Source: an uncultured Ruminococcus sp. (GTDB lineage Bacteria > Bacillota > Clostridia > Lachnospirales > Lachnospiraceae). From it: a DNA stretch of 64,000 bases. Below the pieces are notes generated by a model, which ran no database searches, was not told where the DNA came from, and was given only the letters and a program-made list of their open reading frames with translations. This document shows, one piece after another, positions 1-64,000 of this stretch (positions are counted from its first letter, which is position 1; each line of letters starts with the position of its first letter). The position numbers were made by a program, and so were the translations under genes. The stretch is from assembly GCA_900544395.1 (NCBI GenBank), contig UQVC01000008.1, positions 423 to 64,422 of the forward strand. The letters are read 5' to 3'.

Positions 1-2
1 AG

Positions 3-1220
3 AAAGGCGAGCGCGTCAACGGCGAAGCTCCTTACGGCTACCTTATCGACCCGGATAACCGCAATCATCTGATACCCGACCCGGAAACGGCGCACGTCGT
101 AAAACAGATTTTTGCAATGTATGTACGGGGCGACCGTATGTGTGAAATCCAGAACTGGCTGCGGGACAATGAAATACTGACCGTCGGGGAACTGCGCTAC
201 CGCAGGACAGGGAGCAAACGCCACCCCCGCCCACAGCTCAACGCATGGTACAACTGGCCGGATAAGACGCTGTACGACATTCTGACAAGGAAAGAATATT
301 TAGGGCATACCATAACCGGGAAAACCTACAAGGTATCTTATAAGTCGAAAAAGACGAAAAAGAACCCGGAGGAAAAAAGGTATTTCTTCCCCAACACTCA
401 CGAACCTTTGATTGATGAAGAAACCTTTGAACTTGCACAGAAGCGGATTGCCACCCGGCAACGCCCGACAAAGGTTGATGAAATTGACCTGTTTTCCGGG
501 CTGCTCTTTTGCGGGGACTGCGGCTACAAAATGTATGCAGTACGCGGAGCCGGGACGCTTGAACGGAAACACGCCTACACTTGCGGCAACTACCGCAACC
601 GGGCAAGAAATGATATGCTCTGCACTACGCATTATATCCGCAAAAGCGTATTGAAAGAACTTGTCCTTGCAGACTTGCAGCGAGTAACGTCTTATGTGAA
701 AGAGCATGAACAGGAGTTTATCGAAACAGCCAACGAGTGCAGCGCAAAGGCAGTACAAAAGACGCTGACACAGCAGCGGAAAGAGCTTGACAAGGCGCAG
801 AACCGTATTAACGAGCTGAACATCTTATTCCGCAAGCTCTACGAGGACAACGCTTTAGGGAAACTTTCAGATGAACAATTTGCTTTTCTGACTTCCGGCT
901 ATGATGAAGAAAAAAAGACGCTGACCCGGAGGATTGCGGAGCTGTCACAGGAAATCGACAACGCCACCGAGCGCAGCGCGGACGTAAAAAGGTTTGTCGC
1001 ACTGGTACGCAGATACACAGCGATTGAAGAACTGACCTACGAAAACGTCCATGAATTTATTGACCGTATTCTTATTCACGAACTGGATAAGGAAACGAAC
1101 ACCCGCAAAATCGAAATCTTTTATAGCTTTGTCGGCAGAGTTGATACAGGTGACAAGCCTACCGAAAGTATCTCCTATTTCAGACAGATAGGAGCCGACG
1201 TAAAGAGTTATGCTATCTAA
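3..1220 (+). CDS. Large serine recombinase, 5'-partial (gene starts left of the window)
   Basis: ORF in frame from nt 3. It carries serine-recombinase recombinase-domain, zinc-ribbon (CGDCGYKMY...CGNY) and coiled-coil regions typical of TndX/TnpX/CcrB-type enzymes. GC is about that of the chromosomal genes. Confidence 0.85.
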   Translation, partial: KGERVNGEAPYGYLIDPDNRNHLIPDPETAHVVKQIFAMYVRGDRMCEIQNWLRDNEILTVGELRYRRTGSKRHPRPQLNAWYNWPDKTLYDILTRKEYLGHTITGKTYKVSYKSKKTKKNPEEKRYFFPNTHEPLIDEETFELAQKRIATRQRPTKVDEIDLFSGLLFCGDCGYKMYAVRGAGTLERKHAYTCGNYRNRARNDMLCTTHYIRKSVLKELVLADLQRVTSYVKEHEQEFIETANECSAKAVQKTLTQQRKELDKAQNRINELNILFRKLYEDNALGKLSDEQFAFLTSGYDEEKKTLTRRIAELSQEIDNATERSADVKRFVALVRRYTAIEELTYENVHEFIDRILIHELDKETNTRKIEIFYSFVGRVDTGDKPTESISYFRQIGADVKSYAI

Positions 1221-1224
1221 CATA

Positions 1225-1466
<242 letters not shown>

Positions 1467-1571
1467 TTATCCTCCTTTATAACTAACCCGTGTTTACAAT
1501 ACCTGCTTGCAAGTAAAGTATAACATGGGTTATTTTTCACATTCAATCTATTTCTTACAACTGCACCGAAT

Positions 1572-1814
1572 TTATGCGATTGTCTGCTTTGCTTTCTCAA
1601 GCATAACATCAGTCAGAAGTTCTTCCATTGTCTTCCCCTTTTCGGGAAAATGCTCTTTTACAACAATCTTTGTCTTTCCTCTGTTTCCAATGCCACACTT
1701 GTTATTTTTCTTTTGAATTGTTTTTACAGTATTATCAATAACACATACCCCCTTTCTGTAAAAATCTTTTCTAAGCAATTCAACGGCTTTTGTCATAGCC
1801 CACAGGAGTTCCAC
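1572..1814 (-). CDS. Hypothetical small protein (80 aa)
   Basis: ORF only. No recognisable motif. AT-rich codon usage like the island. Confidence 0.25.
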   Translation of the reverse strand: MELLWAMTKAVELLRKDFYRKGVCVIDNTVKTIQKKNNKCGIGNRGKTKIVVKEHFPEKGKTMEELLTDVMLEKAKQTIA

Positions 1815-2059
1815 CTCTGCATAGTTCTTATGTAGCCGTACCCATTGCGTGCGACGCTCTTAACGCTCAAGCTGTGGCTGTACGGGAGTATCATTATCTG
1901 ACAGCACAGGTCATGGCGATAAAAGAGGACAAGTCTTTTACAAGAACACAAATAGAGTTCGCTCGCTTTTGCAGGGGAAAGGTCATGGCGTATTTGTTTC
2001 AACGGCTAGCTGTCTGTCAAACGTATTGAATTGCTTTATTCAGTTGTCAAAGAACCCGA

Positions 2060-2810
2060 AAGAAGAAAATCATCTTTCCTATATACCGCGTTGGAAAAGA
2101 GGGGAAATGTAACCAAAATTCAAAACTTTTTCCATTATTAGTACAAATGGAACGGTTCATTTTGGCAATCAACGGTTGATTTTCTCCTTTTTCACTACTA
2201 TCTGTACAGCAAACGTCCATTTGTTAAGTTGAAATGGAAAAATTTTAACTTCTTTTCTTGCACCATATAGGGATAGAAATTGTCATTTTGCTAAGTTAAT
2301 GACGAAAAAAGATTATTCTTCTTTTCACACCCTAACTACCCAAACCATACCGTTACTGCCAACAATAGAATGAAATATTTTCTTTGCACCATATAGGGAA
2401 CGGAAACCTTAAATTGTTAAGTTTAGAATAAAGTATTTTCCTCTTTTCACATCAACACTCAACTGCTAATGCCTGTTTGAATACAAATCAAGAAATGACA
2501 TAATAATTTCTTCTTTCTTGCACCAACACTCGACACGAGTAAGATATTTGAATACAAATTTAAGATAGTTTTTCCTCTTTTCATAGAACACTGTCCATTA
2601 ATCACGAATTTCCGTCATTTTTTCAAAACTTTTTTCTTCTTTCACATCATATAGGGACAGCAAGCCCTGATTTAATGACCTATTTTCAAAAAAAGTTTAG
2701 ATTTCCTTTTCTCGCACCATATCTGTACGCAAGTAGCTGTTTTGTTGCAGATTTGATAAAAAAGTTCATTTTTCTTTTCCGTTCCATATAGGGAATAAAA
2801 ATGACTCTTT
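2060..2810. repeat. Array of about 10-11 degenerate direct repeats (minus-strand consensus about TCCCTATATGGTGCAAGAAAAGAAG, with GTACAGATA / GAGTGTTG variants of the 5' half) at about 57-77-bp (mean ~65-bp) periodicity. No ORF of 60 aa or more in 2041-2840.
   Basis: Repeat cores on the plus strand sit near 2196, 2252, 2308, 2375, 2440, 2513, 2575, 2636, 2706 and 2783 (e.g. cttcttttcttgcaccatatagggatagaaa, attttctttgcaccatatagggaacggaaa, cctcttttcacatcaacactcaactgc). The array lies immediately 3' of the Rep_trans gene. Confidence 0.6.
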
Positions 2811-2840
2811 GCTGACTAAATCTGAAATTTTTCAATTACA

Positions 2841-4124
2841 TTAAAAAATACCGTCATTCTCTTGTGGAACAGCGGTATCTATTCGTTCTTCTATGGTCGA
2901 TTTTTCTAATTGTAATAAATGTTTATGCTTGCCTTTGAGTTCTGCCTGTTCAATCATATCTTTCAGTATCGTTGTATGATTTTCTCTGTCTAATGCTTGT
3001 ACCATTTTTATGGTTGGTGCAACCTGTCTTTGTAACCAATGCAATGCTTTTTGTAAAGTATAAGGTTCTGGCTTTGTAGTTAATCGTATCGGTTCTCTGT
3101 TTTCCCCTACAAACCACGCCCAATCATCATTTGTTTTCCATTGACTTTTTGGCTTGTCGTCCTCTCTGTCAACAAAGCGGACATAATGATTGATGATAGA
3201 AAAAGCGGTGCGTTCAGCGTCCCGATAGGTCAGTAAATCTACAACCGCATAATAGGCTCGTTCATTCTTCATGCGTATTTCAAAACGGTTTTTTATTTCC
3301 GTATCTTCAACTTCTATGCCATTTTTGACATACTGCTCATAATTCTTCTGATAAGCACACATATATAATTCACTGCTTGTTGAACCGAGATATAAGGTTT
3401 CTCCTGTATTCTTTGGTAAATCACTACCGCATTTTTCCGTACCGCTGTAATCTTTCTGCATACGAAAGTAGGAGATACATTCGCCAGCCTTATATTTTTC
3501 CTTTAATTTTGGAATATCTAATATTCCTGCTTTATCATTGATTGCCAAGTCAAGACGTTTCATCTTACCACTTGCCGTTAAACAATCAAGCATGAAGTCA
3601 TACCATGAGCGTTCTTGTGCCAATAAATAACTTTCCATTTGACGACAGCCTTTGCCTTTCAATTCCAATAAAACACCTAAATGTTCCTGCATGGAACACA
3701 TGATATTGATGTCGCCAAGTACATATTTGCTTTCATATCCGTATTTTCCATAATCTTCATAAAGCATATAATCGGCTTTCAGTTGTAATACATCACGGAT
3801 AATCGCCAATGCGTCCGTAGTAGGAAATCGGACACGAAAGTAATCAATCAATAAGAATAGTGGCTCTTGCGGATTGAAACGCTCAATCTGTTTTTCTATG
3901 ACTTCTCTTAATTCGTCATTTAATGGCTGTTTCCCTTTTTCAATGCGGTTGTAATATTCACGGCTGATACCACAGGCAACAGCAAGCCTTGTTTGTGTTA
4001 CTCCGTATTCCTCACGCTTTTGTCTTAATTCTTCAATAAAGTTTTTATCATTCATTTTTAAATTCCTCCAATCAAAAAAGGCAACTACCATATTTGATAA
4101 TTGCTTATACTTAAATTTCTGCAA
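2841..4124 (-). CDS. Rep_trans family replication initiator / MOBT-type relaxase with N-terminal XRE HTH domain
   Basis: N-terminal HTH (GVTQTRLAVACGISREYYNRIEKG). Rep_trans signatures RLDLAINDKAG and YLGSTSSELYMCAYQK (Y-x-G-S-x2-S-x6-Y-x-K), as in the pT181 RepC / Tn916 Orf20 / NicK family. Confidence 0.75.
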   Translation of the reverse strand: MQKFKYKQLSNMVVAFFDWRNLKMNDKNFIEELRQKREEYGVTQTRLAVACGISREYYNRIEKGKQPLNDELREVIEKQIERFNPQEPLFLLIDYFRVRFPTTDALAIIRDVLQLKADYMLYEDYGKYGYESKYVLGDINIMCSMQEHLGVLLELKGKGCRQMESYLLAQERSWYDFMLDCLTASGKMKRLDLAINDKAGILDIPKLKEKYKAGECISYFRMQKDYSGTEKCGSDLPKNTGETLYLGSTSSELYMCAYQKNYEQYVKNGIEVEDTEIKNRFEIRMKNERAYYAVVDLLTYRDAERTAFSIINHYVRFVDREDDKPKSQWKTNDDWAWFVGENREPIRLTTKPEPYTLQKALHWLQRQVAPTIKMVQALDRENHTTILKDMIEQAELKGKHKHLLQLEKSTIEERIDTAVPQENDGIF

Positions 4125-4289
4125 AAGAAAAAGACAATCAATTTCTCGTTTGAAATCAACTGTCTTTCCTATGTCTTATTCGATTTTCCCAAGTGATAAT
4201 GGCATAATTTATATCACACCATGTAAAATGCGGTTTCGCCTTGTAAATACAGCATTTTCCGCTTGTTAATGTATATTGTCTCTTGTTTT

Positions 4290-4400
4290 TTGTGCCCCCC
4301 TTGTTAGATAACGGGGGCTTTGAACGGCTCGCAAGCTCGCCGAACCGCCGAAGCGAACCGCCCCCTTGCAAGCATGGCGGAAAAATCTTAAGGATTTTCC
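4290..4400. other. GC-rich inverted/direct repeat cluster upstream of the Rep_trans gene (candidate oriT/nic or dso region)
   Basis: CCCCCC-N12-GGGGGC-N43-GCCCCC, with GCTCGC aa GCTCGCC and GAACC repeats. It is locally GC-rich inside an AT-rich block and lies 170-280 bp upstream of the rep start (4124). Confidence 0.3.
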
Positions 4401-4455
4401 CGCCAACGTGGTCGGATCGCTCCGTCGGTTTAACAGCTTTTCTGTTTCTCTCTAG

Positions 4456-4986
4456 TTATCTACGCATATAAATCAAATCGGTTATTCCGTTATAAGTCTG
4501 TGTTTTACAAAGCCTTAACTTTATTTCCCTGTCTATGTTGCCCAAAAGACGAACCCCATTTCCTAACAGAGTAGGAATAACAGAAATGTAATATTTATCA
4601 ATCATATTTTTGCTTACCAACTGCTGAACAAGATTTGCTCCGCCACAAATCCAAATATCCTTTCCTGCTTCTTGTTTTAGCCGTTCCAATAATAAAACAG
4701 GATTTTCACTTGTAAAATGAATTTGTTGGGAAGAATTGCACTCTTTATGTGTTAATACATAAGTTGTAAATTTATTATATACCCATTCTTGCGGAGAAAG
4801 TTCAGTAACAACCTGATGAGAAGTATTCCACCCCATTAAGACAGTATCTATATCTTTGGTAAATTCTGTATAAGTGTCGATGTTTTCATTGTCATTTCCA
4901 TGACCATTTAGCCAAGCTACTCCACCATTACCGTCCGCAATATATCCGTCAAGGCTCATGGCAATAAATAAAACTACTTTTCTCAT
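4456..4986 (-). CDS. Dihydrofolate reductase family protein (RibD C-terminal domain type)
   Basis: MRKVVLFIAMSLDGYIADGNGGVAWL...IWICGGANLVQQL is the typical RibD_C/DHFR-like pattern. Confidence 0.65.
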   Translation of the reverse strand: MRKVVLFIAMSLDGYIADGNGGVAWLNGHGNDNENIDTYTEFTKDIDTVLMGWNTSHQVVTELSPQEWVYNKFTTYVLTHKECNSSQQIHFTSENPVLLLERLKQEAGKDIWICGGANLVQQLVSKNMIDKYYISVIPTLLGNGVRLLGNIDREIKLRLCKTQTYNGITDLIYMRR

Positions 4987-5016
4987 TTTTTCTCTTTTAT
5001 AAATACAAACAGGAAT

Positions 5017-5112
5017 TTATTTCTCTTTTTTACTCATAAGGGAACAACTGATTGCTACAAATAAACCCATTAAAATCCATGGAAATGCTGCTCTTATAAA
5101 ATCACTAACCAT
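5017..5112 (-). CDS. Candidate small hydrophobic peptide (31 aa, MVSDFIRAAFPWILMGLFVAISCSLMSKKEK)
   Basis: Strong SD (AAGGAGG) 8 nt upstream of the ATG. Single predicted TM. Below the 60-aa ORF-track cutoff. Confidence 0.35.
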   Translation of the reverse strand: MVSDFIRAAFPWILMGLFVAISCSLMSKKEK

Positions 5113-5167
5113 ACTTTATTCCTCCTTAAATTCCAATTTCCTTAGTTCTACAAACTGAAATTTTTGC

Positions 5168-5824
5168 CTATGAATGTATCTTGTTCTTTATACGCAAACA
5201 GGCTTCTGTGTGCATAATCCAATGTCTTGAAAACGGCATTTGAATTAGTCCACAAATATCTTTATTACACCAATAATCAATCAGCCAAATTGCTTTTTCA
5301 TTGTCGTTTACTACATTCAACGATTCTAAGTATCCTTTTCTTTCTTTCGGTATTTTTCTTTTCAATTCATCATAAGATAACCGTTCAAGCATTTTCTCAG
5401 TGCTTTCCCATACTTCGAAAATATATAAATATAATTCTTCCAGATTAAGCTGTTTTGAAAAGTCTGCAATCTGCTGTTTCATGAGTTCATTTCCTGTTGT
5501 AATGATAGGTGAATTGATACGCTCTTGATAATTGCCTGCAAAAAATACTTGTTCATCTTCATTTATCACTGTATGCACAACTATATCTTCAATGCGGAAA
5601 ATATGCCAAATAGAATAAGCAATCGTCTTACTATGATAACCATCAGCGTTTATGAAGGGGATTGAGTTAAAATCTTCTCTGCATAATTCTTCTTTGAAAG
5701 ATACTAAGGTTTGTATTAACTGACTTCGTAAAGTAAGTAAAGTATCAATACCCCTCTTATAAGTATCTTTCTTTTTTATTTGTGCCTGCATTGTTTTATT
5801 AAGTTCAGACCATTCCTTATTCAT
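5168..5824 (-). CDS. DinB/YfiT-like metal-dependent hydrolase family protein (start uncertain; the ORF extends to 5974)
   Basis: His-containing motifs (SIWHIF...HTVINED...FSRHWIMHTE) consistent with the DinB_2 superfamily. Internal ATG at 5824 with a purine-rich upstream region. Confidence 0.5.
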   Translation of the reverse strand: MNKEWSELNKTMQAQIKKKDTYKRGIDTLLTLRSQLIQTLVSFKEELCREDFNSIPFINADGYHSKTIAYSIWHIFRIEDIVVHTVINEDEQVFFAGNYQERINSPIITTGNELMKQQIADFSKQLNLEELYLYIFEVWESTEKMLERLSYDELKRKIPKERKGYLESLNVVNDNEKAIWLIDYWCNKDICGLIQMPFSRHWIMHTEACLRIKNKIHS

Positions 5825-5961
5825 ATTCAATACTCTCTCAAATTCTGATTTTATCGCCCCATACAAATTATTTCGTAAACAATCGGCGTCAGGACAGAGG
5901 AAAAAGCAGACTACATTTAGAATGTATCTGCCCATTCCTCTGGACTGCACACCGATTTTTA

Positions 5962-6027
5962 CCAATTGAACCAAATCGCTGCGCCACAGCCTTGGCAGGC
6001 CATCGCGCAGCGATTTGGTTCAACTGG
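5962..6027. repeat. 23-bp inverted repeat (1 mismatch) with a 20-nt GC-rich loop: ccaattgaaccaaatcgctgcgc ... gcgcagcgatttggttcaactgg
   Basis: Read directly from the sequence. It sits between the dfr gene's 3' end and the DinB-like gene. No T-run follows. Confidence 0.6.
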
Positions 6028-6106
6028 AATTTGTCTTACAACAATTTATATATGCATAAAAAGCAATATATTTATGAAAACACCCTAAATCCAAAATTTA
6101 CTCAAT

Positions 6107-6580
6107 TCATTTTTTCCTTACATAAAATGTTCTCGTATATTTCACTTCCTCACCAAGTGTTTCCCCTATCAAAACTTCAAAATCATTGATATCAAATTCT
6201 GGAAAGAATGTATCTCCATCTTCAATATTTAAATCTACTTCTGTGATATACATTTTATCTACTATTTGCAAAGCTTCCTTAAATAGTCCATATCCACCAG
6301 ATATGTATACATCTCGTCCTTTAGCCAATAATAATGCATCTTCTAATGATTTAACTGAAACTAAATTATCTCCTTGATACTCTGTTGTGGTGGAAACAAC
6401 AATATTCATTCTATTAGGCAACGGATGACCGATTTCTTCATAAGACTTTCGCCCCATAATAACCACATTACCCGTTGTTAACTCTCTAAATTGCTTTTGT
6501 TCTCCCTTTATTTTCCATGGTATATTACCATTCTTGCCTATAACATTATTCTTTGACCTCGCAACAATCAAACCTATCAT
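6107..6580 (-). CDS. dfrF: Trimethoprim-resistant dihydrofolate reductase, DfrF-like (157 aa)
   Basis: Canonical DHFR (MIGLIVA...NVIGKNGNIPWKIKGE...VIMGRKSYEEIG..PLPNR.NIVVS). From memory the sequence looks identical or near-identical to enterococcal/streptococcal DfrF. RBS GGAGG. AT-rich context. Confidence 0.8.
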   Translation of the reverse strand: MIGLIVARSKNNVIGKNGNIPWKIKGEQKQFRELTTGNVVIMGRKSYEEIGHPLPNRMNIVVSTTTEYQGDNLVSVKSLEDALLLAKGRDVYISGGYGLFKEALQIVDKMYITEVDLNIEDGDTFFPEFDINDFEVLIGETLGEEVKYTRTFYVRKK

Positions 6581-6882
6581 CTATTTCATCCTCCATAATA
6601 TGATGTCGTACCTGTGATTCCATCAAGTGCACCACATCTTAACAAACTCAAAATTATCTCGAACTAACCAGCTCGACAAATTCCTTTTTTGTCTTCATCT
6701 GCATTATATCATATTGTTATAAGCATTGCCATTTCTTTTCTGCTTTTGAAAAGTTACTTATCAGCCTATGTTTTGTAAAGGGTGATATTCAGCATTTCTC
6801 ACGCAACAAGCCCTTGACAAACCATAGACTAATAAGTTTTAAGGTAATCAAGCAGAAATGAAATAGTCTGCTGTTTCACGGC

Positions 6883-6921
6883 AACAAAAAAGAGATACCA
6901 ACACACTTATGTAGTATCTCT
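6883..6921 (-). terminator. Rho-independent terminator for the minus-strand HTH gene
   Basis: AGAGATAC-N15-GTATCTCT stem. An A6 run sits on the plus-strand 5' side, giving a U-tract on the minus transcript. Confidence 0.55.
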
Positions 6922-6982
6922 TAGTCTAGTAGCAATATTCTTTTGTTTGCAAGCAGGTAAACATGGGCTGTTTCTTAATATC

Positions 6983-7138
6983 TTTTTGTTTGGGAAACAC
7001 CCCTCTCCCATTTTGAAACGGCTTTATCGGAAAGAAACAATCGTTCTGCCAGTTCTTTTTGTGTGTAGCCTTTTTCCTTTCGCAGCATTGCCACAAATGC
7101 TCCAAACTTTTGATTGTCGATTTCATACATGTTCCCCA
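6983..7138 (-). CDS. XRE-family HTH protein, 51 aa, probably a truncated regulator (MYEIDNQKFGAFVAMLRKEKGYTQKELAERLFLSDKAVSKWERGVSQTKRY)
   Basis: Canonical Cro/C1 HTH. The frame differs from the junk 95-aa ORF listed in the track. It ends right after the HTH. Confidence 0.55.
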
Positions 7139-7251
7139 TCTCCTTGTTGTTTTTATGATTTTAGTGTAAAAGATTTTCCTTCTTTTGACAATCGACTGCC
7201 GGTAGAATGGCATTTTTTTTGCTTATTATTCGCTTATTTTCCGAAAAATAC

Positions 7252-7280
7252 TGTACAGAATCTATGTGGTGTGCTATACT
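7252..7280 (+). promoter_or_regulatory. Sigma-A-type promoter: TGTACA-N17-TGcTATACT (extended -10)
   Basis: Located about 35 nt upstream of the riboswitch-like element and 130 nt upstream of the nucleoside hydrolase start codon. Confidence 0.45.
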
Positions 7281-7314
7281 CTACCTCGCATTTAGCAAAT
7301 CAGAGCACGGTTCT

Positions 7315-7353
7315 CTGGACTGGTTCGTGAACTTCCCAGTATAAAAAACCAAG
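7315..7353 (+). ncRNA. Putative preQ1-I riboswitch aptamer (CUGG...CCCAG hairpin + UAUAAAAAACCAAG tail)
   Basis: Architecture matches class I preQ1 aptamers: a short stem-loop followed by an A-rich tail able to pseudoknot with the loop, ending CAAG. It sits in the 5' leader of a queuosine-salvage-type operon. Confidence 0.5.
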
Positions 7354-7407
7354 TATCTCAGACATGCAGTTTAGACTGCAGAATCAAAAAGTAAAGGAGA
7401 TTGGAGA

Positions 7408-8427
7408 ATGAATGCAACAAAAGTCATCATTGACTGTGATCCTGGGATCGATGACGCTCTCGCCCTGATGCTGGCGCTGCGCTCACCGGAACTTGAGATT
7501 TTAGGGATTACAGTTGTCTCTGGGAACGTCCCGGCAAAACAAGGTGCAGAAAACGCAAAAAAAATCCTGCACTGGATGGATCGGATGGACATTCCCGTAT
7601 ATCTTGGAGAAGAACTGCCGCTTGTCATTCCTTATGTAGATGCAATGGACACCCATGGAACAGACGGTCTTGGCGAATCTCATTATCCAAAAATCACAGA
7701 TGGAATCATACACAAAAACGGCGTGGAATTTATTGCCCGCACGCTGCAAAAGGCTGCCCTGGAGAATGAAGCCGTCTCGGTCATCGCACTGGGACCTCTG
7801 ACCAACCTTGCCAGAGTCATACAGATGTATCCTGACAGTCTGAAAGGACTTGGGGAACTGATCAGTATGGGCGGAAGCTATCGAAGCCATGGAAACTGTT
7901 CTCCGGTAGCGGAATACAATTACTGGTGTGATCCTCACGCTGCCGAAATCATTTTTCGGGCATTTGAAGAACTGCCTGTTTTGCAGGACAAGCAAATTCA
8001 TATGGTGGGACTTGATGTGACCAGAAAAATCGTACTGACGCCAAATCTTCTCGAATACATGTGCGTTACAGATCCGACGATGGGAGAACGGATCCGGCGG
8101 ATTACCCGGTTCTATTTTGATTTTCACTGGAAACAGGAAGGAGTCATTGGCTGTGTGATCAACGATCCCCTTGCTGTGGCTTATTTTATCGACCGCTCTT
8201 TATGCAGCGGAATCAATGCCTGTACCAGGATCGCCACCGAAGGTCTTTGCATCGGGCAAAGTGTCGTAGATGGATTTGATATCTGGAACGGCAAAAAAAA
8301 TACTCATGTATTGACAGAAGTAGATGGAATGCGGTTTATGCAGATGTTTCTGGAGCGTCTCTTTCAAATTCCACCAAAGAAAAGTCTTCCGGTGCTGGAG
8401 CAGATCTTAAGTGGAGGTGTCCGATGA
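7408..8427 (+). CDS. IU-type nucleoside hydrolase, likely queuosine hydrolase (QueK-like)
   Basis: DCDPGIDDALAL N-terminal IU-NH signature. Operon with an ECF S component and a radical-SAM-like gene, as described for queuosine salvage in Clostridioides. Confidence 0.7.
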   Translation: MNATKVIIDCDPGIDDALALMLALRSPELEILGITVVSGNVPAKQGAENAKKILHWMDRMDIPVYLGEELPLVIPYVDAMDTHGTDGLGESHYPKITDGIIHKNGVEFIARTLQKAALENEAVSVIALGPLTNLARVIQMYPDSLKGLGELISMGGSYRSHGNCSPVAEYNYWCDPHAAEIIFRAFEELPVLQDKQIHMVGLDVTRKIVLTPNLLEYMCVTDPTMGERIRRITRFYFDFHWKQEGVIGCVINDPLAVAYFIDRSLCSGINACTRIATEGLCIGQSVVDGFDIWNGKKNTHVLTEVDGMRFMQMFLERLFQIPPKKSLPVLEQILSGGVR

Positions 8428-8987
8428 AACGACTCACAACAACCAAAGTATGTATATTGGCGCTCTGCGCAGTGATCAATCTGATCGGTGGACAGGCTGC
8501 TCTTCTGTTTCGGCTGCCCATTTATCTGGATTCCATCGGAACGGTATTTGCCGCAGCCATCCTGGGACCTGTTTATGGAATGCTCCCTGGAATCTTGAGC
8601 AATCTGATCAGCGGAATGACAATGGATATTTATTCCCTCTACTATCTCCCGGTTCAGATGATCACCGGATGGATGGCAGGATTTGTCTTTCAAAAATTCC
8701 CTCCGCACACAGGAAAAGACCTGGGAAAAATCCTGCTGGGAGCCGGAATGATCAGCCTTCCGGGAACGCTGGTCAGTTCTTGTATCACCGCAGTTGTTTT
8801 CGGCGGGATCACCTCTTCCGGATCTACGATTCTGGTGCAGCTTTTCCATCATCTTGGCATGGGACTGACTGCCAGCATCTGTATGGTGCAAGGGCTGACT
8901 GACTATGCAGACAGAGCCGTTGTCCTTGGATTGACAGCAACACTGCTTTCCATGCTGCCGGCAGGCTATCAACGTGTTTCAAGATAA
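8424..8987 (+). CDS. ECF transporter S component (queuosine/queuine precursor type, QueT/QrtT-like)
   Basis: About 6-TM hydrophobic protein of 187 aa. ATGA start/stop overlap with the upstream gene. Confidence 0.6.
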   Translation: MKRLTTTKVCILALCAVINLIGGQAALLFRLPIYLDSIGTVFAAAILGPVYGMLPGILSNLISGMTMDIYSLYYLPVQMITGWMAGFVFQKFPPHTGKDLGKILLGAGMISLPGTLVSSCITAVVFGGITSSGSTILVQLFHHLGMGLTASICMVQGLTDYADRAVVLGLTATLLSMLPAGYQRVSR

Positions 8988-8998
8988 GGAGAGAGCAA

Positions 8999-9688
8999 AT
9001 GGAACGATATAATCAGATCACCAATAAGAATCCGCGAGAGATCGTATTGTTAAAGGGCAGACCCTGTGCCTGGGGGAAATGCCGCTTCTGTGACTACATC
9101 GAAGACAATTCCAGGAATCTGGAAGAGATGAATGCTCTGAACCGGGAAGTTCTCTCTCATGTCACGGGAGAACTTGGTGTTTTGGAAGTCATCAATTCCG
9201 GAAGCTGCTTTGAACTTCCCAAAGAAACCCTGCGCATGATCAAAGAACTTATTCAAGAAAAAGGGATTCAGCGCCTTTTTTTCGAATCTCACTGGATGTA
9301 TCGAAACCATCTGCAGAAAATGCGGGACTACATGGGGATTCCCATTACCTTTAAAATCGGGGTAGAAACTTTTGATCGGGAATTTCGGGAAACTTATCTG
9401 AATAAACATGCAGATTTTCAGTCTCCGGAAGAAGTACGCAAGTATTTTGATTCCCCCTGTCTGATGGTGGGGATCAAAGGACAGACAAAAGAGATGATCG
9501 ATTATGATATGCAGATGTTAAAAACACATTTTGAACTGGGAACCGTCAATGTATTTACCAATAACAGTACCGATGTCACACGTGACCAGGAGCTTGTAGA
9601 CTGGTTTATGGAAAAATATGCGGCTCTTTTGGACGACCCCAGTGTGGAAGTCCTATATGAAAAAACAGATTTCGGTGTAGGGGATTAA
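8999..9688 (+). CDS. Radical-SAM-like protein with CX4CX2C motif; candidate queuine lyase (QueL-like)
   Basis: The N-terminal Cys cluster CAWGKCRFC is non-canonical spacing versus CX3CX2C. Third gene of the salvage-type operon. Confidence 0.45.
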   Translation: MERYNQITNKNPREIVLLKGRPCAWGKCRFCDYIEDNSRNLEEMNALNREVLSHVTGELGVLEVINSGSCFELPKETLRMIKELIQEKGIQRLFFESHWMYRNHLQKMRDYMGIPITFKIGVETFDREFRETYLNKHADFQSPEEVRKYFDSPCLMVGIKGQTKEMIDYDMQMLKTHFELGTVNVFTNNSTDVTRDQELVDWFMEKYAALLDDPSVEVLYEKTDFGVGD

Positions 9689-9712
9689 ATTTCCCGACCA
9701 CCGAAATCTGTT

Positions 9713-10558
9713 TTATTTTGCATTCCACTGACCGATCACTTCATTGACTGTGGAAACGGTCACAAACACATTCTTGTTTGTCGTATGCAGATAATGAAGG
9801 AGCAATCGATACTCCTGCTGTGCCAGGATCGTTACCAGCTCTGTCCGATGCTTTTCATCATAAGCTCCCTGCGCGGTATACAAGGTTGCCCCTCTCTTTA
9901 AGTCATGGATGATGTAATGCTGGATCTCCTTGTAATCATCCGATATGATACAGACTCGTTTGCGCTTCTTAAAACCATCAATAAAATAGTCCACTGCCAC
10001 CCCATTGGCATAGGTTCCCAAAAGACTGACGATCAATGTGGGAACATCATAAACAAGGATGGAAGTCATGGCTGTCACAAATCCTGAAAACATCACTGCT
10101 TTTCCAAGTTCTACATGCGTAAACTTATTTAAGATCTTGGCAACAATATCCAGTCCGCCGGAAGAGGCATTGACATGAAACAACATCGCCTGTCCAAGTG
10201 CAACCACCAATGTGTAAGCAACCAGATCAAACACCTGATTTCCGGTTACCGATTCTGTCACCGGGATCAGATGCTCGAACATCCAGAGAAAGACCGAGAG
10301 CAGAACCGATGTATACACTGTTTTTGCTCCAAAATCTTTTCCGATCAAGAGAAAGCCGATCACCAAAAGGATGGCGTTCAACAGAAACGTCAGTGCAGAA
10401 ATAGAAATCCCTGAAAGCTGAGAAATAACCAGCGCAAGACCTGCTACACTTCCCATCACGATCTTGCTTGGAACCATAAAGAAATAGACTGCCGCAGAGA
10501 CAAGCAGCATGGCAAAGGTAATGACTGCAAATTCCCGGATCGTATTTTTTGATTTCAT
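9713..10558 (-). CDS. YitT family membrane protein (DUF161/DUF2179)
   Basis: N-terminal polytopic membrane region plus C-terminal DUF2179-like domain. Typical YitT architecture. Confidence 0.65.
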   Translation of the reverse strand: MKSKNTIREFAVITFAMLLVSAAVYFFMVPSKIVMGSVAGLALVISQLSGISISALTFLLNAILLVIGFLLIGKDFGAKTVYTSVLLSVFLWMFEHLIPVTESVTGNQVFDLVAYTLVVALGQAMLFHVNASSGGLDIVAKILNKFTHVELGKAVMFSGFVTAMTSILVYDVPTLIVSLLGTYANGVAVDYFIDGFKKRKRVCIISDDYKEIQHYIIHDLKRGATLYTAQGAYDEKHRTELVTILAQQEYRLLLHYLHTTNKNVFVTVSTVNEVIGQWNAK

Positions 10559-10582
10559 GTATGTTATCTCCTGTATTACGAT

Positions 10583-11521
10583 TTATAATTTAGAAAAACT
10601 CCACAGATTTTGGATCTGTGGCTCCAGCGTTGCATAATTCCAGGTACGGCTGCTCTTCTCTTTGCTGTTCGGATCATACACGGTAATCTCTCCGTCTTTG
10701 ATTTTTGTCAGCACGATAAAATGTCCTTCCGTAGTAAAATCTCCCGGCTTCATACTGCAGATCACAGGATGTCCTGTCTGCAGAGCCTCTGTCACAGCAC
10801 TTTCTGACAATGCCATTTCCATTCCGGAGACACCAAAATGAGCGGCAACCTCTGTCATCAGGCTCCAGCTGCTGCCGGATCCTTCCACATAATAGCCATT
10901 GGAATCCGCATAGGATGCGATCGCATAAGGAGTGATCGTACCATTTCCTGTCAAACCTGCAGCAACCATGGAAAGAGCCGTAGGACCACATCCACTGTTC
11001 GCCATGATTCCATCTCCATAATGCAGATATCCCCACCGCTCATCCCATTGGAGCAGCAGTGGAAATTCGCCTTCTTTGATCTCTCCGATGGATTCTGGAG
11101 CCGGAGTGTCTTTCTTTTCTGGATAATCTGCTACAAATTCGGTTGTCTCTTCATTTTTAGCAAGTAGTTCCAGGAGACTTACCGGATAACTGCCGGAATC
11201 TTCCAGAATCTTCTGTACCCGTTTCTCTTCCTTTGCACGTTCCAGAAGGATGGTCTGAAACTCCTCGGATAATGTGCCGTCACTGCATACAAAGTCATAA
11301 TCTGGAAGGGGTGTCTCTTCGCTTTGTGTCTGTTTGGTTTCTTTTTCTGTATCCTGTGTCTGTATCTGTTTGTCTTTCTTTGGTTCTTCTTTTTGAAATT
11401 TTTCAAAAATCCATCGTCCTGCCAGCACCAAAATTGCTGCCAGAACCAGAACGCAGATCGTGCGCTCTACCAATACAACTTTCTTTCTGTCAAATCTTCT
11501 TTTTCTTCTTTGGTATGCCAT
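10583..11521 (-). CDS. Membrane-anchored C39-like (papain-fold) peptidase domain protein
   Basis: N-terminal TM, low-complexity linker, then C-terminal GCGPTALSMV...H motif region of the peptidase_C39-like fold. Confidence 0.5.
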   Translation of the reverse strand: MAYQRRKRRFDRKKVVLVERTICVLVLAAILVLAGRWIFEKFQKEEPKKDKQIQTQDTEKETKQTQSEETPLPDYDFVCSDGTLSEEFQTILLERAKEEKRVQKILEDSGSYPVSLLELLAKNEETTEFVADYPEKKDTPAPESIGEIKEGEFPLLLQWDERWGYLHYGDGIMANSGCGPTALSMVAAGLTGNGTITPYAIASYADSNGYYVEGSGSSWSLMTEVAAHFGVSGMEMALSESAVTEALQTGHPVICSMKPGDFTTEGHFIVLTKIKDGEITVYDPNSKEKSSRTWNYATLEPQIQNLWSFSKL

Positions 11522-11553
11522 AATTTAACCTCCGGTAACAGCATAACATATTC

Positions 11554-11874
11554 CTACAATGCTTTCCATACCTGAATGAGTTCTTCTTTGATTTCTTTCG
11601 GTGTCAGCTGTTTTTCAATCTGATCAGCAATCTGACTGCTGGTGACATGAGAAAACTCCAGTTTTCCATAATCTGCCCATACAAAACAGACAAAACATAA
11701 GATTGCAAGCCCAAGGCGGAACAAAAAGGAATTGCTCTGGGCATCCTCTTCCTGTTCGGAGTCCAATGTGGACTGATATCTTGGATGGACAGGCATCCTG
11801 TTCCATTCTGTTTCATGACAGAGCCTTCGTGTCTGCTGAAGAAGCTCCCTGCGGCGCGCCTCTGAATCATTCAT
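11554..11874 (-). CDS. Hypothetical membrane protein (start at internal ATG with GGAGGG RBS)
   Basis: ORF plus RBS. One TM (LFRLGLAILCFVCFVWA). Confidence 0.35.
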   Translation of the reverse strand: MNDSEARRRELLQQTRRLCHETEWNRMPVHPRYQSTLDSEQEEDAQSNSFLFRLGLAILCFVCFVWADYGKLEFSHVTSSQIADQIEKQLTPKEIKEELIQVWKAL

Positions 11875-11985
11875 ATGATATTCCCTCCTGATGTTCCATC
11901 GCAAAACATGATACACATAAAAAGACATATGACAAGTCTCTTATCCCATCATATGTCTTTGCTGGATCCATTAGAATCTCTGTAT

Positions 11986-13269
11986 TTACCGATCTGCCAG
12001 TTCTTTGACAATATCTTCCCAGGTCACACCGCGTTCTACCATCAGAACCATGGCGTGGTACAGAAAATCGGAAATTTCATATTTAATTTCTTCGGGATTC
12101 GGATTTTTGGCTGCGATTACGATTTCCGTTGCCTCTTCTCCGACCTTTTTTAAAATCTTATCAATCCCCTTGTCAAACAGATAATTGGTATAAGAGCCTT
12201 CTTTTGGATTCTGCTTCCGATCTGCAATGGTATCATACACAGATTCAAATACCTGAAGCGGATTCTTGGAATCGTATTCACTGCCTACGATCTGTCGGTA
12301 AAAACAACTGCGGTTTCCCGTATGGCAGGCAGCTCCCACCTGCTCCACTTTTGCCAGCAGGGTGTCATTATCACAATCTACAGACAGCGTCTTTACATAT
12401 TGGTAATGTCCGGATGTCTCTCCTTTCACCCAGCGGCACTGACGGCTGCGGCTGTAATATGTCATTTTTCCGGAACGGATCGTGTGTTCAAATGCTTCCT
12501 GGTTCATATATGCCATCATCAATACTTCATTGGTCTTATAATCCTGCACAACGACCGGAAGAAGCCCGTCTGCGTTCAGCGTAAACTCAGAAAATTTCAT
12601 GGCGCTTTCCAAGGAAGTCATCTGAATCCCTTCCGTGGTACAAAGTGTTTTAAATCCAGAAAGATCCAGTTCTGGTCTGCTGATAAATTTCCCGGACACC
12701 CCTTTGACGCCTTTGCATTTTAAGATTTTCAGGATTTCTTCCTGTTCCATCGTATCTGTCAGGACTACACAGGGGATTTCTGTAATGTTCATCACAGACA
12801 GAAGATCCAAGCGGTGCATAAACAAAATTTCGGAGCTGAATTTATCGATCAGATGCTGCTGTTTGAACAGGGCGTCAAAATCATTCAGCGATACCGCGAT
12901 CCTCTCTTTTCCAAACCGCTTGGATACTTCTTCGATCAGCTCAAAGGAAACTGCCTTGGAAAAATTCAAAATGGCCCGTTTCGCTCCGGCATACAAAATT
13001 TTCTTGACATCTTCCTGCCTGCGGATATTTCCCCCTGCGATCATAGGAATACTGATCACCCGATTGATCTTCTTCATAATATCGATGGCTTCGTCATGTT
13101 CTTCGTCTGCATGCGAGAGATCAAATACGATCAGTTCGTCTGCGCCTTTGTCACAATATGTTTTTGCAAGTTCTACGACATCTTCTGCAATGACTTCTTG
13201 ATCGTCAAACCATCGGACTGCCTTTCCTTTGTAAATGAAAATACAGGGAATCAATCTTTTATAACTCAT
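11986..13269 (-). CDS. hisIE: HisF-like (beta/alpha)8 domain fused to bifunctional HisIE (PRA-CH / PRA-PH)
   Basis: The C-terminal ~200 aa match HisI ([18 protein letters not shown]...CHTG) and HisE. The N-terminal ~220 aa align to HisF ([14 protein letters not shown]..., VELAK...GADEL..., [10 protein letters not shown]), but the canonical Asp of the CLDV motif is replaced (CIFIY). Confidence 0.7.
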
Positions 13270-13284
13270 AGTTTTTGTTCTCCT

Positions 13285-13875
13285 TTATAAGCTGCCTTTC
13301 GTAGACCATATTCCGCCCATCCGCGGTTCTTCCATAGTCGCCATATCCAACGCTTTCCCAAATGCCTTAAACAATGCTTCTGCCATATGATGATTGTTGA
13401 TGCCGTCTAAGATTTTCAGATGCAGATTCATGGCCGCACTGTAGGAGACTGCATAGAAAAATTCACGGAACATTTCTGTATCCAACGTACCTAATCTTTC
13501 TGTTGTAAATTCTGCCTGATAGTTCAGATAGGGGCGTCCGGAAAGATCAATGGCGCACATTGCCAGGGTCTCATCCATGGGAAGCAGAAAACTTCCATAC
13601 CGTTTGATTCCCATCTTATCTCCCAGCGCTTCGGCAATAGCCTGTCCCAGTACGATTCCGGTGTCCTCGACCGTATGGTGGGAATCCACTTCCAGATCAC
13701 CGTTGACACAAAGATCCAGATCAAACAGTCCGTGTCTGGCAAATCCGCTTAACATATGGTCAAAAAACGGAATCCCTGTTGCAATCTTATGTTCTCCGGT
13801 TCCGTCCAGATTGATCCTCACAGAAATCTCGGTCTCTTTGGTCTTACGTTCTACAGATGCAATGCGTGGTTTCAT
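13285..13875 (-). CDS. hisB: Imidazoleglycerol-phosphate dehydratase
   Basis: Strong family match (IPFFDHML...). Confidence 0.9.
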   Translation of the reverse strand: MKPRIASVERKTKETEISVRINLDGTGEHKIATGIPFFDHMLSGFARHGLFDLDLCVNGDLEVDSHHTVEDTGIVLGQAIAEALGDKMGIKRYGSFLLPMDETLAMCAIDLSGRPYLNYQAEFTTERLGTLDTEMFREFFYAVSYSAAMNLHLKILDGINNHHMAEALFKAFGKALDMATMEEPRMGGIWSTKGSL

Positions 13876-15176
13876 ATCTCATTCCTCTTTTCAAAACGAA
13901 CGTGAACAGAATTGGCGTGGGCTGTCAGCTGCTCTGCTTTTGCAAACGTCTCAATCTCTTCATGTACTGCTTCCAAAGCCTGTCTGGAGTAAGAAATAAT
14001 ACTTGATTTTTTCAGAAAATCGTCTACAGACAATGGGGAAAAGAATTTTGCGGTCCCATTGGTCGGAAGGACATGGTTCGGCCCTGCAAAATAATCTCCC
14101 AGTGGCTCACTGCTGTATTCACCGATAAAGATCGCTCCTGCATTGCGAATCTTTGTCATCACGGTAAAAGCATCCTTTGTCATGATCTCCAGATGTTCCG
14201 ATGCAATTTCATTGGCAGCCTCAATGGCAGCTTCCAGTGTATCGGCAATCAGGATATGTCCGTAATTGTCCAGAGATTTCTGTATAATCTCTCCTCTGGA
14301 AAGCTCTGCCACAAAACCATCCACCTCCCGTGATACTTCTTGGGCAAGTGCCTCACTGGTGGTGACCAGAATCGCAGAAGCCAGTTCATCATGCTCTGCC
14401 TGGGAGAGAAGATCCGCTGCCACATATCGCGGATTTGCAGTCTCATCTGCCAACACTAAAATTTCACTCGGTCCTGCAATGGAATCAATGCTGACATGCC
14501 CGTAAACTGCTTTTTTTGCAAGGGCTACGTAAATATTTCCCGGTCCTACGATCTTGTCAACTTTGGGGATGCTCTCTGTTCCATACGCCAGCGCCGCGAT
14601 CGCCTGTGCTCCGCCCACTTTATAGATCACATCCACACCTGCTTCTTTGGCAGCTACCAGAGTCGCCGGATTGACATATCCGTCTTTTCCCGGAGGCGTG
14701 ACCATGATGATCTCATCCACACCGGCAACTTTCGCCGGCACAATATTCATCAGTACCGAAGACGGGTATACTGCCTTTCCGCCCGGTACGTATACACCCA
14801 CTCTCTGAAGCGGCGTTACCTTCTGACCCAGGATCGTACCGTTCGGTTTGCTGTCAAACCAGCTATACTGCATTTGCTTGGCGTGATAGGATTCGATATT
14901 TTTCAGAGATTTCCGGATCACATCCAGCAAAGCGGCATCCACCTGCTCATATGCATTCTGGATTTCGGCTTCTGTTACCTGAATGTTGTCTGCATTCAGT
15001 TTTACACCGTCAAATTGTTCTGTATAGGCAAACAGTGCCTCATCCCGTCTGGTTTTTACCGCATCCAGGATCTCTCTGACGCATGTCTCATACTGTTCAT
15101 AGCTGTTGGGACTTCTTTGCAGTAAATCTTCCAGCAGATTCTTTTTGGTTGTTTCATCCAGTCGTTCGATTCTCAT
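13872..15176 (-). CDS. hisD: Histidinol dehydrogenase
   Basis: Family match over the full length. 4-nt overlaps with neighbours. Confidence 0.9.
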   Translation of the reverse strand: MRIERLDETTKKNLLEDLLQRSPNSYEQYETCVREILDAVKTRRDEALFAYTEQFDGVKLNADNIQVTEAEIQNAYEQVDAALLDVIRKSLKNIESYHAKQMQYSWFDSKPNGTILGQKVTPLQRVGVYVPGGKAVYPSSVLMNIVPAKVAGVDEIIMVTPPGKDGYVNPATLVAAKEAGVDVIYKVGGAQAIAALAYGTESIPKVDKIVGPGNIYVALAKKAVYGHVSIDSIAGPSEILVLADETANPRYVAADLLSQAEHDELASAILVTTSEALAQEVSREVDGFVAELSRGEIIQKSLDNYGHILIADTLEAAIEAANEIASEHLEIMTKDAFTVMTKIRNAGAIFIGEYSSEPLGDYFAGPNHVLPTNGTAKFFSPLSVDDFLKKSSIISYSRQALEAVHEEIETFAKAEQLTAHANSVHVRFEKRNEI

Positions 15177-15823
15177 ACGTTTCCCCCCTCTGACAAATTT
15201 CTAATCTTTCCGATCAGCTCCCGGATCCGGTCATTTTCCATCCGCATACTTACTGGATTGACGATCATACGGGCAGACAATGGGCAAACCTCTTCCAAAA
15301 CGGTCAGTCCATTCTCTTTCAGAGTGGATCCGGTCTCCACAATATCCACGATCACTTCGGAAAGTCCTACGATGGGAGCCAGTTCAATGGATCCATTCAT
15401 CTTGATGATCTCCACAGTCTGATGTTTTTTATTGTAAAAATAGTCTTTGGCGATCTGCGGATATTTTGTCGCAACACGGATCACTTCCCGATGTTCCAGA
15501 AGTTCTTTGGCATCCCAGGGCCCACAGACACACATCTTACAGGTACCAAATCCCAGATCGAGCACTTCATGCACATTGCGTCCTTCTTCCACAATAATGT
15601 CTTTTCCGACCACGCCGATATCTGCCGCGCCGTACTCTACATAAGTCGGCACGTCCGGTCCTTTTGCGAGGAAAAACTTTAATTTTAATTCTTCATTGAC
15701 AAACACCAGCTTTCGGGAGTCTTTTTCTTTCATCTCTTCACAGGTGATTCCAAGCTGCTCCAAAAGTTCCAGTGTTTTATCTGCCAGCCGTCCCTTTGTC
15801 AGGGCAAATGTTAAATATTTCAT
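15173..15823 (-). CDS. hisG: ATP phosphoribosyltransferase (short form)
   Basis: Family match. Confidence 0.9.
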   Translation of the reverse strand: MKYLTFALTKGRLADKTLELLEQLGITCEEMKEKDSRKLVFVNEELKLKFFLAKGPDVPTYVEYGAADIGVVGKDIIVEEGRNVHEVLDLGFGTCKMCVCGPWDAKELLEHREVIRVATKYPQIAKDYFYNKKHQTVEIIKMNGSIELAPIVGLSEVIVDIVETGSTLKENGLTVLEEVCPLSARMIVNPVSMRMENDRIRELIGKIRNLSEGGNV

Positions 15824-17100
15824 CGGTTCTCCCCCGCTTTCGCTTTTTTTCTGGCATTTACCTTCTTTTCTTCTCCGGTGGAGAGATTAACCATGTCGAT
15901 CGTCAGATTTTCATTCAGATATAACATACTGACTGCATGTTTCCGTTTTCCATAAGCGATAAAAGATTTTTTTTGCTCTTCCTCTGTCCGCTTCAGTAAT
16001 TCGATATACTTTCCCTTTTCCCGGAAATCCCTTGCCAGGGAAATGGCCCATTTTTCTGTCCGTTCCGTGTATACAATGAGATTGTTGTGCCCCACATCTA
16101 CCGAAATCTTCTGCCTGGATAAGGCATGGAGCAGTTCATCAATGATGATTGCAAACCCGATAGAAGGGGTCTGCTTTCCGAATTTCTCCAGCAGATGATC
16201 GTAACGTCCCCCTGTTACAACAGCGTCTCCGGTGCCATAGGTATATGCCCGGAAAATGATCCCGGTATAGTATCCGTAACGGCTGCTCATACTCAGATCA
16301 AATGTCACATAATCTTCCACCCCGTATAGTGCCAGCAGTTTATAGATCTTTAAAAGTCTTCCAACTGCCTGCTTTGCCTGTACAGTAGGCGCACATTCCA
16401 CGGCCTGCTTCAGAACCTCCACATCTCCGGCAAGTTCCGGCAGGATCCGAAATGCCTGCTTGATCTTCGGATCTGCCTCTGCGTGTTCCAATAGCTCTTC
16501 TACTCCGAAAAAGTTTCGGTTTGCGATCAGATCGTCGATTTCCTCTTTTTGTGTTTCATCCAAAGCTGTGGCATCGATCAGGCTCTGCAGGAAATCTACA
16601 TGTCCGATATTGACCTGAAATTCTTTCAGTCCTACTTTTTTCAGTCCATCCACAACCATGGCGATCATCTCGGCGTCTGCCTCTACAGAATCGATGCCGA
16701 TCAATTCTGCGCCAAGCTGTGTGTTCTCTTTCAGACGTCCCTGATAACTGCTGTGATTGATAAAAGTATTGCCCATATAACAAAGGCGGATTGGAAATTC
16801 CTCAGTCTCAAATATGGTAGCTGCCGCCCGGGCAATGGAAGGCGTCATATCCGGGCGCAGAGCAAGTATGTCTCCCTCCCGGTCAAAAAATTTGTATAAT
16901 TCTCTGGATGAGATGGTTCCGATTTCCTTTCGGAACACCTCAAAATATTCAAATGTGGGAGTCTGGATATCCTGATAGCCGTAAAGATGCAGTACCTGAT
17001 GAAGTTTCTCCTGTACTGTCAGTTTTGTCCTGCACTCTTTGCTGTAGATATCCCGAACTCCTTCAGGGGTATGTAACTTTTGTTCCATGTGTCCCAACAT
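15820..17100 (-). CDS. hisZ: ATP phosphoribosyltransferase regulatory subunit (HisS paralog)
   Basis: Class II aaRS-like core without an anticodon domain. Sits upstream of hisG. Confidence 0.8.
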   Translation of the reverse strand: MLGHMEQKLHTPEGVRDIYSKECRTKLTVQEKLHQVLHLYGYQDIQTPTFEYFEVFRKEIGTISSRELYKFFDREGDILALRPDMTPSIARAAATIFETEEFPIRLCYMGNTFINHSSYQGRLKENTQLGAELIGIDSVEADAEMIAMVVDGLKKVGLKEFQVNIGHVDFLQSLIDATALDETQKEEIDDLIANRNFFGVEELLEHAEADPKIKQAFRILPELAGDVEVLKQAVECAPTVQAKQAVGRLLKIYKLLALYGVEDYVTFDLSMSSRYGYYTGIIFRAYTYGTGDAVVTGGRYDHLLEKFGKQTPSIGFAIIIDELLHALSRQKISVDVGHNNLIVYTERTEKWAISLARDFREKGKYIELLKRTEEEQKKSFIAYGKRKHAVSMLYLNENLTIDMVNLSTGEEKKVNARKKAKAGENR

Positions 17101-17165
17101 CCTTTCACTTTACTATGCTAACATGTTAAATCATTCTGTAATTATACGGAGTTTCTGATCGTCTG

Positions 17166-17699
17166 TCAATCCCTGTCATCCAAATCTTTCTGGATATAAT
17201 CCAGATATGGCACCAGACAGTGATTCTTTAACTGCATAAAATATTCCGGAGAAAGCTCTGTAAAACGGATGCTTTTCCGTCCTCCGTTTTTCGCCCGCTC
17301 CCAGAACGAATATAATTCTGCAAACCGCATATAATACAAAATTTCCCGCTGACTGTAATAAATGATCAGAAAGGAAATTCCCTGTTGTTTTTCATATTTT
17401 TCCATAAATGAGATCTGATGCTCATGTACATTCTGCAGGGGGAAGGTATCTGCTGCACATTCTTTTGCATCAAAACAAACGGGGATGCCCTGTACCGCAC
17501 CAATGTAGTCCACGGTACTGATCTTTTCAAAATATGCCAAGGTGATATGTCTGCGTTCTTTGTCGATCCGGACCGGGGTAATGGGAGTGGGGATCTTCTG
17601 GATCAGCGCCAGCCCCGTCTCCTCGTACCGTGTATTGGTGTAGTTGATCATATCTTCCAGCGTAGATCCCCGCAGCCCTCTTGAATTCCAGGTTCCCAT
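17166..17699 (-). CDS. recU: Holliday junction resolvase RecU
   Basis: RecU family (PBP-related factor A) motifs. Confidence 0.75.
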   Translation of the reverse strand: MGTWNSRGLRGSTLEDMINYTNTRYEETGLALIQKIPTPITPVRIDKERRHITLAYFEKISTVDYIGAVQGIPVCFDAKECAADTFPLQNVHEHQISFMEKYEKQQGISFLIIYYSQREILYYMRFAELYSFWERAKNGGRKSIRFTELSPEYFMQLKNHCLVPYLDYIQKDLDDRD

Positions 17700-18664
17700 T
17701 ACTGCACTCCCTGTTCTTTGACAATCCGAAGAAAGGGTTCTGGAAGCGGTGCCTGAAATTCCTTCCTGGATACTTCTTTTAATGCCCCCTCACAGACCGG
17801 AAACTTCAGGCGGGCCGCATGCAAAAGCTGGGATCTGACCTGATAACGCTTCCTGTATTCCTGGTTGAGCCTGACATCTCCATATTTGGGATCTCCGATT
17901 AAAGGATGTCCAAGAGATGCCAGATGTGCGCGGATCTGGTGGGTTTTTCCGGTGATCAGATGCACCTCCAGAAGTGTCACATCATGATTGCTTTTGACCG
18001 GGCGGTATTCGGTTGCAATCCATACACTGTCCGGCATTTTCTGTGCTGTAATTTCTACTTTATTGGTCTGCGTGTCTTTTTTCAGCCATCCTTCGATCCG
18101 GGACGACTCTTTGATTTCTCCTTTTACCAGACAAAGATAATATTTTCCGATACTGCGGTCATGAAAGAGCTGATTCAATGCCTGCAGCCCGGCCATAGTT
18201 TTTCCGGCAGCAACGATCCCGCTTGTATTGCGGTCCAGCCGGTTGCAGATCGACGGACGAAAGGTCTTAAGATCTTCTTCACGCAAAGCACCGGAGCGCA
18301 CCAGATAAGAAATCAGATGCTCCACCAGAGACTGGTCTGTCGAAGATGCTTTTTGGGAAAGCATTCCCACAGGCTTATTGATCAGGATCACATCCGGATC
18401 CTCATATAAAATATCCAGTTCTTCTTCCGTATATTCTGAAAAAACTTCCGAAAATTTTTGAATGGTTTCATCCGAAAGGAACAGCTTCACACAGTCCCCT
18501 TTTGCCAGCTTTTCATTTCCTGCCGCTTTTTTCCCATTTAATGTGATATTCTTTTTTCGGAGCATCTTATAGAAAAAACTTTTGGGCGCAAGATTCAGAT
18601 ATTTTGCCAGAAGTTTATCCAGCCTTTGTCCTGCTTCCTGTTCTGTAATTTGTATTTCCTGCAT
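17699..18664 (-). CDS. RluA-family 23S rRNA pseudouridine synthase (RluD-like)
   Basis: S4 domain plus HRLDRNTSG catalytic motif. Confidence 0.8.
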   Translation of the reverse strand: MQEIQITEQEAGQRLDKLLAKYLNLAPKSFFYKMLRKKNITLNGKKAAGNEKLAKGDCVKLFLSDETIQKFSEVFSEYTEEELDILYEDPDVILINKPVGMLSQKASSTDQSLVEHLISYLVRSGALREEDLKTFRPSICNRLDRNTSGIVAAGKTMAGLQALNQLFHDRSIGKYYLCLVKGEIKESSRIEGWLKKDTQTNKVEITAQKMPDSVWIATEYRPVKSNHDVTLLEVHLITGKTHQIRAHLASLGHPLIGDPKYGDVRLNQEYRKRYQVRSQLLHAARLKFPVCEGALKEVSRKEFQAPLPEPFLRIVKEQGVQ

Positions 18665-18681
18665 ATTGTCCCTGACTCCTT

Positions 18682-19266
18682 TTACATGGACAGATTGAGA
18701 AGAAGACGCTTTGTATCCTCTTCTTCGGACTGTCCGTCCGCATGATGATTTTCTACTTTTGCAATCTCCTCCAGGCCCTCGATTCTGGAGAGAAATGTTT
18801 TGTAGTTATGATAAAACTTCACGGAAGAATAGGCGATCTGATTTCGGGTCATCATCTCCCGCACATGTTTTCCCAGTATGTCCAGATCCACCGTTTCACT
18901 GGAAGTATAACCAAAAACCGTTTCATGGGAAATTACCACACATTCCACCGGCATGATCTTCTCTCTGGTAGTCAGTACCAGATCATATACCCGCAATGTA
19001 TGCGGTGCTTTTTCGTTCACTTCCTGCACCAGTTTCTGACCCACAGATTTGTACGGAAACCGGGTGATCACGCCGACCAGTGCTTTTGCAGCCGGAAGGC
19101 AGCCCAAAATAGCGACAATGGTCAGCAGATTTTTTCTGGTTCCTGTCTGCACGTATCCCAGTGTAAACACGGCTGCTACCATTCCGAAATAAATGATCGT
19201 CCGTATGATCTCCACTTTCTTTTTATAATCCAGATATCCTGGATTTCCCTTTGCAACTCGTTTCAT
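18682..19266 (-). CDS. Hypothetical membrane protein
   Basis: ORF with 2 TMs. No motif recognised. Confidence 0.35.
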   Translation of the reverse strand: MKRVAKGNPGYLDYKKKVEIIRTIIYFGMVAAVFTLGYVQTGTRKNLLTIVAILGCLPAAKALVGVITRFPYKSVGQKLVQEVNEKAPHTLRVYDLVLTTREKIMPVECVVISHETVFGYTSSETVDLDILGKHVREMMTRNQIAYSSVKFYHNYKTFLSRIEGLEEIAKVENHHADGQSEEEDTKRLLLNLSM

Positions 19267-19279
19267 TTGTCTTTCACTC

Positions 19280-20047
19280 CTACCTTTTTCCAGCCATTTC
19301 TATTGTCAATATCCACTCTGTGGGAATCAGTCTTCCAAAGAGCCTTGTCAGTTTCATGCAGATTCCATACACAGAGACCGGCTTTCTCTTTCTGGAATCC
19401 AGAAGCGCCTGTCTCACGACTTTGGAAGGATCTGCTAACACCAGTTTCTTCAAAGGGCTTCCCAGGGGGCCGCTGACTTCAAAAAATTCTGTATCCACCG
19501 GTCCCGGGCAGACTGCTGTTACCCAGATCCCCCGTTGTTTCCATTCCGCATGCAATGCCCTGGAAAAGCTGAGCACGTAGGATTTTGTAGCGGCATACAC
19601 GGCAAACCCTGCCTGTGGGAAAAAAGCCGCAGAAGATGCAAGCTGCAAAATCCGGCTTCCTTTGGAAAAATAAGGTTCACATAACAGAGTCATCTCCGTC
19701 AATGCCTGACAATTCAACGAAATCATCCCGGCCTGTGCTCCCGGGCTGTTCTGCTCCAGGTCCGAAATAAGTCCGCTCTTCCCGAATCCTGCGCTGTTGA
19801 CCAGCATGCGGATGTCCGGGCACTCTCTGTTTAGTTCCTCTCGAAAGGTCTGCAAAAACCGGGGACTGGTTAGATCTCCTGCAAAGATCCGCACCGGAAG
19901 ATCCACTTCTTCCTGCAGTTTGCGCAGCCGTTCTTCTCTTCTTGCAGTCACCCATATTTCATCCAGCTGACTGTAAAAATGAGGGATTTGACGTACAAAT
20001 TCCCGCCCCATTCCGGAGGAGGCCCCGGTTACCACTGCAATTCTCAT
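19280..20047 (-). CDS. SDR family oxidoreductase (start at MRIAVVTGASSGMG, 4-nt overlap with the upstream gene)
   Basis: TGASSGMG Rossmann motif, YxxxK. Confidence 0.75.
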   Translation of the reverse strand: MRIAVVTGASSGMGREFVRQIPHFYSQLDEIWVTARREERLRKLQEEVDLPVRIFAGDLTSPRFLQTFREELNRECPDIRMLVNSAGFGKSGLISDLEQNSPGAQAGMISLNCQALTEMTLLCEPYFSKGSRILQLASSAAFFPQAGFAVYAATKSYVLSFSRALHAEWKQRGIWVTAVCPGPVDTEFFEVSGPLGSPLKKLVLADPSKVVRQALLDSRKRKPVSVYGICMKLTRLFGRLIPTEWILTIEMAGKR

Positions 20048-21945
20048 GATCTGCGCCTCTTTTCCGTCTTCTTTTTCTGCACGCTGCGGATGGTCGTTTT
20101 CTTTTTGGGTTTCCGCTCCTTTTGTGACACAGCCTGCTCTTTTTTCAGTCTCCTCGGCCGGATCAGACATTTTGGTCCAAATCCCACCAGATCCATCCTT
20201 CCGGCTTTTTTCAATGCTTCGGATACCAACTCATAATTCTCAGGATTCCGATACTGGATCAACGCTCTCTGAAGCGCTTTTTCATGCGGGTTCTTCGGCA
20301 CATACACCGGTTTCATGGTACGTGGATCTACGCCCGTATAATACATACAGGTAGAGATCGTGGACGGTGTCGGGTAAAAATCCTGTACTTGTTCCGGCAT
20401 ATATCCCAGATCCCGGCAGTACTCTGCCAGCTGCACCGCTTCCTTCAAGGTAGATCCCGGATGGGAAGACATCAGGTACGGCACCAGATACTGATCTTTT
20501 TTCAGTCTTTGATTCATGGCATGGAATTTTTCCGTAAATTTTTCGTAGACTGCATTGGATGGTTTTCCCATCATTTCAAGTACCGGGTCTGCGACGTGCT
20601 CCGGCGCTACTTTTAATTGTCCGCTGACATGATATTCACACAGCTCCCGCAGGAACGTCTCCTTTGGATCTGCCAGAAGATAATCGAACCGGATCCCCGA
20701 ACGGATAAACACTTTCTTTACTTTTGGTACCTTTCTGAGCTTACGCAGTAATTCCACATAATCCTTGTGATCGGCATTGAGATTTTTGCAGGGGGTCGGG
20801 AACAGACACTGCCTGTTCTTGCAGACTCCTTTGGTAAGCTGTTTTTCACAGGAAGGATGACGAAAGTTCGCGGTAGGACCACCCACATCATGGATATATC
20901 CTTTAAAGTCCGGATCCTTTGTGATCTCTTCTGCCTCCTTCAGCAGCGATGCATGGCTTCTGGTCTGCACGATCCGTCCCTGATGAAATGTCAGCGCACA
21001 AAAACTGCATCCGCCAAAACATCCCCGGTTGCTGATGAGACTGAACTTGATCTCTGCCGTAGCCGGAACGCCGCCTTCTTTTTCATAATCCGGGTGTGCA
21101 CAACGTGTGAAAGGCAGTGCATACACGTCATCCATCTCCATTTGCGTCAGTGGTTTGGCCGGCGGATTCTGAACCACATATAAATGATCCGAATATGGCT
21201 CTACCAGACGTTTTCCAGAAAATGGATCGGTATTGCAGTACTGGGTATAAAAACTCTTTGCATAGGTGAGCTTTTCTTTTTTTAGTTCTTCGTAAGACGG
21301 CAGGATCACGGCATCATAAACAGAATCCAGCGATCTGGTTTTGACAACGGTTCCGTCAAGATACGTCAGATCTGAAATGTCAATCCCGGAATCCAGAGCC
21401 TCCGCGATTTCTACGATGGAATGCTCTCCCATTCCATACGAAATCATATCCGCTCCCGAATCCAGCAATATGGAGCGTTTCAGACGGTCAGACCAGTAAT
21501 CGTAATGAGCAAGCCTTCTCAGACTGGCTTCGATCCCGCCCAAAATCACCGGAGTCTGCTTATAGGTCTGACGGATCAGATTGCCATAAACAACTGCCGC
21601 ATAATCGGGACGCTTTCCCATGACGCCGCCGGGTGTGTAAGCATCTGTCTTTCTGCGCTTTTTGGATACGGAATAATGGTTCACCATGGAATCCATATTT
21701 CCCGCAGAAACAAGAAATGCCAGTCTTGGTTCCCCATAAATGGCAATACTGTCTTTCTCTTTCCAGTCCGGCTGGGAGATGATCCCGATCCGATAGCCCC
21801 TGGATTCCAGAAGTCTGGTAATGACCGCTGGTCCAAAGGAGGGATGATCCACATAGGCATCCCCTGTGATATAGACAAAGTCCACCTGATCCCATCCCCG
21901 TGCTTCCATATCTTTTCTGCAAATTGGTAAAAACCGTTCTCTCAT
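20044..21945 (-). CDS. YgiQ/UPF0313 family radical SAM protein
   Basis: N-terminal GDAYVDHPSFG, CFGGCSFC radical SAM cluster, Lys-rich C-terminus. Start chosen at MRERFLP with a GGAG RBS. Confidence 0.8.
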   Translation of the reverse strand: MRERFLPICRKDMEARGWDQVDFVYITGDAYVDHPSFGPAVITRLLESRGYRIGIISQPDWKEKDSIAIYGEPRLAFLVSAGNMDSMVNHYSVSKKRRKTDAYTPGGVMGKRPDYAAVVYGNLIRQTYKQTPVILGGIEASLRRLAHYDYWSDRLKRSILLDSGADMISYGMGEHSIVEIAEALDSGIDISDLTYLDGTVVKTRSLDSVYDAVILPSYEELKKEKLTYAKSFYTQYCNTDPFSGKRLVEPYSDHLYVVQNPPAKPLTQMEMDDVYALPFTRCAHPDYEKEGGVPATAEIKFSLISNRGCFGGCSFCALTFHQGRIVQTRSHASLLKEAEEITKDPDFKGYIHDVGGPTANFRHPSCEKQLTKGVCKNRQCLFPTPCKNLNADHKDYVELLRKLRKVPKVKKVFIRSGIRFDYLLADPKETFLRELCEYHVSGQLKVAPEHVADPVLEMMGKPSNAVYEKFTEKFHAMNQRLKKDQYLVPYLMSSHPGSTLKEAVQLAEYCRDLGYMPEQVQDFYPTPSTISTCMYYTGVDPRTMKPVYVPKNPHEKALQRALIQYRNPENYELVSEALKKAGRMDLVGFGPKCLIRPRRLKKEQAVSQKERKPKKKTTIRSVQKKKTEKRRRS

Positions 21946-21949
21946 GTAT

Positions 21950-22624
21950 TTATACTCCACATCTTTCATATGTTTTTGCTTTGATTTCGTCATAACTGCG
22001 AATAAAATAATCTGCTTTTTCTCTCTTCTCCACTTCATCAGAAGCAGAAAAGGCATCCTCCACTGCGCAGACTGTCATCCCCGCATTTTTTCCGGCCTGG
22101 ATCCCTTTTGGCACATCTTCAAACACCAGACACTCTTTTGGATCTACCTGAAGATCTTCTGCCACTTTCAGATAAACATCCGGAGCCGGCTTTCCTTTTG
22201 CCACCTCACAGGCTGTCCGCACCGAAGAAAAATACTCCCGGATCTGTAACGCATCCAGCGCTGCAAGCGCCAGTTTTTCTGCATTGCTGGTGGCGATTCC
22301 CATGGGGATCTGCTGTTCTTTTAAATATTCCAGAAACGCTCTTGCACCGGGTTTGAGCGGAACTTTTGTCTGATACAGGTGAAGCGTCATCTGGATCCAT
22401 TCTGTTTGTACTTCCTCTATGGTCTGATGTAAGGTTGGAAACACATCCAGAAAATACTGGGCGGTTTCGGTATAACTCTTTCCTTCCAGCGCTTTTGCAA
22501 AGCCATCCGGAGGAGTCAGATGATATTTTTCCAGATAAATGCGGTCTACCTCCGGCCAGATCCACATAGAATCTGTCAATGTACCATCCATATCAAAAAT
22601 TACTGCTTTTTTCCCAGTGAGCAT
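21950..22624 (-). CDS. HAD-superfamily hydrolase (beta-phosphoglucomutase-like)
   Basis: FDMDGTL motif I and downstream HAD motifs. Confidence 0.75.
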   Translation of the reverse strand: MLTGKKAVIFDMDGTLTDSMWIWPEVDRIYLEKYHLTPPDGFAKALEGKSYTETAQYFLDVFPTLHQTIEEVQTEWIQMTLHLYQTKVPLKPGARAFLEYLKEQQIPMGIATSNAEKLALAALDALQIREYFSSVRTACEVAKGKPAPDVYLKVAEDLQVDPKECLVFEDVPKGIQAGKNAGMTVCAVEDAFSASDEVEKREKADYFIRSYDEIKAKTYERCGV

Positions 22625-23325
22625 AATACTTCCTTCTCTTTCTCTGTCAATTCCCGATATTCGCCGGGCTTTAATGTGTCATCCAGTTTCAAAGGGCCCA
22701 TCTCCAGACGCTTTAAATACAATACCTGTTTTCCTACTGCTTCAAACATCCGCTTGACCTGATGGAACTTCCCTTCACAGATCGTCAGCAGAATCTCCGA
22801 GATATCGCCTGCTTTGAGGATCTTTAACAGTGCCGGACGGGTCAGCTTTTCCTCCTGAATATCCACCCCTTCTGCAAAGGCATGGATATCTTCTTCTGTC
22901 ACGAAGCCCTGTACTTTTGCATAGTATACTTTCTCTACGTGCTTCTTCGGAGCAAGCAGACGATGCGCCAGCTCCCCGTCGTTTGTGATCAGAAGCAGTC
23001 CTTCCGTATCTTTGTCCAGGCGCCCCACCGGAAACAGATCTTTTCGCTTTTTGGTTTCGATCAGATCCAGAACCGTCTTCTCTTTGGAGTCTTCGGTTGC
23101 CGAAATCACTCCCGCCGGCTTATGAAGCATATAATATTCCTTCTGCAGATACCCCACAGTCTGACCGCCAAAGGTCACCTGCATACAATCCGTATCGATT
23201 TTGGTCTCCGGCTTTTTCACACAGCAGCCATCTACGGATACCAGACCTTTGCCGATGGCTTTTTTCACTTCACTTCTGGTTCCCATCCCCATGTCCGCAA
23301 GATATTTATCTAATCTTATCTTCAT
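22600..23325 (-). CDS. RsuA/RluB-family pseudouridine synthase
   Basis: S4 domain plus GRLDKDTEGLLL motif. Start at MKIRLDKYLA with an AAGGA RBS. Confidence 0.75.
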   Translation of the reverse strand: MKIRLDKYLADMGMGTRSEVKKAIGKGLVSVDGCCVKKPETKIDTDCMQVTFGGQTVGYLQKEYYMLHKPAGVISATEDSKEKTVLDLIETKKRKDLFPVGRLDKDTEGLLLITNDGELAHRLLAPKKHVEKVYYAKVQGFVTEEDIHAFAEGVDIQEEKLTRPALLKILKAGDISEILLTICEGKFHQVKRMFEAVGKQVLYLKRLEMGPLKLDDTLKPGEYRELTEKEKEVLCSLGKKQ

Positions 23326-23336
23326 GTTGTTCATCC

Positions 23337-24719
23337 TTATGACTGCCAACGCCATCCCGGCAGATACTTATTTTTCAGCGCCTGATTGGCAAGTTTTCCA
23401 AATCCCAGCGGGTAACCGTCCACACAGACCAGATACCATCCTTTATCGTTTCGTCCGGTCAGATCTTCTACATCCAGCGTCTCCCCTTTGAGATACTTGA
23501 TGACGCGTTCATCCTGCACACTCAGATTTAAAATCTTGGCATACTCTTCCCGCTTTAATGACATGGCAAATGCCTGGCTTGGCTCAAATCGTTTTTTCTT
23601 CAGTTCTCCCAGCAAAAGCCCGGTACGCAAAAAGCGGATCCCGGTTAAGTTCGGCAGACCCTGGGGCATGTAATATACCCGTTCCCCATGGATCTCCACT
23701 CTGGAAGGATCCAGTTTCCAGGAAACATCTTGAAAAAATTCTTCCAACTCCAGCGGCAGTTTTCCACCCTTTTTGCAGTTTTTCTCTTTCAGGGAAACCG
23801 CCGGCGCATCTCCTTTTTTCAACAGCGCCAGATAATGGCCTTCTCCTTCCATTCGGTGCGGAAAAATCCGTACCGTCTTCGCAAATTCTGGATTCTTGCT
23901 TTTGGTAACTTCCGGCATCCCGTTTGCAAATCCTTCATATCCTTCCATCTCACAAATCTGAAACTCCGGATATTCTTCCAGCAGATATTCGATGGTCTGT
24001 TCATTTTCCGACGGATCAAAGGTACAGGTGGAATACAGCATCATGCCTCCAGGCCGCAGCATGGAAGCCGCCTGCGTCACGATACTTCTCTGGATCTTCG
24101 AGAAAAATTCCGGCCCGTGCTCTTCCCAGGCCTTGACCATTTTCTTATCCTTTCGGAACATCCCCTCTCCGGAACAAGGAGCGTCGATCAGGATCTTATC
24201 AAAATATTCCGGAAAATACTCGGTCAGTCGTCCCGGCTCTTCGCTGAGGACCAGCATATTTCCGATGCCAAACAACTCTATATTTTTTAACAGGCCTTTT
24301 GCCCGGGAATTGCTGATATCATTTGCCATCAAAACCCCTTCTCCCTGCAGCTTGGCGCCAAGTTCTGTGGCTTTTCCTCCCGGAGCTGCACATACATCCA
24401 GCACCTTATCTCCCGGCTCGATCCAAAGACGATCTGCAGGTGTCATGGCGCTTGGCTCCTGTAAATAGTAAAGTCCTGCAAAATAATAAGGATGCTTCGC
24501 GGGCTGAATCTGATCTCCGTCATAATAAAAGCCATTGGAAATCCACGGAACCGGGCGCAGCGGCCATGGCGCGATCTTTAAAAATTCTTCTACCGAAATT
24601 TTATTGGTATTCACCCGGAGCCCATAATGCCTCGGTTCTTCATAACACTGTAAATATGCTTCGTATTCTTCCCCTAACAGGGATTTCATTTTTTCTTCAA
24701 ATGTACTTGGTAAATTCAT
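23337..24719 (-). CDS. RsmB/RsmF-family rRNA cytosine-C5 methyltransferase
   Basis: NOL1/NOP2/Sun motifs (DxCAAPGGK, PCSG). Start with a GGAGGAG RBS. Confidence 0.75.
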   Translation of the reverse strand: MNLPSTFEEKMKSLLGEEYEAYLQCYEEPRHYGLRVNTNKISVEEFLKIAPWPLRPVPWISNGFYYDGDQIQPAKHPYYFAGLYYLQEPSAMTPADRLWIEPGDKVLDVCAAPGGKATELGAKLQGEGVLMANDISNSRAKGLLKNIELFGIGNMLVLSEEPGRLTEYFPEYFDKILIDAPCSGEGMFRKDKKMVKAWEEHGPEFFSKIQRSIVTQAASMLRPGGMMLYSTCTFDPSENEQTIEYLLEEYPEFQICEMEGYEGFANGMPEVTKSKNPEFAKTVRIFPHRMEGEGHYLALLKKGDAPAVSLKEKNCKKGGKLPLELEEFFQDVSWKLDPSRVEIHGERVYYMPQGLPNLTGIRFLRTGLLLGELKKKRFEPSQAFAMSLKREEYAKILNLSVQDERVIKYLKGETLDVEDLTGRNDKGWYLVCVDGYPLGFGKLANQALKNKYLPGWRWQS

Positions 24720-24767
24720 AGTTCTCCTCCACATGAACATGATTATATCATACTTCCCATGACAAGA

Positions 24768-25607
24768 CTACCTGGAATCCGCACATTTTATCCGTGTGTT
24801 CTGGATATAAGAAAGCACCGGATATGGATTCACACTGACTTCTTCTGTCTGATCCCGCAAATAAATCCCCAGATGCAAATGAACCGGAAACTTCCCGGTC
24901 GTTCCTTCTTCCTTTCCATATCCACTGTCTCCCATATATCCCAGAAGCTGTCCTGCTTGAATGGAATCTCCTTTTTTAACAGACCCATAAGAGTCCAGAT
25001 GGGCATAGTAAAAATAGGCGCCCGATGGCGCAGTGATCCCAATCCTCCACCCTCCCTGCTCCAGCCAGCCTTTTTCTGTCACCACTCCATCTGTCATACT
25101 GACCACAGGATAATAACCCGGTACATTTTTTTCTGCCATGATATCGGTTCCTTCATGCCCCCTCTTTCCTCCATAATTTCTCTCAAACATCCACGAGTCT
25201 GTAAAGGAAACATCTGCATCTTCTGACAACAGGCGGGCAACCGGGAAATATTGGACATCATTCCAGATGGCTCTGCACATCTGCACATAAGGCTCCCATC
25301 CCGCTTTCGTTCTCCATCGGGAAAACAGTCTTTGAAACGTCTCCTCTGAAAATGGACCCGGAAATTCCCTGGCGGAAAAATCCGTTGCCATCCAATACAG
25401 TGCAGCCTCTCTTCCCGGATCCCCGGTATTGGCAAGATAATCCTGCATGGGTGCAGAAAGGCTCTGCCTGCGAAACTCCGGCTTCTGAACCGTAAAATGC
25501 TGCAATCGCTGAAAACTGCTCTCAGAAAACAAAAACATGGTTCCCCATACCGTAAAAAAAACCAGCAAAAACAGACTGACCAGATACTTTTGATCATGTC
25601 GTTTCAT
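24768..25607 (-). CDS. M23 family metallopeptidase
   Basis: HEGTD...HLH LytM-type motifs. Confidence 0.75.
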   Translation of the reverse strand: MKRHDQKYLVSLFLLVFFTVWGTMFLFSESSFQRLQHFTVQKPEFRRQSLSAPMQDYLANTGDPGREAALYWMATDFSAREFPGPFSEETFQRLFSRWRTKAGWEPYVQMCRAIWNDVQYFPVARLLSEDADVSFTDSWMFERNYGGKRGHEGTDIMAEKNVPGYYPVVSMTDGVVTEKGWLEQGGWRIGITAPSGAYFYYAHLDSYGSVKKGDSIQAGQLLGYMGDSGYGKEEGTTGKFPVHLHLGIYLRDQTEEVSVNPYPVLSYIQNTRIKCADSR

Positions 25608-25725
25608 CGTCTTTCCTCATCAACCGTCTTTGTCATATCCTATGTCATGCTTTCTTCGAACTTTCCCTCATAAAACCTGTTTTTCTTTCATATCCATTAG
25701 CAACAGAAACTTAGGGAGACCTGCT

Positions 25726-26661
25726 GTGAAAAAAAATATTTCTCCGGTGATACTGATGCTTTGCTTTGGGCTGATGCTATTGCTTCCGGAAGAAGTCTTT
25801 CAGGGAGCAAGCAACGGATTGCTTTTGTGGTTTCATACCATTTTACCAACGCTGTTTCCTTTTTTACTGATCACCGGTTTGTTGATGGGTACCGGGAGCA
25901 TTGTCTGGTTCTCCCGCCTGCTCGGCCCCCTGTTACGAAAACTGTTTTGTGTATCGCCAGCCGGCAGTTTTGCGATACTCGCGGGCTTTCTCTGTGGGTA
26001 TCCGATGGGTGCAAAAGTAGCGGCAGACCTGACCGTCCAGAAACAGATTTCCAGAGAAGAAGGGGCTTATCTCCTGTCCTTTTGCAACAATACAAGTCCA
26101 GGTTTTCTGTTTCATGTAGTAGTACTGAAAACACTGGGAGATTCTCGATTTTTACTTCCCTCCCTTGGGATCCTTCTTCTGGCTCCCTGCATCATCAGCC
26201 TGTTTACACGAAACTACTATTTGAAATCCGGCCAAAAATATTTTCCATCGGTTTCCCCTTCTTCTCAGGGAAGACAAGGATGGTCTCTGGAACTTCTTGA
26301 CCATTGTATCATGGACAGCTTTGAAGTACTGACAAAAGTAGGCGGATATATTATGCTCTTTTCTGTTATGATCTCTGTGTTGGAAATGTTCGTTCCTCAT
26401 GTTCCGATCATTGGTATTTGTCTGCCTCTGTTAGAGATTACAAATGGGATCCAAATGCTTGGAAAGACATCCCTTCCGCTTTTGTTTCAATATCCACTTT
26501 TGCTTTCCCTGAGTGCTTTCGGAGGGTGCTGTGCCATCGCACAGACCCAGTGTATGGTACAAAAAGCCGGATTCCCCCTCTTTCCTTACATATTACAAAA
26601 GCTGGCTACCGCAGTGGTAACCAGCTTGCTCAGTCTTATTTATCTATTGTACTTCACCTGA
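25726..26661 (+). CDS. ylbJ: Sporulation integral membrane protein YlbJ-like (GTG start)
   Basis: Polytopic nucleoside-transporter/Gate-like membrane protein. GTG at 25726 with a GGGAG RBS. Neighbourhood (coaD, rsmD) matches the ylb locus. Confidence 0.6.
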   Translation: MKKNISPVILMLCFGLMLLLPEEVFQGASNGLLLWFHTILPTLFPFLLITGLLMGTGSIVWFSRLLGPLLRKLFCVSPAGSFAILAGFLCGYPMGAKVAADLTVQKQISREEGAYLLSFCNNTSPGFLFHVVVLKTLGDSRFLLPSLGILLLAPCIISLFTRNYYLKSGQKYFPSVSPSSQGRQGWSLELLDHCIMDSFEVLTKVGGYIMLFSVMISVLEMFVPHVPIIGICLPLLEITNGIQMLGKTSLPLLFQYPLLLSLSAFGGCCAIAQTQCMVQKAGFPLFPYILQKLATAVVTSLLSLIYLLYFT

Positions 26662-27225
26662 AAAATCCTGTCCTTCTTCTTCCACAGGGGATTCCAGCTC
26701 TGCACGATTGGTACGTACCACATCGTAACATTCCTGAAGGGAATTGATCAGTCCGTCATATTTCGTGGTATAACTGTCCAGTGTATGTCCGATGATGCTT
26801 TCTGCGTTGGCAAGCAGATCGTCCGTATACTGGATCGCGCCCATGCGGATCTCATTGGCATCCATAGTCGCATTGTCAATGATCTCCTGCGCCTGTGCGG
26901 TTGCCTGTGTTACGATCTCGTTGGCCTGTGCATAGGCCTGCTGCATGATCTCATGTTCACTGACAAGCTCTGTTGTCTGAACCTGCGCCTCTTCGATCAT
27001 GGCATCTGCCTTTGCTTTTGCATCAGCCAGGATTGCGTCCCGGTTGCTGATGATCTTCTGATATCTTTTGATCTCATCCGGAGTCTTCATTCTCAGCTCT
27101 CTTAAAAGTTCATCCAGATGCTCTTTATTTACAATAATCTTGGTGGAAGACAGTGCGAGGTAATTACAATCCTTGTCAATGTACTCCTCGATCTCTTCAA
27201 TAATCTGCTCAATACGGCTGCTCAT
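26644..27225 (-). CDS. Coiled-coil hypothetical protein
   Basis: Ala/Gln/Glu-rich heptad repeats only. Confidence 0.35.
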   Translation of the reverse strand: MSSRIEQIIEEIEEYIDKDCNYLALSSTKIIVNKEHLDELLRELRMKTPDEIKRYQKIISNRDAILADAKAKADAMIEEAQVQTTELVSEHEIMQQAYAQANEIVTQATAQAQEIIDNATMDANEIRMGAIQYTDDLLANAESIIGHTLDSYTTKYDGLINSLQECYDVVRTNRAELESPVEEEGQDFSGEVQ

Positions 27226-27227
27226 AG

Positions 27228-27719
27228 TTACACTCTCCTTTTTGCTTTCATCTTCGCTTCCAACTCTTCTGCCACCGCTTCTGGCACAAACTGTGAAACA
27301 TCTCCCCCATAAGCGGCAATCTCCCGAACGGTTGTGGAGCTTAAGTAAGAATATTCGATACTGGTTGTCAGAAACATGGTTTCCAGATCCGGCTCCAGTT
27401 TATGGTTGGTCTGCGACATCTGCAATTCATATTCAAAATCGGTGATCGCCCGAAGTCCTCTGATGATCACAAATGCATCCATCTGACGGGCGAAATCGAT
27501 CAAAAGCCCATGAAATGGAACAATTCTGACATTTGTCAGGTCTTTGGTCGCTTCCTTTAACATTTTAACACGTTCTTCGACAGAAAACAACGGCATTTTC
27601 GCATTATTATTCAGCACTCCGACTACCAGTTCATCCACAATTTTACAGGATCTTCTGATGATATCCAAATGCCCGTATGTAACCGGATCAAAACTGCCCG
27701 GATAAATGGCTCTTAACAT
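27228..27719 (-). CDS. coaD: Phosphopantetheine adenylyltransferase
   Basis: [21 protein letters not shown] signature. Confidence 0.9.
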
Positions 27720-28282
27720 ATCTCTTCCTTTCCAGCTTTCTCGATGAAGACATGCTTGTTTGTCTTGTATTCTTTTTCTTTGATCAACACAAATCCCAAA
27801 TCTTCCAGATAAGAAAAATCTGTATGCCTGGAAGCTTCTACGATGATCAGTGTATCTTCATAGATTAAATCCGATCCGGATAAATAGGTCAGGACTTCCT
27901 TTTCTAATTCCTGATCATACGGAGGATCCATAAACACAAAGTCAAAGACCTTTTCTCCTTCTAACTGATACAGGGCACTCAAAGCATCCCTGGTCAGCGT
28001 CATTCCTTTTTCCGCAAGTTTTGTATGCTTTAAATTCTCTTTGATGCATGCCATTGCTTTTGGATTTTTTTCTACAAAAACAGCTTCCCTGGCTCCCCGG
28101 CTTAAGGCTTCGATCCCGATTCCGCCGCTTCCGCTGAACAGATCCAGAAAAACGCTTCCGAAAACAGACGGCGCAATCATATTAAAAAGTGTCTCTTTGA
28201 TTCGGTCTGTCGTTGGTCTGGTATCCATTCCGTCCAAAGTTTTTAACTGCAGTCTTTTTGCAGTTCCTGCGATTACTCTCAT
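27713..28282 (-). CDS. rsmD: 16S rRNA (guanine966-N2)-methyltransferase
   Basis: RsmD family motifs ([13 protein letters not shown]). Confidence 0.85.
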
Positions 28283-28388
28283 ACGCACCTCCATTTTCTT
28301 AACTATGCTGAATTTTAGCAGAAAAAAGCACTCAGGTCAATCCCAAGTGCTTTTTTTCGACTGATTCCGCTTCAGAAACAAATGCAGC

Positions 28389-28595
28389 TTATTTGCCTGC
28401 CATCTGTTTTTCCTGCTGCTCGATCATTTTCTTTACCATATAACCTCCAACAGATCCATTCTGTTTGGAAGTTAAGTCTCCGTTGTAACCGTCTGTCAGC
28501 GGTACTCCAAGTTCGCTTGCCACCTCGTATTTAAACTTGTCCAATGCTCCCTTTGCTTCTGGTACTGCTGTTCGATTAGATGAACGACTTGCCAT
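28389..28595 (-). CDS. Alpha/beta-type small acid-soluble spore protein
   Basis: Canonical SASP germination-protease cleavage region and DNA-binding motif (KFKYEVASELGV...GGYM). GGAGG RBS. Confidence 0.85.
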   Translation of the reverse strand: MASRSSNRTAVPEAKGALDKFKYEVASELGVPLTDGYNGDLTSKQNGSVGGYMVKKMIEQQEKQMAGK

Positions 28596-28791
28596 GATAA
28601 TTTCCTCCTTTTCGTAACTTCTTTTTGTTACCTCTTTTTGTAGTCTTATAACCCACGCATCGGACCGCATCTGCATCCTTTTTGCTGCATGTTCATGCGG
28701 CCTTTGTGATGCGTCTGCATTCCGTTCGCCTGTGTTACATCCATAGTATGTGGAGGAATTTGATTTTTAATCTGGTAATTTCTGGCAGTTT

Positions 28792-30852
28792 TTACAACGT
28801 CATTTCTAACATAACATCTGACAGATAACGCTTCAGACGGTCTGCCAAAAGGCGATTTTGTTCTGTTTTTAATCCCGGATCTTTCTGCAGCAGTGTTCCT
28901 GCTGCTTCTGCCGCCTGTTTTAAAATAAGAGAATCCTGGAAGACATCTCCCACTTTAAAATCCATCAGACCGCTCTGCCGGATCCCAAAAAGATCTCCGG
29001 GACCCCGAAGCCTTAAATCTTCTCCTGCGATAAAGAATCCGTCATTGGACTTGTTGAGAATCTCAAGTCTTTCCTTTGTCTCTTTCGATTTGGATGGGCT
29101 CATAAAAATACAGTAGGACTGATGGCTGCCGCGTCCCACCCGGCCGCGAAGCTGATGCAGCTGAGCCAGACCAAAGCGCTCTGCATTTTCGATCATCATC
29201 ACAGTGGCATTGGGGACGTCGATCCCGACCTCGATCACAGTTGTGGACACCAGGATCTGGACCTCATTTTTTCCGAAAGCCTCCATGATCTCGTCTTTTT
29301 GCGCCTGTTTCATTTTTCCGTGAAGACAGCCGACTTTGATGGAATCTCCCATAACCTCCTGAAGCATCTGGGAATAATCGGTTACATTCTCTGCTTCCAG
29401 CGCTTCACTTTCTTCTACCATGGGGCAGATCACATAGCATTGCCTTCCGGAAAGTACCTGCTTTTTCATAAAGGCATATGCCGTATTCCGGTAGCCGGTA
29501 TCCACCACACAATTCTTGATCGGGAGCCGGTTCTTCGGCAATTCATCGATCACAGAAATATCCAGGTCTCCATAGAGGATGATGGCCAGTGTCCGTGGAA
29601 TCGGAGTGGCACTCATCACCAGAATATGAGGAAGGATCCCTTTTCCGGCCAGAGTTTCTCTTTGTTTGACTCCAAAACGATGCTGTTCGTCTGTGACCAC
29701 AAGTGCCAGGTTCTGATACTGTACTTTTTCCTGGATCAACGCATGGGTTCCGATCACAATATCCGCTTCTCCCGCCTCAATTCTGGCATAGGCCTCTCGC
29801 TTTGCCTTTGCTGTCATAGAACCGGTCAGAAGTTCCGTTGTCAGCGGGATCTGGTATTCTCTTAACATACGGGTAATATTCTCATAATGCTGTCTGGCAA
29901 GAACTTCTGTGGGAGCCATCATCGCGCTCTGATATCCATTTAAGCCGGTATACATCAAAGCAAGAAGTGCCACAATCGTTTTTCCAGATCCCACATCACC
30001 TTGTACCAGCCTTGACATCACCGATTCTCCGGAAATGTCCTTTAAAATTTCCTGCCACACTTTTTTCTGTGCGCCCGTAAGTTCATAAGGCAGAGCAGAA
30101 AGAAACTCTTCTACTTTTGGCTGTTCACAGAATGTATAGTGATTTCGGGCGCGGTCTTCCCGTTCTTTCATCATACGAAGGGAAAGCACAAAAATCAGAA
30201 ACTCTTCAAACACAAACCGCTTTCGCGCTTCGTAGAACTCCTCTTTCGTCTGGGGAAAGTGAATCCCTTCCAGCGCATGCCTCAGTTCCTGAAGCCCGTA
30301 TGTACGCATCAGTTCTTCGGGAAGAAACTCGCGCATCCCTTCCACTTGCTGCAGCGCCTGTGCCACTGCCTTTTTCACCGCATTGTTTGTCAGCCCTGCC
30401 GTCAGTGCATAGACCGGCTGCATGGTATTTCTCTTTTCCTCATAAGATGCACTGGGATAGAAAATCTCCGGATGCTCCATCACAAGTCCGTCCTTTTTGC
30501 GCACAATCCGCCCCCGCAGCGTGATCACACCACCTCTGCCAAGCGTATTGCGCAGAAACGGCATCCGAAACCAGATCACCTTCAATGTCCCGGTCATGTC
30601 CTTTACATACAGCGTGGTAATCTGCAGCTTGGGATTCGGACTGACCTGGATCCTTCCAAAAATCGCACCTGTCACAGTCGCGATCTTCCCCTCCTGGATT
30701 TCCCCGATGGAAACAGGATCTTCATAAATATCATATGTCCTTGGATAATATGCAAGCAGGTCTCCAATGGTATGGACACCTGCTTTAAAAAATAACTGTT
30801 CTGTTTTCTCACCTACGCCTTTTAAGACGCTGATTTTTTCAGATTCTCTCAT
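28792..30852 (-). CDS. recG: ATP-dependent DNA helicase RecG
   Basis: Wedge domain plus helicase motifs (GDVGSGKT, DEQHRFG). Confidence 0.9.
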   Translation of the reverse strand: MRESEKISVLKGVGEKTEQLFFKAGVHTIGDLLAYYPRTYDIYEDPVSIGEIQEGKIATVTGAIFGRIQVSPNPKLQITTLYVKDMTGTLKVIWFRMPFLRNTLGRGGVITLRGRIVRKKDGLVMEHPEIFYPSASYEEKRNTMQPVYALTAGLTNNAVKKAVAQALQQVEGMREFLPEELMRTYGLQELRHALEGIHFPQTKEEFYEARKRFVFEEFLIFVLSLRMMKEREDRARNHYTFCEQPKVEEFLSALPYELTGAQKKVWQEILKDISGESVMSRLVQGDVGSGKTIVALLALMYTGLNGYQSAMMAPTEVLARQHYENITRMLREYQIPLTTELLTGSMTAKAKREAYARIEAGEADIVIGTHALIQEKVQYQNLALVVTDEQHRFGVKQRETLAGKGILPHILVMSATPIPRTLAIILYGDLDISVIDELPKNRLPIKNCVVDTGYRNTAYAFMKKQVLSGRQCYVICPMVEESEALEAENVTDYSQMLQEVMGDSIKVGCLHGKMKQAQKDEIMEAFGKNEVQILVSTTVIEVGIDVPNATVMMIENAERFGLAQLHQLRGRVGRGSHQSYCIFMSPSKSKETKERLEILNKSNDGFFIAGEDLRLRGPGDLFGIRQSGLMDFKVGDVFQDSLILKQAAEAAGTLLQKDPGLKTEQNRLLADRLKRYLSDVMLEMTL

Positions 30853-30867
30853 AAATGAAACAACTTC

Positions 30868-32520
30868 CTATTCTACCGATAACACGTAATAGTAAATCGG
30901 CTGTCCGCCGCAGTGGAAATCCACATCCACATCCGGATAAATCTCTTCGATCTCACCTGCGAAACGCTCTGCATCCTCTTCCAGAACATCCTGACCATAA
31001 TATAAACTAATCAGTTCCGTATCATCGTCTACAAGCTGAGAAAGCATTTCTTTTGTCGTCTGTTCTACAGACTGGCCAACAGAAAGGATTCCTGCATCCC
31101 CGATCCCCATGATATCTCCTTCATGAATCTCCTTGTCATCAATGTGTGTATCACGTACTGCATAGGTGACCTGACCGGTCTTTACATTCTTGATCTCTTC
31201 TAGCATCGTCTCAATGTTCGCATCCACATCTTCTTCCGGCATGTAATTGATGATTGCCGTGATCCCCTGTGGAACTGTCTTGGTCGGAATGACGATGATG
31301 TCTTTATCTTTTGTCAGATCTCGCGCCTGATTTGCAGCCAAAACGATATTTTTATTGTTCGGCAAAATGAAAATATGATCCGCATGTACTGCATCGATCG
31401 CTGTCAACATATCCTCTGTACTTGGATTCATGGTCTGCCCGCCTTCGATCAGATAATCCACACCAAGTTCTTTAAAGATTTCATTCATACCTTCGCCAAT
31501 AGAAACTGCAATGAAACCAACCGGCTTACGCGGTGCTTTTTTCGCCTGCTCAGCGGCAACCTTTTCCGCATCCCGGATCAGTTTTTCCTGATGCTCTTCC
31601 CGCATATTGTCTACTTTCATTCGGGAAAGCTGTCCATACGTGAGTCCTTTTTCAAATGCCAGTCCCGGATGATTCGTGTGCACGTGAATCTTGACGATCT
31701 CTTCATCTGCCACACAGACAATGGAATCTCCAATGGATTCCAGATAAGACTTAAACTCCATCTCATCTGCTTCTGTAAATGCTTTATCTGTCATAATGAT
31801 AAACTCGGTACAGTATCCAAATTTGATATCCGCTTCCGCCTGTGCTCCGGCTTTTACGATCTTAGTACCGGAACTTGCCTCGATCGCACTGTAGTCGATT
31901 TCTTTTCCAAGGAATGCATCGTAAGCTCCATGCAGCACCTCCAGAAGTCCCTGTCCGCCGGAATCCACAACTCCTGCTTCTTTCAGTACCGGAAGCATCT
32001 CCGGAGTCTGATCCAGAACTTCTTTGGCATATTCCAGAACCGCCGGAAGAAATTCTTCCAGATCGTCTGTTACCTCTGCCATCTCAGCAGCTTTCTGTGC
32101 GATTCCTTTTGCCACTGTCAGGATCGTACCTTCTTTTGGCTTCATGACCGCTTTGTATGCGGTCGCTCTTGCACGCTCACATGCCTGCGCAAGGACAATG
32201 GCATCCACTTCTTTTTCTTCCCGGATGGCTTTGGTAAAACCTCTTAAAAGCTGGGAGAGGATCACGCCTGAGTTTCCTCTGGCACCTCTTAAAGAACCGG
32301 AAGAAATGGCTTTTGCCAGAGTTTCCATGTCTGGTCTTTCCATTGCGCTGACTTCTTTTGCAGCTGACATGATCGTCAAAGTCATATTGGTTCCTGTATC
32401 CCCATCTGGTACCGGGAATACATTCAGTTCGTTAATGAATTCTTTTTTTGCCTCAAGATTTGCTGCTCCTGCCAGAAACATTTTTGCGAGCAGCTCTGCG
32501 TTGATCGTTTTTGTTGCCAC
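30868..32520 (-). CDS. DAK2 domain fusion protein YloV
   Basis: DAK2 domain plus the C-terminal YloV domain. Confidence 0.8.
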   Translation of the reverse strand: MATKTINAELLAKMFLAGAANLEAKKEFINELNVFPVPDGDTGTNMTLTIMSAAKEVSAMERPDMETLAKAISSGSLRGARGNSGVILSQLLRGFTKAIREEKEVDAIVLAQACERARATAYKAVMKPKEGTILTVAKGIAQKAAEMAEVTDDLEEFLPAVLEYAKEVLDQTPEMLPVLKEAGVVDSGGQGLLEVLHGAYDAFLGKEIDYSAIEASSGTKIVKAGAQAEADIKFGYCTEFIIMTDKAFTEADEMEFKSYLESIGDSIVCVADEEIVKIHVHTNHPGLAFEKGLTYGQLSRMKVDNMREEHQEKLIRDAEKVAAEQAKKAPRKPVGFIAVSIGEGMNEIFKELGVDYLIEGGQTMNPSTEDMLTAIDAVHADHIFILPNNKNIVLAANQARDLTKDKDIIVIPTKTVPQGITAIINYMPEEDVDANIETMLEEIKNVKTGQVTYAVRDTHIDDKEIHEGDIMGIGDAGILSVGQSVEQTTKEMLSQLVDDDTELISLYYGQDVLEEDAERFAGEIEEIYPDVDVDFHCGGQPIYYYVLSVE

Positions 32521-32534
32521 AGCAAATATCCTCC

Positions 32535-32897
32535 TTAATCTATCACTCTGACACCTTCGACGAAGATGTTGATCTTATCTACGGTCATCCCGGTGAATTC
32601 TTCTACTTTGTATTTGACATTATTCATCAGATTGTCAGAAACAGAAAGAATATTTACTCCATATGCAACGATCACATGGAAATCCAGAACCAGGATATTA
32701 TCATCTGAAATATCCACATGAATCCCATGGGTCAGACTTTCTCTTTTCAGCAGCCGAACAAGCCCGTCTTTCATGTTCACGGCGGCCATACCTACAATTC
32801 CAAAACATTCTACAGCAACAGAGCCTGCATATTTAGCAATAACTTCCGGGCTAATTGTGATAATCCCAAGCTCTGTACTCATACTACCTTTCATCAT
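32535..32897 (-). CDS. Asp23/Gls24 family envelope stress protein
   Basis: Asp23 family sequence. Conserved asp23-yloV-recG synteny opposite rpmB. Confidence 0.8.
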   Translation of the reverse strand: MMKGSMSTELGIITISPEVIAKYAGSVAVECFGIVGMAAVNMKDGLVRLLKRESLTHGIHVDISDDNILVLDFHVIVAYGVNILSVSDNLMNNVKYKVEEFTGMTVDKINIFVEGVRVID

Positions 32898-32966
32898 ATA
32901 TTACCTCCAATTCTCAATGGATTTTCGCACAATTAACATTCGTATTATACTCTCATTATCCAGATT

Positions 32967-33578
32967 TTACAATATGGATTCATAAAGTGCTGCCAAAACA
33001 TTCAAAATCTCATCCTCCGACATGGCAGAACTGTCCATGCACAGATCATATTGTCCCATATCTTCCCACTTCTTATCTGTATAATAATTGTAATAAAATT
33101 TGCGCTGCTTATCTACTTTTTTGATCAGGGAAAGGGCTGCCTTTTCTTCCAGAGACGTGCGTTCCATCACGGTCTGGAGTCTGTGCTCCAGCGGTGCATG
33201 GATAAAGACACTTCTGGTGGATGGACGGGCTTTTAAAATATCATTGGCACATCTGCCCACGATGATACAGTCTTCCGTATCTGCCAGCTTTGCGATGATC
33301 TGCGCCTGTGTATAAAACAGTACGTCATTCATCGGCTCAAATCGGAAACGGCTTTCCATCTGGGTCGGATCTTCCACCGGATAGCGCCATGGATTGGCTC
33401 TCTTTTCATCCACTTTTATCAGTTCGTCATAGGAGATGTCATTCTGCTCGCTGGCCAGCTTGATCAGCTCTTTATCATAATAATGGATCCCCAGCTTTTC
33501 AGATAATTTCTTTGCAATTCTGCGGCCATTGCTGCCGTACTGTCTTCCTATTGTGATGATACGTCTGCTCATAATCAT
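32967..33578 (-). CDS. Cytidylate kinase-like family protein
   Basis: P-loop GRQYGSNGR and CMK-like fold. Confidence 0.65.
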   Translation of the reverse strand: MIMSRRIITIGRQYGSNGRRIAKKLSEKLGIHYYDKELIKLASEQNDISYDELIKVDEKRANPWRYPVEDPTQMESRFRFEPMNDVLFYTQAQIIAKLADTEDCIIVGRCANDILKARPSTRSVFIHAPLEHRLQTVMERTSLEEKAALSLIKKVDKQRKFYYNYYTDKKWEDMGQYDLCMDSSAMSEDEILNVLAALYESIL

Positions 33579-33755
33579 TCCCCGCTTTCTGCCTGTACGT
33601 TCAGGCGTATGAAGTGATTTTTATGTTACCCTAATTTTACCATGAAATGAAATTGATGTGAACCGAAAACCAACGGGAATTCCGAAAAAAATCTACAATG
33701 CCTGGATTTTAGACAGCTCGCAAAAAAGGACCAAAAAAAGATTTTCAAAAAAAGC

Positions 33756-33784
33756 TTGCATTCAGATATTGTTTCTGCTAAAAT
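33756..33784 (+). promoter_or_regulatory. Sigma-A promoter TTGCAT-N17-TAAAAT upstream of rpmB
   Basis: Consensus-like hexamers with 17-nt spacing, about 50 nt upstream of the start codon. Confidence 0.5.
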
Positions 33785-33834
33785 AACAGTGTTGTGAGTC
33801 TGAATAAGACTATTTCAAATTGTTAGGAGGTGCA

Positions 33835-34023
33835 ATGATGGCTAAATGTGCTATTTGTGAAAAGAGTGCTCATTTCGGAAACAACGTAAGTCACTCTCAT
33901 AGAAAAACACCAAAAATGTGGAAATCAAATGTGAAATCCGTTAGAGTGAAAACAGAAGGCGGAGCTAAGAAAATGTACGTTTGTACTTCTTGTTTAAAAT
34001 CAGGATGCGTTGAGCGTGCATAA
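33835..34023 (+). CDS. rpmB: 50S ribosomal protein L28
   Basis: MAKCAICEKS... zinc-ribbon L28. AGGAGG RBS. Confidence 0.9.
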   Translation: MMAKCAICEKSAHFGNNVSHSHRKTPKMWKSNVKSVRVKTEGGAKKMYVCTSCLKSGCVERA

Positions 34024-34339
34024 TCTGTTATATGACGACACGGAATAAAAAGACTTGATGTTTACTTTGTAAATATTAGGTCTTTTTTTCATATCCGCAT
34101 TTAAAAAAGCAGATGCCCTCTTTTGGACATCTGCTCTCCTACTTGCAAAACAGACAATATCCTGTCAGAAACAATGCGATAATGATGGTAATTCCCCACG
34201 GAATACTGGACAGCAGAAGCATGATCAACATTCCTACTGCGATCCAGATCAGCGTAAATCCGATCAGCCGTTTCAAAGACACATCACATCCGCCAAGTTC
34301 TTTTACTGCATCTATATGCTGTTGTTTTCAAAATAGCAC

Positions 34340-34744
34340 TTATTTTTCTTCTGCTTTTTCTGCCTCATCCAGAATCTCGGACACATCTGCTTCTGTCACC
34401 TTATCTTCTTTTTTTTCTGTGAACCGATCCACCAGATCCGGAACCATATCCAGAATTTTGGTCATCGTATCCTGATTTCTCACATTGACCAGCTTGGTAG
34501 TGCCATTCTTGATCACAAGCACTGCGCTCGGAGTAATCTTTCCTCCGATTCCACCCATTCCTTTTTCCCGCTTTTCTGCGCGGAAAGAACCTGCCCCGAT
34601 TCCAAATGAAACATCCACAAGCGGAAGCAGAATGGTATCCCCGACATGGATCGCATCGCCAACTACTGTCTTTGATGAGATCACCCCATCCATTCCCTGA
34701 AATAATGCTTCTACCGTTGATTTAAAATTATTATTCTCTGCCAT
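34340..34744 (-). CDS. GerW/YtfJ family sporulation protein
   Basis: YtfJ_HI0045 family sequence. Confidence 0.7.
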   Translation of the reverse strand: MAENNNFKSTVEALFQGMDGVISSKTVVGDAIHVGDTILLPLVDVSFGIGAGSFRAEKREKGMGGIGGKITPSAVLVIKNGTTKLVNVRNQDTMTKILDMVPDLVDRFTEKKEDKVTEADVSEILDEAEKAEEK

Positions 34745-34779
34745 TTTCCGTTTCCTCCTTTGGCTTTCCTGGTAATCTG

Positions 34780-35652
34780 CTAAAATCGAAATTTTCTGAT
34801 ATGAGAAATCGTCGTGCGGACGTTCTTATTCCAGAAAAGATTCCACACCACGATCACAAAATAACAGGCGCGTATTTCCCCTGTGATCCGAGCACTTCCA
34901 ACCAGCAGCTGCTCCTCAAAATTCGGAGCAATCTCTACGTGCTCTCCCACAAAAGGATAGACCATACTGACCCCTGCCAGAACATATCCTGTCACAGAAG
35001 GATCCGAAAACCCAAATTCCAGATCCGCTTCACAATGAGACGGTTTTAAAAACCGAAACAGACGCCTCAACTCTGCCAGCCCTTTCATAAATGCAGACTG
35101 ATGGATCTCATCGGTCAGAAATTCTGTCACGCGCTCTTTTTTCTTTGCCAGTGATCTGAGCATATCACAAATTTTCCGAAAAGTACATTGTATCCGCTCA
35201 ATCTTTTCAGAAATCCCTTCTTCCAGACCCGGCTGCTCCTGCTTTTGAAATTGTGTTTGCCCGGTACCTTCTGGAGAAGATTCTGTCTTTGGAATGTTCG
35301 TTTCTTTTGGCTGCTGCTTTTCCGATTTCTTTTGAGTATCTTTTGGCGCATCCGCTTTTAAAACAACCGGTCCAGCTTCTTCTGTCTGCTCGCAGGAGAA
35401 CTTCTTCCATGCCAGGCGAATTTTCCAATTCATAACGCCTTCCCCATAGAAAATCTCTCCTTTTACAAGAGAATACAGCCAGGAAACTTTCAAAGAACCG
35501 GAAATCCGATTCCATTCTCCGCTGCCATGAAGTTCCCCCTCATATGTTATCGGCACAAGAAGGAAGATCGCTGCCAATAAGAGCAGTATTCCCAGGATTA
35601 CCAGTAATATCCAGCCAATGATCTTTAAGATCAACAGAAGTATATGTATCAT
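34780..35652 (-). CDS. DUF2953-like sporulation membrane protein (YtfI-like)
   Basis: N-terminal TM. Gene pair with ytfJ. Confidence 0.5.
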   Translation of the reverse strand: MIHILLLILKIIGWILLVILGILLLLAAIFLLVPITYEGELHGSGEWNRISGSLKVSWLYSLVKGEIFYGEGVMNWKIRLAWKKFSCEQTEEAGPVVLKADAPKDTQKKSEKQQPKETNIPKTESSPEGTGQTQFQKQEQPGLEEGISEKIERIQCTFRKICDMLRSLAKKKERVTEFLTDEIHQSAFMKGLAELRRLFRFLKPSHCEADLEFGFSDPSVTGYVLAGVSMVYPFVGEHVEIAPNFEEQLLVGSARITGEIRACYFVIVVWNLFWNKNVRTTISHIRKFRF

Positions 35653-35657
35653 AACAT

Positions 35658-36002
35658 CTACACACTGCCTTCCTCAGATTGTCTCTGATTATTTACAATA
35701 AATTCTCTCACCCTGACATCTTGCGTTTTTCGATAGACATCCGACACGATCTCTTCGACCAGATCTACTGCGCCCGCATATCCATCTGCAATCCCTACCA
35801 CAAACAAAGGGGTCGCTTCAAACACATGCTGCTTTAACAGGATGGTCGAGAAAAACTCCAATGGATTTTGTTTGCCCTGCGCCAGTACGATCAGATACAG
35901 ATCCGGTCCAAACTTCCCTTTTTCCAACCGGCTCCTCAACTTCTTTTCCCGGCTTTTCAGAGAAGGGCTTACATACAATTCTCTGTAAAATTCCATGTTC
36001 AT
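35658..36002 (-). CDS. Hypothetical protein
   Basis: ORF only. Start uncertain. Confidence 0.3.
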   Translation of the reverse strand: MNMEFYRELYVSPSLKSREKKLRSRLEKGKFGPDLYLIVLAQGKQNPLEFFSTILLKQHVFEATPLFVVGIADGYAGAVDLVEEIVSDVYRKTQDVRVREFIVNNQRQSEEGSV

Positions 36003-36030
36003 GCAGTCCTTTTCATCCCCTTTATCTTTC

Positions 36031-37419
36031 TTATTGATAATAATAAGAATCCAACACCTGTTTTGCGATCGGAACCGCCTTGGCGCCGGCATTTCCGTCA
36101 TATCCTTCAATGATCACACTGATCACCAGTTCCGGAGCATCCACGTTGGTAAAACCGACAAACCAGGAATGAGTCTTCTCTCCGTCTGTCATGCTGTATT
36201 CTGCAGTTCCTGTTTTTCCGGCAGCGGTATAGGACTGACCGGAAAGCATGGTGGCTGTTCCTTCTTCCACCACTGCGCGCATATAATCTTTCAGCTGTGA
36301 AGCCTCTTGTGAACTCATCAGCTTTTTATAACTTTTTGGTACATTTTTTCGGATCTCAGTGCCTTTATAGTTGGTTACTTTCTCTACCAGATATGGTTCC
36401 ATCAATGTTCCGCCGTTTGCGATTGCCTGAGTGATCAGCGCCATATGATAAGGGCTGACCAGGGTATTTCCCTGTCCCATGGCAGTCATCATCATCTCTC
36501 CGTCACTGGTCGTCTCGTCTACCACAAAAGAACTTTTGGAATAATCCAGTACAGACGGAAGTTTTTTATTGAATAAAAGCTCTTCTGCCGTTGCCCGGTA
36601 TGCGGTGTGATCCAGCATCAGTCCGATATTGGCAAAGGAGGAGTTACAGGAATTGGCAAAGGAACTGCGCAAATCCTCCAGACCATGTACCGTACTGTCA
36701 AAACACCGGATGGTCAGGTCTGCATAATTGATGGCACCCTCACAGTTATAACTGTAGTTTGGATAATCCGGATGTTCTCTGATATATTCCAGAGCTGTCA
36801 CGATTTTGAAGGTAGAACCAGGGGCATAAGCACCCTGTGTGACACGATTTAAAAGGGGACTGTATGTGCTGTCTGTATTTAAGGCTTCCCAATTCTGAGC
36901 AATCGTATTCGGATCATAAGAAGGCCCGGAAACCATGGCGAGGATTTTCCCGGTGGAAGCCTCCATCACCATGATCGCTCCTTTGTTTTCTCCAAGGGCA
37001 TTGTATGCTGCCTGCTGCAGTCCCGCGTCCAATGTCGTCACTACCGTATCTCCATGATTTTTTTCGTCTTTAAATTCATTGAGAAATTTTTCCACAAAAA
37101 ATGCATTGGAGGTCAGCAGTTCTGAATTTTCTATCGATTCCAGCCCGCTTTTTCCGGCGTTCTTATCGCTGTATCCGACCACATGGGCAAATGCGGCTCC
37201 ATACGGATACACTCTGGTCTCTGTACCATCTTCTCCAACCTGTGTCTCGGCAAGCACTTCTCCGTTTCGGTCCGTAATACTTCCCCGGATGATACGGTCT
37301 GCAAAGGCATCCTGTCTGACATTATACGGACTGTTGACGATGGTCTTCGCCCGAAACACATTAAAATACACAATATACGAGATCAAAGCAAGGAACAGCG
37401 CCACAAACAAATAGGTCAT
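36031..37419 (-). CDS. Penicillin-binding protein 2 / transpeptidase (SpoVD/FtsI-like)
   Basis: PBP dimerisation and transpeptidase domains (SxxK, SxN, KTG). Start at the ATG one nt after the ftsW/rodA stop; the ORF extends to 37506. Confidence 0.8.
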   Translation of the reverse strand: MTYLFVALFLALISYIVYFNVFRAKTIVNSPYNVRQDAFADRIIRGSITDRNGEVLAETQVGEDGTETRVYPYGAAFAHVVGYSDKNAGKSGLESIENSELLTSNAFFVEKFLNEFKDEKNHGDTVVTTLDAGLQQAAYNALGENKGAIMVMEASTGKILAMVSGPSYDPNTIAQNWEALNTDSTYSPLLNRVTQGAYAPGSTFKIVTALEYIREHPDYPNYSYNCEGAINYADLTIRCFDSTVHGLEDLRSSFANSCNSSFANIGLMLDHTAYRATAEELLFNKKLPSVLDYSKSSFVVDETTSDGEMMMTAMGQGNTLVSPYHMALITQAIANGGTLMEPYLVEKVTNYKGTEIRKNVPKSYKKLMSSQEASQLKDYMRAVVEEGTATMLSGQSYTAAGKTGTAEYSMTDGEKTHSWFVGFTNVDAPELVISVIIEGYDGNAGAKAVPIAKQVLDSYYYQ

Positions 37420-37420
37420 T

Positions 37421-38842
37421 TTAGCGAACTCTTTGTTTCGGAACTTCTTCGAAGCCTGGTTCTTTTGCTGTCGTTTTTTTCTTTGTGGTTCTTCTCTTCG
37501 TCCCATTTCTTACCTCCCGTTCTCTCTTTTTTTCCAGATGCTCTTCCTCATCCTCCCTCAGAATATACAATCCCTGGATAATTCCAAACATGATCATGGT
37601 ACTCAAGATGGAACTGCCTCCGTAACTGACAAGAGGAAGTGTCACACCCGTAGACGGAATAAACTTTGTCACTCCGCCAATATTTAAAAACACCTGAAAA
37701 ATATAGCAGGTTCCAAGCCCAAGCGCTACCAGCTTGTAAAACTGATTGTGAAGCGCCAGAGCGATATTTAAAAACATCACGTAACAGCTGACGCAGATCA
37801 AGATCAGACACAGTGAAAAGATCAGTCCCATCTCTTCTGAAATCGCAGAAAAGATAAAATCCGTCTCCGCTACCGGGATCTCATCCGGCAGTCCCTGAAA
37901 CAATCCCATCCCGAACCAGCTGCCGGTTCCGATGGCAAACAAAGACTGAGCCACCTGATATCCCCCGTCATTGTATGTTGCAAAAGGATCTTTCCATGCT
38001 TCTACACGAACCTGAATGTGTCCGAATAAATGATAGGCAAGCACTGCAGCCGCAGAGCCTCCTCCAAGACCGGCCGCCACATACAAAGGCTGTCTGGTTG
38101 CCGTATACAGCATGACCAGATATACAACAAACAGGATCAAAGCGCTTCCAAGATCCGTAGAAAATACAAGGATCAGAACATGAGCCGCCGCCAATGCCGT
38201 CGTGATCACGATATTCTTAAACGCCAGGGAACGGTTCAGATTCGCCGCCACAAAAAATACAAATAAAATTTTCACAAATTCTGACGGCTGGATCCCGAAT
38301 CCTGCAATGGTAAATCCCAGTTTTGCCCCGCCCGAAACTTCTGCCAGGACTGCCACCAGGATCAGCGCGACGATCCCAATCCCTGCATAGAGATACGCCC
38401 AGTCCTTCAGACAGCTCAGCTTACGGATGATCACCGGTACGAATAAACTGATCACAACTCCTGCACCTGCAAAAATCAGCTGTTTCACGGCATTTGGCTG
38501 GTTCAGTCGGGTGAGCATGATCATACCGATGCATAACAGCATACACATATTATTGACGATCAGACGGGAAACTTTCGGATATAGCAGCCGGTATAAAATG
38601 ATCACCGCCAGAAGAAACCCTGCACTGACTGCATACAGTGTCAGGATCTTTGGATCTCCTTTTTTGAAATACATGACCACATAGGCAGTCAGCTGAATCA
38701 AAAACATCAGCACATTCTGCCGGATCAAAATCCATTTCTGTTCGCTTTCATAATGTGCGAACACCGAGAAACACGAAAACGTGTAAATTCCCATCAGAAG
38801 GATCATAAGATATTTGGATAGTTCTACAATGATATTTGCCAC
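37421..38842 (-). CDS. FtsW/RodA/SpoVE family peptidoglycan glycosyltransferase
   Basis: 10-TM SEDS family protein. Confidence 0.8.
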   Translation of the reverse strand: MANIIVELSKYLMILLMGIYTFSCFSVFAHYESEQKWILIRQNVLMFLIQLTAYVVMYFKKGDPKILTLYAVSAGFLLAVIILYRLLYPKVSRLIVNNMCMLLCIGMIMLTRLNQPNAVKQLIFAGAGVVISLFVPVIIRKLSCLKDWAYLYAGIGIVALILVAVLAEVSGGAKLGFTIAGFGIQPSEFVKILFVFFVAANLNRSLAFKNIVITTALAAAHVLILVFSTDLGSALILFVVYLVMLYTATRQPLYVAAGLGGGSAAAVLAYHLFGHIQVRVEAWKDPFATYNDGGYQVAQSLFAIGTGSWFGMGLFQGLPDEIPVAETDFIFSAISEEMGLIFSLCLILICVSCYVMFLNIALALHNQFYKLVALGLGTCYIFQVFLNIGGVTKFIPSTGVTLPLVSYGGSSILSTMIMFGIIQGLYILREDEEEHLEKKREREVRNGTKRRTTKKKTTAKEPGFEEVPKQRVR

Positions 38843-38856
38843 AATTTCACCTTCTT

Positions 38857-41289
38857 TTACGTTATTCCGCGTCTGAAATGACCGCGTGTAAATTCATCTC
38901 CTGTCAGTTCCGACTCCGTTATTCCCTCACAGAGACGCAGTGACGCTTCCAAAACCTGCTTTGTTGTTTTTGCATCTTCGGCAGAAAACTGCACCCGGAC
39001 GCTTTTCGGCTGCATTCTCATCCACGCTTCCTGCTCTCCAAACAAGGACAGCGGTGTCGAATTATAGACCACATTATAACAAAATCCGCAATGATTTTTT
39101 ACCGGAAATTTCTTGCCTCTCCGGTCCGTCAAAAGTGTGGTCACCGGACGGTGGGTACAGCCTTTGGCAGTCTTTACCACGCACTGGGCGGAAACCATGA
39201 CCGGAATCCTGCCATAAACCAGCAATTCGCTTTCCGTCAGTCCCAGCTCTTCCAGCTCCCCGGCATTCAATTCCAACGGAGCGGTAAAAGACTCTGCTCC
39301 ATTTTCTTTCCAGAACTGCTGTGCATATCGATTAAAAACATACAGATTGTGATCCAGGATAACCGGTCTGTCAAATCCATGCTGCTTTAAAAACTCAAAG
39401 CTTTCACTGTTTCGGACCAGCACCCCATCCCGTGCCAGTCTCCGTACGTTTTCATAGTTCTTTTCAAACTTCTGTACCGCATCTTCCCGGAAAATATGCG
39501 GCATGGCCAGAAAAATCTTTGCCGGATGCTTTGCCGTTTTTTCAAGAAATGAAGTCACAAATGTGTCCTCCAGAAGATCCGGTGCCAGATTGCTGTCCAC
39601 ATAAATCCGGTCCACCTCTTCATATTCCAACACAGCCAAAAGCTGCTCTGGCGTCTCTGCCAGAACGCTGAGTTTCGGAGCAGTCTGTTCGTTCGATCGC
39701 ACCTCGGGTTTCGAGAGCGGCTGTACATGTCCTTTCCTGCGGAACTGGCGGCAGATCTCTGCTTCCAGCGCTTCTAAAGCCTGTCTTCTTAATTCATTGA
39801 GCTGCTGCATCGGCAGAAATACATCCCCCTCCAGATCGATCTGAAGCTGTTCAAATACAAATGCGGTATTTCCGGTTTTGCAGATCTGTTTTTGGATCCG
39901 TGCCTCTTCCATGGGCTGGTTCTGCGCCTGCTGTACCATCTGCTCACTGAAAACCGTAACATTTGCCTGTTCTGTCCACACGCTCAGCATGGCTTTCTCT
40001 CCCACCGCTGCTCGTAAATAACCGGAGATTTTCTCTTTGACTGAGCCTTCCAGATAAGTCTCCGTCATTTCCGTCATCAATTTCTGATTGCGGATCCGGT
40101 TTAAAGTCTGTCCGGTTTGATACCGTTCCTTTTTGGGCACCAGGATCATGGTCCGGGCTCCTTTTGGAAGTTCTTTTCCAAAGGTATAATGTTCTTTCTG
40201 CAGATTTAACTCCAGGAGATCTCCTTTATGGATCTCGGTCAGCGTCTCGATCGTCAGCTCTCTTCCCTTTTGAGACAACACACGTGCCGCAGGAACCCCT
40301 GCATGATTCGGACGGGAGACTGCGATCATATCCCGGCCGTTTCTCTCCTGATAATATCCCTGACTGAATCCGCCCCGGTTATAAAGATCCAATAACGCCT
40401 TCCGGTCAGCAGCATCTACATGATATCCCTGTCGCCCTTTCTCCAGATACAGATCCGTATACTTCCGGTAAATAGAAGTCACTGCAGCCACATATTCCGG
40501 CCGCTTCATCCTGCCCTCAATCTTAAAGGAATACACGCCAGCTTCGATCAGATCCGGGATCAGATCCAATGTACAAATATCCTTTGGACTTAACAAATAT
40601 TCTTTCTTGTCACTCCCATCCACACTGTACGGAAGGCGGCATGGCTGCGCACACTGTCCCCGATTGCCGCTTCGTCCGCCGATCAGGCTGCTGAGCAGGC
40701 ATTGTCCGGAATAACAATAACATAGCGCTCCGTGGACAAAACATTCGATCTCCATTCCTGTCGTCTCATACATCTTTCGGATCTCTTTGAGCGAAATCTC
40801 CCGTGCCGGAACAACTCTGCTCACACCCTGCCGCTTTAAGAATTCTGCCCCTTTTGCATGAACGGTTGACATCTGTGTACTCGCATGGATCTCCAAGTCC
40901 GGAAAATCATGACGCACCAGCTTCAGTACTCCCATATCCTGTACGATCACTGCATCCAGACCATGTACATACAAAGGCTCCAGGTAATCATGCAAGGTCG
41001 CGATCTCATGGTCTTTCAGCAAAGTATTGACTGTCAGGTATACCTTTCTGCCATGCAGATGTGCATAATCTATCGCCTCTTTTAAGGATTCCTCTGTAAA
41101 ATTATCCGCAAATGCGCGGGCTCCAAACCTTGCCCCTCCGGCATAGACTGCATCTGCTCCTGCGTGGATCGCAGCCAGAAAACTCTCATACGAGCCGGCT
41201 GGAGCCAAAATCTCTACCTGTGGTTTTTTTATCTTTTTTTCTATCACGAATGACTCCTTTTTTCTCAACATAAAAAGAGGGCGGAACAA
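38857..41289 (-). CDS. U32 family peptidase with C-terminal DUF3656
   Basis: Peptidase U32 signature region. Confidence 0.75.
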   Translation of the reverse strand: MFRPLFMLRKKESFVIEKKIKKPQVEILAPAGSYESFLAAIHAGADAVYAGGARFGARAFADNFTEESLKEAIDYAHLHGRKVYLTVNTLLKDHEIATLHDYLEPLYVHGLDAVIVQDMGVLKLVRHDFPDLEIHASTQMSTVHAKGAEFLKRQGVSRVVPAREISLKEIRKMYETTGMEIECFVHGALCYCYSGQCLLSSLIGGRSGNRGQCAQPCRLPYSVDGSDKKEYLLSPKDICTLDLIPDLIEAGVYSFKIEGRMKRPEYVAAVTSIYRKYTDLYLEKGRQGYHVDAADRKALLDLYNRGGFSQGYYQERNGRDMIAVSRPNHAGVPAARVLSQKGRELTIETLTEIHKGDLLELNLQKEHYTFGKELPKGARTMILVPKKERYQTGQTLNRIRNQKLMTEMTETYLEGSVKEKISGYLRAAVGEKAMLSVWTEQANVTVFSEQMVQQAQNQPMEEARIQKQICKTGNTAFVFEQLQIDLEGDVFLPMQQLNELRRQALEALEAEICRQFRRKGHVQPLSKPEVRSNEQTAPKLSVLAETPEQLLAVLEYEEVDRIYVDSNLAPDLLEDTFVTSFLEKTAKHPAKIFLAMPHIFREDAVQKFEKNYENVRRLARDGVLVRNSESFEFLKQHGFDRPVILDHNLYVFNRYAQQFWKENGAESFTAPLELNAGELEELGLTESELLVYGRIPVMVSAQCVVKTAKGCTHRPVTTLLTDRRGKKFPVKNHCGFCYNVVYNSTPLSLFGEQEAWMRMQPKSVRVQFSAEDAKTTKQVLEASLRLCEGITESELTGDEFTRGHFRRGIT

Positions 41290-41329
41290 AAGCTGCTTGC
41301 TTCTGCAGTCTCTTGGGCACCCTCATTTT

Positions 41330-41740
41330 TTACTTTCTGCGGTTCTTCATCTCTGTTTCCAGTTTCACAATCTGCATCTGCAGATCGTTATTTTCCTCTT
41401 TCATCTTGGCAAGCTCTTTTTCCGCATTCTCAAGTTTGATCTGTACGGAAATCAACTCATGCTTTAAGTCATACATCTCTTTATCTTTCAGTTCGATGTC
41501 ACTCTCCAGTGAATCTCCCTGTTTCTTCGCCTTAAAATAATCATCGGCGATATTCAGCGCCAGGAGCACATTTCTGGTATCTGCACTCTGTCTGCGGTAA
41601 CCTTCGCTGTTGGCACACTCGGTTATCTTATGGTTCAGATAGGAAGATACTTTCTGCAGATACTCCTCACCCTCAAATCCACTCAATGTATAAACTTTTC
41701 CTCCGATCAAGACTTCTGTAACATGTTTTGCTGAACTCAT
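41330..41740 (-). CDS. zapA: Cell division protein ZapA
   Basis: ZapA N-terminal domain plus coiled coil. Confidence 0.75.
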   Translation of the reverse strand: MSSAKHVTEVLIGGKVYTLSGFEGEEYLQKVSSYLNHKITECANSEGYRRQSADTRNVLLALNIADDYFKAKKQGDSLESDIELKDKEMYDLKHELISVQIKLENAEKELAKMKEENNDLQMQIVKLETEMKNRRK

Positions 41741-41814
41741 AGCATCCTCCTTGGCATTTCTTATTTGTTATTATAAACTATCTTCAAATAAAAACCAACT
41801 GTTTTTTGAAGTTT

Positions 41815-42813
41815 CTACACCGGAGGCAGGATCCCCAAATGACGGTATGCCAGATCCGTGACGACTCTTCCTCTTGGTGTCCGCTGGATAAAGCCGCACT
41901 TCAAAAGATATGGCTCATACACATCTTCCAGCGTTCCGGCATCTTCCGAAATACTGGCCGCCAGTGTATCCAGCCCCACCGGGCCGCCCTGGAACTTTTC
42001 GATCATCACCTGTAAAATGGTCCGATCTCCGTGATCCAGTCCATATCGGTCCACATCCAGAAGATCCAGTGCGTAATTCGCCACTTCTTCTGTGATCACT
42101 CCGTCATACTTCACCTGCGCGAAATCACGCACTCGCTTTAACAGACGGTTGGCCAGACGAGGCGTTCCTCTGGATCGCTTCGCCAGTTCCAGCGCTCCCT
42201 TTGTGTCAATCTCCACATTCAACACCCCTGCTGAACGCTGGATGATCGTCACCAGCTCTTCTTCTGTATAAAACTCCAGTCGGTTTACCACTCCAAACCG
42301 ATCCCGCAGAGGCGCTGTCAGCATCCCCGCTCTTGTCGTAGCGCCGACCAGAGTGAATTTCGGCAGATCCAGGCGAATGGAACGTGCCGTTGCGCCTTTT
42401 CCGATCATGATATCAATGGCATAATCTTCCATGGCAGGATACAGCACCTCTTCTACCTGTCGGTTCAGTCGGTGGATCTCATCCACAAACAATACATCGT
42501 GTTCCTGCAGATTATTTAAGATCGCCGCCATCTCTCCGGGCTTCTCAATAGCCGGTCCGGAAGTTACCTTGAGATTGACTCCCATCTCATTGGCAATGAT
42601 CCCGGCAAGGGTCGTCTTTCCAAGTCCTGGAGGACCGTAGAACAGAACATGATCCAACGCTTCCTCTCTTTCTTTCGCTGCCCGGATGTACACTTCCAGC
42701 ATCTTTTTCGCCTTCTCCTGACCAATGTAGTCTGCCAGAAGCTGAGGCCGCAGATGATTTTCTATTTTCGCATCTTCTTCCAGATTCTCCGTTGTGATAA
42801 TTCGTCTTCCCAT
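41815..42813 (-). CDS. ruvB: Holliday junction branch migration helicase RuvB
   Basis: AAA+ RuvB motifs. Confidence 0.95.
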
Positions 42814-42831
42814 ATGTTTCCTCTATAATAT

Positions 42832-43437
42832 TTACAACATTTTTTTCAGGGCTTCTTTGAGTACATCTTCCACAGAAGTACGATCTGCCCCTACCTGACG
42901 GACTGCTTTTAAACTCTCAGCGCTTCCGTATCCCAGTGCAACCAGAGCCTGGACCACTTCTGCCTGGACATCACTGCTTTGTCCACCGGATGGAAGTTCT
43001 GCTGCCGCTGCAGTCCGTGGCTCCAACATATCTTCCAGATCTAATTTATCTTTTAATTCAATAATCAGCTTTTCTGCTGTCTTCTTTCCGATACCTGGCG
43101 CTGCACAGATCGCCTTTGCATCCCCGGAAAGCACGGCAAATTTCAATTCATCCGCAGAGAGACAGGATAAAATGTTCAGGCCTCCCTTGGGTCCGATCCC
43201 ACTCACACCAATGACCAGGCGGAATACCTCCAGATCATCCCGCGTCAGAAATCCGAACAACTGCATGGCATCTTCCCGTACATTGAGATAAGTATGGATC
43301 TTTACCTCGCATCCTGTCGGTCCCAAAAGACCTAAGGACTGCTCTGGCATATAAATCCCATACCCTACGCCCTGTACATCTACAATGGCCTTATCCCGCT
43401 CTATGGCAGCCAGTTCACCTCTAATATATGAAATCAT
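42832..43437 (-). CDS. ruvA: Holliday junction DNA helicase RuvA
   Basis: RuvA domains I-III. Confidence 0.9.
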   Translation of the reverse strand: MISYIRGELAAIERDKAIVDVQGVGYGIYMPEQSLGLLGPTGCEVKIHTYLNVREDAMQLFGFLTRDDLEVFRLVIGVSGIGPKGGLNILSCLSADELKFAVLSGDAKAICAAPGIGKKTAEKLIIELKDKLDLEDMLEPRTAAAAELPSGGQSSDVQAEVVQALVALGYGSAESLKAVRQVGADRTSVEDVLKEALKKML

Positions 43438-43955
43438 ACTCTCTTTTCCTTTTCTTCTTGCTTTTTCAAAAATGTCGTTCTCTTTAACACTTCACCGGAT
43501 ATCACTCCGATCACCAACCCTGTAACCAACCCGGATATCAACAGTACCGGCACGTAATATCCCACCTGATAAGTCTCCACCACAACCATCGCCAAAAGCA
43601 GCTGACCGATATTGTGAAAGACGCCTCCTGCCATACTGATCCCCTGAACACTGAAGCCGCCAAGTCTGCGCAGAAATACCATTACTGCCAGACTGAGCAC
43701 TCCGCCGGCCAGACTGTAGAAGATCATGCTTAAGCTGCCAAATAAAAAACCGGACAGTAAAATCCTGGTTACAGATAAAAGCAATGCTTCCCGTCCTCCA
43801 TATGTATATAAAACGATCACGATCACCAGGTTGGCCAGACCAAGCTTGATCCCGGGAACCCCAAAAGAAATGGGGATCAGCGTCTCCACATAACTGAGGA
43901 TCAGCGCCAAGGCGGTAAACACTCCAAAATATGCTGTTCTGTTCTTCATCTGCAC
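43434..43955 (-). CDS. Gx transporter family protein (heptaprenyl diphosphate synthase component I-like)
   Basis: Polytopic membrane protein. Paired with a NusG-domain-II gene. Confidence 0.6.
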   Translation of the reverse strand: MQMKNRTAYFGVFTALALILSYVETLIPISFGVPGIKLGLANLVIVIVLYTYGGREALLLSVTRILLSGFLFGSLSMIFYSLAGGVLSLAVMVFLRRLGGFSVQGISMAGGVFHNIGQLLLAMVVVETYQVGYYVPVLLISGLVTGLVIGVISGEVLKRTTFLKKQEEKEKRV

Positions 43956-43989
43956 TCCTATGTCTGCAGCCTCCCAAAGTCTGCTGTCA

Positions 43990-44343
43990 TCAATTCACAA
44001 TACTGTCCAGTTCGCTCTTTTCATCCCCATCCACACTGATCACTACCCTGTGTGGAAGACAGATGATACTTTCTCCGGCTTTCGATATGGCCTTTTGATG
44101 GACGCACAGCTGATCCGGACAGCTGGCCCACTCCATCCTTGCTTTTCCATTCTGAATGCGCAGACGATTGCCATTCCCAATCTCGACTGTCCGGTCTTTC
44201 TTCAGAGAGTAACTCCCACAGGCCTCTCCCTCGACTGTCACAACTACCTTCTGCCCTTTTTGTGCTGTCATCCAGAGAATCCCACTCAAAAGAACAGCAA
44301 TCAGGATCACCGCTCCGATCAACAGATAATCTCTCTTTTTCAT
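43990..44343 (-). CDS. NusG domain II-containing protein
   Basis: N-terminal TM plus a NusG-II-like beta domain. Confidence 0.6.
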   Translation of the reverse strand: MKKRDYLLIGAVILIAVLLSGILWMTAQKGQKVVVTVEGEACGSYSLKKDRTVEIGNGNRLRIQNGKARMEWASCPDQLCVHQKAISKAGESIICLPHRVVISVDGDEKSELDSIVN

Positions 44344-44433
44344 ATCTTGTATCCTTTCAGAGTCTTATCATAACACACGCCCTCTTGAAATGCAACCACA
44401 CATTCGACCATACGTTCGGTTTCATAAAAAATA

Positions 44434-45870
44434 TTATAAAAATCTCCGGATTGGAATAGTGATCACCCGAAGGAGTGCATAAAACAGCTTCTTTCCTGTT
44501 GACATTTCTCTGTGGTGATAGTTTTCTTCATATTGATACTCCCCACTGTCTGTCATCGTCCGGCTGTATGTCTTATCCCGATCGATTTCTTCCCGCAGTT
44601 CTGCCGCCAGATCTTCCGAGTCAATGGCAAGCATCAGTTCCGTATCCTGATATGTACTGCGCATATCCAGATTATAAGAACCAACAATGCAAAGTCTGTC
44701 ATCGATCAGAACAGATTTCGTGTGATTGGAGTGCGGTCCCAGATATTCATGTACCTGAACGCCAGTTGCCCAGATTTTTTCTTTCTGATTCAAATAATCC
44801 GTGCATCCCCAGGGATTCGCTCCGCTGGATACATCATTTGTGATGATCTCTACTGTCGTTCCATTGTCACAGATCTGCTTCAGATCTGCGTACATTTCTT
44901 TTCCACAAATGATATATGGGGTGCAGATAACCGCCTCTTGGCCGCTCTGCAGAAGCTGACTGATCGAATACCACATATGAGGGGCTTTGTTTTCAGCTTC
45001 GACCGGATTGGAAAGAAGGGTCACCTGATTGGTCGCAACCGTACGCTCTTCCCAGTTCCAGACTTCTAAAATTTCCGGATACATATTTTCTAATTCCGGA
45101 TATCTTTCTTTCAATTCCTGCCTGCTTTTTTCTACTTTGTCCGTGACTTTTTTGCAGCGATAATTTTTGCTGTCTGAAAGTGCCCACACCCTTTCAAAAT
45201 ATGCTTTTAACTGTTCCAGAGAAGAACCCTTCTTCTGATGTTTTTCATAAATAAAAATTTCTTTGTCAATATTCTGATGTTTTGCGTAATTCCCAAGAAA
45301 CAGATTGGTTGTATTCCGACCGCCCAAAAGATACATAGAGTCATCCGAAATCACATATTTATCATGGAGTCTTGCCTGCATGGTCCACGGTTTGAGCAGA
45401 TTGATCGGATTATAGATTTTAATTTCCACATTTTCTGTTGCAGCAAGCGCCTGAAAATAAGGATCTCCCCACATATCTAAAAATCCACTGACTCCATCTA
45501 CGATCAGGCGGACTCTGACGCCCCTGTTTCCTGCTTCCATCAGCGCACTCATCACATCTTTCCCACCCGTATCTGCGTTGAAATCAAAGGTCGATACGAT
45601 CACCTCTTCTTTGGCTTCCCGAATCATTTTCAGACGATAAGTTAAAGCTTCTGTATTATCTGTAATGTATGCTGCCCGCTCACTTCCCGGCTCCTGTGCA
45701 TAACAGTCTTTGGGATCAAACTGCTTTTTATAAGAATCAGACACCTTTTTATGCTGAATATAGGGAATGGTCAGCGCCCCGATGTAAATCAGAATGATCA
45801 AAAGACCGATCCTTCCCCATCGTATTCTTTTCCCTCTTTCTTTTGCTCCATGTTTTTTCACTTCTTTCAC
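44434..45870 (-). CDS. Phospholipase D family protein / cardiolipin synthase-like
   Basis: N-terminal TM, two PLD HKD-type motifs (HTKSVLIDD). Confidence 0.7.
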   Translation of the reverse strand: MKEVKKHGAKERGKRIRWGRIGLLIILIYIGALTIPYIQHKKVSDSYKKQFDPKDCYAQEPGSERAAYITDNTEALTYRLKMIREAKEEVIVSTFDFNADTGGKDVMSALMEAGNRGVRVRLIVDGVSGFLDMWGDPYFQALAATENVEIKIYNPINLLKPWTMQARLHDKYVISDDSMYLLGGRNTTNLFLGNYAKHQNIDKEIFIYEKHQKKGSSLEQLKAYFERVWALSDSKNYRCKKVTDKVEKSRQELKERYPELENMYPEILEVWNWEERTVATNQVTLLSNPVEAENKAPHMWYSISQLLQSGQEAVICTPYIICGKEMYADLKQICDNGTTVEIITNDVSSGANPWGCTDYLNQKEKIWATGVQVHEYLGPHSNHTKSVLIDDRLCIVGSYNLDMRSTYQDTELMLAIDSEDLAAELREEIDRDKTYSRTMTDSGEYQYEENYHHREMSTGKKLFYALLRVITIPIRRFL

Positions 45871-46009
45871 CTCATCATCTCTTGGTTTCCCCCACAGTTA
45901 AAAGGTAGTATAGTGCTCTCTTTTTAAAAAGTCAAGTGTACATACTTTCTTGTATTTTGGAAAAATTTTCGTTATAATGAGCCCAACATGAACCAAAGGA
46001 GATCCTTTT

Positions 46010-46987
46010 ATGAATCAATCATTCAAAAAAACAGGGCGATTGGCAGCCCTGCTCTTATTTTTTCTGCTTTTTCTGACCGGATGTCAGTCCTCTGCCGAGC
46101 CCCTTCAGATGAATGGAATGTATTTTGATACCATTGTCAACATTCAGATCTGGGGCGCAGAAGATGATTCTGTTTTCCAAAAATGTGAAGCGCTTTGCCA
46201 ACACTATGAAAATCTGTTCAGCCGCACCATTGAGACAAGCGATGTTTCCCGCATCAATCAGGCAAACGGAGCGCCTGTGACTGTTGATCCTGAAACAGCA
46301 GAGCTGATCCGGATCGGACTGGACTATGGAACATTGTCAGATGGAGCATTCGATATTACCATTGCTCCACTCAGTATCCTTTGGAATTTTGGTCACAATG
46401 ACGGACAGATTCCCTCTCCTGCCGCGATTGAAGAAGCAAAAAGTCATGTCAACTATCAGAAGGTAAAAGTAAGCGGAAATACCGTACAGCTTCTGGATAA
46501 AAGAGCTGCCATTGATCTGGGAGCGATTGCAAAAGGTTATATTGCCGATCAGCTCAAAATCTGTCTGGAAGAAGCCGGAATCGAGCATGGATTGATCTCC
46601 CTTGGCGGCAATACGCTTGCCATCGGCAAAAAACCGAACGGCGCCCCATTTAAAATCGGTGTACAAAAACCCTTTGCAGAACAAAATGAAGTACTCACCA
46701 GCCTGGATCTTGTGGATCAATCGGTCGTCTCTTCGGGAACCTATGAACGGTATTTCAAAAAAAATGGAATCCTTTATCATCACTTATTGGATCCCACAAC
46801 CGGATATCCTTATGAGAATGGCCTGCAGCAAGTTACCATTCTTTCTGAGAAATCTGTAGATGGAGATGCGCTGAGCACAACCTGTTTTGCTCTGGGACTT
46901 GAGAAAGGAAGCCGGTTGATCGAATCTCTGGACGGGGTCCGTGCGATTTTTGTAACAGAAGACGGACAGATGCACTCGGTGGGGTAA
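46010..46987 (+). CDS. FAD:protein FMN transferase (ApbE family lipoprotein)
   Basis: Lipobox LTGC. ApbE family. Confidence 0.8.
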   Translation: MNQSFKKTGRLAALLLFFLLFLTGCQSSAEPLQMNGMYFDTIVNIQIWGAEDDSVFQKCEALCQHYENLFSRTIETSDVSRINQANGAPVTVDPETAELIRIGLDYGTLSDGAFDITIAPLSILWNFGHNDGQIPSPAAIEEAKSHVNYQKVKVSGNTVQLLDKRAAIDLGAIAKGYIADQLKICLEEAGIEHGLISLGGNTLAIGKKPNGAPFKIGVQKPFAEQNEVLTSLDLVDQSVVSSGTYERYFKKNGILYHHLLDPTTGYPYENGLQQVTILSEKSVDGDALSTTCFALGLEKGSRLIESLDGVRAIFVTEDGQMHSVG

Positions 46988-47116
46988 TCATTTTATCCCC
47001 ACCGGTTCTAATTATTCCCCGAGAAAGGCATGGCTCATAATGTAAAATTCATCCTGACTTGGACGGTATTCCTTTTTCATCTGTCAGTCTTGCTTTTGTA
47101 TACATGATATTTCCAA

Positions 47117-49081
47117 TTACAATTCCTTTTTTAAGACAGCATACTGAAAAACGGAGGTTGTAGCCCAATAATACAGCAAATAAATCCCGCTAAATACTGT
47201 CAATGTAACGATTCCATAGGTCAAGAATAGATTTTCCTGCAAAATTGCTTCTCCAAATACTTGATTTGCTCCTGCAATCAAAAATATCATCATAATCATT
47301 GGAAGAATCGCCGGAATGAAAAACAGAATCCCTACTTCTTTTTTTATAAGGCATCTTCTTGTTTTTTGTGTCACTCCCATTTTATCCAAGATCTGATAAT
47401 TGCATCGATTGTAGTTTATTTTTGAAAGTTGTTCAAAAACTAATATCGTAGAAGATAAAATAATAAAAATAATGCTTAAATATAAGCCACAAAAAGAAAT
47501 TGCCGCAAATCCGGTTAAAGAGTTTTCAACGCCCCATGCCTTTACAGTTACTCCCATGGTTACCTGTTCTGGTAAACTTTTTCCATCTTGAAGCTCCGGC
47601 ATCCATGCATTCGGGTCATGCAAAAACTTCTTCAATTCGTGTTTTAACTCCGGATATCCTCCATTTTTCAATTTCATAACTAAACGAATTTTTTCACCGG
47701 AAAGCTGGTTTGCCACTTGATCAGGTACTACCAGAGCATATCCTCTTGTACCTGCCATTTGATATTGTTCCATGGGTTCTGTATGAATTGCCGTTTCTGC
47801 AATTTCAAGAACATTTCCGGCCAATGTAATTTTGCTTTTCTGCTCTAACGCTTTTCGAATCTTCTCTACATAATTCCATGTATCACAGTGAATGAAAAAT
47901 TCATTTGCAGACAGGCTTACAGGTTTTAATCCAAGCATACAACGTAAATGATTATAATCGGACAAGGCTAGAGCTTCCACCGGATACGTATCTGTTCCAT
48001 AAAGATAATAAATCAGTTCATCTTCTACCTTACATTGCTGTCTGGTAAATTCTATCATTGGCTCCATGGATTTTTTCGTCAGCGGAGCATCCAGGGCAAC
48101 TCCCGCATCATACGGATAATACGCCTCCATATTCGCCTTATATCCTGCTCCCATAGAAAGACCTGCAAACATCGTACTTAAAGATACCGTTAAAAGGATT
48201 GCGATAACTGCCATAAGCTTTCCTGCAGAATCTACTTTTCTTCCAATTTGTCCGTAATAAAACAAGTTGATGTCCTTATATTTTCTGCGCTTACTTTTAT
48301 TCAAAAGTCTTAACAGCAAAATTGGTAAATTACGATACATTTCGTATATTCCTGTTGCTGTCAAAATCACAGCGCCAGTCATCCAAACATAGAATACATT
48401 GGTTTGAACTGATAATCCTTTTGCCAAGCAACAGCCTCCGGTAAAGATACATAAGATGGATAAAATAATCAGCGTAATATGCAATCTTAAGGAATGCTTC
48501 TTTCCGTTTTCGTTTTTCTGATGATCATAGAGCATATCTACAATTTTACGTCTGCGGATCACCTTTGCCGCACGTAATATTCCGATACCGTACATGAACA
48601 TAAAAAATATAAAAGCTGTTGCAAAAGCCTTTATGGAAAAAGAAATACGATAGGCATGTGGCATCTCAAAAATATGATTGATGATCTGCACCAGCACTCC
48701 GGAAAGTCCAACTCCCAAAAAAGTTCCTATACAAAATGCAGCCATTCCAATCACACCATTTTCAATAAAAAACAGTTTTTGAATATTTGAAGTTTCCATA
48801 CCCAATAACTCATAGGTGGCAAATTCCTTTTTTCGTTCTTCCAGCATAAAGCGTATTGCATAGCTGATTACAAAAGATGCAATCAATGCTACAAGAACAG
48901 ACATTCCCAATATACCTGATGTCAGCATGGACATATTTTCAGACATAGTGAGAACCTCTTTTGAAAATCCAAGCGCTAGAAAGGAATACATCATAGCAGC
49001 AGTCAAAGTAATGGTAACAAAATAGATCACATAATTTCGTATGCTTTTTTTCATATTTTGTATTGCAAGCTTAATATACAT
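47117..49081 (-). CDS. BceB-type FtsX-family ABC transporter permease (intact, 654 aa)
   Basis: N-terminal LAIQNMKKSIRNY, MLEERKKEF motif, 10-TM architecture. Confidence 0.75.
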   Translation of the reverse strand: MYIKLAIQNMKKSIRNYVIYFVTITLTAAMMYSFLALGFSKEVLTMSENMSMLTSGILGMSVLVALIASFVISYAIRFMLEERKKEFATYELLGMETSNIQKLFFIENGVIGMAAFCIGTFLGVGLSGVLVQIINHIFEMPHAYRISFSIKAFATAFIFFMFMYGIGILRAAKVIRRRKIVDMLYDHQKNENGKKHSLRLHITLIILSILCIFTGGCCLAKGLSVQTNVFYVWMTGAVILTATGIYEMYRNLPILLLRLLNKSKRRKYKDINLFYYGQIGRKVDSAGKLMAVIAILLTVSLSTMFAGLSMGAGYKANMEAYYPYDAGVALDAPLTKKSMEPMIEFTRQQCKVEDELIYYLYGTDTYPVEALALSDYNHLRCMLGLKPVSLSANEFFIHCDTWNYVEKIRKALEQKSKITLAGNVLEIAETAIHTEPMEQYQMAGTRGYALVVPDQVANQLSGEKIRLVMKLKNGGYPELKHELKKFLHDPNAWMPELQDGKSLPEQVTMGVTVKAWGVENSLTGFAAISFCGLYLSIIFIILSSTILVFEQLSKINYNRCNYQILDKMGVTQKTRRCLIKKEVGILFFIPAILPMIMMIFLIAGANQVFGEAILQENLFLTYGIVTLTVFSGIYLLYYWATTSVFQYAVLKKEL

Positions 49082-49091
49082 TATGTTTCCC

Positions 49092-51128
49092 CTACCTTTC
49101 TGAAATGGACTTTCGGAATAATATCCAAGTGCTGGTGAAATAGCAGATCAACAAGGTTACCAAAATCCCTACTATTGCTCCTATCTGTAACATCAATGCA
49201 CCAAACCCAATGTAGGCTGAAATTTCTGCTGAAATAGTTTGGATAAAGTAAGTTATTACAACAGCAGCTACAATGATTGCTGTGATAATTGGAAGCCCAA
49301 ACCAAACGCTTAATTGTTGCAAGATCAGTTTTCCGATATGCTTTTCTTCTACACCTAATTTTCGGAGTACAGAGAAGCGATATTTATATTGTCCTGCGTC
49401 TAAGAGTTGTTGCAAAGAAAGTACGGTAAGACATATAATCATCAATACAACAGCACCATAAAGCATTGCAGCCTGCAAAACAAAATTATTTGCTATTGTA
49501 CTGTTCGTCTGTAATGTACTGAACCGTATTCCATACATAACGCCGCTTTCTGCTTGCTCTGGGTATTCTTCTGTAAAAAGTTTTTCCAGTTCCCTTGCAT
49601 TTTCATAGGAGATGTTTTCTTCTGTTGTGATATAGCGGTTTTTTATTACTGGCAACAGCTTTTCACAAATACTGTCTGGAAGTACATAGAGTATATCTGT
49701 ATAGGAATTGTACGCTGTTTCTCCGATTGCTTCCTCATAATAGGACTGCCCGGAAAGAGTCAATTCTCCTGCATCTGTCATAATGCTGGCATGCTCTTTC
49801 AAAAAGCTATCCCGTTCTTCCGCGGTGGCAATTGTTTTCCATTGTGTTGTAAATTCATCTTCTCCCAGAGAAATCTGTTCGTAACCCAGCATTTCCCGTA
49901 TGATGTTATAATTACTTAAAGAAATTGCTGCAATCGGAAAATCATATTTCTGTCTGTTGTGAAAATCGTCCTTCTCTGGCATATATAGATTGAAAGTGCA
50001 ATCATAATCTGTATCTATTTTATGTTCTGTCAGAAAATCAGTAATGATTTCATAACTGTCCTGTGGCAGATTTTCTTCTCCATAAACATCATTGTATCGC
50101 GAATATACCTGCACATCATACATAGAACGTATATCCAAATAACCAGACGACCAGCCCGTCAAAATAGGGGCTGCAACGAACATGAAAATTGCTAATACCA
50201 AAGTGATACAAATGACTGCCATAGTCTTGCTGGTCGTATTCAGCTTTGAGGTAATCTGTCCGAAAAAGAAAAGTGCTTCCCCATGGTATCGATGTTCCGG
50301 TGATTTCTCTTTCCATGCTACAATCAAACCACTGGTAAGATAAATGAAGGCACAAATGAAGAAAAGTAAGTCGATCAAGACAAAAAGCAAATATTGATTG
50401 AGCGTTCCACCACCTAAAGGCAGATAATATTTATTTGTTAATGCTGCAACGCTGGCTGCTGTAAAAGCGTTCCATACAGAACATATCAGCAAACCAGCAA
50501 TGAAACATTCTCTTTTTTTCTTTCTGATTATGCAAAATATCGACCACAGCAAAGTAAGCAACGGAAAAAGAGTATTTCCCCAAAACATAAGCTGCACCGG
50601 AAGCGCATAGCGGGTGTCATAATAAAGCCAGACCTTTTGTATTCCTGTCATCAATCCCCATACGGTAAATACCTCAAAAAGGACTACTACAACAGAAATG
50701 AAGCGGCTCTTTTTTAGCTCTGGTTCGTTCTCTTTCTCTGCGGAAAGCATATCAATAATTTTTGTTTTCTGAATGGTACGGGTATTGAAAATTCCTACCA
50801 CAAAAAAACTTGCCACAAAAAATACCACTGTCAGCAAAACGGTATCCGGGAATAATGTCCATGAGATTTCGTAAGACTTTCCATAAGCAGTAAGGAGCAT
50901 TGCGGTAATAAATTGAGAGCAAAATACACCGAAAAAAATACCAATCAAAATGGAAAATATACCCATAATCAGTGTTTCTGCAAAGAAAATCCTGCCAATA
51001 GTTTTTTGTTCCATTCCCATAATGGACTGGACAGCAAACTCTTTTTGCTTTCGCCGGAGCATATAATGATTGACGAACCGTATCAAAAATAGCAACAGCA
51101 ATGTTATCATGCAGATTGCAATTTTCAT
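49092..51128 (-). pseudogene. BceB-type FtsX-family permease lacking about 50 N-terminal residues (starts at TM2 equivalent)
   Basis: MLRRKQKEF aligns with residue ~80 of the neighbouring paralog. An in-frame stop lies 18 codons upstream of the ATG. Confidence 0.5.
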
Positions 51129-51183
51129 TCCGTCACTTAACAGGGTAAAATCATACTCGCTGCCTATATCCGGGTTATAATAA

Positions 51184-51558
51184 CTACTGGAAATAGATTT
51201 CCCTGACCGGAATATAGTTAATCGTCAGAGCCAGGGCAATATTCTCACTAATGGTTAAAGTATCCAGCAGGTTAAAATCTTGAAAAATAAATCCCAGATT
51301 TTCTCTCCGAAACTTTGCAATCGCCTTTTCTTTTATCTCCGTTACATCTGTACCATCCAAATAAATATGCCCTGCGCTTACCGTATCTATGGTAGAAATG
51401 CAGTTCAGCATCGTTGTTTTTCCCGATCCTGACGCCCCCATAATACCTAAAAACTCACCTTCCTGCACTGAAAAATCAATATCCTGAATCGCTTTTGTTA
51501 CATTGCCTTCATTTCCATAAAATTTTTGAATATGGTCTAACTTTAAAATTTCTTTCAT
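51184..51558 (-). pseudogene. ABC transporter ATP-binding protein, 3'-truncated (124 aa; Walker A and Q-loop only, no LSGGQ / Walker B)
   Basis: GASGSGKTT plus Q-loop, then premature stop. Confidence 0.55.
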
Positions 51559-51639
51559 GATACTTCACCTCGTCTTTTGATATTCTGATTGTAACGGATT
51601 TCTGCCTGTGTTTGTATCAAGTTTTCTAACAAAATTCTA

Positions 51640-51678
51640 ACAAAAATGTAAGAAATGCAGGGCTTTTCTCAGCCCTGC
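51640..51678 (-). terminator. Rho-independent terminator (GCAGGGCT-gagaaa-AGCCCTGC + T-rich tail)
   Basis: Stem-loop immediately after the HK-fragment stop. Confidence 0.55.
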
Positions 51679-51926
51679 ACCTGATGAATAAAATGATTGA
51701 TTTGAAAGGACAGGCTCATCGTCGTTCCTGTCTCTCCTGACTGGGCGGCAATTCCAATTCCCAGCTTATCACAAAGTCTTTTACAAAGATAAAGCCCTAT
51801 ACCGGTTGCGTTTTGCCGGATACGACCATTCTGGCCGGTAAACCCTTTTTCAAAGATGCGGGGCAGATCATTTTCAGAGATCCCGATTCCATGATCTTCT
51901 TTTGAAGAGAAGTAAAACGAACTGCT
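51669..51926 (-). pseudogene. BceS-like histidine kinase C-terminal remnant (about 85 aa, HATPase_c G1/G2 boxes)
   Basis: KEDHGIGISENDLPRIFEKGFTGQNGR...ATGIGLYLCKRLCDKLG...GTTMSLSF in a frame offset by +1 from the upstream permease ORF. No H-box/DHp region upstream. Confidence 0.6.
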
Positions 51927-53050
51927 TCAACTGGTGAGATATTTGCGGCTAATTTCACAGGTTTTCGGATAGACAGACAAATCATGATCCAGCAGATCAA
52001 TACTGTACATCCCATCACGATAAGATATCCTGAAAGAGAAAAACCTTTGGGAAATAACAAAAGTGTCACTCCTAAACCAAGTAAAATCCCGATAGACATA
52101 CCCTTCCATCCTAAAGAGTGTCCCTCTTTTTTTACAATACGCATAATCTGCTTTTTGGTAGCACCAACAGTCCGGAGCTGACCATAGCTTTTTATTTTAT
52201 CAATAATGGAAATACGGAAAATACTTTGAATTACAACACAGCCACCTACCAAAACAATACCTGCAAAAGCCATAAGCAGCAAAACATTCTCCATGGAAAT
52301 GTCTCCGTCAATATAACGGAAGTACGCATCATGAAATCCGACTCCGGGTATCTGCAACTCCTCTTTGATCTTCTGAACGTCAGCTTTGATAAGTTCTCCG
52401 TCTAACTGATCTACATGCTTCAGATGTACATAGGCAAAGTATCCGTCAGGTTCATACTTCGTACACTGCTTTAGCATTTCTTTGGAGATCAGAAAAGAGT
52501 ACATATTTTGCTTCTCTTGCCCTGTTGTATCTAAGATGCCTGAAATAGTATATTCACCTGAAAAACTTTCCGTATCCAAGGTAACCGAATCACCGATATG
52601 ACAGTCAGGGAAGAATTTTGAAAGCCATTCTTTACTTACCGCAATCTCATTTTTCTCTTCCGGTAAGTCTCCATCTGCCAAATTCATTTGGGAACGTGCC
52701 ATATACAGGGTTTCTTTATCCGTATAAGCAAAGAATCCTTTAAATCCCTGTGCAAAAACTTCCTCTCCGTACCTATAGTATTCTCCCACACGTGCAAATT
52801 CCGACACTTCTCTTAACTCTTCTATATGCGTTTCATCAACCTGTACATAAGTTGCTTCGTAAGTATCGATCACTTTCTTCTTTTCTGTTTGCATCAATGA
52901 AACTCCAGTCAAACCGGAAAGACTGATTAAAAAAGCAGATAAAACTACCGATACTATTACCATAACATTTCTTCGTTTTTCGCTTTTTAAATTTCTCTTC
53001 GCCAGATTCTTGACAATTCCGTTTGTATTATTTTCAAAAGGCCAAGTCAT
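51797..53050 (-). CDS. MacB-like 4-TM FtsX-family ABC permease with an aberrant read-through C-terminal extension
   Basis: TM1, large extracytoplasmic domain, TM2-4, ...ISPVEAVRF. The ORF then continues about 38 codons into the HK remnant region. Confidence 0.65.
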   Translation of the reverse strand: MTWPFENNTNGIVKNLAKRNLKSEKRRNVMVIVSVVLSAFLISLSGLTGVSLMQTEKKKVIDTYEATYVQVDETHIEELREVSEFARVGEYYRYGEEVFAQGFKGFFAYTDKETLYMARSQMNLADGDLPEEKNEIAVSKEWLSKFFPDCHIGDSVTLDTESFSGEYTISGILDTTGQEKQNMYSFLISKEMLKQCTKYEPDGYFAYVHLKHVDQLDGELIKADVQKIKEELQIPGVGFHDAYFRYIDGDISMENVLLLMAFAGIVLVGGCVVIQSIFRISIIDKIKSYGQLRTVGATKKQIMRIVKKEGHSLGWKGMSIGILLGLGVTLLLFPKGFSLSGYLIVMGCTVLICWIMICLSIRKPVKLAANISPVEAVRFTSLQKKIMESGSLKMICPASLKKGLPARMVVSGKTQPV

Positions 53051-53064
53051 AGCCTGCCACCTCC

Positions 53065-53730
53065 TTATTCCACGATCCTGCCATCCTCAATCCGGACAAT
53101 CCGGTCTGCAAGTCGGGCGATCTCATTGTTATGTGTAATCATTACCACCGTCTGGTGAAACTCATAACTGGTCCGTTTGATCAATCCCATAACATCTGCA
53201 CTGGTTTTCGAGTCGAGGTTCCCTGTAGGTTCATCGGCAAGCACAATCGCAGGTTTTGCAACCAAAGCCCTTGCAATCGCAACTCTCTGCTGCTGTCCTC
53301 CTGAGAGGTTATTCGGCATATTCTTTAGCTTATCTTCCAGCGCCAGCATATGAACCACCTCGTCCATAAATCCCTGATCTACCGTATCCCCGTCCAGTTC
53401 TACCGGAAGGACAATATTCTCATAAACATTCAAAATCGGAACCAGATTATAATTTTGGAAAATGAAACCAATATTTCTTCTCCTGAAAATCGTCAGCTCT
53501 TCATCGTTTTTCTTTGCCAGTTCTTCTCCCCGTACAATAACTCTTCCGCTGGTAGGAGTGTCCAGACCTCCCATCATATGAAGCATCGTGGATTTTCCGG
53601 AACCCGAAGTGCCTACTACCGCTACAAATTCACCTTCTTCCACCGAAAAATTCACACCATCCAGTGCCTTTGTAATATTCGGTTCTGTACCATAATATTT
53701 TTTTAAATCGATTGTCTGTAAAATACTCAT
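53065..53730 (-). CDS. ABC transporter ATP-binding protein (MacB/LolD type)
   Basis: Walker A GTSGSGKST, LSGGQQQR, Walker B. Confidence 0.85.
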   Translation of the reverse strand: MSILQTIDLKKYYGTEPNITKALDGVNFSVEEGEFVAVVGTSGSGKSTMLHMMGGLDTPTSGRVIVRGEELAKKNDEELTIFRRRNIGFIFQNYNLVPILNVYENIVLPVELDGDTVDQGFMDEVVHMLALEDKLKNMPNNLSGGQQQRVAIARALVAKPAIVLADEPTGNLDSKTSADVMGLIKRTSYEFHQTVVMITHNNEIARLADRIVRIEDGRIVE

Positions 53731-53784
53731 ATTCTATAAGCTCCTTTCTGCCTTTCTTTGTGATGACTCTATTATAAAATACAA

Positions 53785-53802
53785 ATGTCACAGAAATGTC
53801 CG
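53785..53802. promoter_or_regulatory. Candidate response-regulator box: direct repeats ATGTCAC-N4-ATGTCCG (11-bp spacing) upstream of the ABC operon
   Basis: The same 12-mer ACAGAAATGTCC and the same 11-bp-spaced repeat architecture occur at 58914-58931. Also part of a 13-bp IR with 53846-53858. Confidence 0.35.
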
Positions 53803-53868
53803 AGAAAAGAACAAAATTCAAGGAATTTCAGCCTGAATTGTTACAAATCTCGGACATTTCATTTTTTG

Positions 53869-56457
53869 CTATTTATTTTTCACAAGAACTCTTCGATATA
53901 GGATTCCTGGAGTTACCAGACTGACTGCCAGTAACAACAGCAACATTCCTGCCATTTCTTTCAGCGGATAATAGAATACAAAATAAGAAATCTTTGTTTT
54001 CATGTACCATCCAATCCCGCCTATCAACAGCGTTCCCGTTGTTACCAGAAGAACACTCAGCAACAGCCAGGTAAACATTCCTTCCACAAGGAACATCCGC
54101 TGCAACTGCTTTCTGGTCATTCCCACACGATTCATAATGGCACATTCTTTTTTCCGAAGTAACATATCCGTTACCCTTACATTTAAAAAATTCATAATCC
54201 CGATAAAAATCAGGCATCCGCTGATTCCCAGAAGCAACAGCCTGCTGGTCTGAATATACTCCTGTTCTTTTAATAAAAGGTCTGACCGACTCTCCATCTG
54301 GAATAAATTTAATTGCCCCGCATATCCGTTTTCAGACTGAATTTCCATATTTTCTGTTTGAATCATTCCCTTTAACCTGTTTTTGCAGCCCGATTCCTGT
54401 TCCTTTGCTACCGAAAAGCTCATTTCAAAGGTCTGTGGGGTCAGATGCTCTGACAGGGTTTCAAAGGTTTCCTCTGTTACAAGAAGATTGGTATTTCTGC
54501 CATCCCAGCACAACTCTAATTCCGGAAATCCTTCCTTTGTAATATCCAGATATCCACAATTTACCAGTGTCTCTGGAAGCAGGTCGGACATATCCGTTCC
54601 TACCGGAACCAGGTCATACACTTCTATCGGGGTTCCAAGCTGCTCCAATGCCCGCTCTTCTGCATATTCTGATACTCTGTGATCATGGAGGAGAATCGTT
54701 CCATTTTCATGTGAAAATGTTTTCCAGTCTGTTGTTATCTCCTGCTCTTCCAAAAATTCCTGCAGTTTTTCTTTTTCAGAAGAAGAAATTTTTTGGATCA
54801 CAGTCGGAACAGTTTCCCCGTCATTTAATAACTTGATGCTATCCCGACCTTGTTTCCCGATAATAGGGTAAAATCCCTGGATCTTTGTTTCATCCTGCAG
54901 GCTGTTTCCGGCAGTCTGCTTGATGTTCTCCAAGAATTCTTTCGGGAAAAAGACCATATTTTCTGTCTCCGGGGAGGTTTCCATCAGTGTTCTGCAGGCT
55001 TCCTGTGTGATGCGGATTTGAAAATCAGGTTCTTTCATAAACTGGTTTTGCAGATCTACTCCCTTTACAATCACCGAAGATCCAAGCGCTAAGCCGCAAC
55101 CTATAGTCAGAGAAATCATGGTGATGAAAAAAGCCTTTTTATTGTAAAACAAATATCTCCTGGCCAGATAAACTTCCGGCTTGTTTCCAAAACTTTGGAA
55201 AACTGCTTTCTTTTTCTTTGTTTGTTTCTTCTCTGCAACAGTCCCAGTTCCATAGTTCATACACTCCAGAGGACTCAGAACTTTGATTTTTTGCTTTATC
55301 AGAAGTATCACAACACCCAAAGTCACTGCCACCGGAAGAATGGCTATCAAAAAGAATCCTGGCTGATAGAATGAAATCCCCTCCAGTTCTTCTGCCTGTC
55401 CAAAATACAATTTTCCAATGACAGAGGGCAGGATTCCAAGTACCACCAGACTGCCTATGGCAATGCCTGCAAGGCTTCCCTTCAAGACAACTTCCATCAT
55501 CTGCCGGAATATCATTTGTATAATCTGATGCTGCTGTACCCCTACTACCTCCATCAGACCATATTGCTGTAAATCTTTTCCTAATGATAAATTCAAAATA
55601 TTATAAATGAACAAAAACATACACAGCAGAATCAGGAAAGAGAACAAGGCTGCAAATCCATAGCTTCCCAGCATTCCTTCTACTGCCCGGTATGCAGCCG
55701 AATCCATGCTGACGATCCTCTGTCCTTCCTCCAACCGGACATCTTCCTGCAATTGCTGTTCCATCTGTATGCCACTGACAGAATCCTTTTCCGGTTTCAC
55801 CAGTATCCTGCAGGGGTCCCATCCAGTTCCGCTTTCTTTCAGTTTCTTCTCAGACAAAAATGCAATGGAAGAACTTGCCCCCTGATTCTGATATTCTGTA
55901 AAATATCCGGAAAGCTGAAACGTCTGCTGTCCGGTTCCTTTTGTTTGAAAAAGGTCATTCCAATAAAAATCCAGCTTTAATTCCATTCCCACCTTTGGTT
56001 CCGAAATTCCCAGATACGTTAAGGTTTTGGTGGAAAGCATGATTTCATTTTCCTGTTTGGGATACGTTCCTATGATCTGTGTATAGGCCGGGCAGAGCAT
56101 GGTTTCAAATGCTGTTTCATCTGTCACAACACAGTCGCAATATTTTATCGTTTGATTGCATAGTTTTCCGGCAAATTTCTCTTTTCCCGTTTCTGCTATG
56201 TAGGAAAGCGTATGCAGCTGTCCTGCCATTTCTTCTGTACCATTTTCAAGATACGTTGACACCGTCATTCCATCTGTCCGGATATATTTCTGGATATCCA
56301 CCTGGATCTTCCCATAGGCAAAACTTATCATACAGAAAATCGCTCCAACGGTAAGTGCAACTGCCAGAAACAAAAGACGGTTTTTATTCCGGTTCTGCTT
56401 TCTGTAAGAATCCAAAAGCACTTTTTCTGCCGAACGATGATAATCATAATCTTTCAT
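53869..56457 (-). CDS. BceB-type FtsX-family ABC permease (862 aa)
   Basis: 10-TM FtsX-family architecture with a large extracellular domain. 14-nt overlap with the upstream ATPase gene. Confidence 0.75.
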   Translation of the reverse strand: MKDYDYHRSAEKVLLDSYRKQNRNKNRLLFLAVALTVGAIFCMISFAYGKIQVDIQKYIRTDGMTVSTYLENGTEEMAGQLHTLSYIAETGKEKFAGKLCNQTIKYCDCVVTDETAFETMLCPAYTQIIGTYPKQENEIMLSTKTLTYLGISEPKVGMELKLDFYWNDLFQTKGTGQQTFQLSGYFTEYQNQGASSSIAFLSEKKLKESGTGWDPCRILVKPEKDSVSGIQMEQQLQEDVRLEEGQRIVSMDSAAYRAVEGMLGSYGFAALFSFLILLCMFLFIYNILNLSLGKDLQQYGLMEVVGVQQHQIIQMIFRQMMEVVLKGSLAGIAIGSLVVLGILPSVIGKLYFGQAEELEGISFYQPGFFLIAILPVAVTLGVVILLIKQKIKVLSPLECMNYGTGTVAEKKQTKKKKAVFQSFGNKPEVYLARRYLFYNKKAFFITMISLTIGCGLALGSSVIVKGVDLQNQFMKEPDFQIRITQEACRTLMETSPETENMVFFPKEFLENIKQTAGNSLQDETKIQGFYPIIGKQGRDSIKLLNDGETVPTVIQKISSSEKEKLQEFLEEQEITTDWKTFSHENGTILLHDHRVSEYAEERALEQLGTPIEVYDLVPVGTDMSDLLPETLVNCGYLDITKEGFPELELCWDGRNTNLLVTEETFETLSEHLTPQTFEMSFSVAKEQESGCKNRLKGMIQTENMEIQSENGYAGQLNLFQMESRSDLLLKEQEYIQTSRLLLLGISGCLIFIGIMNFLNVRVTDMLLRKKECAIMNRVGMTRKQLQRMFLVEGMFTWLLLSVLLVTTGTLLIGGIGWYMKTKISYFVFYYPLKEMAGMLLLLLAVSLVTPGILYRRVLVKNK

Positions 56458-57133
56458 CTTCCACCACCCTTCCGTCTTTCATGCGGATGATCCGATCTGC
56501 CATGACAGCGACTTTTTCATCATGGGTAACCACAAGCATGGTCTGCTGATATTGCCTACTGATCTTTTTTAACAGTTCCATAACAGAGGCGCTGGTTCTG
56601 GAATCCAGATTCCCCGTCAACTCATCCCCTAACAGAATGGTAGGATGGGTGTAGACAGCTCTGGCAATGGCAGCTCTCTGTTGTTGTCCTCCCGATAACT
56701 CATCCGGCATTTGAAAGAGTTTCTCTTCGATCCCCAGAGTTTTTGCCAAATGAAAAACCTCTTTTTCATCTACTGTCCTCTCCAGTAATTTTGCCGGAAG
56801 TACGATATTCTCAAACACATTCATAGCAGGAATCAGATTATATTTTTGAAAAACAACTCCAATGTGCCATCTGCGAAAAGAAATCTGTTCTTCTAAAGAT
56901 AGTTGCGTCAAATTTACATCATGCACATAAACACACCCATGGGTGGGCTTTTCCAATCCGCTGATCAAATTTATCAGGGTTGACTTTCCGCTTCCGGAAG
57001 CACCAATGACTGCAATAAACTCTCCCTCTTTTATGGAAAAGGATACATCATCAACGGCTCTTATATAATTTTCTCCATTTTGATATTCTTTTGTAAGTGA
57101 AACTAATTTTACAGCTACCATAGTATCCTCCAC
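56444..57133 (-). CDS. BceA-type ABC transporter ATP-binding protein
   Basis: Walker A GASGSGKST, LSGGQQQR. Confidence 0.85.
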   Translation of the reverse strand: MEDTMVAVKLVSLTKEYQNGENYIRAVDDVSFSIKEGEFIAVIGASGSGKSTLINLISGLEKPTHGCVYVHDVNLTQLSLEEQISFRRWHIGVVFQKYNLIPAMNVFENIVLPAKLLERTVDEKEVFHLAKTLGIEEKLFQMPDELSGGQQQRAAIARAVYTHPTILLGDELTGNLDSRTSASVMELLKKISRQYQQTMLVVTHDEKVAVMADRIIRMKDGRVVEDERL

Positions 57134-57140
57134 ATATTTT

Positions 57141-58169
57141 TTATCTCGGCAGAAAAATGGAAAATGCCGATCCTTTTCCCACCTGTGATTCTACTGTAAC
57201 GTAACCGCCCTGCTGTGTCACAATTTCCCTGGTCAGATAAAGACCGATTCCAACACCCGGCTGATTATGAATTTCTTCTTCCCGGTAAAACCTCTTGAAA
57301 ATAGATGCCTGATTGCTCTCTGAAATCCCTTTTCCGGTATCGGATACTTTTATCTCCACATACATTTCCCATTGCGCTACAGACACATGGATTCTTCCCC
57401 CTGTCGGGGTATATTTTACCGCATTGTCCAACAGATTAAAAATCGCTTCTTCTGTCCACTTACTGTCATGGGACACACGCACATCCTCCGGACATTCCAC
57501 GGATACATGAATCTTTTTCTGCTCTGCGGAATATAAGATTCCGCTCATAGCCTGGGCTAACGTATCATATATAAAGTGATCTTCCTTTTCTAATTGAATC
57601 ACTCCGGTTTCCAAACGTGAGGTTTTCACCAATGCCTGTATCAAAAAATCCAGCTTATTGATCTGTCCTCTTACACTTTTCAGAAACTCATTTTGCTCCT
57701 GTTCTTCCAGGGATTTTGTCAAAAGTGTATCTACAATCATTTTCATGTTGCTCACCGGAGTCCTGACCTGATGGGAAATATCTGACACCAGGGACTGTAA
57801 TTCCTGCCTCTCTGCTTCTACCTTCCGGTTGCTTTCCTGCAGGATATTATACAGACACACCAGACGATGATGGATACGGGCAAAAATCGTCTCTCTGTCG
57901 GATACATTTTCAGGTTCCTGACTGCGATTCATCATGTCATCCAGGATCTGGCACAGTTCAGAAGTAAAATTTGACAGTCTCATTCCCAACAGTTGTACCA
58001 TAAAAAGCATCCATAGTGCAGCGCAGACTGTTAATGCCAGCCCAACCCATAACACTGCGATATTTTTGGTCAGAAAAAAGGAGACCAATATGATTGCTGT
58101 CATTGAGAATACCATGCCGGCAGTCAGCCAAAAAAACATCTTTTTTACAGAGGTTTTCTTTCCTATCAT
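57141..58169 (-). CDS. Intramembrane-sensing histidine kinase (BceS-like)
   Basis: Two N-terminal TMs with a minimal loop, H-box SHQVRTP, HATPase_c. Confidence 0.8.
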   Translation of the reverse strand: MIGKKTSVKKMFFWLTAGMVFSMTAIILVSFFLTKNIAVLWVGLALTVCAALWMLFMVQLLGMRLSNFTSELCQILDDMMNRSQEPENVSDRETIFARIHHRLVCLYNILQESNRKVEAERQELQSLVSDISHQVRTPVSNMKMIVDTLLTKSLEEQEQNEFLKSVRGQINKLDFLIQALVKTSRLETGVIQLEKEDHFIYDTLAQAMSGILYSAEQKKIHVSVECPEDVRVSHDSKWTEEAIFNLLDNAVKYTPTGGRIHVSVAQWEMYVEIKVSDTGKGISESNQASIFKRFYREEEIHNQPGVGIGLYLTREIVTQQGGYVTVESQVGKGSAFSIFLPR

Positions 58170-58855
58170 GCTGTTTCACCTCCGGTCCATTTATATCCCA
58201 TGCCATATACGGTTTTGATATATACCGTTCCATCTGTCTCAATCTTTCCCCTGATGCGGCTTAACGTTGTCGTTAACGTATGCTCGTCCACATAATTTTC
58301 TGTACAGTCCCATATTTTTTCCAACAACTGCTTTCTCGTTAATACACGATTGCGGTTCTGACAGAACAGGTTCAGCATCCGAAACTCCAAGGTCGATAAG
58401 GTCAATGGCTTTCCACCCAGCATAGCTGTCTGCTCTGCAAAATTTAAAAACAACCTGCCATCATCAAAGACATCCTGCATGGACACATGATGCCCCATCA
58501 TACGCAGTACATTTTCTACTTTTCTCTGCAGGGAATGGATGGAAAAAGGCTTTGTGATATAATCTACTGCTCCAAGTTCATACCCCCGGATCTCATCACT
58601 TTCCCTGTCATTTGCGGTCAAAAAGATTACAATGGTGTCGCTATATTGTTCCCGGATTGTTTTTGCAATCGCATATCCGTCTCCATCCGGAAGATTGATA
58701 TCCAATAATACCAGATCAAACGGTTGGCTTTTTAATACTTCCATGGCTTCTTTTACCGTTTCCACCGAAACAATCCCTTAGGATTCTGACTGTAGGTTGT
58801 AAACTAACATTTTATTCAAAAGTTCATCATCTTCTACGATTAAAATCTGTTTCAT
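58166..58855 (-). pseudogene. OmpR-family response regulator (BceR-like) with an in-frame TAA nonsense codon at codon 26
   Basis: ATG at 58855 gives MKQILIVEDDELLNKMLVYNLQSES, then TAA (58778-58780), then GIVSVETVKEAMEVL... continues in the same frame. A Tyr codon is expected at that position. RBS AAAGGA. Confidence 0.6.
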
Positions 58856-58913
58856 TCCTTTTCATCCTTTGCAACAATTTTGCTATCATTCCAATTCTTA
58901 TTTTACAACAGAA

Positions 58914-58931
58914 ATGTCCTAGAAATGTTAC
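58914..58931. promoter_or_regulatory. Candidate response-regulator box: direct repeats ATGTCCT-N4-ATGTTAC (11-bp spacing) upstream of the RR-HK-ABC operon
   Basis: Matches the motif at 53785-53802, about 60-75 nt upstream of the start codon. Confidence 0.35.
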
Positions 58932-59057
58932 AGATTGAAAAATTTATGATTTTCTTTTGATAATCTTAAAAATCTTTTGGAACGCAAAAAGAAGATGCAT
59001 GTCACCACACATCTTCTCATCACTTGCTAAAATCACTTTATCCCTCTTGCCTGACAT

Positions 59058-59477
59058 TTAAAACCAATGAATTTTTTCTTCTCTGAATTGGGGCATATCA
59101 CTCTTTTGATACGGATCGTAGTTATGAAGATTACAGCCGAATTCCTTCAAGGATTGAATTTGATCCTCTGCTGACCATTCAATCAATGAAATTCCATCAA
59201 ATTCTTCAATATCTCCATTCTCCATCACATTTTTAAAATACCATTCAACAACGGTCTGATTCCCTTTATGAAAAAACTGTTTGATATCCCAGGCGATTAC
59301 ACTCCCTCGCATATTCCATTCCTGAAACCAATGCTTTACGGTTTCACGATTGCTATAACATGGTCCCCAGCTTTCCGTATAACTCACGTTCTCTGCAAAA
59401 ATGTCGTCCATTCCCAAATCTTTCTTTTCCAGCCACATAGAAAACCATAACCGGATGATCTGTTCTCTCTTATCCAT
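59058..59477 (-). CDS. NTF2/SnoaL-like fold hypothetical protein
   Basis: Size and Trp-rich pattern only. Confidence 0.3.
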   Translation of the reverse strand: MDKREQIIRLWFSMWLEKKDLGMDDIFAENVSYTESWGPCYSNRETVKHWFQEWNMRGSVIAWDIKQFFHKGNQTVVEWYFKNVMENGDIEEFDGISLIEWSAEDQIQSLKEFGCNLHNYDPYQKSDMPQFREEKIHWF

Positions 59478-59525
59478 AATAGAATCCCTCCAACATATTG
59501 CTTTGAAATACGCTTCTATTTCCCT

Positions 59526-60332
59526 TTATTGGGCTGTCTGTCTCGGGATGATGATCTTTCTTGGACATTTTTCTGCACAAACACCACAGTTTGTACATTT
59601 GTCTGCATCAATATGAGCCAGTCCATTCAGCACAGTGATCGCACCTGCTTCGCAGTTTTTCTCACAGAGCTTACATCCGATACAGCCCACTTTGCAGACG
59701 CTCATCAATGCCTTTCCCTTATCATGGGAGCTGCACTGCACGAATGTCTTCTGCTTATATGGAATCAGCTCGATCAGCTTTTTCGGACAGGCTTCGATGC
59801 ATTTTCCACATGCTTTACATGCTTCTTTGTCTACAACCGCAATCCCGTTCTCCACGTGAATGGCATCAAACGGACAGGCCTTCACACAGCTTCCGAATCC
59901 AAGACAGCCATAGGAACAGCCTTTTTGTCCGCCATCCTGCATCAGATTCGCCATGGTACAGTCTTTGATTCCATAATATTCATAGACATTGGATGCATGT
60001 TCGCAGGTTCCCGCACACTTTACAAAGGCAACCTTACGCTCCTGACTTCCGGCGCTCTGTCCCATGATCTCGCCGATCTTTTCTGCCACCGGTGCGCCTC
60101 CGACCGGACATCCGCTCACTTCCGCTTCTCCTTTTACGATGGCCGCAGCAAGTCCGGAGCAGCCTGCATATCCACAGCCGCCACAGTTATTTCCCGGAAG
60201 TTCTGCCAAAACGGCTTCTTCTCGTTCATCCACTTCCACTGCAAACTTTTTGCCGGAAATTCCAAGAAAGACTCCGATAAACAGTCCGGTTCCTCCGACA
60301 ATCGCCGCAGCGATCAAAATTCCTGATATCAT
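59526..60332 (-). CDS. rnfB: Rnf electron transport complex subunit B (polyferredoxin)
   Basis: N-terminal TM plus multiple CxxCxxCxxxCP clusters. Sits at the end of the rnf operon. Confidence 0.85.
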   Translation of the reverse strand: MISGILIAAAIVGGTGLFIGVFLGISGKKFAVEVDEREEAVLAELPGNNCGGCGYAGCSGLAAAIVKGEAEVSGCPVGGAPVAEKIGEIMGQSAGSQERKVAFVKCAGTCEHASNVYEYYGIKDCTMANLMQDGGQKGCSYGCLGFGSCVKACPFDAIHVENGIAVVDKEACKACGKCIEACPKKLIELIPYKQKTFVQCSSHDKGKALMSVCKVGCIGCKLCEKNCEAGAITVLNGLAHIDADKCTNCGVCAEKCPRKIIIPRQTAQ

Positions 60333-60346
60333 CTGTTACGTCCTCC

Positions 60347-60922
60347 TTAAATCAATCCTGAAAATCCGAAAAATGCAATGGCCATCAGCCCTGCTGTCAC
60401 CAGCACGATCGGTGTTCCGCGGAAAGATTCCGGTACATCATTGTACTCGATTTTTTCGCGGATCCCAGCCATCAGCACAATGGCCACAAGGAAACCGACT
60501 GCCGTAGCCACTCCGTTCACAACGCCCTGACCGATGTTGTAAGATTTCTGCACATTTGTCAAAGCAACTCCAAGTACCGCACAGTTCGTTGTAATCAGAG
60601 GCAGGTAAACTCCCAGCGCCTGATAAAGCGGCGGCATTGCTTTTTTCAAAAACATTTCCACAAACTGCACCAATGCTGCGATGACAAGGATAAATACGAT
60701 AGTCTGCAGATACTCAAAATGCAGAGGCACTAAAATAAACTGATAGATCAGTCCAGTCACGAAAGAAGAAATGGTAATGACAAATACCACGGCGCCTCCC
60801 ATGCCTGCTGCTGTTTTTACATTTTTTGATACTCCAAGGAATGGACAGATTCCCAGGAACTGGCTCAACACAACATTGTTCACAAAAGCTGAACCAACTG
60901 CAATCAATAATAATTCTTTCAT
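60347..60922 (-). CDS. rnfA: Rnf complex subunit A
   Basis: RnfA/NqrE family membrane protein. Confidence 0.85.
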   Translation of the reverse strand: MKELLLIAVGSAFVNNVVLSQFLGICPFLGVSKNVKTAAGMGGAVVFVITISSFVTGLIYQFILVPLHFEYLQTIVFILVIAALVQFVEMFLKKAMPPLYQALGVYLPLITTNCAVLGVALTNVQKSYNIGQGVVNGVATAVGFLVAIVLMAGIREKIEYNDVPESFRGTPIVLVTAGLMAIAFFGFSGLI

Positions 60923-60934
60923 TGTCCGTTCCTC

Positions 60935-61618
60935 CTACTCTTGTGTTCCGACTGTACCGCATCCGCCACAGGATGCACATCCGCCAGAGCATCCCGTATT
61001 GTCCGCTGCGGGTTTTCCTTGTTTCTTTGCCCGGTTCTTCACTTTATTCTGAAGAGCAGTCAGTCCTGCCAGAACGAAAAAGGCTCCCGGCGCCAGAATA
61101 AAGATCGTGATCGGCTCATATGAATCCGGAAGCACCTGCATGTTGAAGATCTTGCCGGATCCGATCAGCTCTCTTACAATTCCAATCGCTGTCAGACCGA
61201 CCGTAAACCCAAGTCCCATTCCAATCCCGTCAAACACAGACGGCAATACCGGATTTTTGGATGCATAACTTTCCGCTCTTCCGAGAATGATACAGTTTAC
61301 CACGATCAGCGGAATGTAAAGTCCCAGAGAGTCATAAAGACTTGGAACAAATCCTTCCAGCAAAAACTGTACGATTGTGACGAAAGAGGCTACCACTACA
61401 ATAAATGCCGGCATACGCACAGAATCCGGAATGATCTTGCGCAGCATAGAGATTAGCATATTGGACAAAACCAATACTACCGTGGTGGAAAGTCCCATAC
61501 CGATTCCATTGATGGCAGAAGTCGTGACTGCAAGTGTCGGACACATTCCGAGCATCAGAACAAACGTTGGATTTTCTTTGATCAGACCATTGTAAAGTCT
61601 CTCTGTACATTTATTCAT
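60935..61618 (-). CDS. rnfE: Rnf complex subunit E
   Basis: RnfE/NqrD family. Confidence 0.85.
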   Translation of the reverse strand: MNKCTERLYNGLIKENPTFVLMLGMCPTLAVTTSAINGIGMGLSTTVVLVLSNMLISMLRKIIPDSVRMPAFIVVVASFVTIVQFLLEGFVPSLYDSLGLYIPLIVVNCIILGRAESYASKNPVLPSVFDGIGMGLGFTVGLTAIGIVRELIGSGKIFNMQVLPDSYEPITIFILAPGAFFVLAGLTALQNKVKNRAKKQGKPAADNTGCSGGCASCGGCGTVGTQE

Positions 61619-62234
61619 TGATCATGCCTCCTAACTCATTCTGGAAAGTATTCTGAAAATATACCAGTGCAGAATCGACTGCATTGGTCACTGCGTTGGT
61701 CGTAATTGTTGCACCACTGATTGCATCAATCTTATCGTCACCCTTCTCGCCATTTTTCGTATAGCTGAATTTCTCCACGTTCTTATCTTTAAACTGATCC
61801 TTAAACTCGCTCTCGTCGGCTTTCATTCCAAGACCTGCGGTCTCACCGATAGAAAGCATCTCTACTCCTTTTACTGTTCCATCATTTAAAATCCCTACAG
61901 ACAGGCTCAAATCCCCTGCATAGGCCTCATGGGATGTAACAGAGATCACATACCCCATCACGTCTCCATTCGCATCCAAAGCCTGTGCAGCCTCTGTAAT
62001 ATCTGCCGCATATCCGGCATCCTGCACCAGAGAAGTGGCCTGCTGTCCGTCAAAATCTGCATAGTCTTCAAAAGATTCCGCATCCGGAAGTACTTTCTGA
62101 TACGCCGCCTGCTTATCTGCCTCTTTTGCTCTTGCAATGGGCGCTTTTGTCACTTCATAAACCAGACCCAGAAGACATCCTGCGATCAGGGTGATGGCAG
62201 TTAAGATACAGGTATTTTTTATCATCTTATTCAT
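61611..62234 (-). CDS. rnfG: Rnf complex subunit G (FMN-binding)
   Basis: FMN_bind domain (SGATIT). Confidence 0.8.
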   Translation of the reverse strand: MNKMIKNTCILTAITLIAGCLLGLVYEVTKAPIARAKEADKQAAYQKVLPDAESFEDYADFDGQQATSLVQDAGYAADITEAAQALDANGDVMGYVISVTSHEAYAGDLSLSVGILNDGTVKGVEMLSIGETAGLGMKADESEFKDQFKDKNVEKFSYTKNGEKGDDKIDAISGATITTNAVTNAVDSALVYFQNTFQNELGGMINE

Positions 62235-63166
62235 TATCGTTCCCCTCCTTTTCCAAATGGTCTTGGAAGAGTGATCTTTTCAATCAGCGGCACCAGCAGG
62301 TTACTGATAATGATCGCATACGAAACCCCTTCTGCGGAACCGCCAAACACTCGGAAGATTCCCGTCAGAAGTCCCAGACAGATCCCATAGACGATCTGCC
62401 CGGTCTTGGTGATCGGAGACGTCACATAATCGGTCGCCATAAACCATGCTCCCAGCATCAGTCCGCCGCCGCAAAGATGTGCGGTTATGTATTGCGGATC
62501 AAATCCGTGTCCGCCAAATAAAGTAATAAAAATCACAAAGGTTACAATATAAGTTCCCGGAATCCGAAGATCGATCACACCCATTAAGATCAGGAACATG
62601 GCGCCGATCATAATGGCGATCACAGAAGTCTCTCCGATGGTTCCCCGGATATTTCCCATCATCATATCAAATGTATTGACTGCCTCACCTGCTCTTAAAT
62701 TTGCAAGAGGTGTAGGACCTGTCACGCCGTCATATACAAAATAAGTCATTCTCCCGGTAAAAGAAATCAACAGAAAACAGCGAGCTCCCAGTGCCGGGTT
62801 CATAAAGTTCTGTCCCAGACCACCGAATAACTGCTTGACTACAATGATCGCAAACACGGAACCAAGCGCTCCCATCCAGAGGGGAAGGGTCGGCGGCAGG
62901 TTCAATGCCAGTAACAGTCCGGTTACCACTGCACTGAAATCCTGGATCGTCACAGGTTTGTGCATCAGTTTTTCGTATACGTATTCTGCCAGTACTGCAG
63001 AAACTGTGGTTACCAGAACTAACAGCCATGCATTCTCATGCCTGAAATTATAAATGCCAAAAAAAGTCGCAGGAAGCAGCGCGATCACCACAAGAAGCAT
63101 GATATTGCTGCTCTTTTCTCGATCCCGGATATGAGGGGAAGGAGATACATTGAAGTTTGCACTCAC
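62234..63166 (-). CDS. rnfD: Rnf complex subunit D
   Basis: RnfD/NqrB family. Confidence 0.85.
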   Translation of the reverse strand: MSANFNVSPSPHIRDREKSSNIMLLVVIALLPATFFGIYNFRHENAWLLVLVTTVSAVLAEYVYEKLMHKPVTIQDFSAVVTGLLLALNLPPTLPLWMGALGSVFAIIVVKQLFGGLGQNFMNPALGARCFLLISFTGRMTYFVYDGVTGPTPLANLRAGEAVNTFDMMMGNIRGTIGETSVIAIMIGAMFLILMGVIDLRIPGTYIVTFVIFITLFGGHGFDPQYITAHLCGGGLMLGAWFMATDYVTSPITKTGQIVYGICLGLLTGIFRVFGGSAEGVSYAIIISNLLVPLIEKITLPRPFGKGGER

Positions 63167-63184
63167 GATTTTGTCCTCACTTTC

Positions 63185-64000
63185 TTACTTTCTTTTGTTT
63201 GCCAGTGCAATCTTCCGCATGGAACCGATCGCCTGTTTCAGATTTCTTTTTGCCGGACAGATAAAACTGCAGGAACCACATTCCACACATTCCAGTCCGT
63301 TCATTTTCACAAATCCTTCTTCATTGTGGCGTTCTGCCAAATCTGCCAGCCTGGAAGGAATGATCCTGCTCGGACAGACCTCCACACAACGTCCGCAGTT
63401 GATGCAGGCTGTTTCTTTTGCCTCCGCCGCTTCGTCCTTCTGAAATGCCAGAATGGAAGAAGATGTCTTTGTCACAGGGGCATCCAAAGTCACCATGGCA
63501 AATCCCATCATAGGACCTCCTGAGATCAGTTTCTGAGGTTCTGTTATAAATCCTCCGGCAGCATCCACCAGTTCCCTGTGATTCATTCCAATCGGAACTC
63601 TAAAGTTTCCCGGATTCTGAATATCATCCCCACTGACTGTGACTACACGCTCCATCAACGGCTTTCCAAAACGTACCGCCTGATTGATCGCAATTAAAGT
63701 CTCCACATTATCTACAATACATCCTGCATCTGCCGGCAGCATTGCTGCATGAATGGCACGCTTTGTCGTGGCATAAATCAACTGACGTTCTGCACCCTGA
63801 GGATATTTCGTCTCCAGCACTTTAACACTCATACGCGCTTTTCCGGCGATGGCTTCTCTCAGTTTCTGCGCACAGTCCTTTTTATTGTCTTCCACTGCAA
63901 AAATCCCCTCTGCATTCGGAAACAGAGACAGTACGACTTCCATTCCGCCTACAATCTCTTCCGTACATTCCAGCATGCGGCGATAATCCGCTGTAATATA
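63185..64000 (-). CDS. rnfC: Rnf complex subunit C (3' part; N-terminus beyond the window end)
   Basis: Two 4Fe-4S CxxCxxCxxxCP motifs and an NADH-binding region. The ORF runs off the right edge. Confidence 0.85.
   Translation of the reverse strand, partial: YITADYRRMLECTEEIVGGMEVVLSLFPNAEGIFAVEDNKKDCAQKLREAIAGKARMSVKVLETKYPQGAERQLIYATTKRAIHAAMLPADAGCIVDNVETLIAINQAVRFGKPLMERVVTVSGDDIQNPGNFRVPIGMNHRELVDAAGGFITEPQKLISGGPMMGFAMVTLDAPVTKTSSSILAFQKDEAAEAKETACINCGRCVEVCPSRIIPSRLADLAERHNEEGFVKMNGLECVECGSCSFICPAKRNLKQAIGSMRKIALANKRK

What the first reader, a model, noticed from the sequence alone, without database searches (positions are those of the whole stretch)
4290..4400. Locally GC-rich inverted/direct-repeat cluster upstream of the Rep_trans gene: candidate oriT/nic or double-strand origin
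Inside a block with ~33% GC there is a ~110-bp stretch with CCCCCC-N12-GGGGGC-N43-GCCCCC dyads, a GCTCGC aa GCTCGCC direct repeat and reiterated GAACC.

Rep_trans/MOBT relaxases (Tn916 Orf20, ICEBs1 NicK, pT181 RepC) nick inside GC-rich hairpin loops placed just upstream of or within their own gene. This is the most plausible position for such a site for this protein.
Basis: partly seen in the sequence, partly recalled or inferred. Interest (0 to 1): 0.55.

Follow-up and report, generated by a model that had tools for sequence, protein, structure and literature searches.

The report
Transfer origin of a mobilizable element
The GC-rich patch is very probably the origin of transfer of a small trimethoprim-resistance island, where the neighbouring relaxase nicks one DNA strand; this is a well-known kind of site, newly located in this element.

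Summary
The evidence is computational only.

- **Nick hairpin:** On the minus strand, 4318-4294 reads GCCCCC-GTTATCTAACAA-GGGGGGC. This is almost the Tn916 oriT core (CCCCCCGTATCTAACAGGGGGG), with the MOBT nick motif CT'AA in the loop. The predicted nick lies between 4306 and 4305.
- **Relaxase gene:** The hairpin sits 239 nt upstream of a gene (2841-4055, minus strand) with HTH, Rol_Rep_N and Rep_trans domains. Its product is 54% identical to Tn916 Orf20.
- **Conservation:** The hairpin is present in 55 of 64 related loci from gut Firmicutes and is sequence-invariant in nearly all, although both flanks diverge and reassort across it. Four related loci lose homology within 2 nt of the nick.
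- **5' domain:** The rest of the GC-rich stretch (4343-4430) is a roughly 90-nt hairpin on the nicked strand. Fifteen of its 20 stem pairs show compensatory changes. G·T wobbles outnumber A·C mismatches 53 to 5, so it folds on one strand only. Its role is unknown.
- **Binding site:** A GTGATA-N13-TATCAC repeat (4193-4217) lies 76 nt 3' of the hairpin. It co-varies with the relaxase's HTH helix, like IR2 of ICESt3.

Verdict: a new member of a known kind, of modest interest.

The parts
2841..4055 (-). MOBT (MobT/Orf20-like) relaxase gene, 404 aa: N-terminal HTH, Rol_Rep_N and Rep_trans domains
   Evidence: Pfam Rep_trans 4.7e-74 (profile 1-201 of 201), Rol_Rep_N 6.9e-31, HTH_3 1.6e-09. 54% identity to Tn916 MobT over 395 aa.
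4081..4104 (-). Hairpin followed by CTTTTTTGATTGGAGG, directly before the relaxase ribosome-binding site. It looks like a terminator or attenuator. In relatives, cargo genes are inserted at this point.
   Evidence: Terminator-like call. The same hairpin-plus-CTTTTTGATTGGAGG arrangement precedes Tn916 orf20. Homology to cargo-bearing relatives breaks here.
4130..4167 (-). 16-bp hairpin (AAAGACAGTTGATTTC / GAAATTGATTGTCTTT) followed by a T-rich run. All three non-Watson-Crick positions are G·T on the minus strand. Candidate insulating terminator, or a second protein-binding repeat.
   Evidence: Inverted repeat I2. Folds as 16 continuous pairs on the minus strand. Conserved in relatives, with arm changes.
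4193..4217 (.). IR2-like candidate binding site for the relaxase HTH domain: GTGATA-N13-TATCAC, 76 nt 3' of the nick hairpin
   Evidence: Position matches ICESt3 IR2, which lies 68 bp downstream of IR1 (PMC9371924). The half-site co-varies with the HTH recognition helix across loci. It stays next to the nick hairpin when cargo separates oriT from the relaxase gene.
4294..4318 (-). IR1, the nick hairpin: GCCCCC / GTTATCT'AACAA / GGGGGGC. The predicted nick is between T4306 and A4305 on the minus strand.
   Evidence: Sequence. Near-identity to the Tn916 oriT core (PMC11658703). CT'AA nick motif (PMC9371924). Unique in the window. Present in 55 of 64 related loci.
4327..4340 (-). Direct repeat GCGAGC-TT-GCGAGC between the long hairpin and IR1. 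Conserved, with variable spacing. Function unknown.
   Evidence: Nearly invariant columns in alignment A1. Also present in C. difficile pJMR5-W and C. perfringens pSXP-169. Absent from Tn916.
4343..4430 (-). 5' domain: long imperfect hairpin (outer stem about 20 bp) enclosing the inner hairpin 4375-4405. It folds specifically on the nicked strand.
   Evidence: DNA fold z = -6.35 on the minus strand against -3.47 on the plus strand. 15 of 20 stem pairs show double changes; 90% of cells pair against 43-49% in slid controls; 0 of 500 shuffles reach the observed values. RNAalifold finds the same stem independently. 53 G·T against 5 A·C cells.

Best explanation
**What it is.** Window 4193-4430 is the origin of transfer of an integrative mobilizable element (about 1283-7011). 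By analogy with Tn916 and ICEBs1, it is probably also the element's rolling-circle double-strand origin. The element carries dfrF and encodes its own MOBT relaxase.

**Proposed mechanism. Every step is inferred from ICESt3, ICEBs1 and Tn916; none was shown here.**
1. [quoted passage not shown]
2. The 76-bp spacer loops, so that the extruded IR1 hairpin (4294-4318) reaches the Rep_trans active site.
3. The catalytic tyrosine cuts CT'AA between T4306 and A4305 on the minus strand and stays attached to the 5' A.
4. A host helicase unwinds the DNA. The minus strand leaves 5' to 3' through the secretion system of a co-resident Tn916/ICESt3-type conjugative element.
5. The relaxase gene therefore enters the recipient first. 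The cargo genes, the long 5' hairpin and the 5' half of IR1 enter last.
6. Strand transfer at the regenerated IR1 recircularises the DNA.

Beyond IR1 this is the 5' domain of the oriT: a roughly 90-nt hairpin (4343-4430) plus a GCGAGC direct repeat. Selection maintains it as a fold of the nicked strand. It most likely acts on single-stranded DNA, either in termination and recircularisation or in priming the complementary strand. Which of these applies is open.
For: **Relaxase identity.** HTH_3, Rol_Rep_N and full-length Rep_trans domains. 54% identical to Tn916 Orf20/MobT, including the HTH region.

**Nick hairpin.**
- The minus strand reads CCCCCGTTATCTAACAAGGGGGG, against Tn916 CCCCCCGTATCTAACAGGGGGG, in the same position and on the same strand relative to the relaxase gene.
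- That Tn916 sequence is exactly what the ΔoriT allele removes (PMC11658703).
- CT'AA in the loop of a GC-rich hairpin is the mapped MOBT nick (PMC9371924).
- The hairpin is unique in the 64 kb window, where 0.17 are expected.

**Conservation.**
- 55 of 64 loci encoding relatives (71-100% protein identity) carry the hairpin once, upstream of the gene on the same strand. It lies at -213 to -266, or at -920 to -1552 where cargo is inserted.
- Its pairs never vary, while the flanks do.

**Binding site.** An inverted repeat 76 nt downstream tracks the HTH recognition helix:
- SRE[Y/H]YNRIEK goes with GTGATA...TATCAC in 40 loci.
- SRTYFNQIEN goes with GTGTTAA...TTAACAC in 5 of 5 loci.
- TREYYNRIEN goes with GTGACAT...ATGTCAC in 2 of 2 loci.
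- ICESt3 IR2 lies 68 bp downstream of IR1 and has a TGTCAC consensus (PMC9371924).

**IR1 as a breakage or exchange point.**
- Flank identities are discordant across it: L004 vs L050 are 100% identical 5' and 64% identical 3'; window vs L059 are 54% and 94%.
- In L002, L023, L052 and L062, homology starts at CTAA or AA, within 2 nt of the nick.

**5' domain.**
- 15 of 20 outer-stem pairs have compensatory changes; 0 of 500 shuffles reach the observed values; 90% of cells pair against 43-49% when partners are slid.
- RNAalifold predicts the same stem independently.
- G·T wobbles outnumber A·C mismatches 53 to 5, so the fold is on the nicked strand. Fold z is -6.35 on the minus strand and -3.47 on the plus strand.
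- The same architecture, with an unrelated stem sequence, occurs in a C. difficile plasmid element that uses a tyrosine integrase. Analogous hairpins precede the Tn916 nick.
Against: - No experiment supports any step. Nicking, binding and mobilisation are all inferred.
- This copy may no longer be mobile. Its serine recombinase gene is cut to a 63-aa N-terminal fragment (1269-1460) by the end of another element.
- No conjugation genes occur in the rest of the window, so no helper element was identified.
- The hairpin differs slightly from characterised ones. It has a 6-bp stem with 13 nt between the arms, against 10 nt in Tn916 and a 7-bp stem with 12 nt in ICESt3.
- The binding-site assignment has one exception (L044). 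Two other inverted repeats (4130-4167 and 4081-4104) are alternative candidates, and the one in Tn916 lies directly before the ribosome-binding site.
- Covariation counts are per sequence, not per evolutionary event, and the loci are related.
- The strand-specific fold would suit an RNA of the same sense equally well.
Confidence: 0.85

Rival explanations
1. The GC-rich 5' domain (4343-4430) is a plasmid-style single-strand origin (sso) placed just upstream of the nick. It would fold on the displaced or transferred strand and recruit RNA polymerase to prime complementary-strand synthesis. This rivals only the role assigned to the 5' domain. It is compatible with IR1 being the nick site.
For: - The fold is strand-specific and lies on the nicked strand, with strong covariation.
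- It sits immediately 5' of the nick, which is where most rolling-circle plasmids place their sso (PMC4595007).
- sso function depends on structure more than on sequence (PMC4595007). That fits unrelated stem sequences sharing one architecture.
- Conservation among relatives begins exactly at the 5' arm of the stem.
Against: - In ICEBs1 and Tn916 the mapped sso lies downstream of the relaxase gene, not upstream of oriT (PMC4595007, PMC9154091). Tn916 nevertheless has analogous hairpins 5' of its nick, which suggests they belong to oriT itself.
- No -35/-10-like hexamers were found in or near the stem (and inspection).
- No ssoA CS-6 (TAGCGT/A) motif is present in the window copy. This motif is recalled from memory.
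- No BLAST similarity to plasmid sso regions was found. All plasmid hits are MOBT oriT-like.
Confidence: 0.25
2. The structures act in RNA. They would form a terminator, insulator or processing signal at the end of the co-directional cargo operon, protecting the relaxase gene from read-through, or they would be a cis-regulatory leader. The resemblance to an oriT would then be secondary.
For: - In about 35 different contexts the nearest upstream gene is co-directional and ends 0-100 nt before the long hairpin.
- G·T on this strand would be G·U in a sense transcript.
- Tn916 uses terminators to keep its replication genes silent (PMC11658703).
- Hairpins followed by T-runs do exist further downstream, at 4130-4167 and 4081-4104.
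Against: - No T-run follows either the long hairpin or IR1. IR1 is followed by CACAAAAAAC.
- No terminator was called in 4290-4440.
- No Rfam family matches the region even at E ≤ 1.
- There is no conserved promoter, because conservation begins at the stem itself.
- The IR1 sequence is the experimentally defined Tn916 oriT core (PMC11658703).
- An RNA role would not explain homology breakpoints at CT'AA.
Confidence: 0.08
3. It is only a replication origin. On this view the region is the double-strand origin of an integrated pT181-type rolling-circle plasmid, and the protein is a plasmid Rep with no role in conjugation.
For: - Rep_trans and Rol_Rep_N domains are present.
- The nick motif is identical to the dso of Rep_trans plasmids (PMC9371924).
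- MOBT oriTs also serve as replication origins (PMC11658703).
Against: - The protein carries the N-terminal HTH typical of MOBT relaxases and is 54% identical to Tn916 Orf20 over its full length.
- The site lies outside the gene, and its binding-site candidate is about 76 nt away. In pT181 the site lies within repC and IR-III directly adjoins the nick (PMC9371924).
- The element is integrated, with a serine recombinase module and cargo genes.
- It occurs at 93-100% relaxase protein identity across many genera, which indicates recent horizontal spread.
Confidence: 0.05
4. It is a chance GC-rich patch, a coding sequence, or an attachment site of the recombinase.
For: Two mechanical ORFs overlap the region: 4156-4371 on the minus strand and 4283-4471 on the plus strand.
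Against: - The ORFs have no credible family match.
- Relatives differ by non-triplet indels and by paired compensatory changes.
- The region is internal to the element and travels with the relaxase gene in 55 loci with different surroundings. It is not at an element end.
Confidence: 0.02

Closest known systems
Tn916 oriT (between orf21 and orf20)
   Same: - The nick hairpin is almost identical: CCCCCCGTATCTAACAGGGGGG in Tn916 against CCCCCGTTATCTAACAAGGGGGG here.
- It has the same strand and position upstream of a homologous relaxase that carries an HTH domain (54% identity).
- Structured hairpins lie 5' of the nick on the nicked strand.
- A hairpin followed by CTTTTTGATTGGAGG sits before the relaxase start.
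   Different: - There are two extra loop bases and one fewer C here.
- Tn916 lacks the GCGAGC direct repeat, and its 5' hairpins partly lie inside orf21.
- In Tn916 the oriT follows a coupling-protein gene within a full conjugation module. Here it follows cargo genes in a small element with no transfer genes.
- About 120 extra nt separate the nick from the gene here.
ICESt3 oriT (IR1 nick site plus IR2 RelSt3-binding site; PMC9371924)
   Same: - Two-part layout: a GC-rich hairpin with CT'AA in the loop, plus an inverted repeat tens of bp downstream that fits the HTH domain.
- The spacer is 76 nt here and 68 bp in ICESt3.
- Relatives of the window element even carry the TGTCAC motif (GTGACAT...ATGTCAC in L047 and L048).
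   Different: - IR2 here has 6-7-nt arms separated by 11-13 nt, not 13-bp arms separated by 9 bp.
- The half-site in the window is GTGATA, not TGTCAC.
- Binding was not tested.
- I could not compare the ICESt3 5' flank, because its sequence was not retrievable with these tools.
ICEBs1 oriT / NicK
   Same: CT'AA nick in the loop of a GC-rich hairpin. The oriT also acts as a rolling-circle origin (PMC9371924, PMC4595007).
   Different: The ICEBs1 hairpin is reported at the start of nicK. This point is from my own recollection, since the original paper was not held. Its sso lies downstream of nicK.
pT181-family double-strand origin (IR-II nick, IR-III binding site)
   Same: Same enzyme fold (Rep_trans) and same nick motif in a hairpin loop (PMC9371924).
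   Different: In pT181 the origin lies inside repC, the binding repeat directly adjoins the nick, and the Rep protein has no HTH domain. Here the site is outside the gene, the binding repeat is distant, and an HTH is present.
Rolling-circle plasmid single-strand origins (ssoA, ssoT, ssoU)
   Same: The long hairpin is strand-specific, conserved in structure rather than sequence, and placed just upstream of the nick (PMC4595007).
   Different: No sequence similarity or signature motifs were found. Characterised sso elements of MOBT conjugative elements lie elsewhere (PMC4595007, PMC9154091).
IME_oriT elements that integrate into MOBT nick loops (PMC7563843)
   Same: They recognise the same short stem-loop. 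This could explain loci where homology stops at CTAA.
   Different: The window element is not integrated in an oriT. Its relaxase is a close relative of MobT, with an HTH domain. [quoted passage not shown]

Membership tests
MOBT-type oriT (Tn916/ICESt3/ICEBs1 superfamily) | GC-rich inverted repeat with the conserved CT'AA nick motif in its loop | tested here: met
   Minus strand 4318-4294 reads GCCCCC GTTATCTAACAA GGGGGGC. It folds as a 6-bp G/C stem and matches the Tn916 core (PMC11658703, PMC9371924).
MOBT-type oriT (Tn916/ICESt3/ICEBs1 superfamily) | Adjacent gene for a MOBT relaxase (Rep_trans domain, usually with an N-terminal HTH), on the same strand as the nick motif | tested here: met
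   HTH_3, Rol_Rep_N and Rep_trans domains. 54% identity to Tn916 MobT. The gene starts 239 nt 3' of the hairpin on the minus strand.
MOBT-type oriT (Tn916/ICESt3/ICEBs1 superfamily) | Separate inverted-repeat binding site for the HTH domain, tens of bp downstream of the nick | tested here: inconclusive
   GTGATA-N13-TATCAC lies 76 nt downstream and co-varies with the HTH helix. There is one exception (L044), two other candidate repeats exist, and no binding data are available.
MOBT-type oriT (Tn916/ICESt3/ICEBs1 superfamily) | Site-specific nicking by the relaxase, and mobilisation of DNA carrying the site | not testable with these tools
   Indirect evidence only: the hairpin is conserved, the flanks reassort across it, and homology breaks at CTAA or AA in four loci.
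pT181-family double-strand origin | Nick hairpin located within the rep gene, with the specificity repeat (IR-III) immediately adjacent | tested here: not met
   The hairpin is 239 nt upstream of the start codon. No second C5-N-G5 hairpin exists in the window. The nearest candidate binding repeat is 76 nt away.
ssoA-type single-strand origin | Long strand-specific hairpin upstream of the nick, with RSB and CS-6 (TAGCGT/A) motifs. The motifs are recalled from memory. | tested here: inconclusive
   The strand-specific hairpin and its position are met. CS-6 is absent from the window copy; TAGCGA occurs in some relatives, but outside the hairpin. RSB was not tested. There are no BLAST hits to plasmid sso regions.
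Intrinsic transcription terminator | G/C-rich hairpin immediately followed by a T-run on the transcribed strand | tested here: not met
   No T-run follows IR1 or the long hairpin on either strand. Terminator-like hairpins exist only further downstream, at 4130-4167 and 4081-4104.
Integrative mobilizable element (IME) | Own relaxase and oriT plus a recombinase, with no mating-pore genes | tested here: inconclusive
   Relaxase and oriT are present. The serine recombinase is reduced to an N-terminal fragment here but is intact in the E. faecium plasmid copy. No transfer genes lie in 1283-7011 or in the rest of the window. The left side lies beyond the window.

The most novel reading that the evidence does not exclude
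The roughly 90-nt hairpin domain (plus the GCGAGC repeat) immediately 5' of the nick may be a dedicated single-stranded-DNA signal common to MOBT origins, Tn916 included. It is maintained by compensatory changes and folds only on the nicked strand. It could be a plasmid-style sso placed upstream of the nick, or an element needed for termination and recircularisation of the transferred strand. As far as I could find, this has not been described or dissected. A related possibility is a readable HTH-helix to half-site specificity code, which would let MOBT elements sharing an identical nick hairpin keep their relaxases from cross-acting.
Probability: 0.35. Interest if true: 0.55.

Novelty: new member of a known kind. 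Interest (0 to 1): 0.33.

Why it matters
- **Locating the site.** It pins down, to the nucleotide, the likely nick site and relaxase docking site of a small dfrF (trimethoprim-resistance) element. This relaxase/oriT module occurs at 93-100% relaxase protein identity in dozens of human-gut Firmicute genera, and the dfrF element itself also sits on an Enterococcus faecium plasmid. Current annotation labels the relaxase an 'XRE family transcriptional regulator', and MOB-suite types that plasmid as non-mobilizable.
- **Tracking resistance.** Recognising these origins would improve predictions of which resistance islands can move.
- **Testable hypotheses for MOBT biology.** The comparative data give two: a strand-specific structured 5' domain, and co-variation between the HTH helix and the binding site.
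- **Caveat.** The site is the expected companion of a MobT gene, so specialists will not find it surprising.

Tried and rejected
- **Rfam scan of 1-8000 at E ≤ 1.** Nothing matched in 4290-4440. This argues against a known RNA family.
- **Promoter and terminator scan of 3900-4700.** It found no sigma-70-like promoter and no terminator in the flagged stretch.
- **Overlapping ORFs 4156-4371 (minus) and 4283-4471 (plus).** They have no credible family match. Coding was rejected.
- **Tandem Repeats Finder on 2000-3000.** It returned nothing. The array downstream of the relaxase gene is too degenerate and was only seen with the repeat finder.
- **BLAST of the oriT stretch against plasmids.** It found only other MOBT-type oriT modules and no plasmid sso.
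- **Searching for the missing 5' half of IR1 in L002, L023, L052 and L062.** Nothing was found within the available flanks. I therefore could not decide between relaxase-mediated joining and insertion of a large element into the nick loop for L002, L052 and L062. L023 is an internal 70-nt deletion.
- **Full-text search for the exact hairpin sequence.** The window variant appears in no paper.
- **Original papers.** The ICEBs1 oriT paper and the Tn916 replication paper are not held.
- **Source genome.** I first took Holdemanella biformis DSM 3989 (L049) to be the source. Only 1490-3729 matches at 99.9%, while the oriT region matches at 93.7%. The window comes from a different, mosaic copy.
- **Regex count of array repeats in relatives.** The pattern was too strict to be informative.
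Full report
**1. The observation**

- CCCCCC at 4295-4300, then 12 nt, then GGGGGC at 4313-4318.
- GCTCGC-AA-GCTCGCC at 4327-4341.
- CGAACCGCC twice, at 4341 and 4354.
- A further GCCCCC at 4360, which is 41 nt on rather than the 43 nt stated.

GC reaches 0.50-0.55 over 4250-4449, in a background of 0.26-0.37. The pattern C5-N8-16-G5 occurs only here in 64 kb, where 0.17 matches are expected. As single-stranded DNA, 4270-4440 folds with z = -5.2 on the minus strand and z = -2.7 on the plus strand. Two corrections apply: the second GCCCCC is not a partner of the first dyad, and the structured region extends to 4430.

**2. Context**

The gene at 2841-4055 (minus strand) encodes a 404-aa protein with HTH_3, Rol_Rep_N and a complete Rep_trans domain. 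It is 54% identical to Tn916 Orf20/MobT over 395 residues.

On the minus strand, three genes lie upstream of the flagged region: a RibD_C-family reductase, an unknown ORF and a DHFR.

The same element occurs at 94-99.7% identity on E. faecium plasmid p5_70kb.
- There the DHFR is typed as dfrF, and an intact serine recombinase follows the relaxase module.
- The relaxase is annotated there as an 'XRE family transcriptional regulator'.

In the window the recombinase is reduced to a 63-aa resolvase N-terminal fragment at 1269-1460. It abuts the 3' end of a different, GC-richer serine recombinase gene at 1-1220. Homology to the plasmid copy ends at about 7011. A PreQ1 riboswitch and housekeeping genes follow. 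The setting is therefore a small integrative mobilizable element, about 1283-7011, without transfer genes. Its integration module is interrupted in this copy.

**3. The nick hairpin**

Read on the minus strand, 4318-4294 is GCCCCC-GTTATCTAACAA-GGGGGGC.
- Upstream of Tn916 orf20, on the same strand, the sequence is CCCCCC-GTATCTAACA-GGGGGG.
- That 22-mer is exactly what the Tn916 ΔoriT allele removes, and its removal abolishes the replication-dependent fitness defect (PMC11658703).
- The nick of MOBT relaxases is CT'AA in the loop of a conserved G/C-rich hairpin. It was mapped in ICEBs1 and is used by RelSt3 (PMC9371924).

In the window this places the predicted nick between T4306 and A4305 on the minus strand.

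**4. Comparative evidence for the hairpin**

A search with the protein returned 64 loci from gut Lachnospiraceae, Erysipelotrichaceae and others, at 71-100% identity.

Fifty-five of them carry the hairpin once, on the gene's strand. It lies at -213 to -266, or at -920 to -1552 where cargo genes sit between it and the gene. The nine without it divide as follows.
- Four have almost no upstream sequence.
- Two are gene fragments.
- Three (L023, L052, L062) lose homology precisely at the nick...GATTTT|CTAACAAGG...TGTAC|AACAAGG and ...GTGAC|CTAACAAGG.

A remnant on C. perfringens plasmid pSXP-169 does the same (...gcatta|CTAACAAGGGTGG), joined to the 3' end of a surface-protein gene.

The two flanks of the hairpin also assort independently.
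- L004 and L050 are 100% identical in the 5' flank and 64% identical in the 3' flank.
- The window and L059 are 54% identical in the 5' flank and 94% identical in the 3' flank.

These patterns fit breakage and rejoining at the nick. Two other explanations are possible. One is homologous exchange within the invariant 23 bp. The other, for three of the four junctions, is insertion of an element that targets the nick loop, as IME_oriTs do (PMC7563843). The missing 5' halves were not found within the available flanks. L023 is an internal 70-nt deletion, so insertion cannot explain it.

**5. The binding site**

In ICESt3 the relaxase does not bind the nick hairpin. It binds IR2, an inverted repeat 68 bp downstream, through its HTH domain, and efficient nicking needs this (PMC9371924).

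In the window, GTGATA-N13-TATCAC (4193-4217) lies 76 nt 3' of the hairpin. Across loci this repeat changes together with the HTH recognition helix.
- SRE[Y/H]YNRIEK goes with GTGATA...TATCAC in 40 loci.
- SRTYFNQIEN goes with GTGTTAA...TTAACAC in 5 of 5 loci.
- TREYYNRIEN goes with GTGACAT...ATGTCAC in 2 of 2 loci. This version contains the TGTCAC consensus reported for ICESt3 relatives.
- L044 is an exception, and L042 is a hybrid.

When cargo is inserted, this repeat stays with the hairpin and not with the gene. I take it as the most likely docking site, at about 60% confidence.

Two further hairpins lie between it and the gene.
- 4130-4167 is followed by a T-rich run, and all three of its mismatches are G·T on the minus strand.
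- 4081-4104 is followed by CTTTTTTGATTGGAGG. That arrangement is shared with Tn916.

These may insulate or attenuate relaxase expression. They remain alternative binding sites.

**6. The rest of the GC-rich stretch**

On the minus strand, 4430-4343 forms a long imperfect hairpin that encloses a 13-bp inner hairpin (4405-4375). The direct repeat GCGAGC-TT-GCGAGC (4340-4327) follows, and then the nick hairpin.

Forty distinct versions from the related loci fold into the same layout. Each has an outer stem of about 20 bp with one or two inner hairpins, and the inner sequences fall into at least three unrelated types.

On a MAFFT alignment of 29 distinct sequences, the outer stem shows the following.
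- 15 of 20 outer-stem pairs have changes on both sides.
- 90% of cells pair, against 43-49% when partners are slid.
- No shuffle out of 500 reaches the observed values.

RNAalifold predicts the same stem without guidance.

G·T and T·G cells number 53, against 5 A·C and C·A. The inner hairpin's single mismatch is also G·T on this strand. The fold is therefore selected on the nicked, gene-sense strand.

A C. difficile plasmid element with a tyrosine integrase has the same layout with a completely different stem sequence. Tn916 has two hairpins in the equivalent place, with z = -8.8. Conservation among relatives begins exactly at the 5' arm of the stem. Upstream of it lie diverse, co-directional cargo genes.

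**7. What the 5' domain does**

This is not settled. Three readings were considered.
- **Single-stranded DNA signal.** This is the simplest reading. In transfer the minus strand leaves 5' to 3' from A4305, so this domain enters the recipient last, next to the site where the relaxase must rejoin the ends.
- **sso.** The domain sits where rolling-circle plasmids usually place their sso. Against this, the mapped sso elements of ICEBs1 and Tn916 lie downstream of the relaxase gene (PMC4595007, PMC9154091). No promoter-like or ssoA-like motifs were seen.
- **RNA.** An RNA role is not excluded, but it lacks a T-run, a conserved promoter and an Rfam match.

**8. Comparison with known systems, and verdict**

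The site meets the sequence-level criteria of a MOBT oriT: a hairpin with CT'AA, and an adjacent HTH-bearing MobT gene on the same strand. It has a plausible IR2. It does not fit a pT181-type origin, where the site lies inside the gene and the binding repeat adjoins the nick. Nicking and mobilisation could not be tested.

It is a new member of a known kind. Interest is modest. The two points worth following up are the strand-specific 5' domain and the co-variation between the HTH helix and the half-site.

Noticed in passing
window 2220-2840: The non-coding 620 bp downstream of the relaxase gene holds about nine degenerate repeats of 60-70 bp. Read on the minus strand, each ends in a core such as TCCCTATATGGTGCAAGAAAAGAA or GTTGATGTGAAAAGAGGAAAA. 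The E. faecium plasmid copy lacks 59 bp (2488-2546), about one unit. Similar arrays follow the gene in L047 (76% protein identity) and L055, but not in L050. Function unknown. In ICEBs1 and Tn916 this position, downstream of the relaxase gene, holds the sso.
   Followed up: partly
window 1800-1897 (- strand): Rfam pemK RNA motif (55.1 bits, gathering score 34.8). It lies between small unannotated ORFs of the element and upstream of the 80-aa ORF 1572-1814.
   Followed up: no
window 1-1460: The element's serine recombinase is cut to a 63-aa resolvase N-terminal fragment (1269-1460, minus strand). It abuts the 3' end of a different, roughly 50% GC large serine recombinase gene (to 1220, plus strand; Recombinase, Zn_ribbon_recom and DUF4368 domains). 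Another element appears to have inserted into, or recombined with, the recombinase gene.
   Followed up: partly
window 5868-6021: A stretch of about 154 bp is absent from the otherwise 98-99.7% identical E. faecium plasmid copy. It contains a long near-perfect inverted repeat (ccaattgaaccaaatcgctgcgc ... gcgcagcgatttggttcaactgg) and looks like a small inserted palindromic element.
   Followed up: no
window 4081-4146; L001 7337-8320: This is a cargo slot between the oriT and the relaxase gene. In the E. faecium plasmid and many loci, 0.7-1.3 kb is inserted here (GyrI-like and DUF3781 genes in the plasmid copy), flanked by a duplication of window 4097-4142. The plasmid copy also has two IS1251 copies at about window 4146-4149.
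   Followed up: partly
L023, L052, L062 (upstream of the relaxase gene); L002 6735-6760: Four independent loci keep the 3' half of the nick hairpin, but their homology starts at CTAA or AA, within 2 nt of the predicted nick. L023 is a 70-nt deletion running from the inner hairpin to the nick. These look like natural footprints of cutting and joining at the nick. For three of them, insertion of another element into the nick loop is an alternative.
   Followed up: partly
L044 (upstream of the relaxase gene): L044 is the one locus that breaks the pairing between HTH helix and half-site. It combines an SREYYNRIEK helix with a GTGTTAAC...TTAACAC repeat. It is probably a recent recombinant and a natural test of cross-recognition.
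   Followed up: no
window 7314-7358 (+ strand): PreQ1 riboswitch (48.9 bits) upstream of an inosine-uridine nucleoside hydrolase gene (7408-8427). It marks the start of the chromosomal flank just beyond the element's right end.
   Followed up: no
window 1490-4426 vs L049 and L055: Holdemanella biformis DSM 3989 carries two copies of related elements. One matches window 1490-3729 at 99.9%, but the oriT region at only 93.7%, so the breakpoint lies inside the relaxase gene. The family is highly mosaic, and the window's host is not that strain.
   Followed up: partly
L001 (E. faecium p5_70kb, NZ_CP065930.1): This clinical-source plasmid carries the same dfrF element with an intact oriT, yet MOB-suite (as given by PLSDB) types it as non-mobilizable and its relaxase is annotated as an XRE regulator. 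Elements of this family are probably under-called in mobility predictions.
   Followed up: no

What the first reader, a model, noticed from the sequence alone, without database searches (positions are those of the whole stretch)
7252..9688. Putative preQ1-I riboswitch controlling a three-gene queuosine salvage operon (nucleoside hydrolase, ECF S component, CX4CX2C radical-SAM-like protein)
A promoter (TGTACA-N17-TGcTATACT) is followed by a short hairpin CUGG...CCCAG plus a UAUAAAAAACCAAG tail, which has the architecture of class I preQ1 aptamers.

It precedes an IU-nucleoside hydrolase (DCDPGIDD), an ECF-type S component and a ~230-aa Cys-cluster protein.

This gene trio matches the queuosine hydrolase / transporter / queuine lyase salvage route described in Clostridioides difficile. 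The Cys spacing CAWGKCRFC (CX4CX2C) is atypical for radical SAM enzymes and worth confirming.
Basis: partly seen in the sequence, partly recalled or inferred. Interest (0 to 1): 0.55.

Follow-up and report, generated by a model that had tools for sequence, protein, structure and literature searches.

The report
preQ1 riboswitch-controlled queuosine salvage operon
A gut Clostridia bacterium carries the already described three-gene pathway for recycling the tRNA nutrient queuosine behind a preQ1-sensing RNA switch, so the finding is correct but ordinary, apart from an unusually elaborate and conserved RNA leader.

Summary
The observation and the interpretation both hold. Rfam places a class I preQ1 aptamer at 7314-7358 (48.9 bits, threshold 39). 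It is followed by three genes:
- An IU-type nucleoside hydrolase (7408-8427).
- An ECF S component (8424-8987).
- A 229-aa protein (8999-9688) that aligns without gaps, at 53% identity, to the crystallised queuine lyase QueL (PDB 6P78).

The "atypical" CX4CX2C motif is invariant in the QueL family, including 6P78.

Among 80 genomes with a QueL relative, all have the S component directly upstream. 73 also have the hydrolase, and 73 have the aptamer.

The same arrangement, preQ1-I riboswitch followed by queK-qrtT-queL, is published for Clostridioides difficile. This is therefore a new member of a known system.

Two additions:
- The aptamer carries the six nucleotides that define the two-ligand "type I" subgroup.
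- In this lineage the aptamer sits in a conserved leader of about 130 nt. The mRNA 5' end pairs with the start codon, which is supported by covariation. A variable hairpin precedes the aptamer, and an invariant helix pairs the aptamer tail and AUCUC with the Shine-Dalgarno region.

Repression by preQ1 at translation initiation is inferred, not shown.

The parts
7252..7280 (+). Promoter: -35 TGTACA (7252-7257), 17-nt spacer, extended -10 TGcTATACT (7272-7280)
   Evidence: Consensus scan, 9 of 12 matches plus TG. Both hexamers are invariant in L001 and L002 while the flanks diverge. An extended -10 box lies 6-9 nt upstream of the conserved GCAUUUA in most related loci.
7288..7294 (+). H1, 5' strand (GCAUUUA): the probable 5' end of the mRNA, which pairs with the start-codon region
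   Evidence: Present in the minimum-free-energy fold. Across 36 distinct leaders the 8 core pairs are 89-100% paired. Column pair 4-35 occurs as C-G, U-A and A-U, and pair 5-34 as A-U and U-A. Slid controls give 30-49% paired against 87.5% for the 10 pairs counted. RNAalifold recovers the helix.
7301..7317 (+). P0 hairpin directly 5' of the aptamer (CAGAG 7301-7305 with CUCUG 7313-7317)
   Evidence: RNAalifold on 22 leaders shows 5 of 6 pairs with changes on both sides in 7-12 sequences each. The sequence is variable and the pairing is kept.
7319..7353 (+). preQ1-I aptamer, type I subgroup. P1 is 7319-7323 with 7336-7340. The A-rich L3 tail and CCAAG occupy 7341-7353.
   Evidence: Rfam RF00522, 48.9 bits against 39 (the hit spans 7314-7358). 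P1 has two compensatory changes, in L055 and L068. U6, U7, U16, C17, A30 and C31 are invariant in 24 distinct aptamers. These are the ligand-contacting nucleotides listed in PMC8752633.
7355..7359 (+). Anti-Shine-Dalgarno AUCUC, the 5' strand of helix P3. It pairs with GAGAU 7397-7401. CCA 7349-7351 can extend the helix by pairing with UGG 7402-7404.
   Evidence: Present in the minimum-free-energy folds and in the RNAalifold consensus. It is invariant in 22 of 22 window-type leaders, so there is no covariation evidence for or against it.
7365..7380 (+). P4 hairpin (UGCAGU, loop UUAG, ACUGCA) inside the loop closed by P3
   Evidence: Predicted in the folds. Related leaders carry a hairpin of unrelated sequence at the same place, and some have none. 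No U-tract follows it, so it is not an intrinsic terminator.
7393..7404 (+). Ribosome-binding region AAAGGAGAUUGG. The Shine-Dalgarno sequence AAAGGAG is at 7393-7399, 8 nt before the AUG. The 3' strand of P3 is 7397-7401 (or 7397-7404 with the extension).
   Evidence: Read from the sequence. AAAGGAGATTGGAGAATG is conserved in all window-type leaders.
7408..8427 (+). queK-like queuosine/nucleoside hydrolase, 339 aa. Its first codons (7409-7415) form the 3' strand of H1.
   Evidence: PF01156, E 6e-88 over the full profile. It falls below every RihA/RihB/RihC/UriH equivalog cutoff. It lies next to the QrtT and QueL homologues in 73 of 80 loci.
8424..8987 (+). qrtT-like ECF transporter S component, 187 aa
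   Evidence: NCBIfam ECF_S_CD3073, E 1.6e-21, full length, below the equivalog cutoff. PF12822 scores 27.8 bits, under its 30.7-bit threshold. The protein is hydrophobic along its whole length. It lies directly upstream of QueL in 80 of 80 loci. It overlaps the queK stop codon by 4 nt.
8999..9688 (+). queL queuine lyase (radical-SAM type, CX4CX2C at C23/C28/C31), 229 aa
   Evidence: PDB 6P78 'Queuine lyase', E 2e-76, residues 1-229 against 23-251. Identity is 53% with no gaps. C23, C28, C31 and C154 are invariant in 14 diverse homologues.
9662..9719 (.). Intrinsic terminator closing the operon. It is probably bidirectional and shared with the convergent yitT-family gene at 9713-10558 (-).
   Evidence: dG -31 kcal/mol, z -7.6, and 0 of 200 shuffles fold as well. 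U-runs follow the hairpin on both strands.

Best explanation
The region 7252-9719 is one transcription unit. It encodes the indirect queuine salvage route known from Clostridioides difficile.

**Pathway (function transferred by homology and context):**
- The ECF S component (QrtT type) imports queuosine, queuine or preQ1.
- The nucleoside hydrolase (QueK type) cleaves queuosine to queuine.
- The radical-SAM queuine lyase QueL converts queuine to preQ1. The cell's ordinary tRNA-guanine transglycosylase can then insert preQ1 into tRNA.

**Control:**
- A class I preQ1 riboswitch in the leader governs the operon.
- Its aptamer has the sequence hallmarks of the type I subgroup, which binds two stacked preQ1 molecules.
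- There is no terminator in the leader, so control is most likely at translation initiation.
- The Shine-Dalgarno sequence is partly paired with an AUCUC element that starts two nucleotides after the aptamer.
- The start codon is paired with the 5' end of the mRNA.
- When preQ1 fills the aptamer, the pseudoknot is expected to lock this compact fold next to the ribosome-binding site and repress queK. The overlapping reading frames would carry the repression to the downstream genes.

**Shown:** the aptamer match, the homologies, the synteny, and the covariation in P1, P0 and H1.

**Inferred:** the substrates of QueK and QrtT, ligand binding, the two-ligand stoichiometry, the direction of the switch (OFF), and how the ligand changes ribosome access.
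For: **Aptamer**
- The aptamer scores above Rfam's gathering threshold.
- The same aptamer is found upstream of the orthologous operon in 73 of 80 loci by pattern. Rfam confirms it in 9 of 11 loci tested.
- P1 carries two compensatory changes.
- The type I ligand contacts U6, U7, U16, C17, A30 and C31 are all present and invariant (PMC8752633, PMC11625349).

**Proteins**
- QueL has full-length homology to PDB 6P78 and an invariant Cys triad.
- The QueK-like gene has the IU-nucleoside hydrolase fold.
- The S component is homologous to the CD3073 family.
- Gene order is conserved in 73 of 80 loci for all three genes, and in 80 of 80 for qrtT-queL.

**Literature**
- C. difficile has a preQ1-I riboswitch upstream of queK-qrtT-queL, with the functions given above (PMC11477304, PMC11130926, bioRxiv 10.1101/2023.12.05.570228).

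**Leader architecture**
- H1 shows covariation. P0 shows covariation. P3 is in the minimum-free-energy and consensus folds.
- The terminator scan finds only one hairpin with a T-run near the operon start, at 7197-7212, which lies upstream of the promoter.

**OFF logic**
- In relatives whose leaders end in a terminator, the aptamer tail (CUAAGGA) is complementary to the 5' arm of the terminator (UCCUUAG). This is the classical arrangement in which ligand binding causes termination.
Against: - The window's QueK-like and QrtT-like proteins were not compared directly with C. difficile CD1682 and CD1683, because those sequences could not be obtained.
- The S component is below the curated cutoffs of both PF12822 and the CD3073 equivalog model.
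- The ceiling nucleotide U32 of crystallised type I aptamers is C32 here.
- Helix P3 is sequence-invariant, so it has no covariation support.
- Equilibrium folding does not reproduce an OFF switch. With the aptamer nucleotides blocked, the Shine-Dalgarno sequence is predicted to be slightly more open: 0.39 free against 0.55 blocked, and 0.43 against 0.56 with the full leader.
- The same calculation also fails for the terminator-type relatives, where the logic is clear from the sequence. It therefore carries little weight either way.
- H1 is predicted to be formed with probability near 1 in both states. Its role in switching, rather than in constitutive attenuation or 5'-end protection, is open.
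- No tgt, queA or ECF energising module lies in the window.
Confidence: 0.82

Rival explanations
1. The riboswitch works with inverted logic, as an ON switch, or it senses the substrate (queuine or queuosine) rather than preQ1. Without ligand, the aptamer tail CCA pairs with UGG next to the Shine-Dalgarno sequence and helps close the ribosome-binding site. Ligand binding withdraws the tail and opens the site.
For: - The CCA:UGG extension of P3 uses C31-A33, which are pocket and ceiling nucleotides in the bound aptamer. The two pairings are therefore mutually exclusive (PMC8752633).
- Blocking the aptamer nucleotides raises the predicted Shine-Dalgarno accessibility.
- C32 replaces the usual U32 in exactly the subgroup of leaders that has the downstream UUGG.
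Against: - Every characterised preQ1 riboswitch represses on ligand binding (review PMC11625349).
- Orthologous operons in relatives have near-identical aptamers joined to terminators in the OFF arrangement.
- All six preQ1-contacting nucleotides are conserved.
- The folding test has no discriminating power, because it also fails on the terminator-type leaders.
- Induction of a preQ1-producing pathway by preQ1 makes little physiological sense.
Confidence: 0.06
2. Control is transcriptional rather than translational. Ligand binding would cause premature termination or Rho-dependent termination within the leader, as in Bacillus subtilis queC and in the terminator-type relatives.
For: - Many related loci do use an intrinsic terminator behind the same aptamer.
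- The window leader has a hairpin (7365-7380) after the aptamer.
Against: - That hairpin is followed by an A-rich stretch, not a U-rich one.
- The scan lists no terminator between the promoter and queK.
- The conserved elements of this leader class all involve the Shine-Dalgarno and start-codon regions.
- Rho-dependent effects secondary to translational repression cannot be excluded.
Confidence: 0.08
3. The hydrolase and transporter are general nucleoside-salvage proteins (RihA/RihC-like) that merely sit beside queL, so the operon is not dedicated to queuosine.
For: - The best named NCBIfam and PDB matches of the hydrolase are RihC and RihA.
- Public records name the three proteins only generically.
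Against: - The Rih scores are far below the equivalog cutoffs (207 against 382, and 192 against 433).
- The three genes overlap or abut, and they stay together behind a preQ1 aptamer in 73 of 80 genomes.
- In C. difficile, the hydrolase in the same operon position (QueK) was shown to hydrolyse queuosine (as reported in PMC11477304 and PMC11130926).
Confidence: 0.05

Closest known systems
Clostridioides difficile CD1682-CD1684 (queK-qrtT-queL) operon with its preQ1-I riboswitch (Yuan et al. 2019 PNAS, as summarised in PMC11477304 and PMC11130926)
   Same: The gene content and order are the same: hydrolase, ECF S component, radical-SAM lyase. A class I preQ1 aptamer sits upstream. The inferred role is the same: queuosine to queuine to preQ1.
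   Different: - The host is different: a Lachnospiraceae-like gut bacterium. Identical proteins occur in MAGs labelled Eubacteriales and Mediterraneibacter gnavus.
- No direct sequence comparison with the C. difficile proteins or leader could be made here.
Queuine lyase QueL, PDB 6P78 (the sequence is identical to the Thomasclavelia spiroformis protein)
   Same: 229 residues align end to end at 53% identity. The CX4CX2C cluster motif and C154 are conserved.
   Different: In T. spiroformis, queL follows a QueT-family (PF06177) S component with no hydrolase. Its aptamer has AC before the 3' strand of P1 (type II) and is followed by a terminator.
Class I type I preQ1 riboswitch of Carnobacterium antarcticum (two stacked ligands; PMC8752633, PMC10018353)
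   Same: - U6, U7, U16, C17, A30 and C31 are present.
- UU follows the 5' strand of P1, and UC precedes the 3' strand.
- Control is translational, without burying the whole Shine-Dalgarno sequence in the pseudoknot.
   Different: - The tail is CCA rather than CUA, so C32 replaces U32 of the ceiling triple.
- The Shine-Dalgarno sequence lies 43 nt downstream. It is brought back to the aptamer by helix P3.
- The leader has the additional helices H1 and P0.
RaSEA, the archaeosine-biosynthesis radical SAM protein (TIGR01210)
   Same: It is the only NCBIfam model the third protein hits (E 2e-13 over residues 15-142). It also acts on a 7-deazaguanine derivative.
   Different: The score of 50 bits is far below the 212-bit cutoff, and only the N-terminal half aligns. 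The window protein is a relative, not a member.

Membership tests
preQ1-I riboswitch (Rfam RF00522) | Covariance-model score at or above the curated gathering score | tested here: met
   48.9 bits against 39, E 6.8e-7, full model 1-45.
preQ1-I riboswitch (Rfam RF00522) | A 5-bp P1 stem kept by compensatory change, followed by an A-rich tail | tested here: met
   In 24 distinct aptamers, pair 4-19 occurs as G-C, A-U and U-A, and 90.8% of P1 cells are paired. AUAAAAAAC is invariant apart from one A23U variant.
preQ1-I riboswitch (Rfam RF00522) | Binds preQ1 and represses the downstream gene | not testable with these tools
   This needs in-line probing or ITC and a reporter assay.
preQ1-I type I subgroup (two stacked ligands) | Ligand-contacting nucleotides U6, U7, U16, C17, A30, C31 (PMC8752633) | tested here: met
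   All six are present in the window and invariant in alignment A2.
preQ1-I type I subgroup (two stacked ligands) | CUA in the 3' tail, with U32 forming the C8-A12-U32 ceiling triple | tested here: not met
   The window has C31-C32-A33. 13 of 24 distinct aptamers share C32 and 11 have U32. C8 and A12 are invariant.
Queuine lyase QueL | Full-length sequence homology to a deposited QueL | tested here: met
   PDB 6P78, E 2e-76, query 1-229 against chain 23-251. Identity 53% with 0 gaps.
Queuine lyase QueL | Conserved Cys triad for the radical-SAM [4Fe-4S] cluster | tested here: met
   C23, C28 and C31 (CX4CX2C) are invariant in 14 homologues of 52-85% identity, including 6P78. The PF04055 match is weak: 27.2 bits, under its 29.5-bit threshold.
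Queuine lyase QueL | Converts queuine to preQ1 | not testable with these tools
   This needs an enzyme assay.
Queuosine hydrolase QueK | IU-nucleoside hydrolase fold with the N-terminal DxDxxxDD motif | tested here: met
   PF01156, E 6e-88 over profile positions 1-297, with DCDPGIDD.
Queuosine hydrolase QueK | Orthology to C. difficile CD1682 (YP_001088185.1) | not tested
   The sequence was not obtainable. The genome-collection scan returned only the 80 closest of 252 loci, none of them C. difficile, and the original paper is not held.
Queuosine hydrolase QueK | Clustering with queL, a Q-precursor transporter gene and a preQ1 riboswitch | tested here: met
   73 of 80 loci.
QrtT (ECF S component for queuosine precursors) | Membership of the ECF S-component family (PF12822, as used for QrtT in PMC11130926) | tested here: inconclusive
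   - PF12822 scores 27.8 bits, below its 30.7-bit gathering score.
- NCBIfam ECF_S_CD3073 gives E 1.6e-21 over the full length, but 76.8 bits is below the 180-bit cutoff.
- There is no similarity to QueT of T. spiroformis.
QrtT (ECF S component for queuosine precursors) | A partner ECF energising module (EcfA, EcfA', EcfT) | tested here: not met
   No such genes are among the ORFs scanned in the 64-kb window. Shared ECF modules are usually encoded elsewhere, so this is not evidence against membership.

The most novel reading that the evidence does not exclude
In this lineage the regulatory unit may not be the 35-nt aptamer alone. It may be a conserved four-helix leader of about 130 nt with these parts:
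- H1: the 5' end of the mRNA paired with the start codon.
- P0: a hairpin abutting the aptamer.
- The type I aptamer, with C32 in place of U32.
- P3: the aptamer tail plus AUCUC paired with the Shine-Dalgarno region.

That would be an expression platform not among those catalogued for the preQ1 family. Its response to ligand, possibly including its direction, cannot be deduced from known examples.
Probability: 0.35. Interest if true: 0.45.

Novelty: new member of a known kind. Interest (0 to 1): 0.2.

Why it matters
The locus adds no new biology at the pathway level. It does allow three proteins, currently named only "nucleoside hydrolase", "ECF transporter S component" and "radical SAM protein" in public records, to be annotated as a queuosine salvage set in a common gut lineage. 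This agrees with published surveys reporting that most large-intestine species lack queDECF and instead carry the QueK/QueL salvage genes.

The modest added value lies in the leader. About 50 related genomes share a covariation-supported helix between the mRNA 5' end and the start codon, wrapped around a two-ligand-type preQ1 aptamer. This is a compact natural system for asking how a small pseudoknot controls a ribosome-binding site that lies 40 nt away in sequence.

Tried and rejected
**1. Original papers.** Yuan et al. 2019 and McCown et al. 2014 are not held. The pathway facts are therefore taken from later papers that cite them.

**2. C. difficile sequences.**
- The single genome-collection scan returned only the 80 closest of 252 loci.
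- A protein search with the 6P78 sequence showed that the crystallised protein is from T. spiroformis.
- Direct comparison of QueK and QrtT with CD1682 and CD1683 was therefore not possible.

**3. Equilibrium folding with the aptamer free or blocked.**
- It suggested that the Shine-Dalgarno sequence is slightly more open when the aptamer is blocked.
- I rejected this as evidence for an ON switch. The same procedure predicts the terminator formed in both states in terminator-type relatives, whose OFF logic is evident from the sequence.

**4. P2 registers.**
- The crystallographic register (10-12 with 32-34) and a shifted one (8-10 with 32-34) each give 22% paired cells.
- A register of 14-16 with 33-35 gives 100% pairing with one covarying pair. 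It conflicts with U16 and C17 being ligand contacts, and it probably reflects a single evolutionary event. It is left unexplained.

**5. Alternative helices.**
- One alternative pairs the aptamer 5' half (UGGUU) with the tail (AACCA). It is about as populated as P1 in predicted nascent transcripts (0.44 against 0.38) but leaves the anti-SD free. It does not explain the switching.
- Pairing of the 5' leader with the A-rich L3 tail fits some loci and not others and was not pursued.

**6. Promoter.** As a bare pattern it is not above chance. It was kept only because it is conserved.
Full report
**1. What is there**

- **Aptamer.** A gathering-threshold scan of the whole window against Rfam gives two hits. 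One is the PreQ1 class I aptamer (RF00522) at 7314-7358 on the + strand. It scores 48.9 bits against a threshold of 39, with E 6.8e-7, and the full model is matched. P1 is ACUGG (7319-7323) paired with CCAGU (7336-7340). The loop is UUCGUGAACUUC and the tail is AUAAAAAACCAAG, ending at 7353.
- **Promoter.** As a pattern it is not above chance (7 sites against 4.3 +/- 2.2 in shuffles). However, both hexamers and the TG are invariant in the two closest related loci while the surrounding sequence diverges.
- **Genes.** Three ORFs follow on the same strand.
  - 7408-8427 (339 aa) matches the IU nucleoside hydrolase family over the whole profile, E 6e-88.
  - 8424-8987 (187 aa) is a hydrophobic ECF S-component-like protein.
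  - 8999-9688 (229 aa) has a weak radical-SAM match.
- **Linkage.** The first two genes overlap by ATGA. The third starts 11 nt after the second, behind a GGAG.
- **Terminator.** A hairpin of -31 kcal/mol (z -7.6) with U-runs on both strands closes the unit at 9662-9719.

**2. The third gene is queL**

- A sequence search of the Protein Data Bank returns one significant match, 6P78, deposited as "Queuine lyase". E is 2e-76, with residues 1-229 aligned to 23-251.
- BLASTP gives 53% identity and no gaps.
- The deposited sequence is identical to the Thomasclavelia spiroformis protein.
- In an alignment of 14 homologues at 52-85% identity, C23, C28, C31 and C154 are invariant.
- CX4CX2C is therefore a hallmark of this family, not an anomaly of this gene.
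- The only NCBIfam model hit is the archaeosine radical-SAM protein RaSEA, far below its cutoff. That indicates a distant relationship only.

**3. Context across genomes**

- A scan of one genome per species found 252 loci encoding relatives, and the 80 closest were fetched. They are mostly Lachnospiraceae and other Clostridia.
- In all 80 loci, a homologue of the window's S component lies directly upstream of queL. In 73 the hydrolase homologue precedes it. Several of the seven exceptions start the operon at the transporter gene.
- A pattern for the aptamer is found upstream of the first gene in 73 loci. Most of the rest are cut by a contig end.
- Rfam confirmed the aptamer in 9 of 11 loci tested. 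These include T. spiroformis, where queL follows a QueT-family S component without a hydrolase.

**4. What is already known**

- C. difficile has a preQ1-I riboswitch upstream of the three-gene operon CD1682-84, named queK, qrtT and queL.
  - QrtT takes up preQ1, queuine and queuosine.
  - QueK hydrolyses queuosine to queuine.
  - QueL makes preQ1 from queuine (PMC11477304; PMC11130926; bioRxiv 10.1101/2023.12.05.570228, all citing Yuan et al. 2019).
- PMC11130926 also reports that most large-intestine species lack queDECF and carry the QueK/QueL salvage genes with transporters.
- The window is therefore a further instance of a described system.
- Its three proteins exist verbatim in public records, with generic names only: MDO4439816-18, from MAGs labelled Eubacteriales and Mediterraneibacter gnavus.

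**5. Limits of the protein assignments**

- I could not obtain the C. difficile QueK and QrtT sequences, so orthology was not tested directly.
- For the hydrolase, the evidence is the fold, scores far below the RihA/RihB/RihC/UriH equivalog cutoffs, and the conserved context.
- For the S component:
  - PF12822 is just under its threshold (27.8 against 30.7 bits).
  - The best curated model is the "CD3073 family" S component, E 1.6e-21 over the full length and below the equivalog cutoff.
  - PMC11130926 states that C. difficile has two QrtT proteins with different substrate ranges.
  - The protein is unrelated in sequence to QueT of T. spiroformis.
- No ECF energising module, tgt or queA lies in the window.

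**6. The aptamer subtype**

- According to PMC11625349 and PMC8752633, class I type I aptamers have UU after the 5' strand of P1, UC before the 3' strand, and a C interrupting the A-rich tail.
- Nucleotides U6, U7, U16, C17, A30 and C31 contact two stacked preQ1 molecules.
- With A1 at 7319, the window has all six. They are invariant in the 24 distinct aptamers collected.
- One difference: U32 of the C8-A12-U32 ceiling triple is C32 in the window. C32 is found in 13 of the 24 distinct aptamers and U32 in the other 11.
- P1 is supported by two compensatory changes.
- Two-ligand binding is an inference from these sequence features.

**7. The leader is more than the aptamer**

Relatives fall into two groups.

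*Terminator-type leaders.*
- One group has a long leader ending in a hairpin with a U-run.
- There the aptamer tail (for example CUAAGGA) is complementary to the 5' arm of the terminator (UCCUUAG). This is the classical OFF design.

*Window-type leaders.* The window belongs to the other group, which has no terminator and shares a fixed set of elements.

- **(a) H1.**
  - Six to nine nucleotides after the -10 box lies GCAUUUA (7288-7294). It is complementary to UGAAUGC (7409-7415), the last two bases of the start codon plus the next five bases.
  - A sister group has UAUUCAU with AUGAAUA. Single loci have UUUCAU with AUGAAA, and AAAUUCAU with AUGAAUUU.
  - On 36 distinct leaders the eight core pairs are 89-100% paired. 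One pair occurs as C-G, U-A and A-U, and another as A-U and U-A.
  - Slid registers give 30-49% pairing against 87.5% for the ten pairs counted.
  - The helix is predicted with probability near 1.
- **(b) P0.** A hairpin abuts the aptamer (7301-7305 with 7313-7317). It has unrelated sequences in different loci, and 7-12 double changes per pair among 22 leaders.
- **(c) P3.**
  - AUCUC (7355-7359), two nucleotides after the aptamer, pairs with GAGAU (7397-7401). This covers the last three bases of the Shine-Dalgarno sequence AAAGGAG.
  - The helix can be extended by CCA (7349-7351) with UGG (7402-7404).
  - P3 is invariant, so covariation can neither support nor refute it.
- **(d) P4.** An optional hairpin of variable sequence lies inside the P3 loop (7365-7380 here).

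**8. How it most likely works**

- Control at translation initiation is the best reading. The leader has no terminator, and every conserved element touches the ribosome-binding site.
- Repression by preQ1 is inferred from three things:
  - the behaviour of all characterised preQ1 riboswitches (PMC11625349);
  - the OFF design of the terminator-type leaders in front of orthologous operons;
  - the physiology of a pathway whose product is preQ1.
- I could not derive how ligand binding changes ribosome access.
  - The only pairing that is mutually exclusive with the bound aptamer is CCA:UGG.
  - Equilibrium folding with the aptamer blocked predicts a slightly more open Shine-Dalgarno sequence.
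  - The same calculation fails to show switching in the terminator-type leaders, so it is uninformative.
- A compact pseudoknot can repress translation from up to 10 nt away without pairing to the Shine-Dalgarno sequence (PMC10018353). P3 may serve to keep the ribosome-binding site next to the aptamer despite a 40-nt insertion.
- Relatives such as L020, with the Shine-Dalgarno sequence 3 nt after the aptamer and no P3, fit this view.

**9. Verdict**

- The system is known, and this is a new member in a gut Clostridia lineage.
- The leader architecture is a minor extension. I did not find it among the mechanisms listed in the 2024 review of the preQ1 riboswitch family (PMC11625349). My literature check was limited to the held library.

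Noticed in passing
window 1-7011: The operon sits directly beside a horizontally acquired element.
- Window 1283-7011 is 96.6% identical to part of an Enterococcus faecium plasmid (NZ_CP065930.1), without that plasmid's two IS1251 copies.
- The stretch 6022-6693 is 99% identical to dfrF regions of other Enterococcus plasmids.
- The element carries:
  - a serine recombinase (117-1220);
  - a Rep_trans rolling-circle initiator (2841-4124, -);
  - a RibD_C-type reductase (4456-4986, -);
  - the trimethoprim-resistance gene dfrF (6107-6580, -), at 360 bits against a cutoff of 320.

   Followed up: partly
window 6975-7139 (-): A 54-aa XRE-type helix-turn-helix ORF ends about where the similarity to the Enterococcus element stops (about 7011). 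It looks like a regulator gene truncated by the insertion. Similarity to related chromosomes resumes only at 7245-7270, just upstream of the promoter.
   Followed up: partly
window 1800-1897 (-): An Rfam pemK RNA motif (RF02913, 55.1 bits against 34.8) with an insertion of about 35 nt in its first hairpin. It lies inside the mobile element.
   Followed up: no
aptamer positions 15 and 34 (window 7333 and 7352), and loci L058-L080: Position 15 and position 34 covary strictly across the 24 distinct aptamers: U with A in 17, C with G in 7. This would extend a helix of 14-16 with 33-35 that is 100% paired. That register conflicts with the crystallographic P2 and with U16 and C17 as ligand contacts. 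It may also reflect a single evolutionary event.
   Followed up: partly
L068:4332-4436: In this locus three changes occur together:
- P1 changes from G4-C19 to A4-U19.
- The downstream AUUGGAG becomes AUUAGAG.
- The tail stays CCAAG.
This breaks the proposed CCA:UGG pairing. It would preserve a pairing of the downstream UUAG with the 3' strand of P1. It is a single case and remains unexplained.
   Followed up: no
L031, L041, L059, L037 (leaders upstream of qrtT): Operons that lack queK keep the same leader and the sequence GGAGAAUGAAU (GGAGAAUGAAA in L037). They begin qrtT at a second AUG, 6 nt downstream in L031, L041 and L059 and 9 nt downstream in L037. H1 is maintained by matching changes in the 5' leader. 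The AUGAAU/AUGAAA stretch is therefore conserved as RNA rather than as coding sequence.
   Followed up: partly
L081:4400-5690 (Thomasclavelia spiroformis): The organism whose QueL was crystallised (identical to PDB 6P78) has a two-gene unit, queT (PF06177) then queL, with no hydrolase. It sits behind a preQ1-I aptamer with AC before the 3' strand of P1 (type II) and a clear terminator.
   Followed up: partly
window 11986-13269 (-): A 427-aa ORF in the histidine operon combines roughly the N-terminal half of a HisA/HisF-type barrel (PF00977 positions 1-129 of 228) with PRA-CH and PRA-PH (HisIE) domains. This is an unusual fusion and was not examined further.
   Followed up: no
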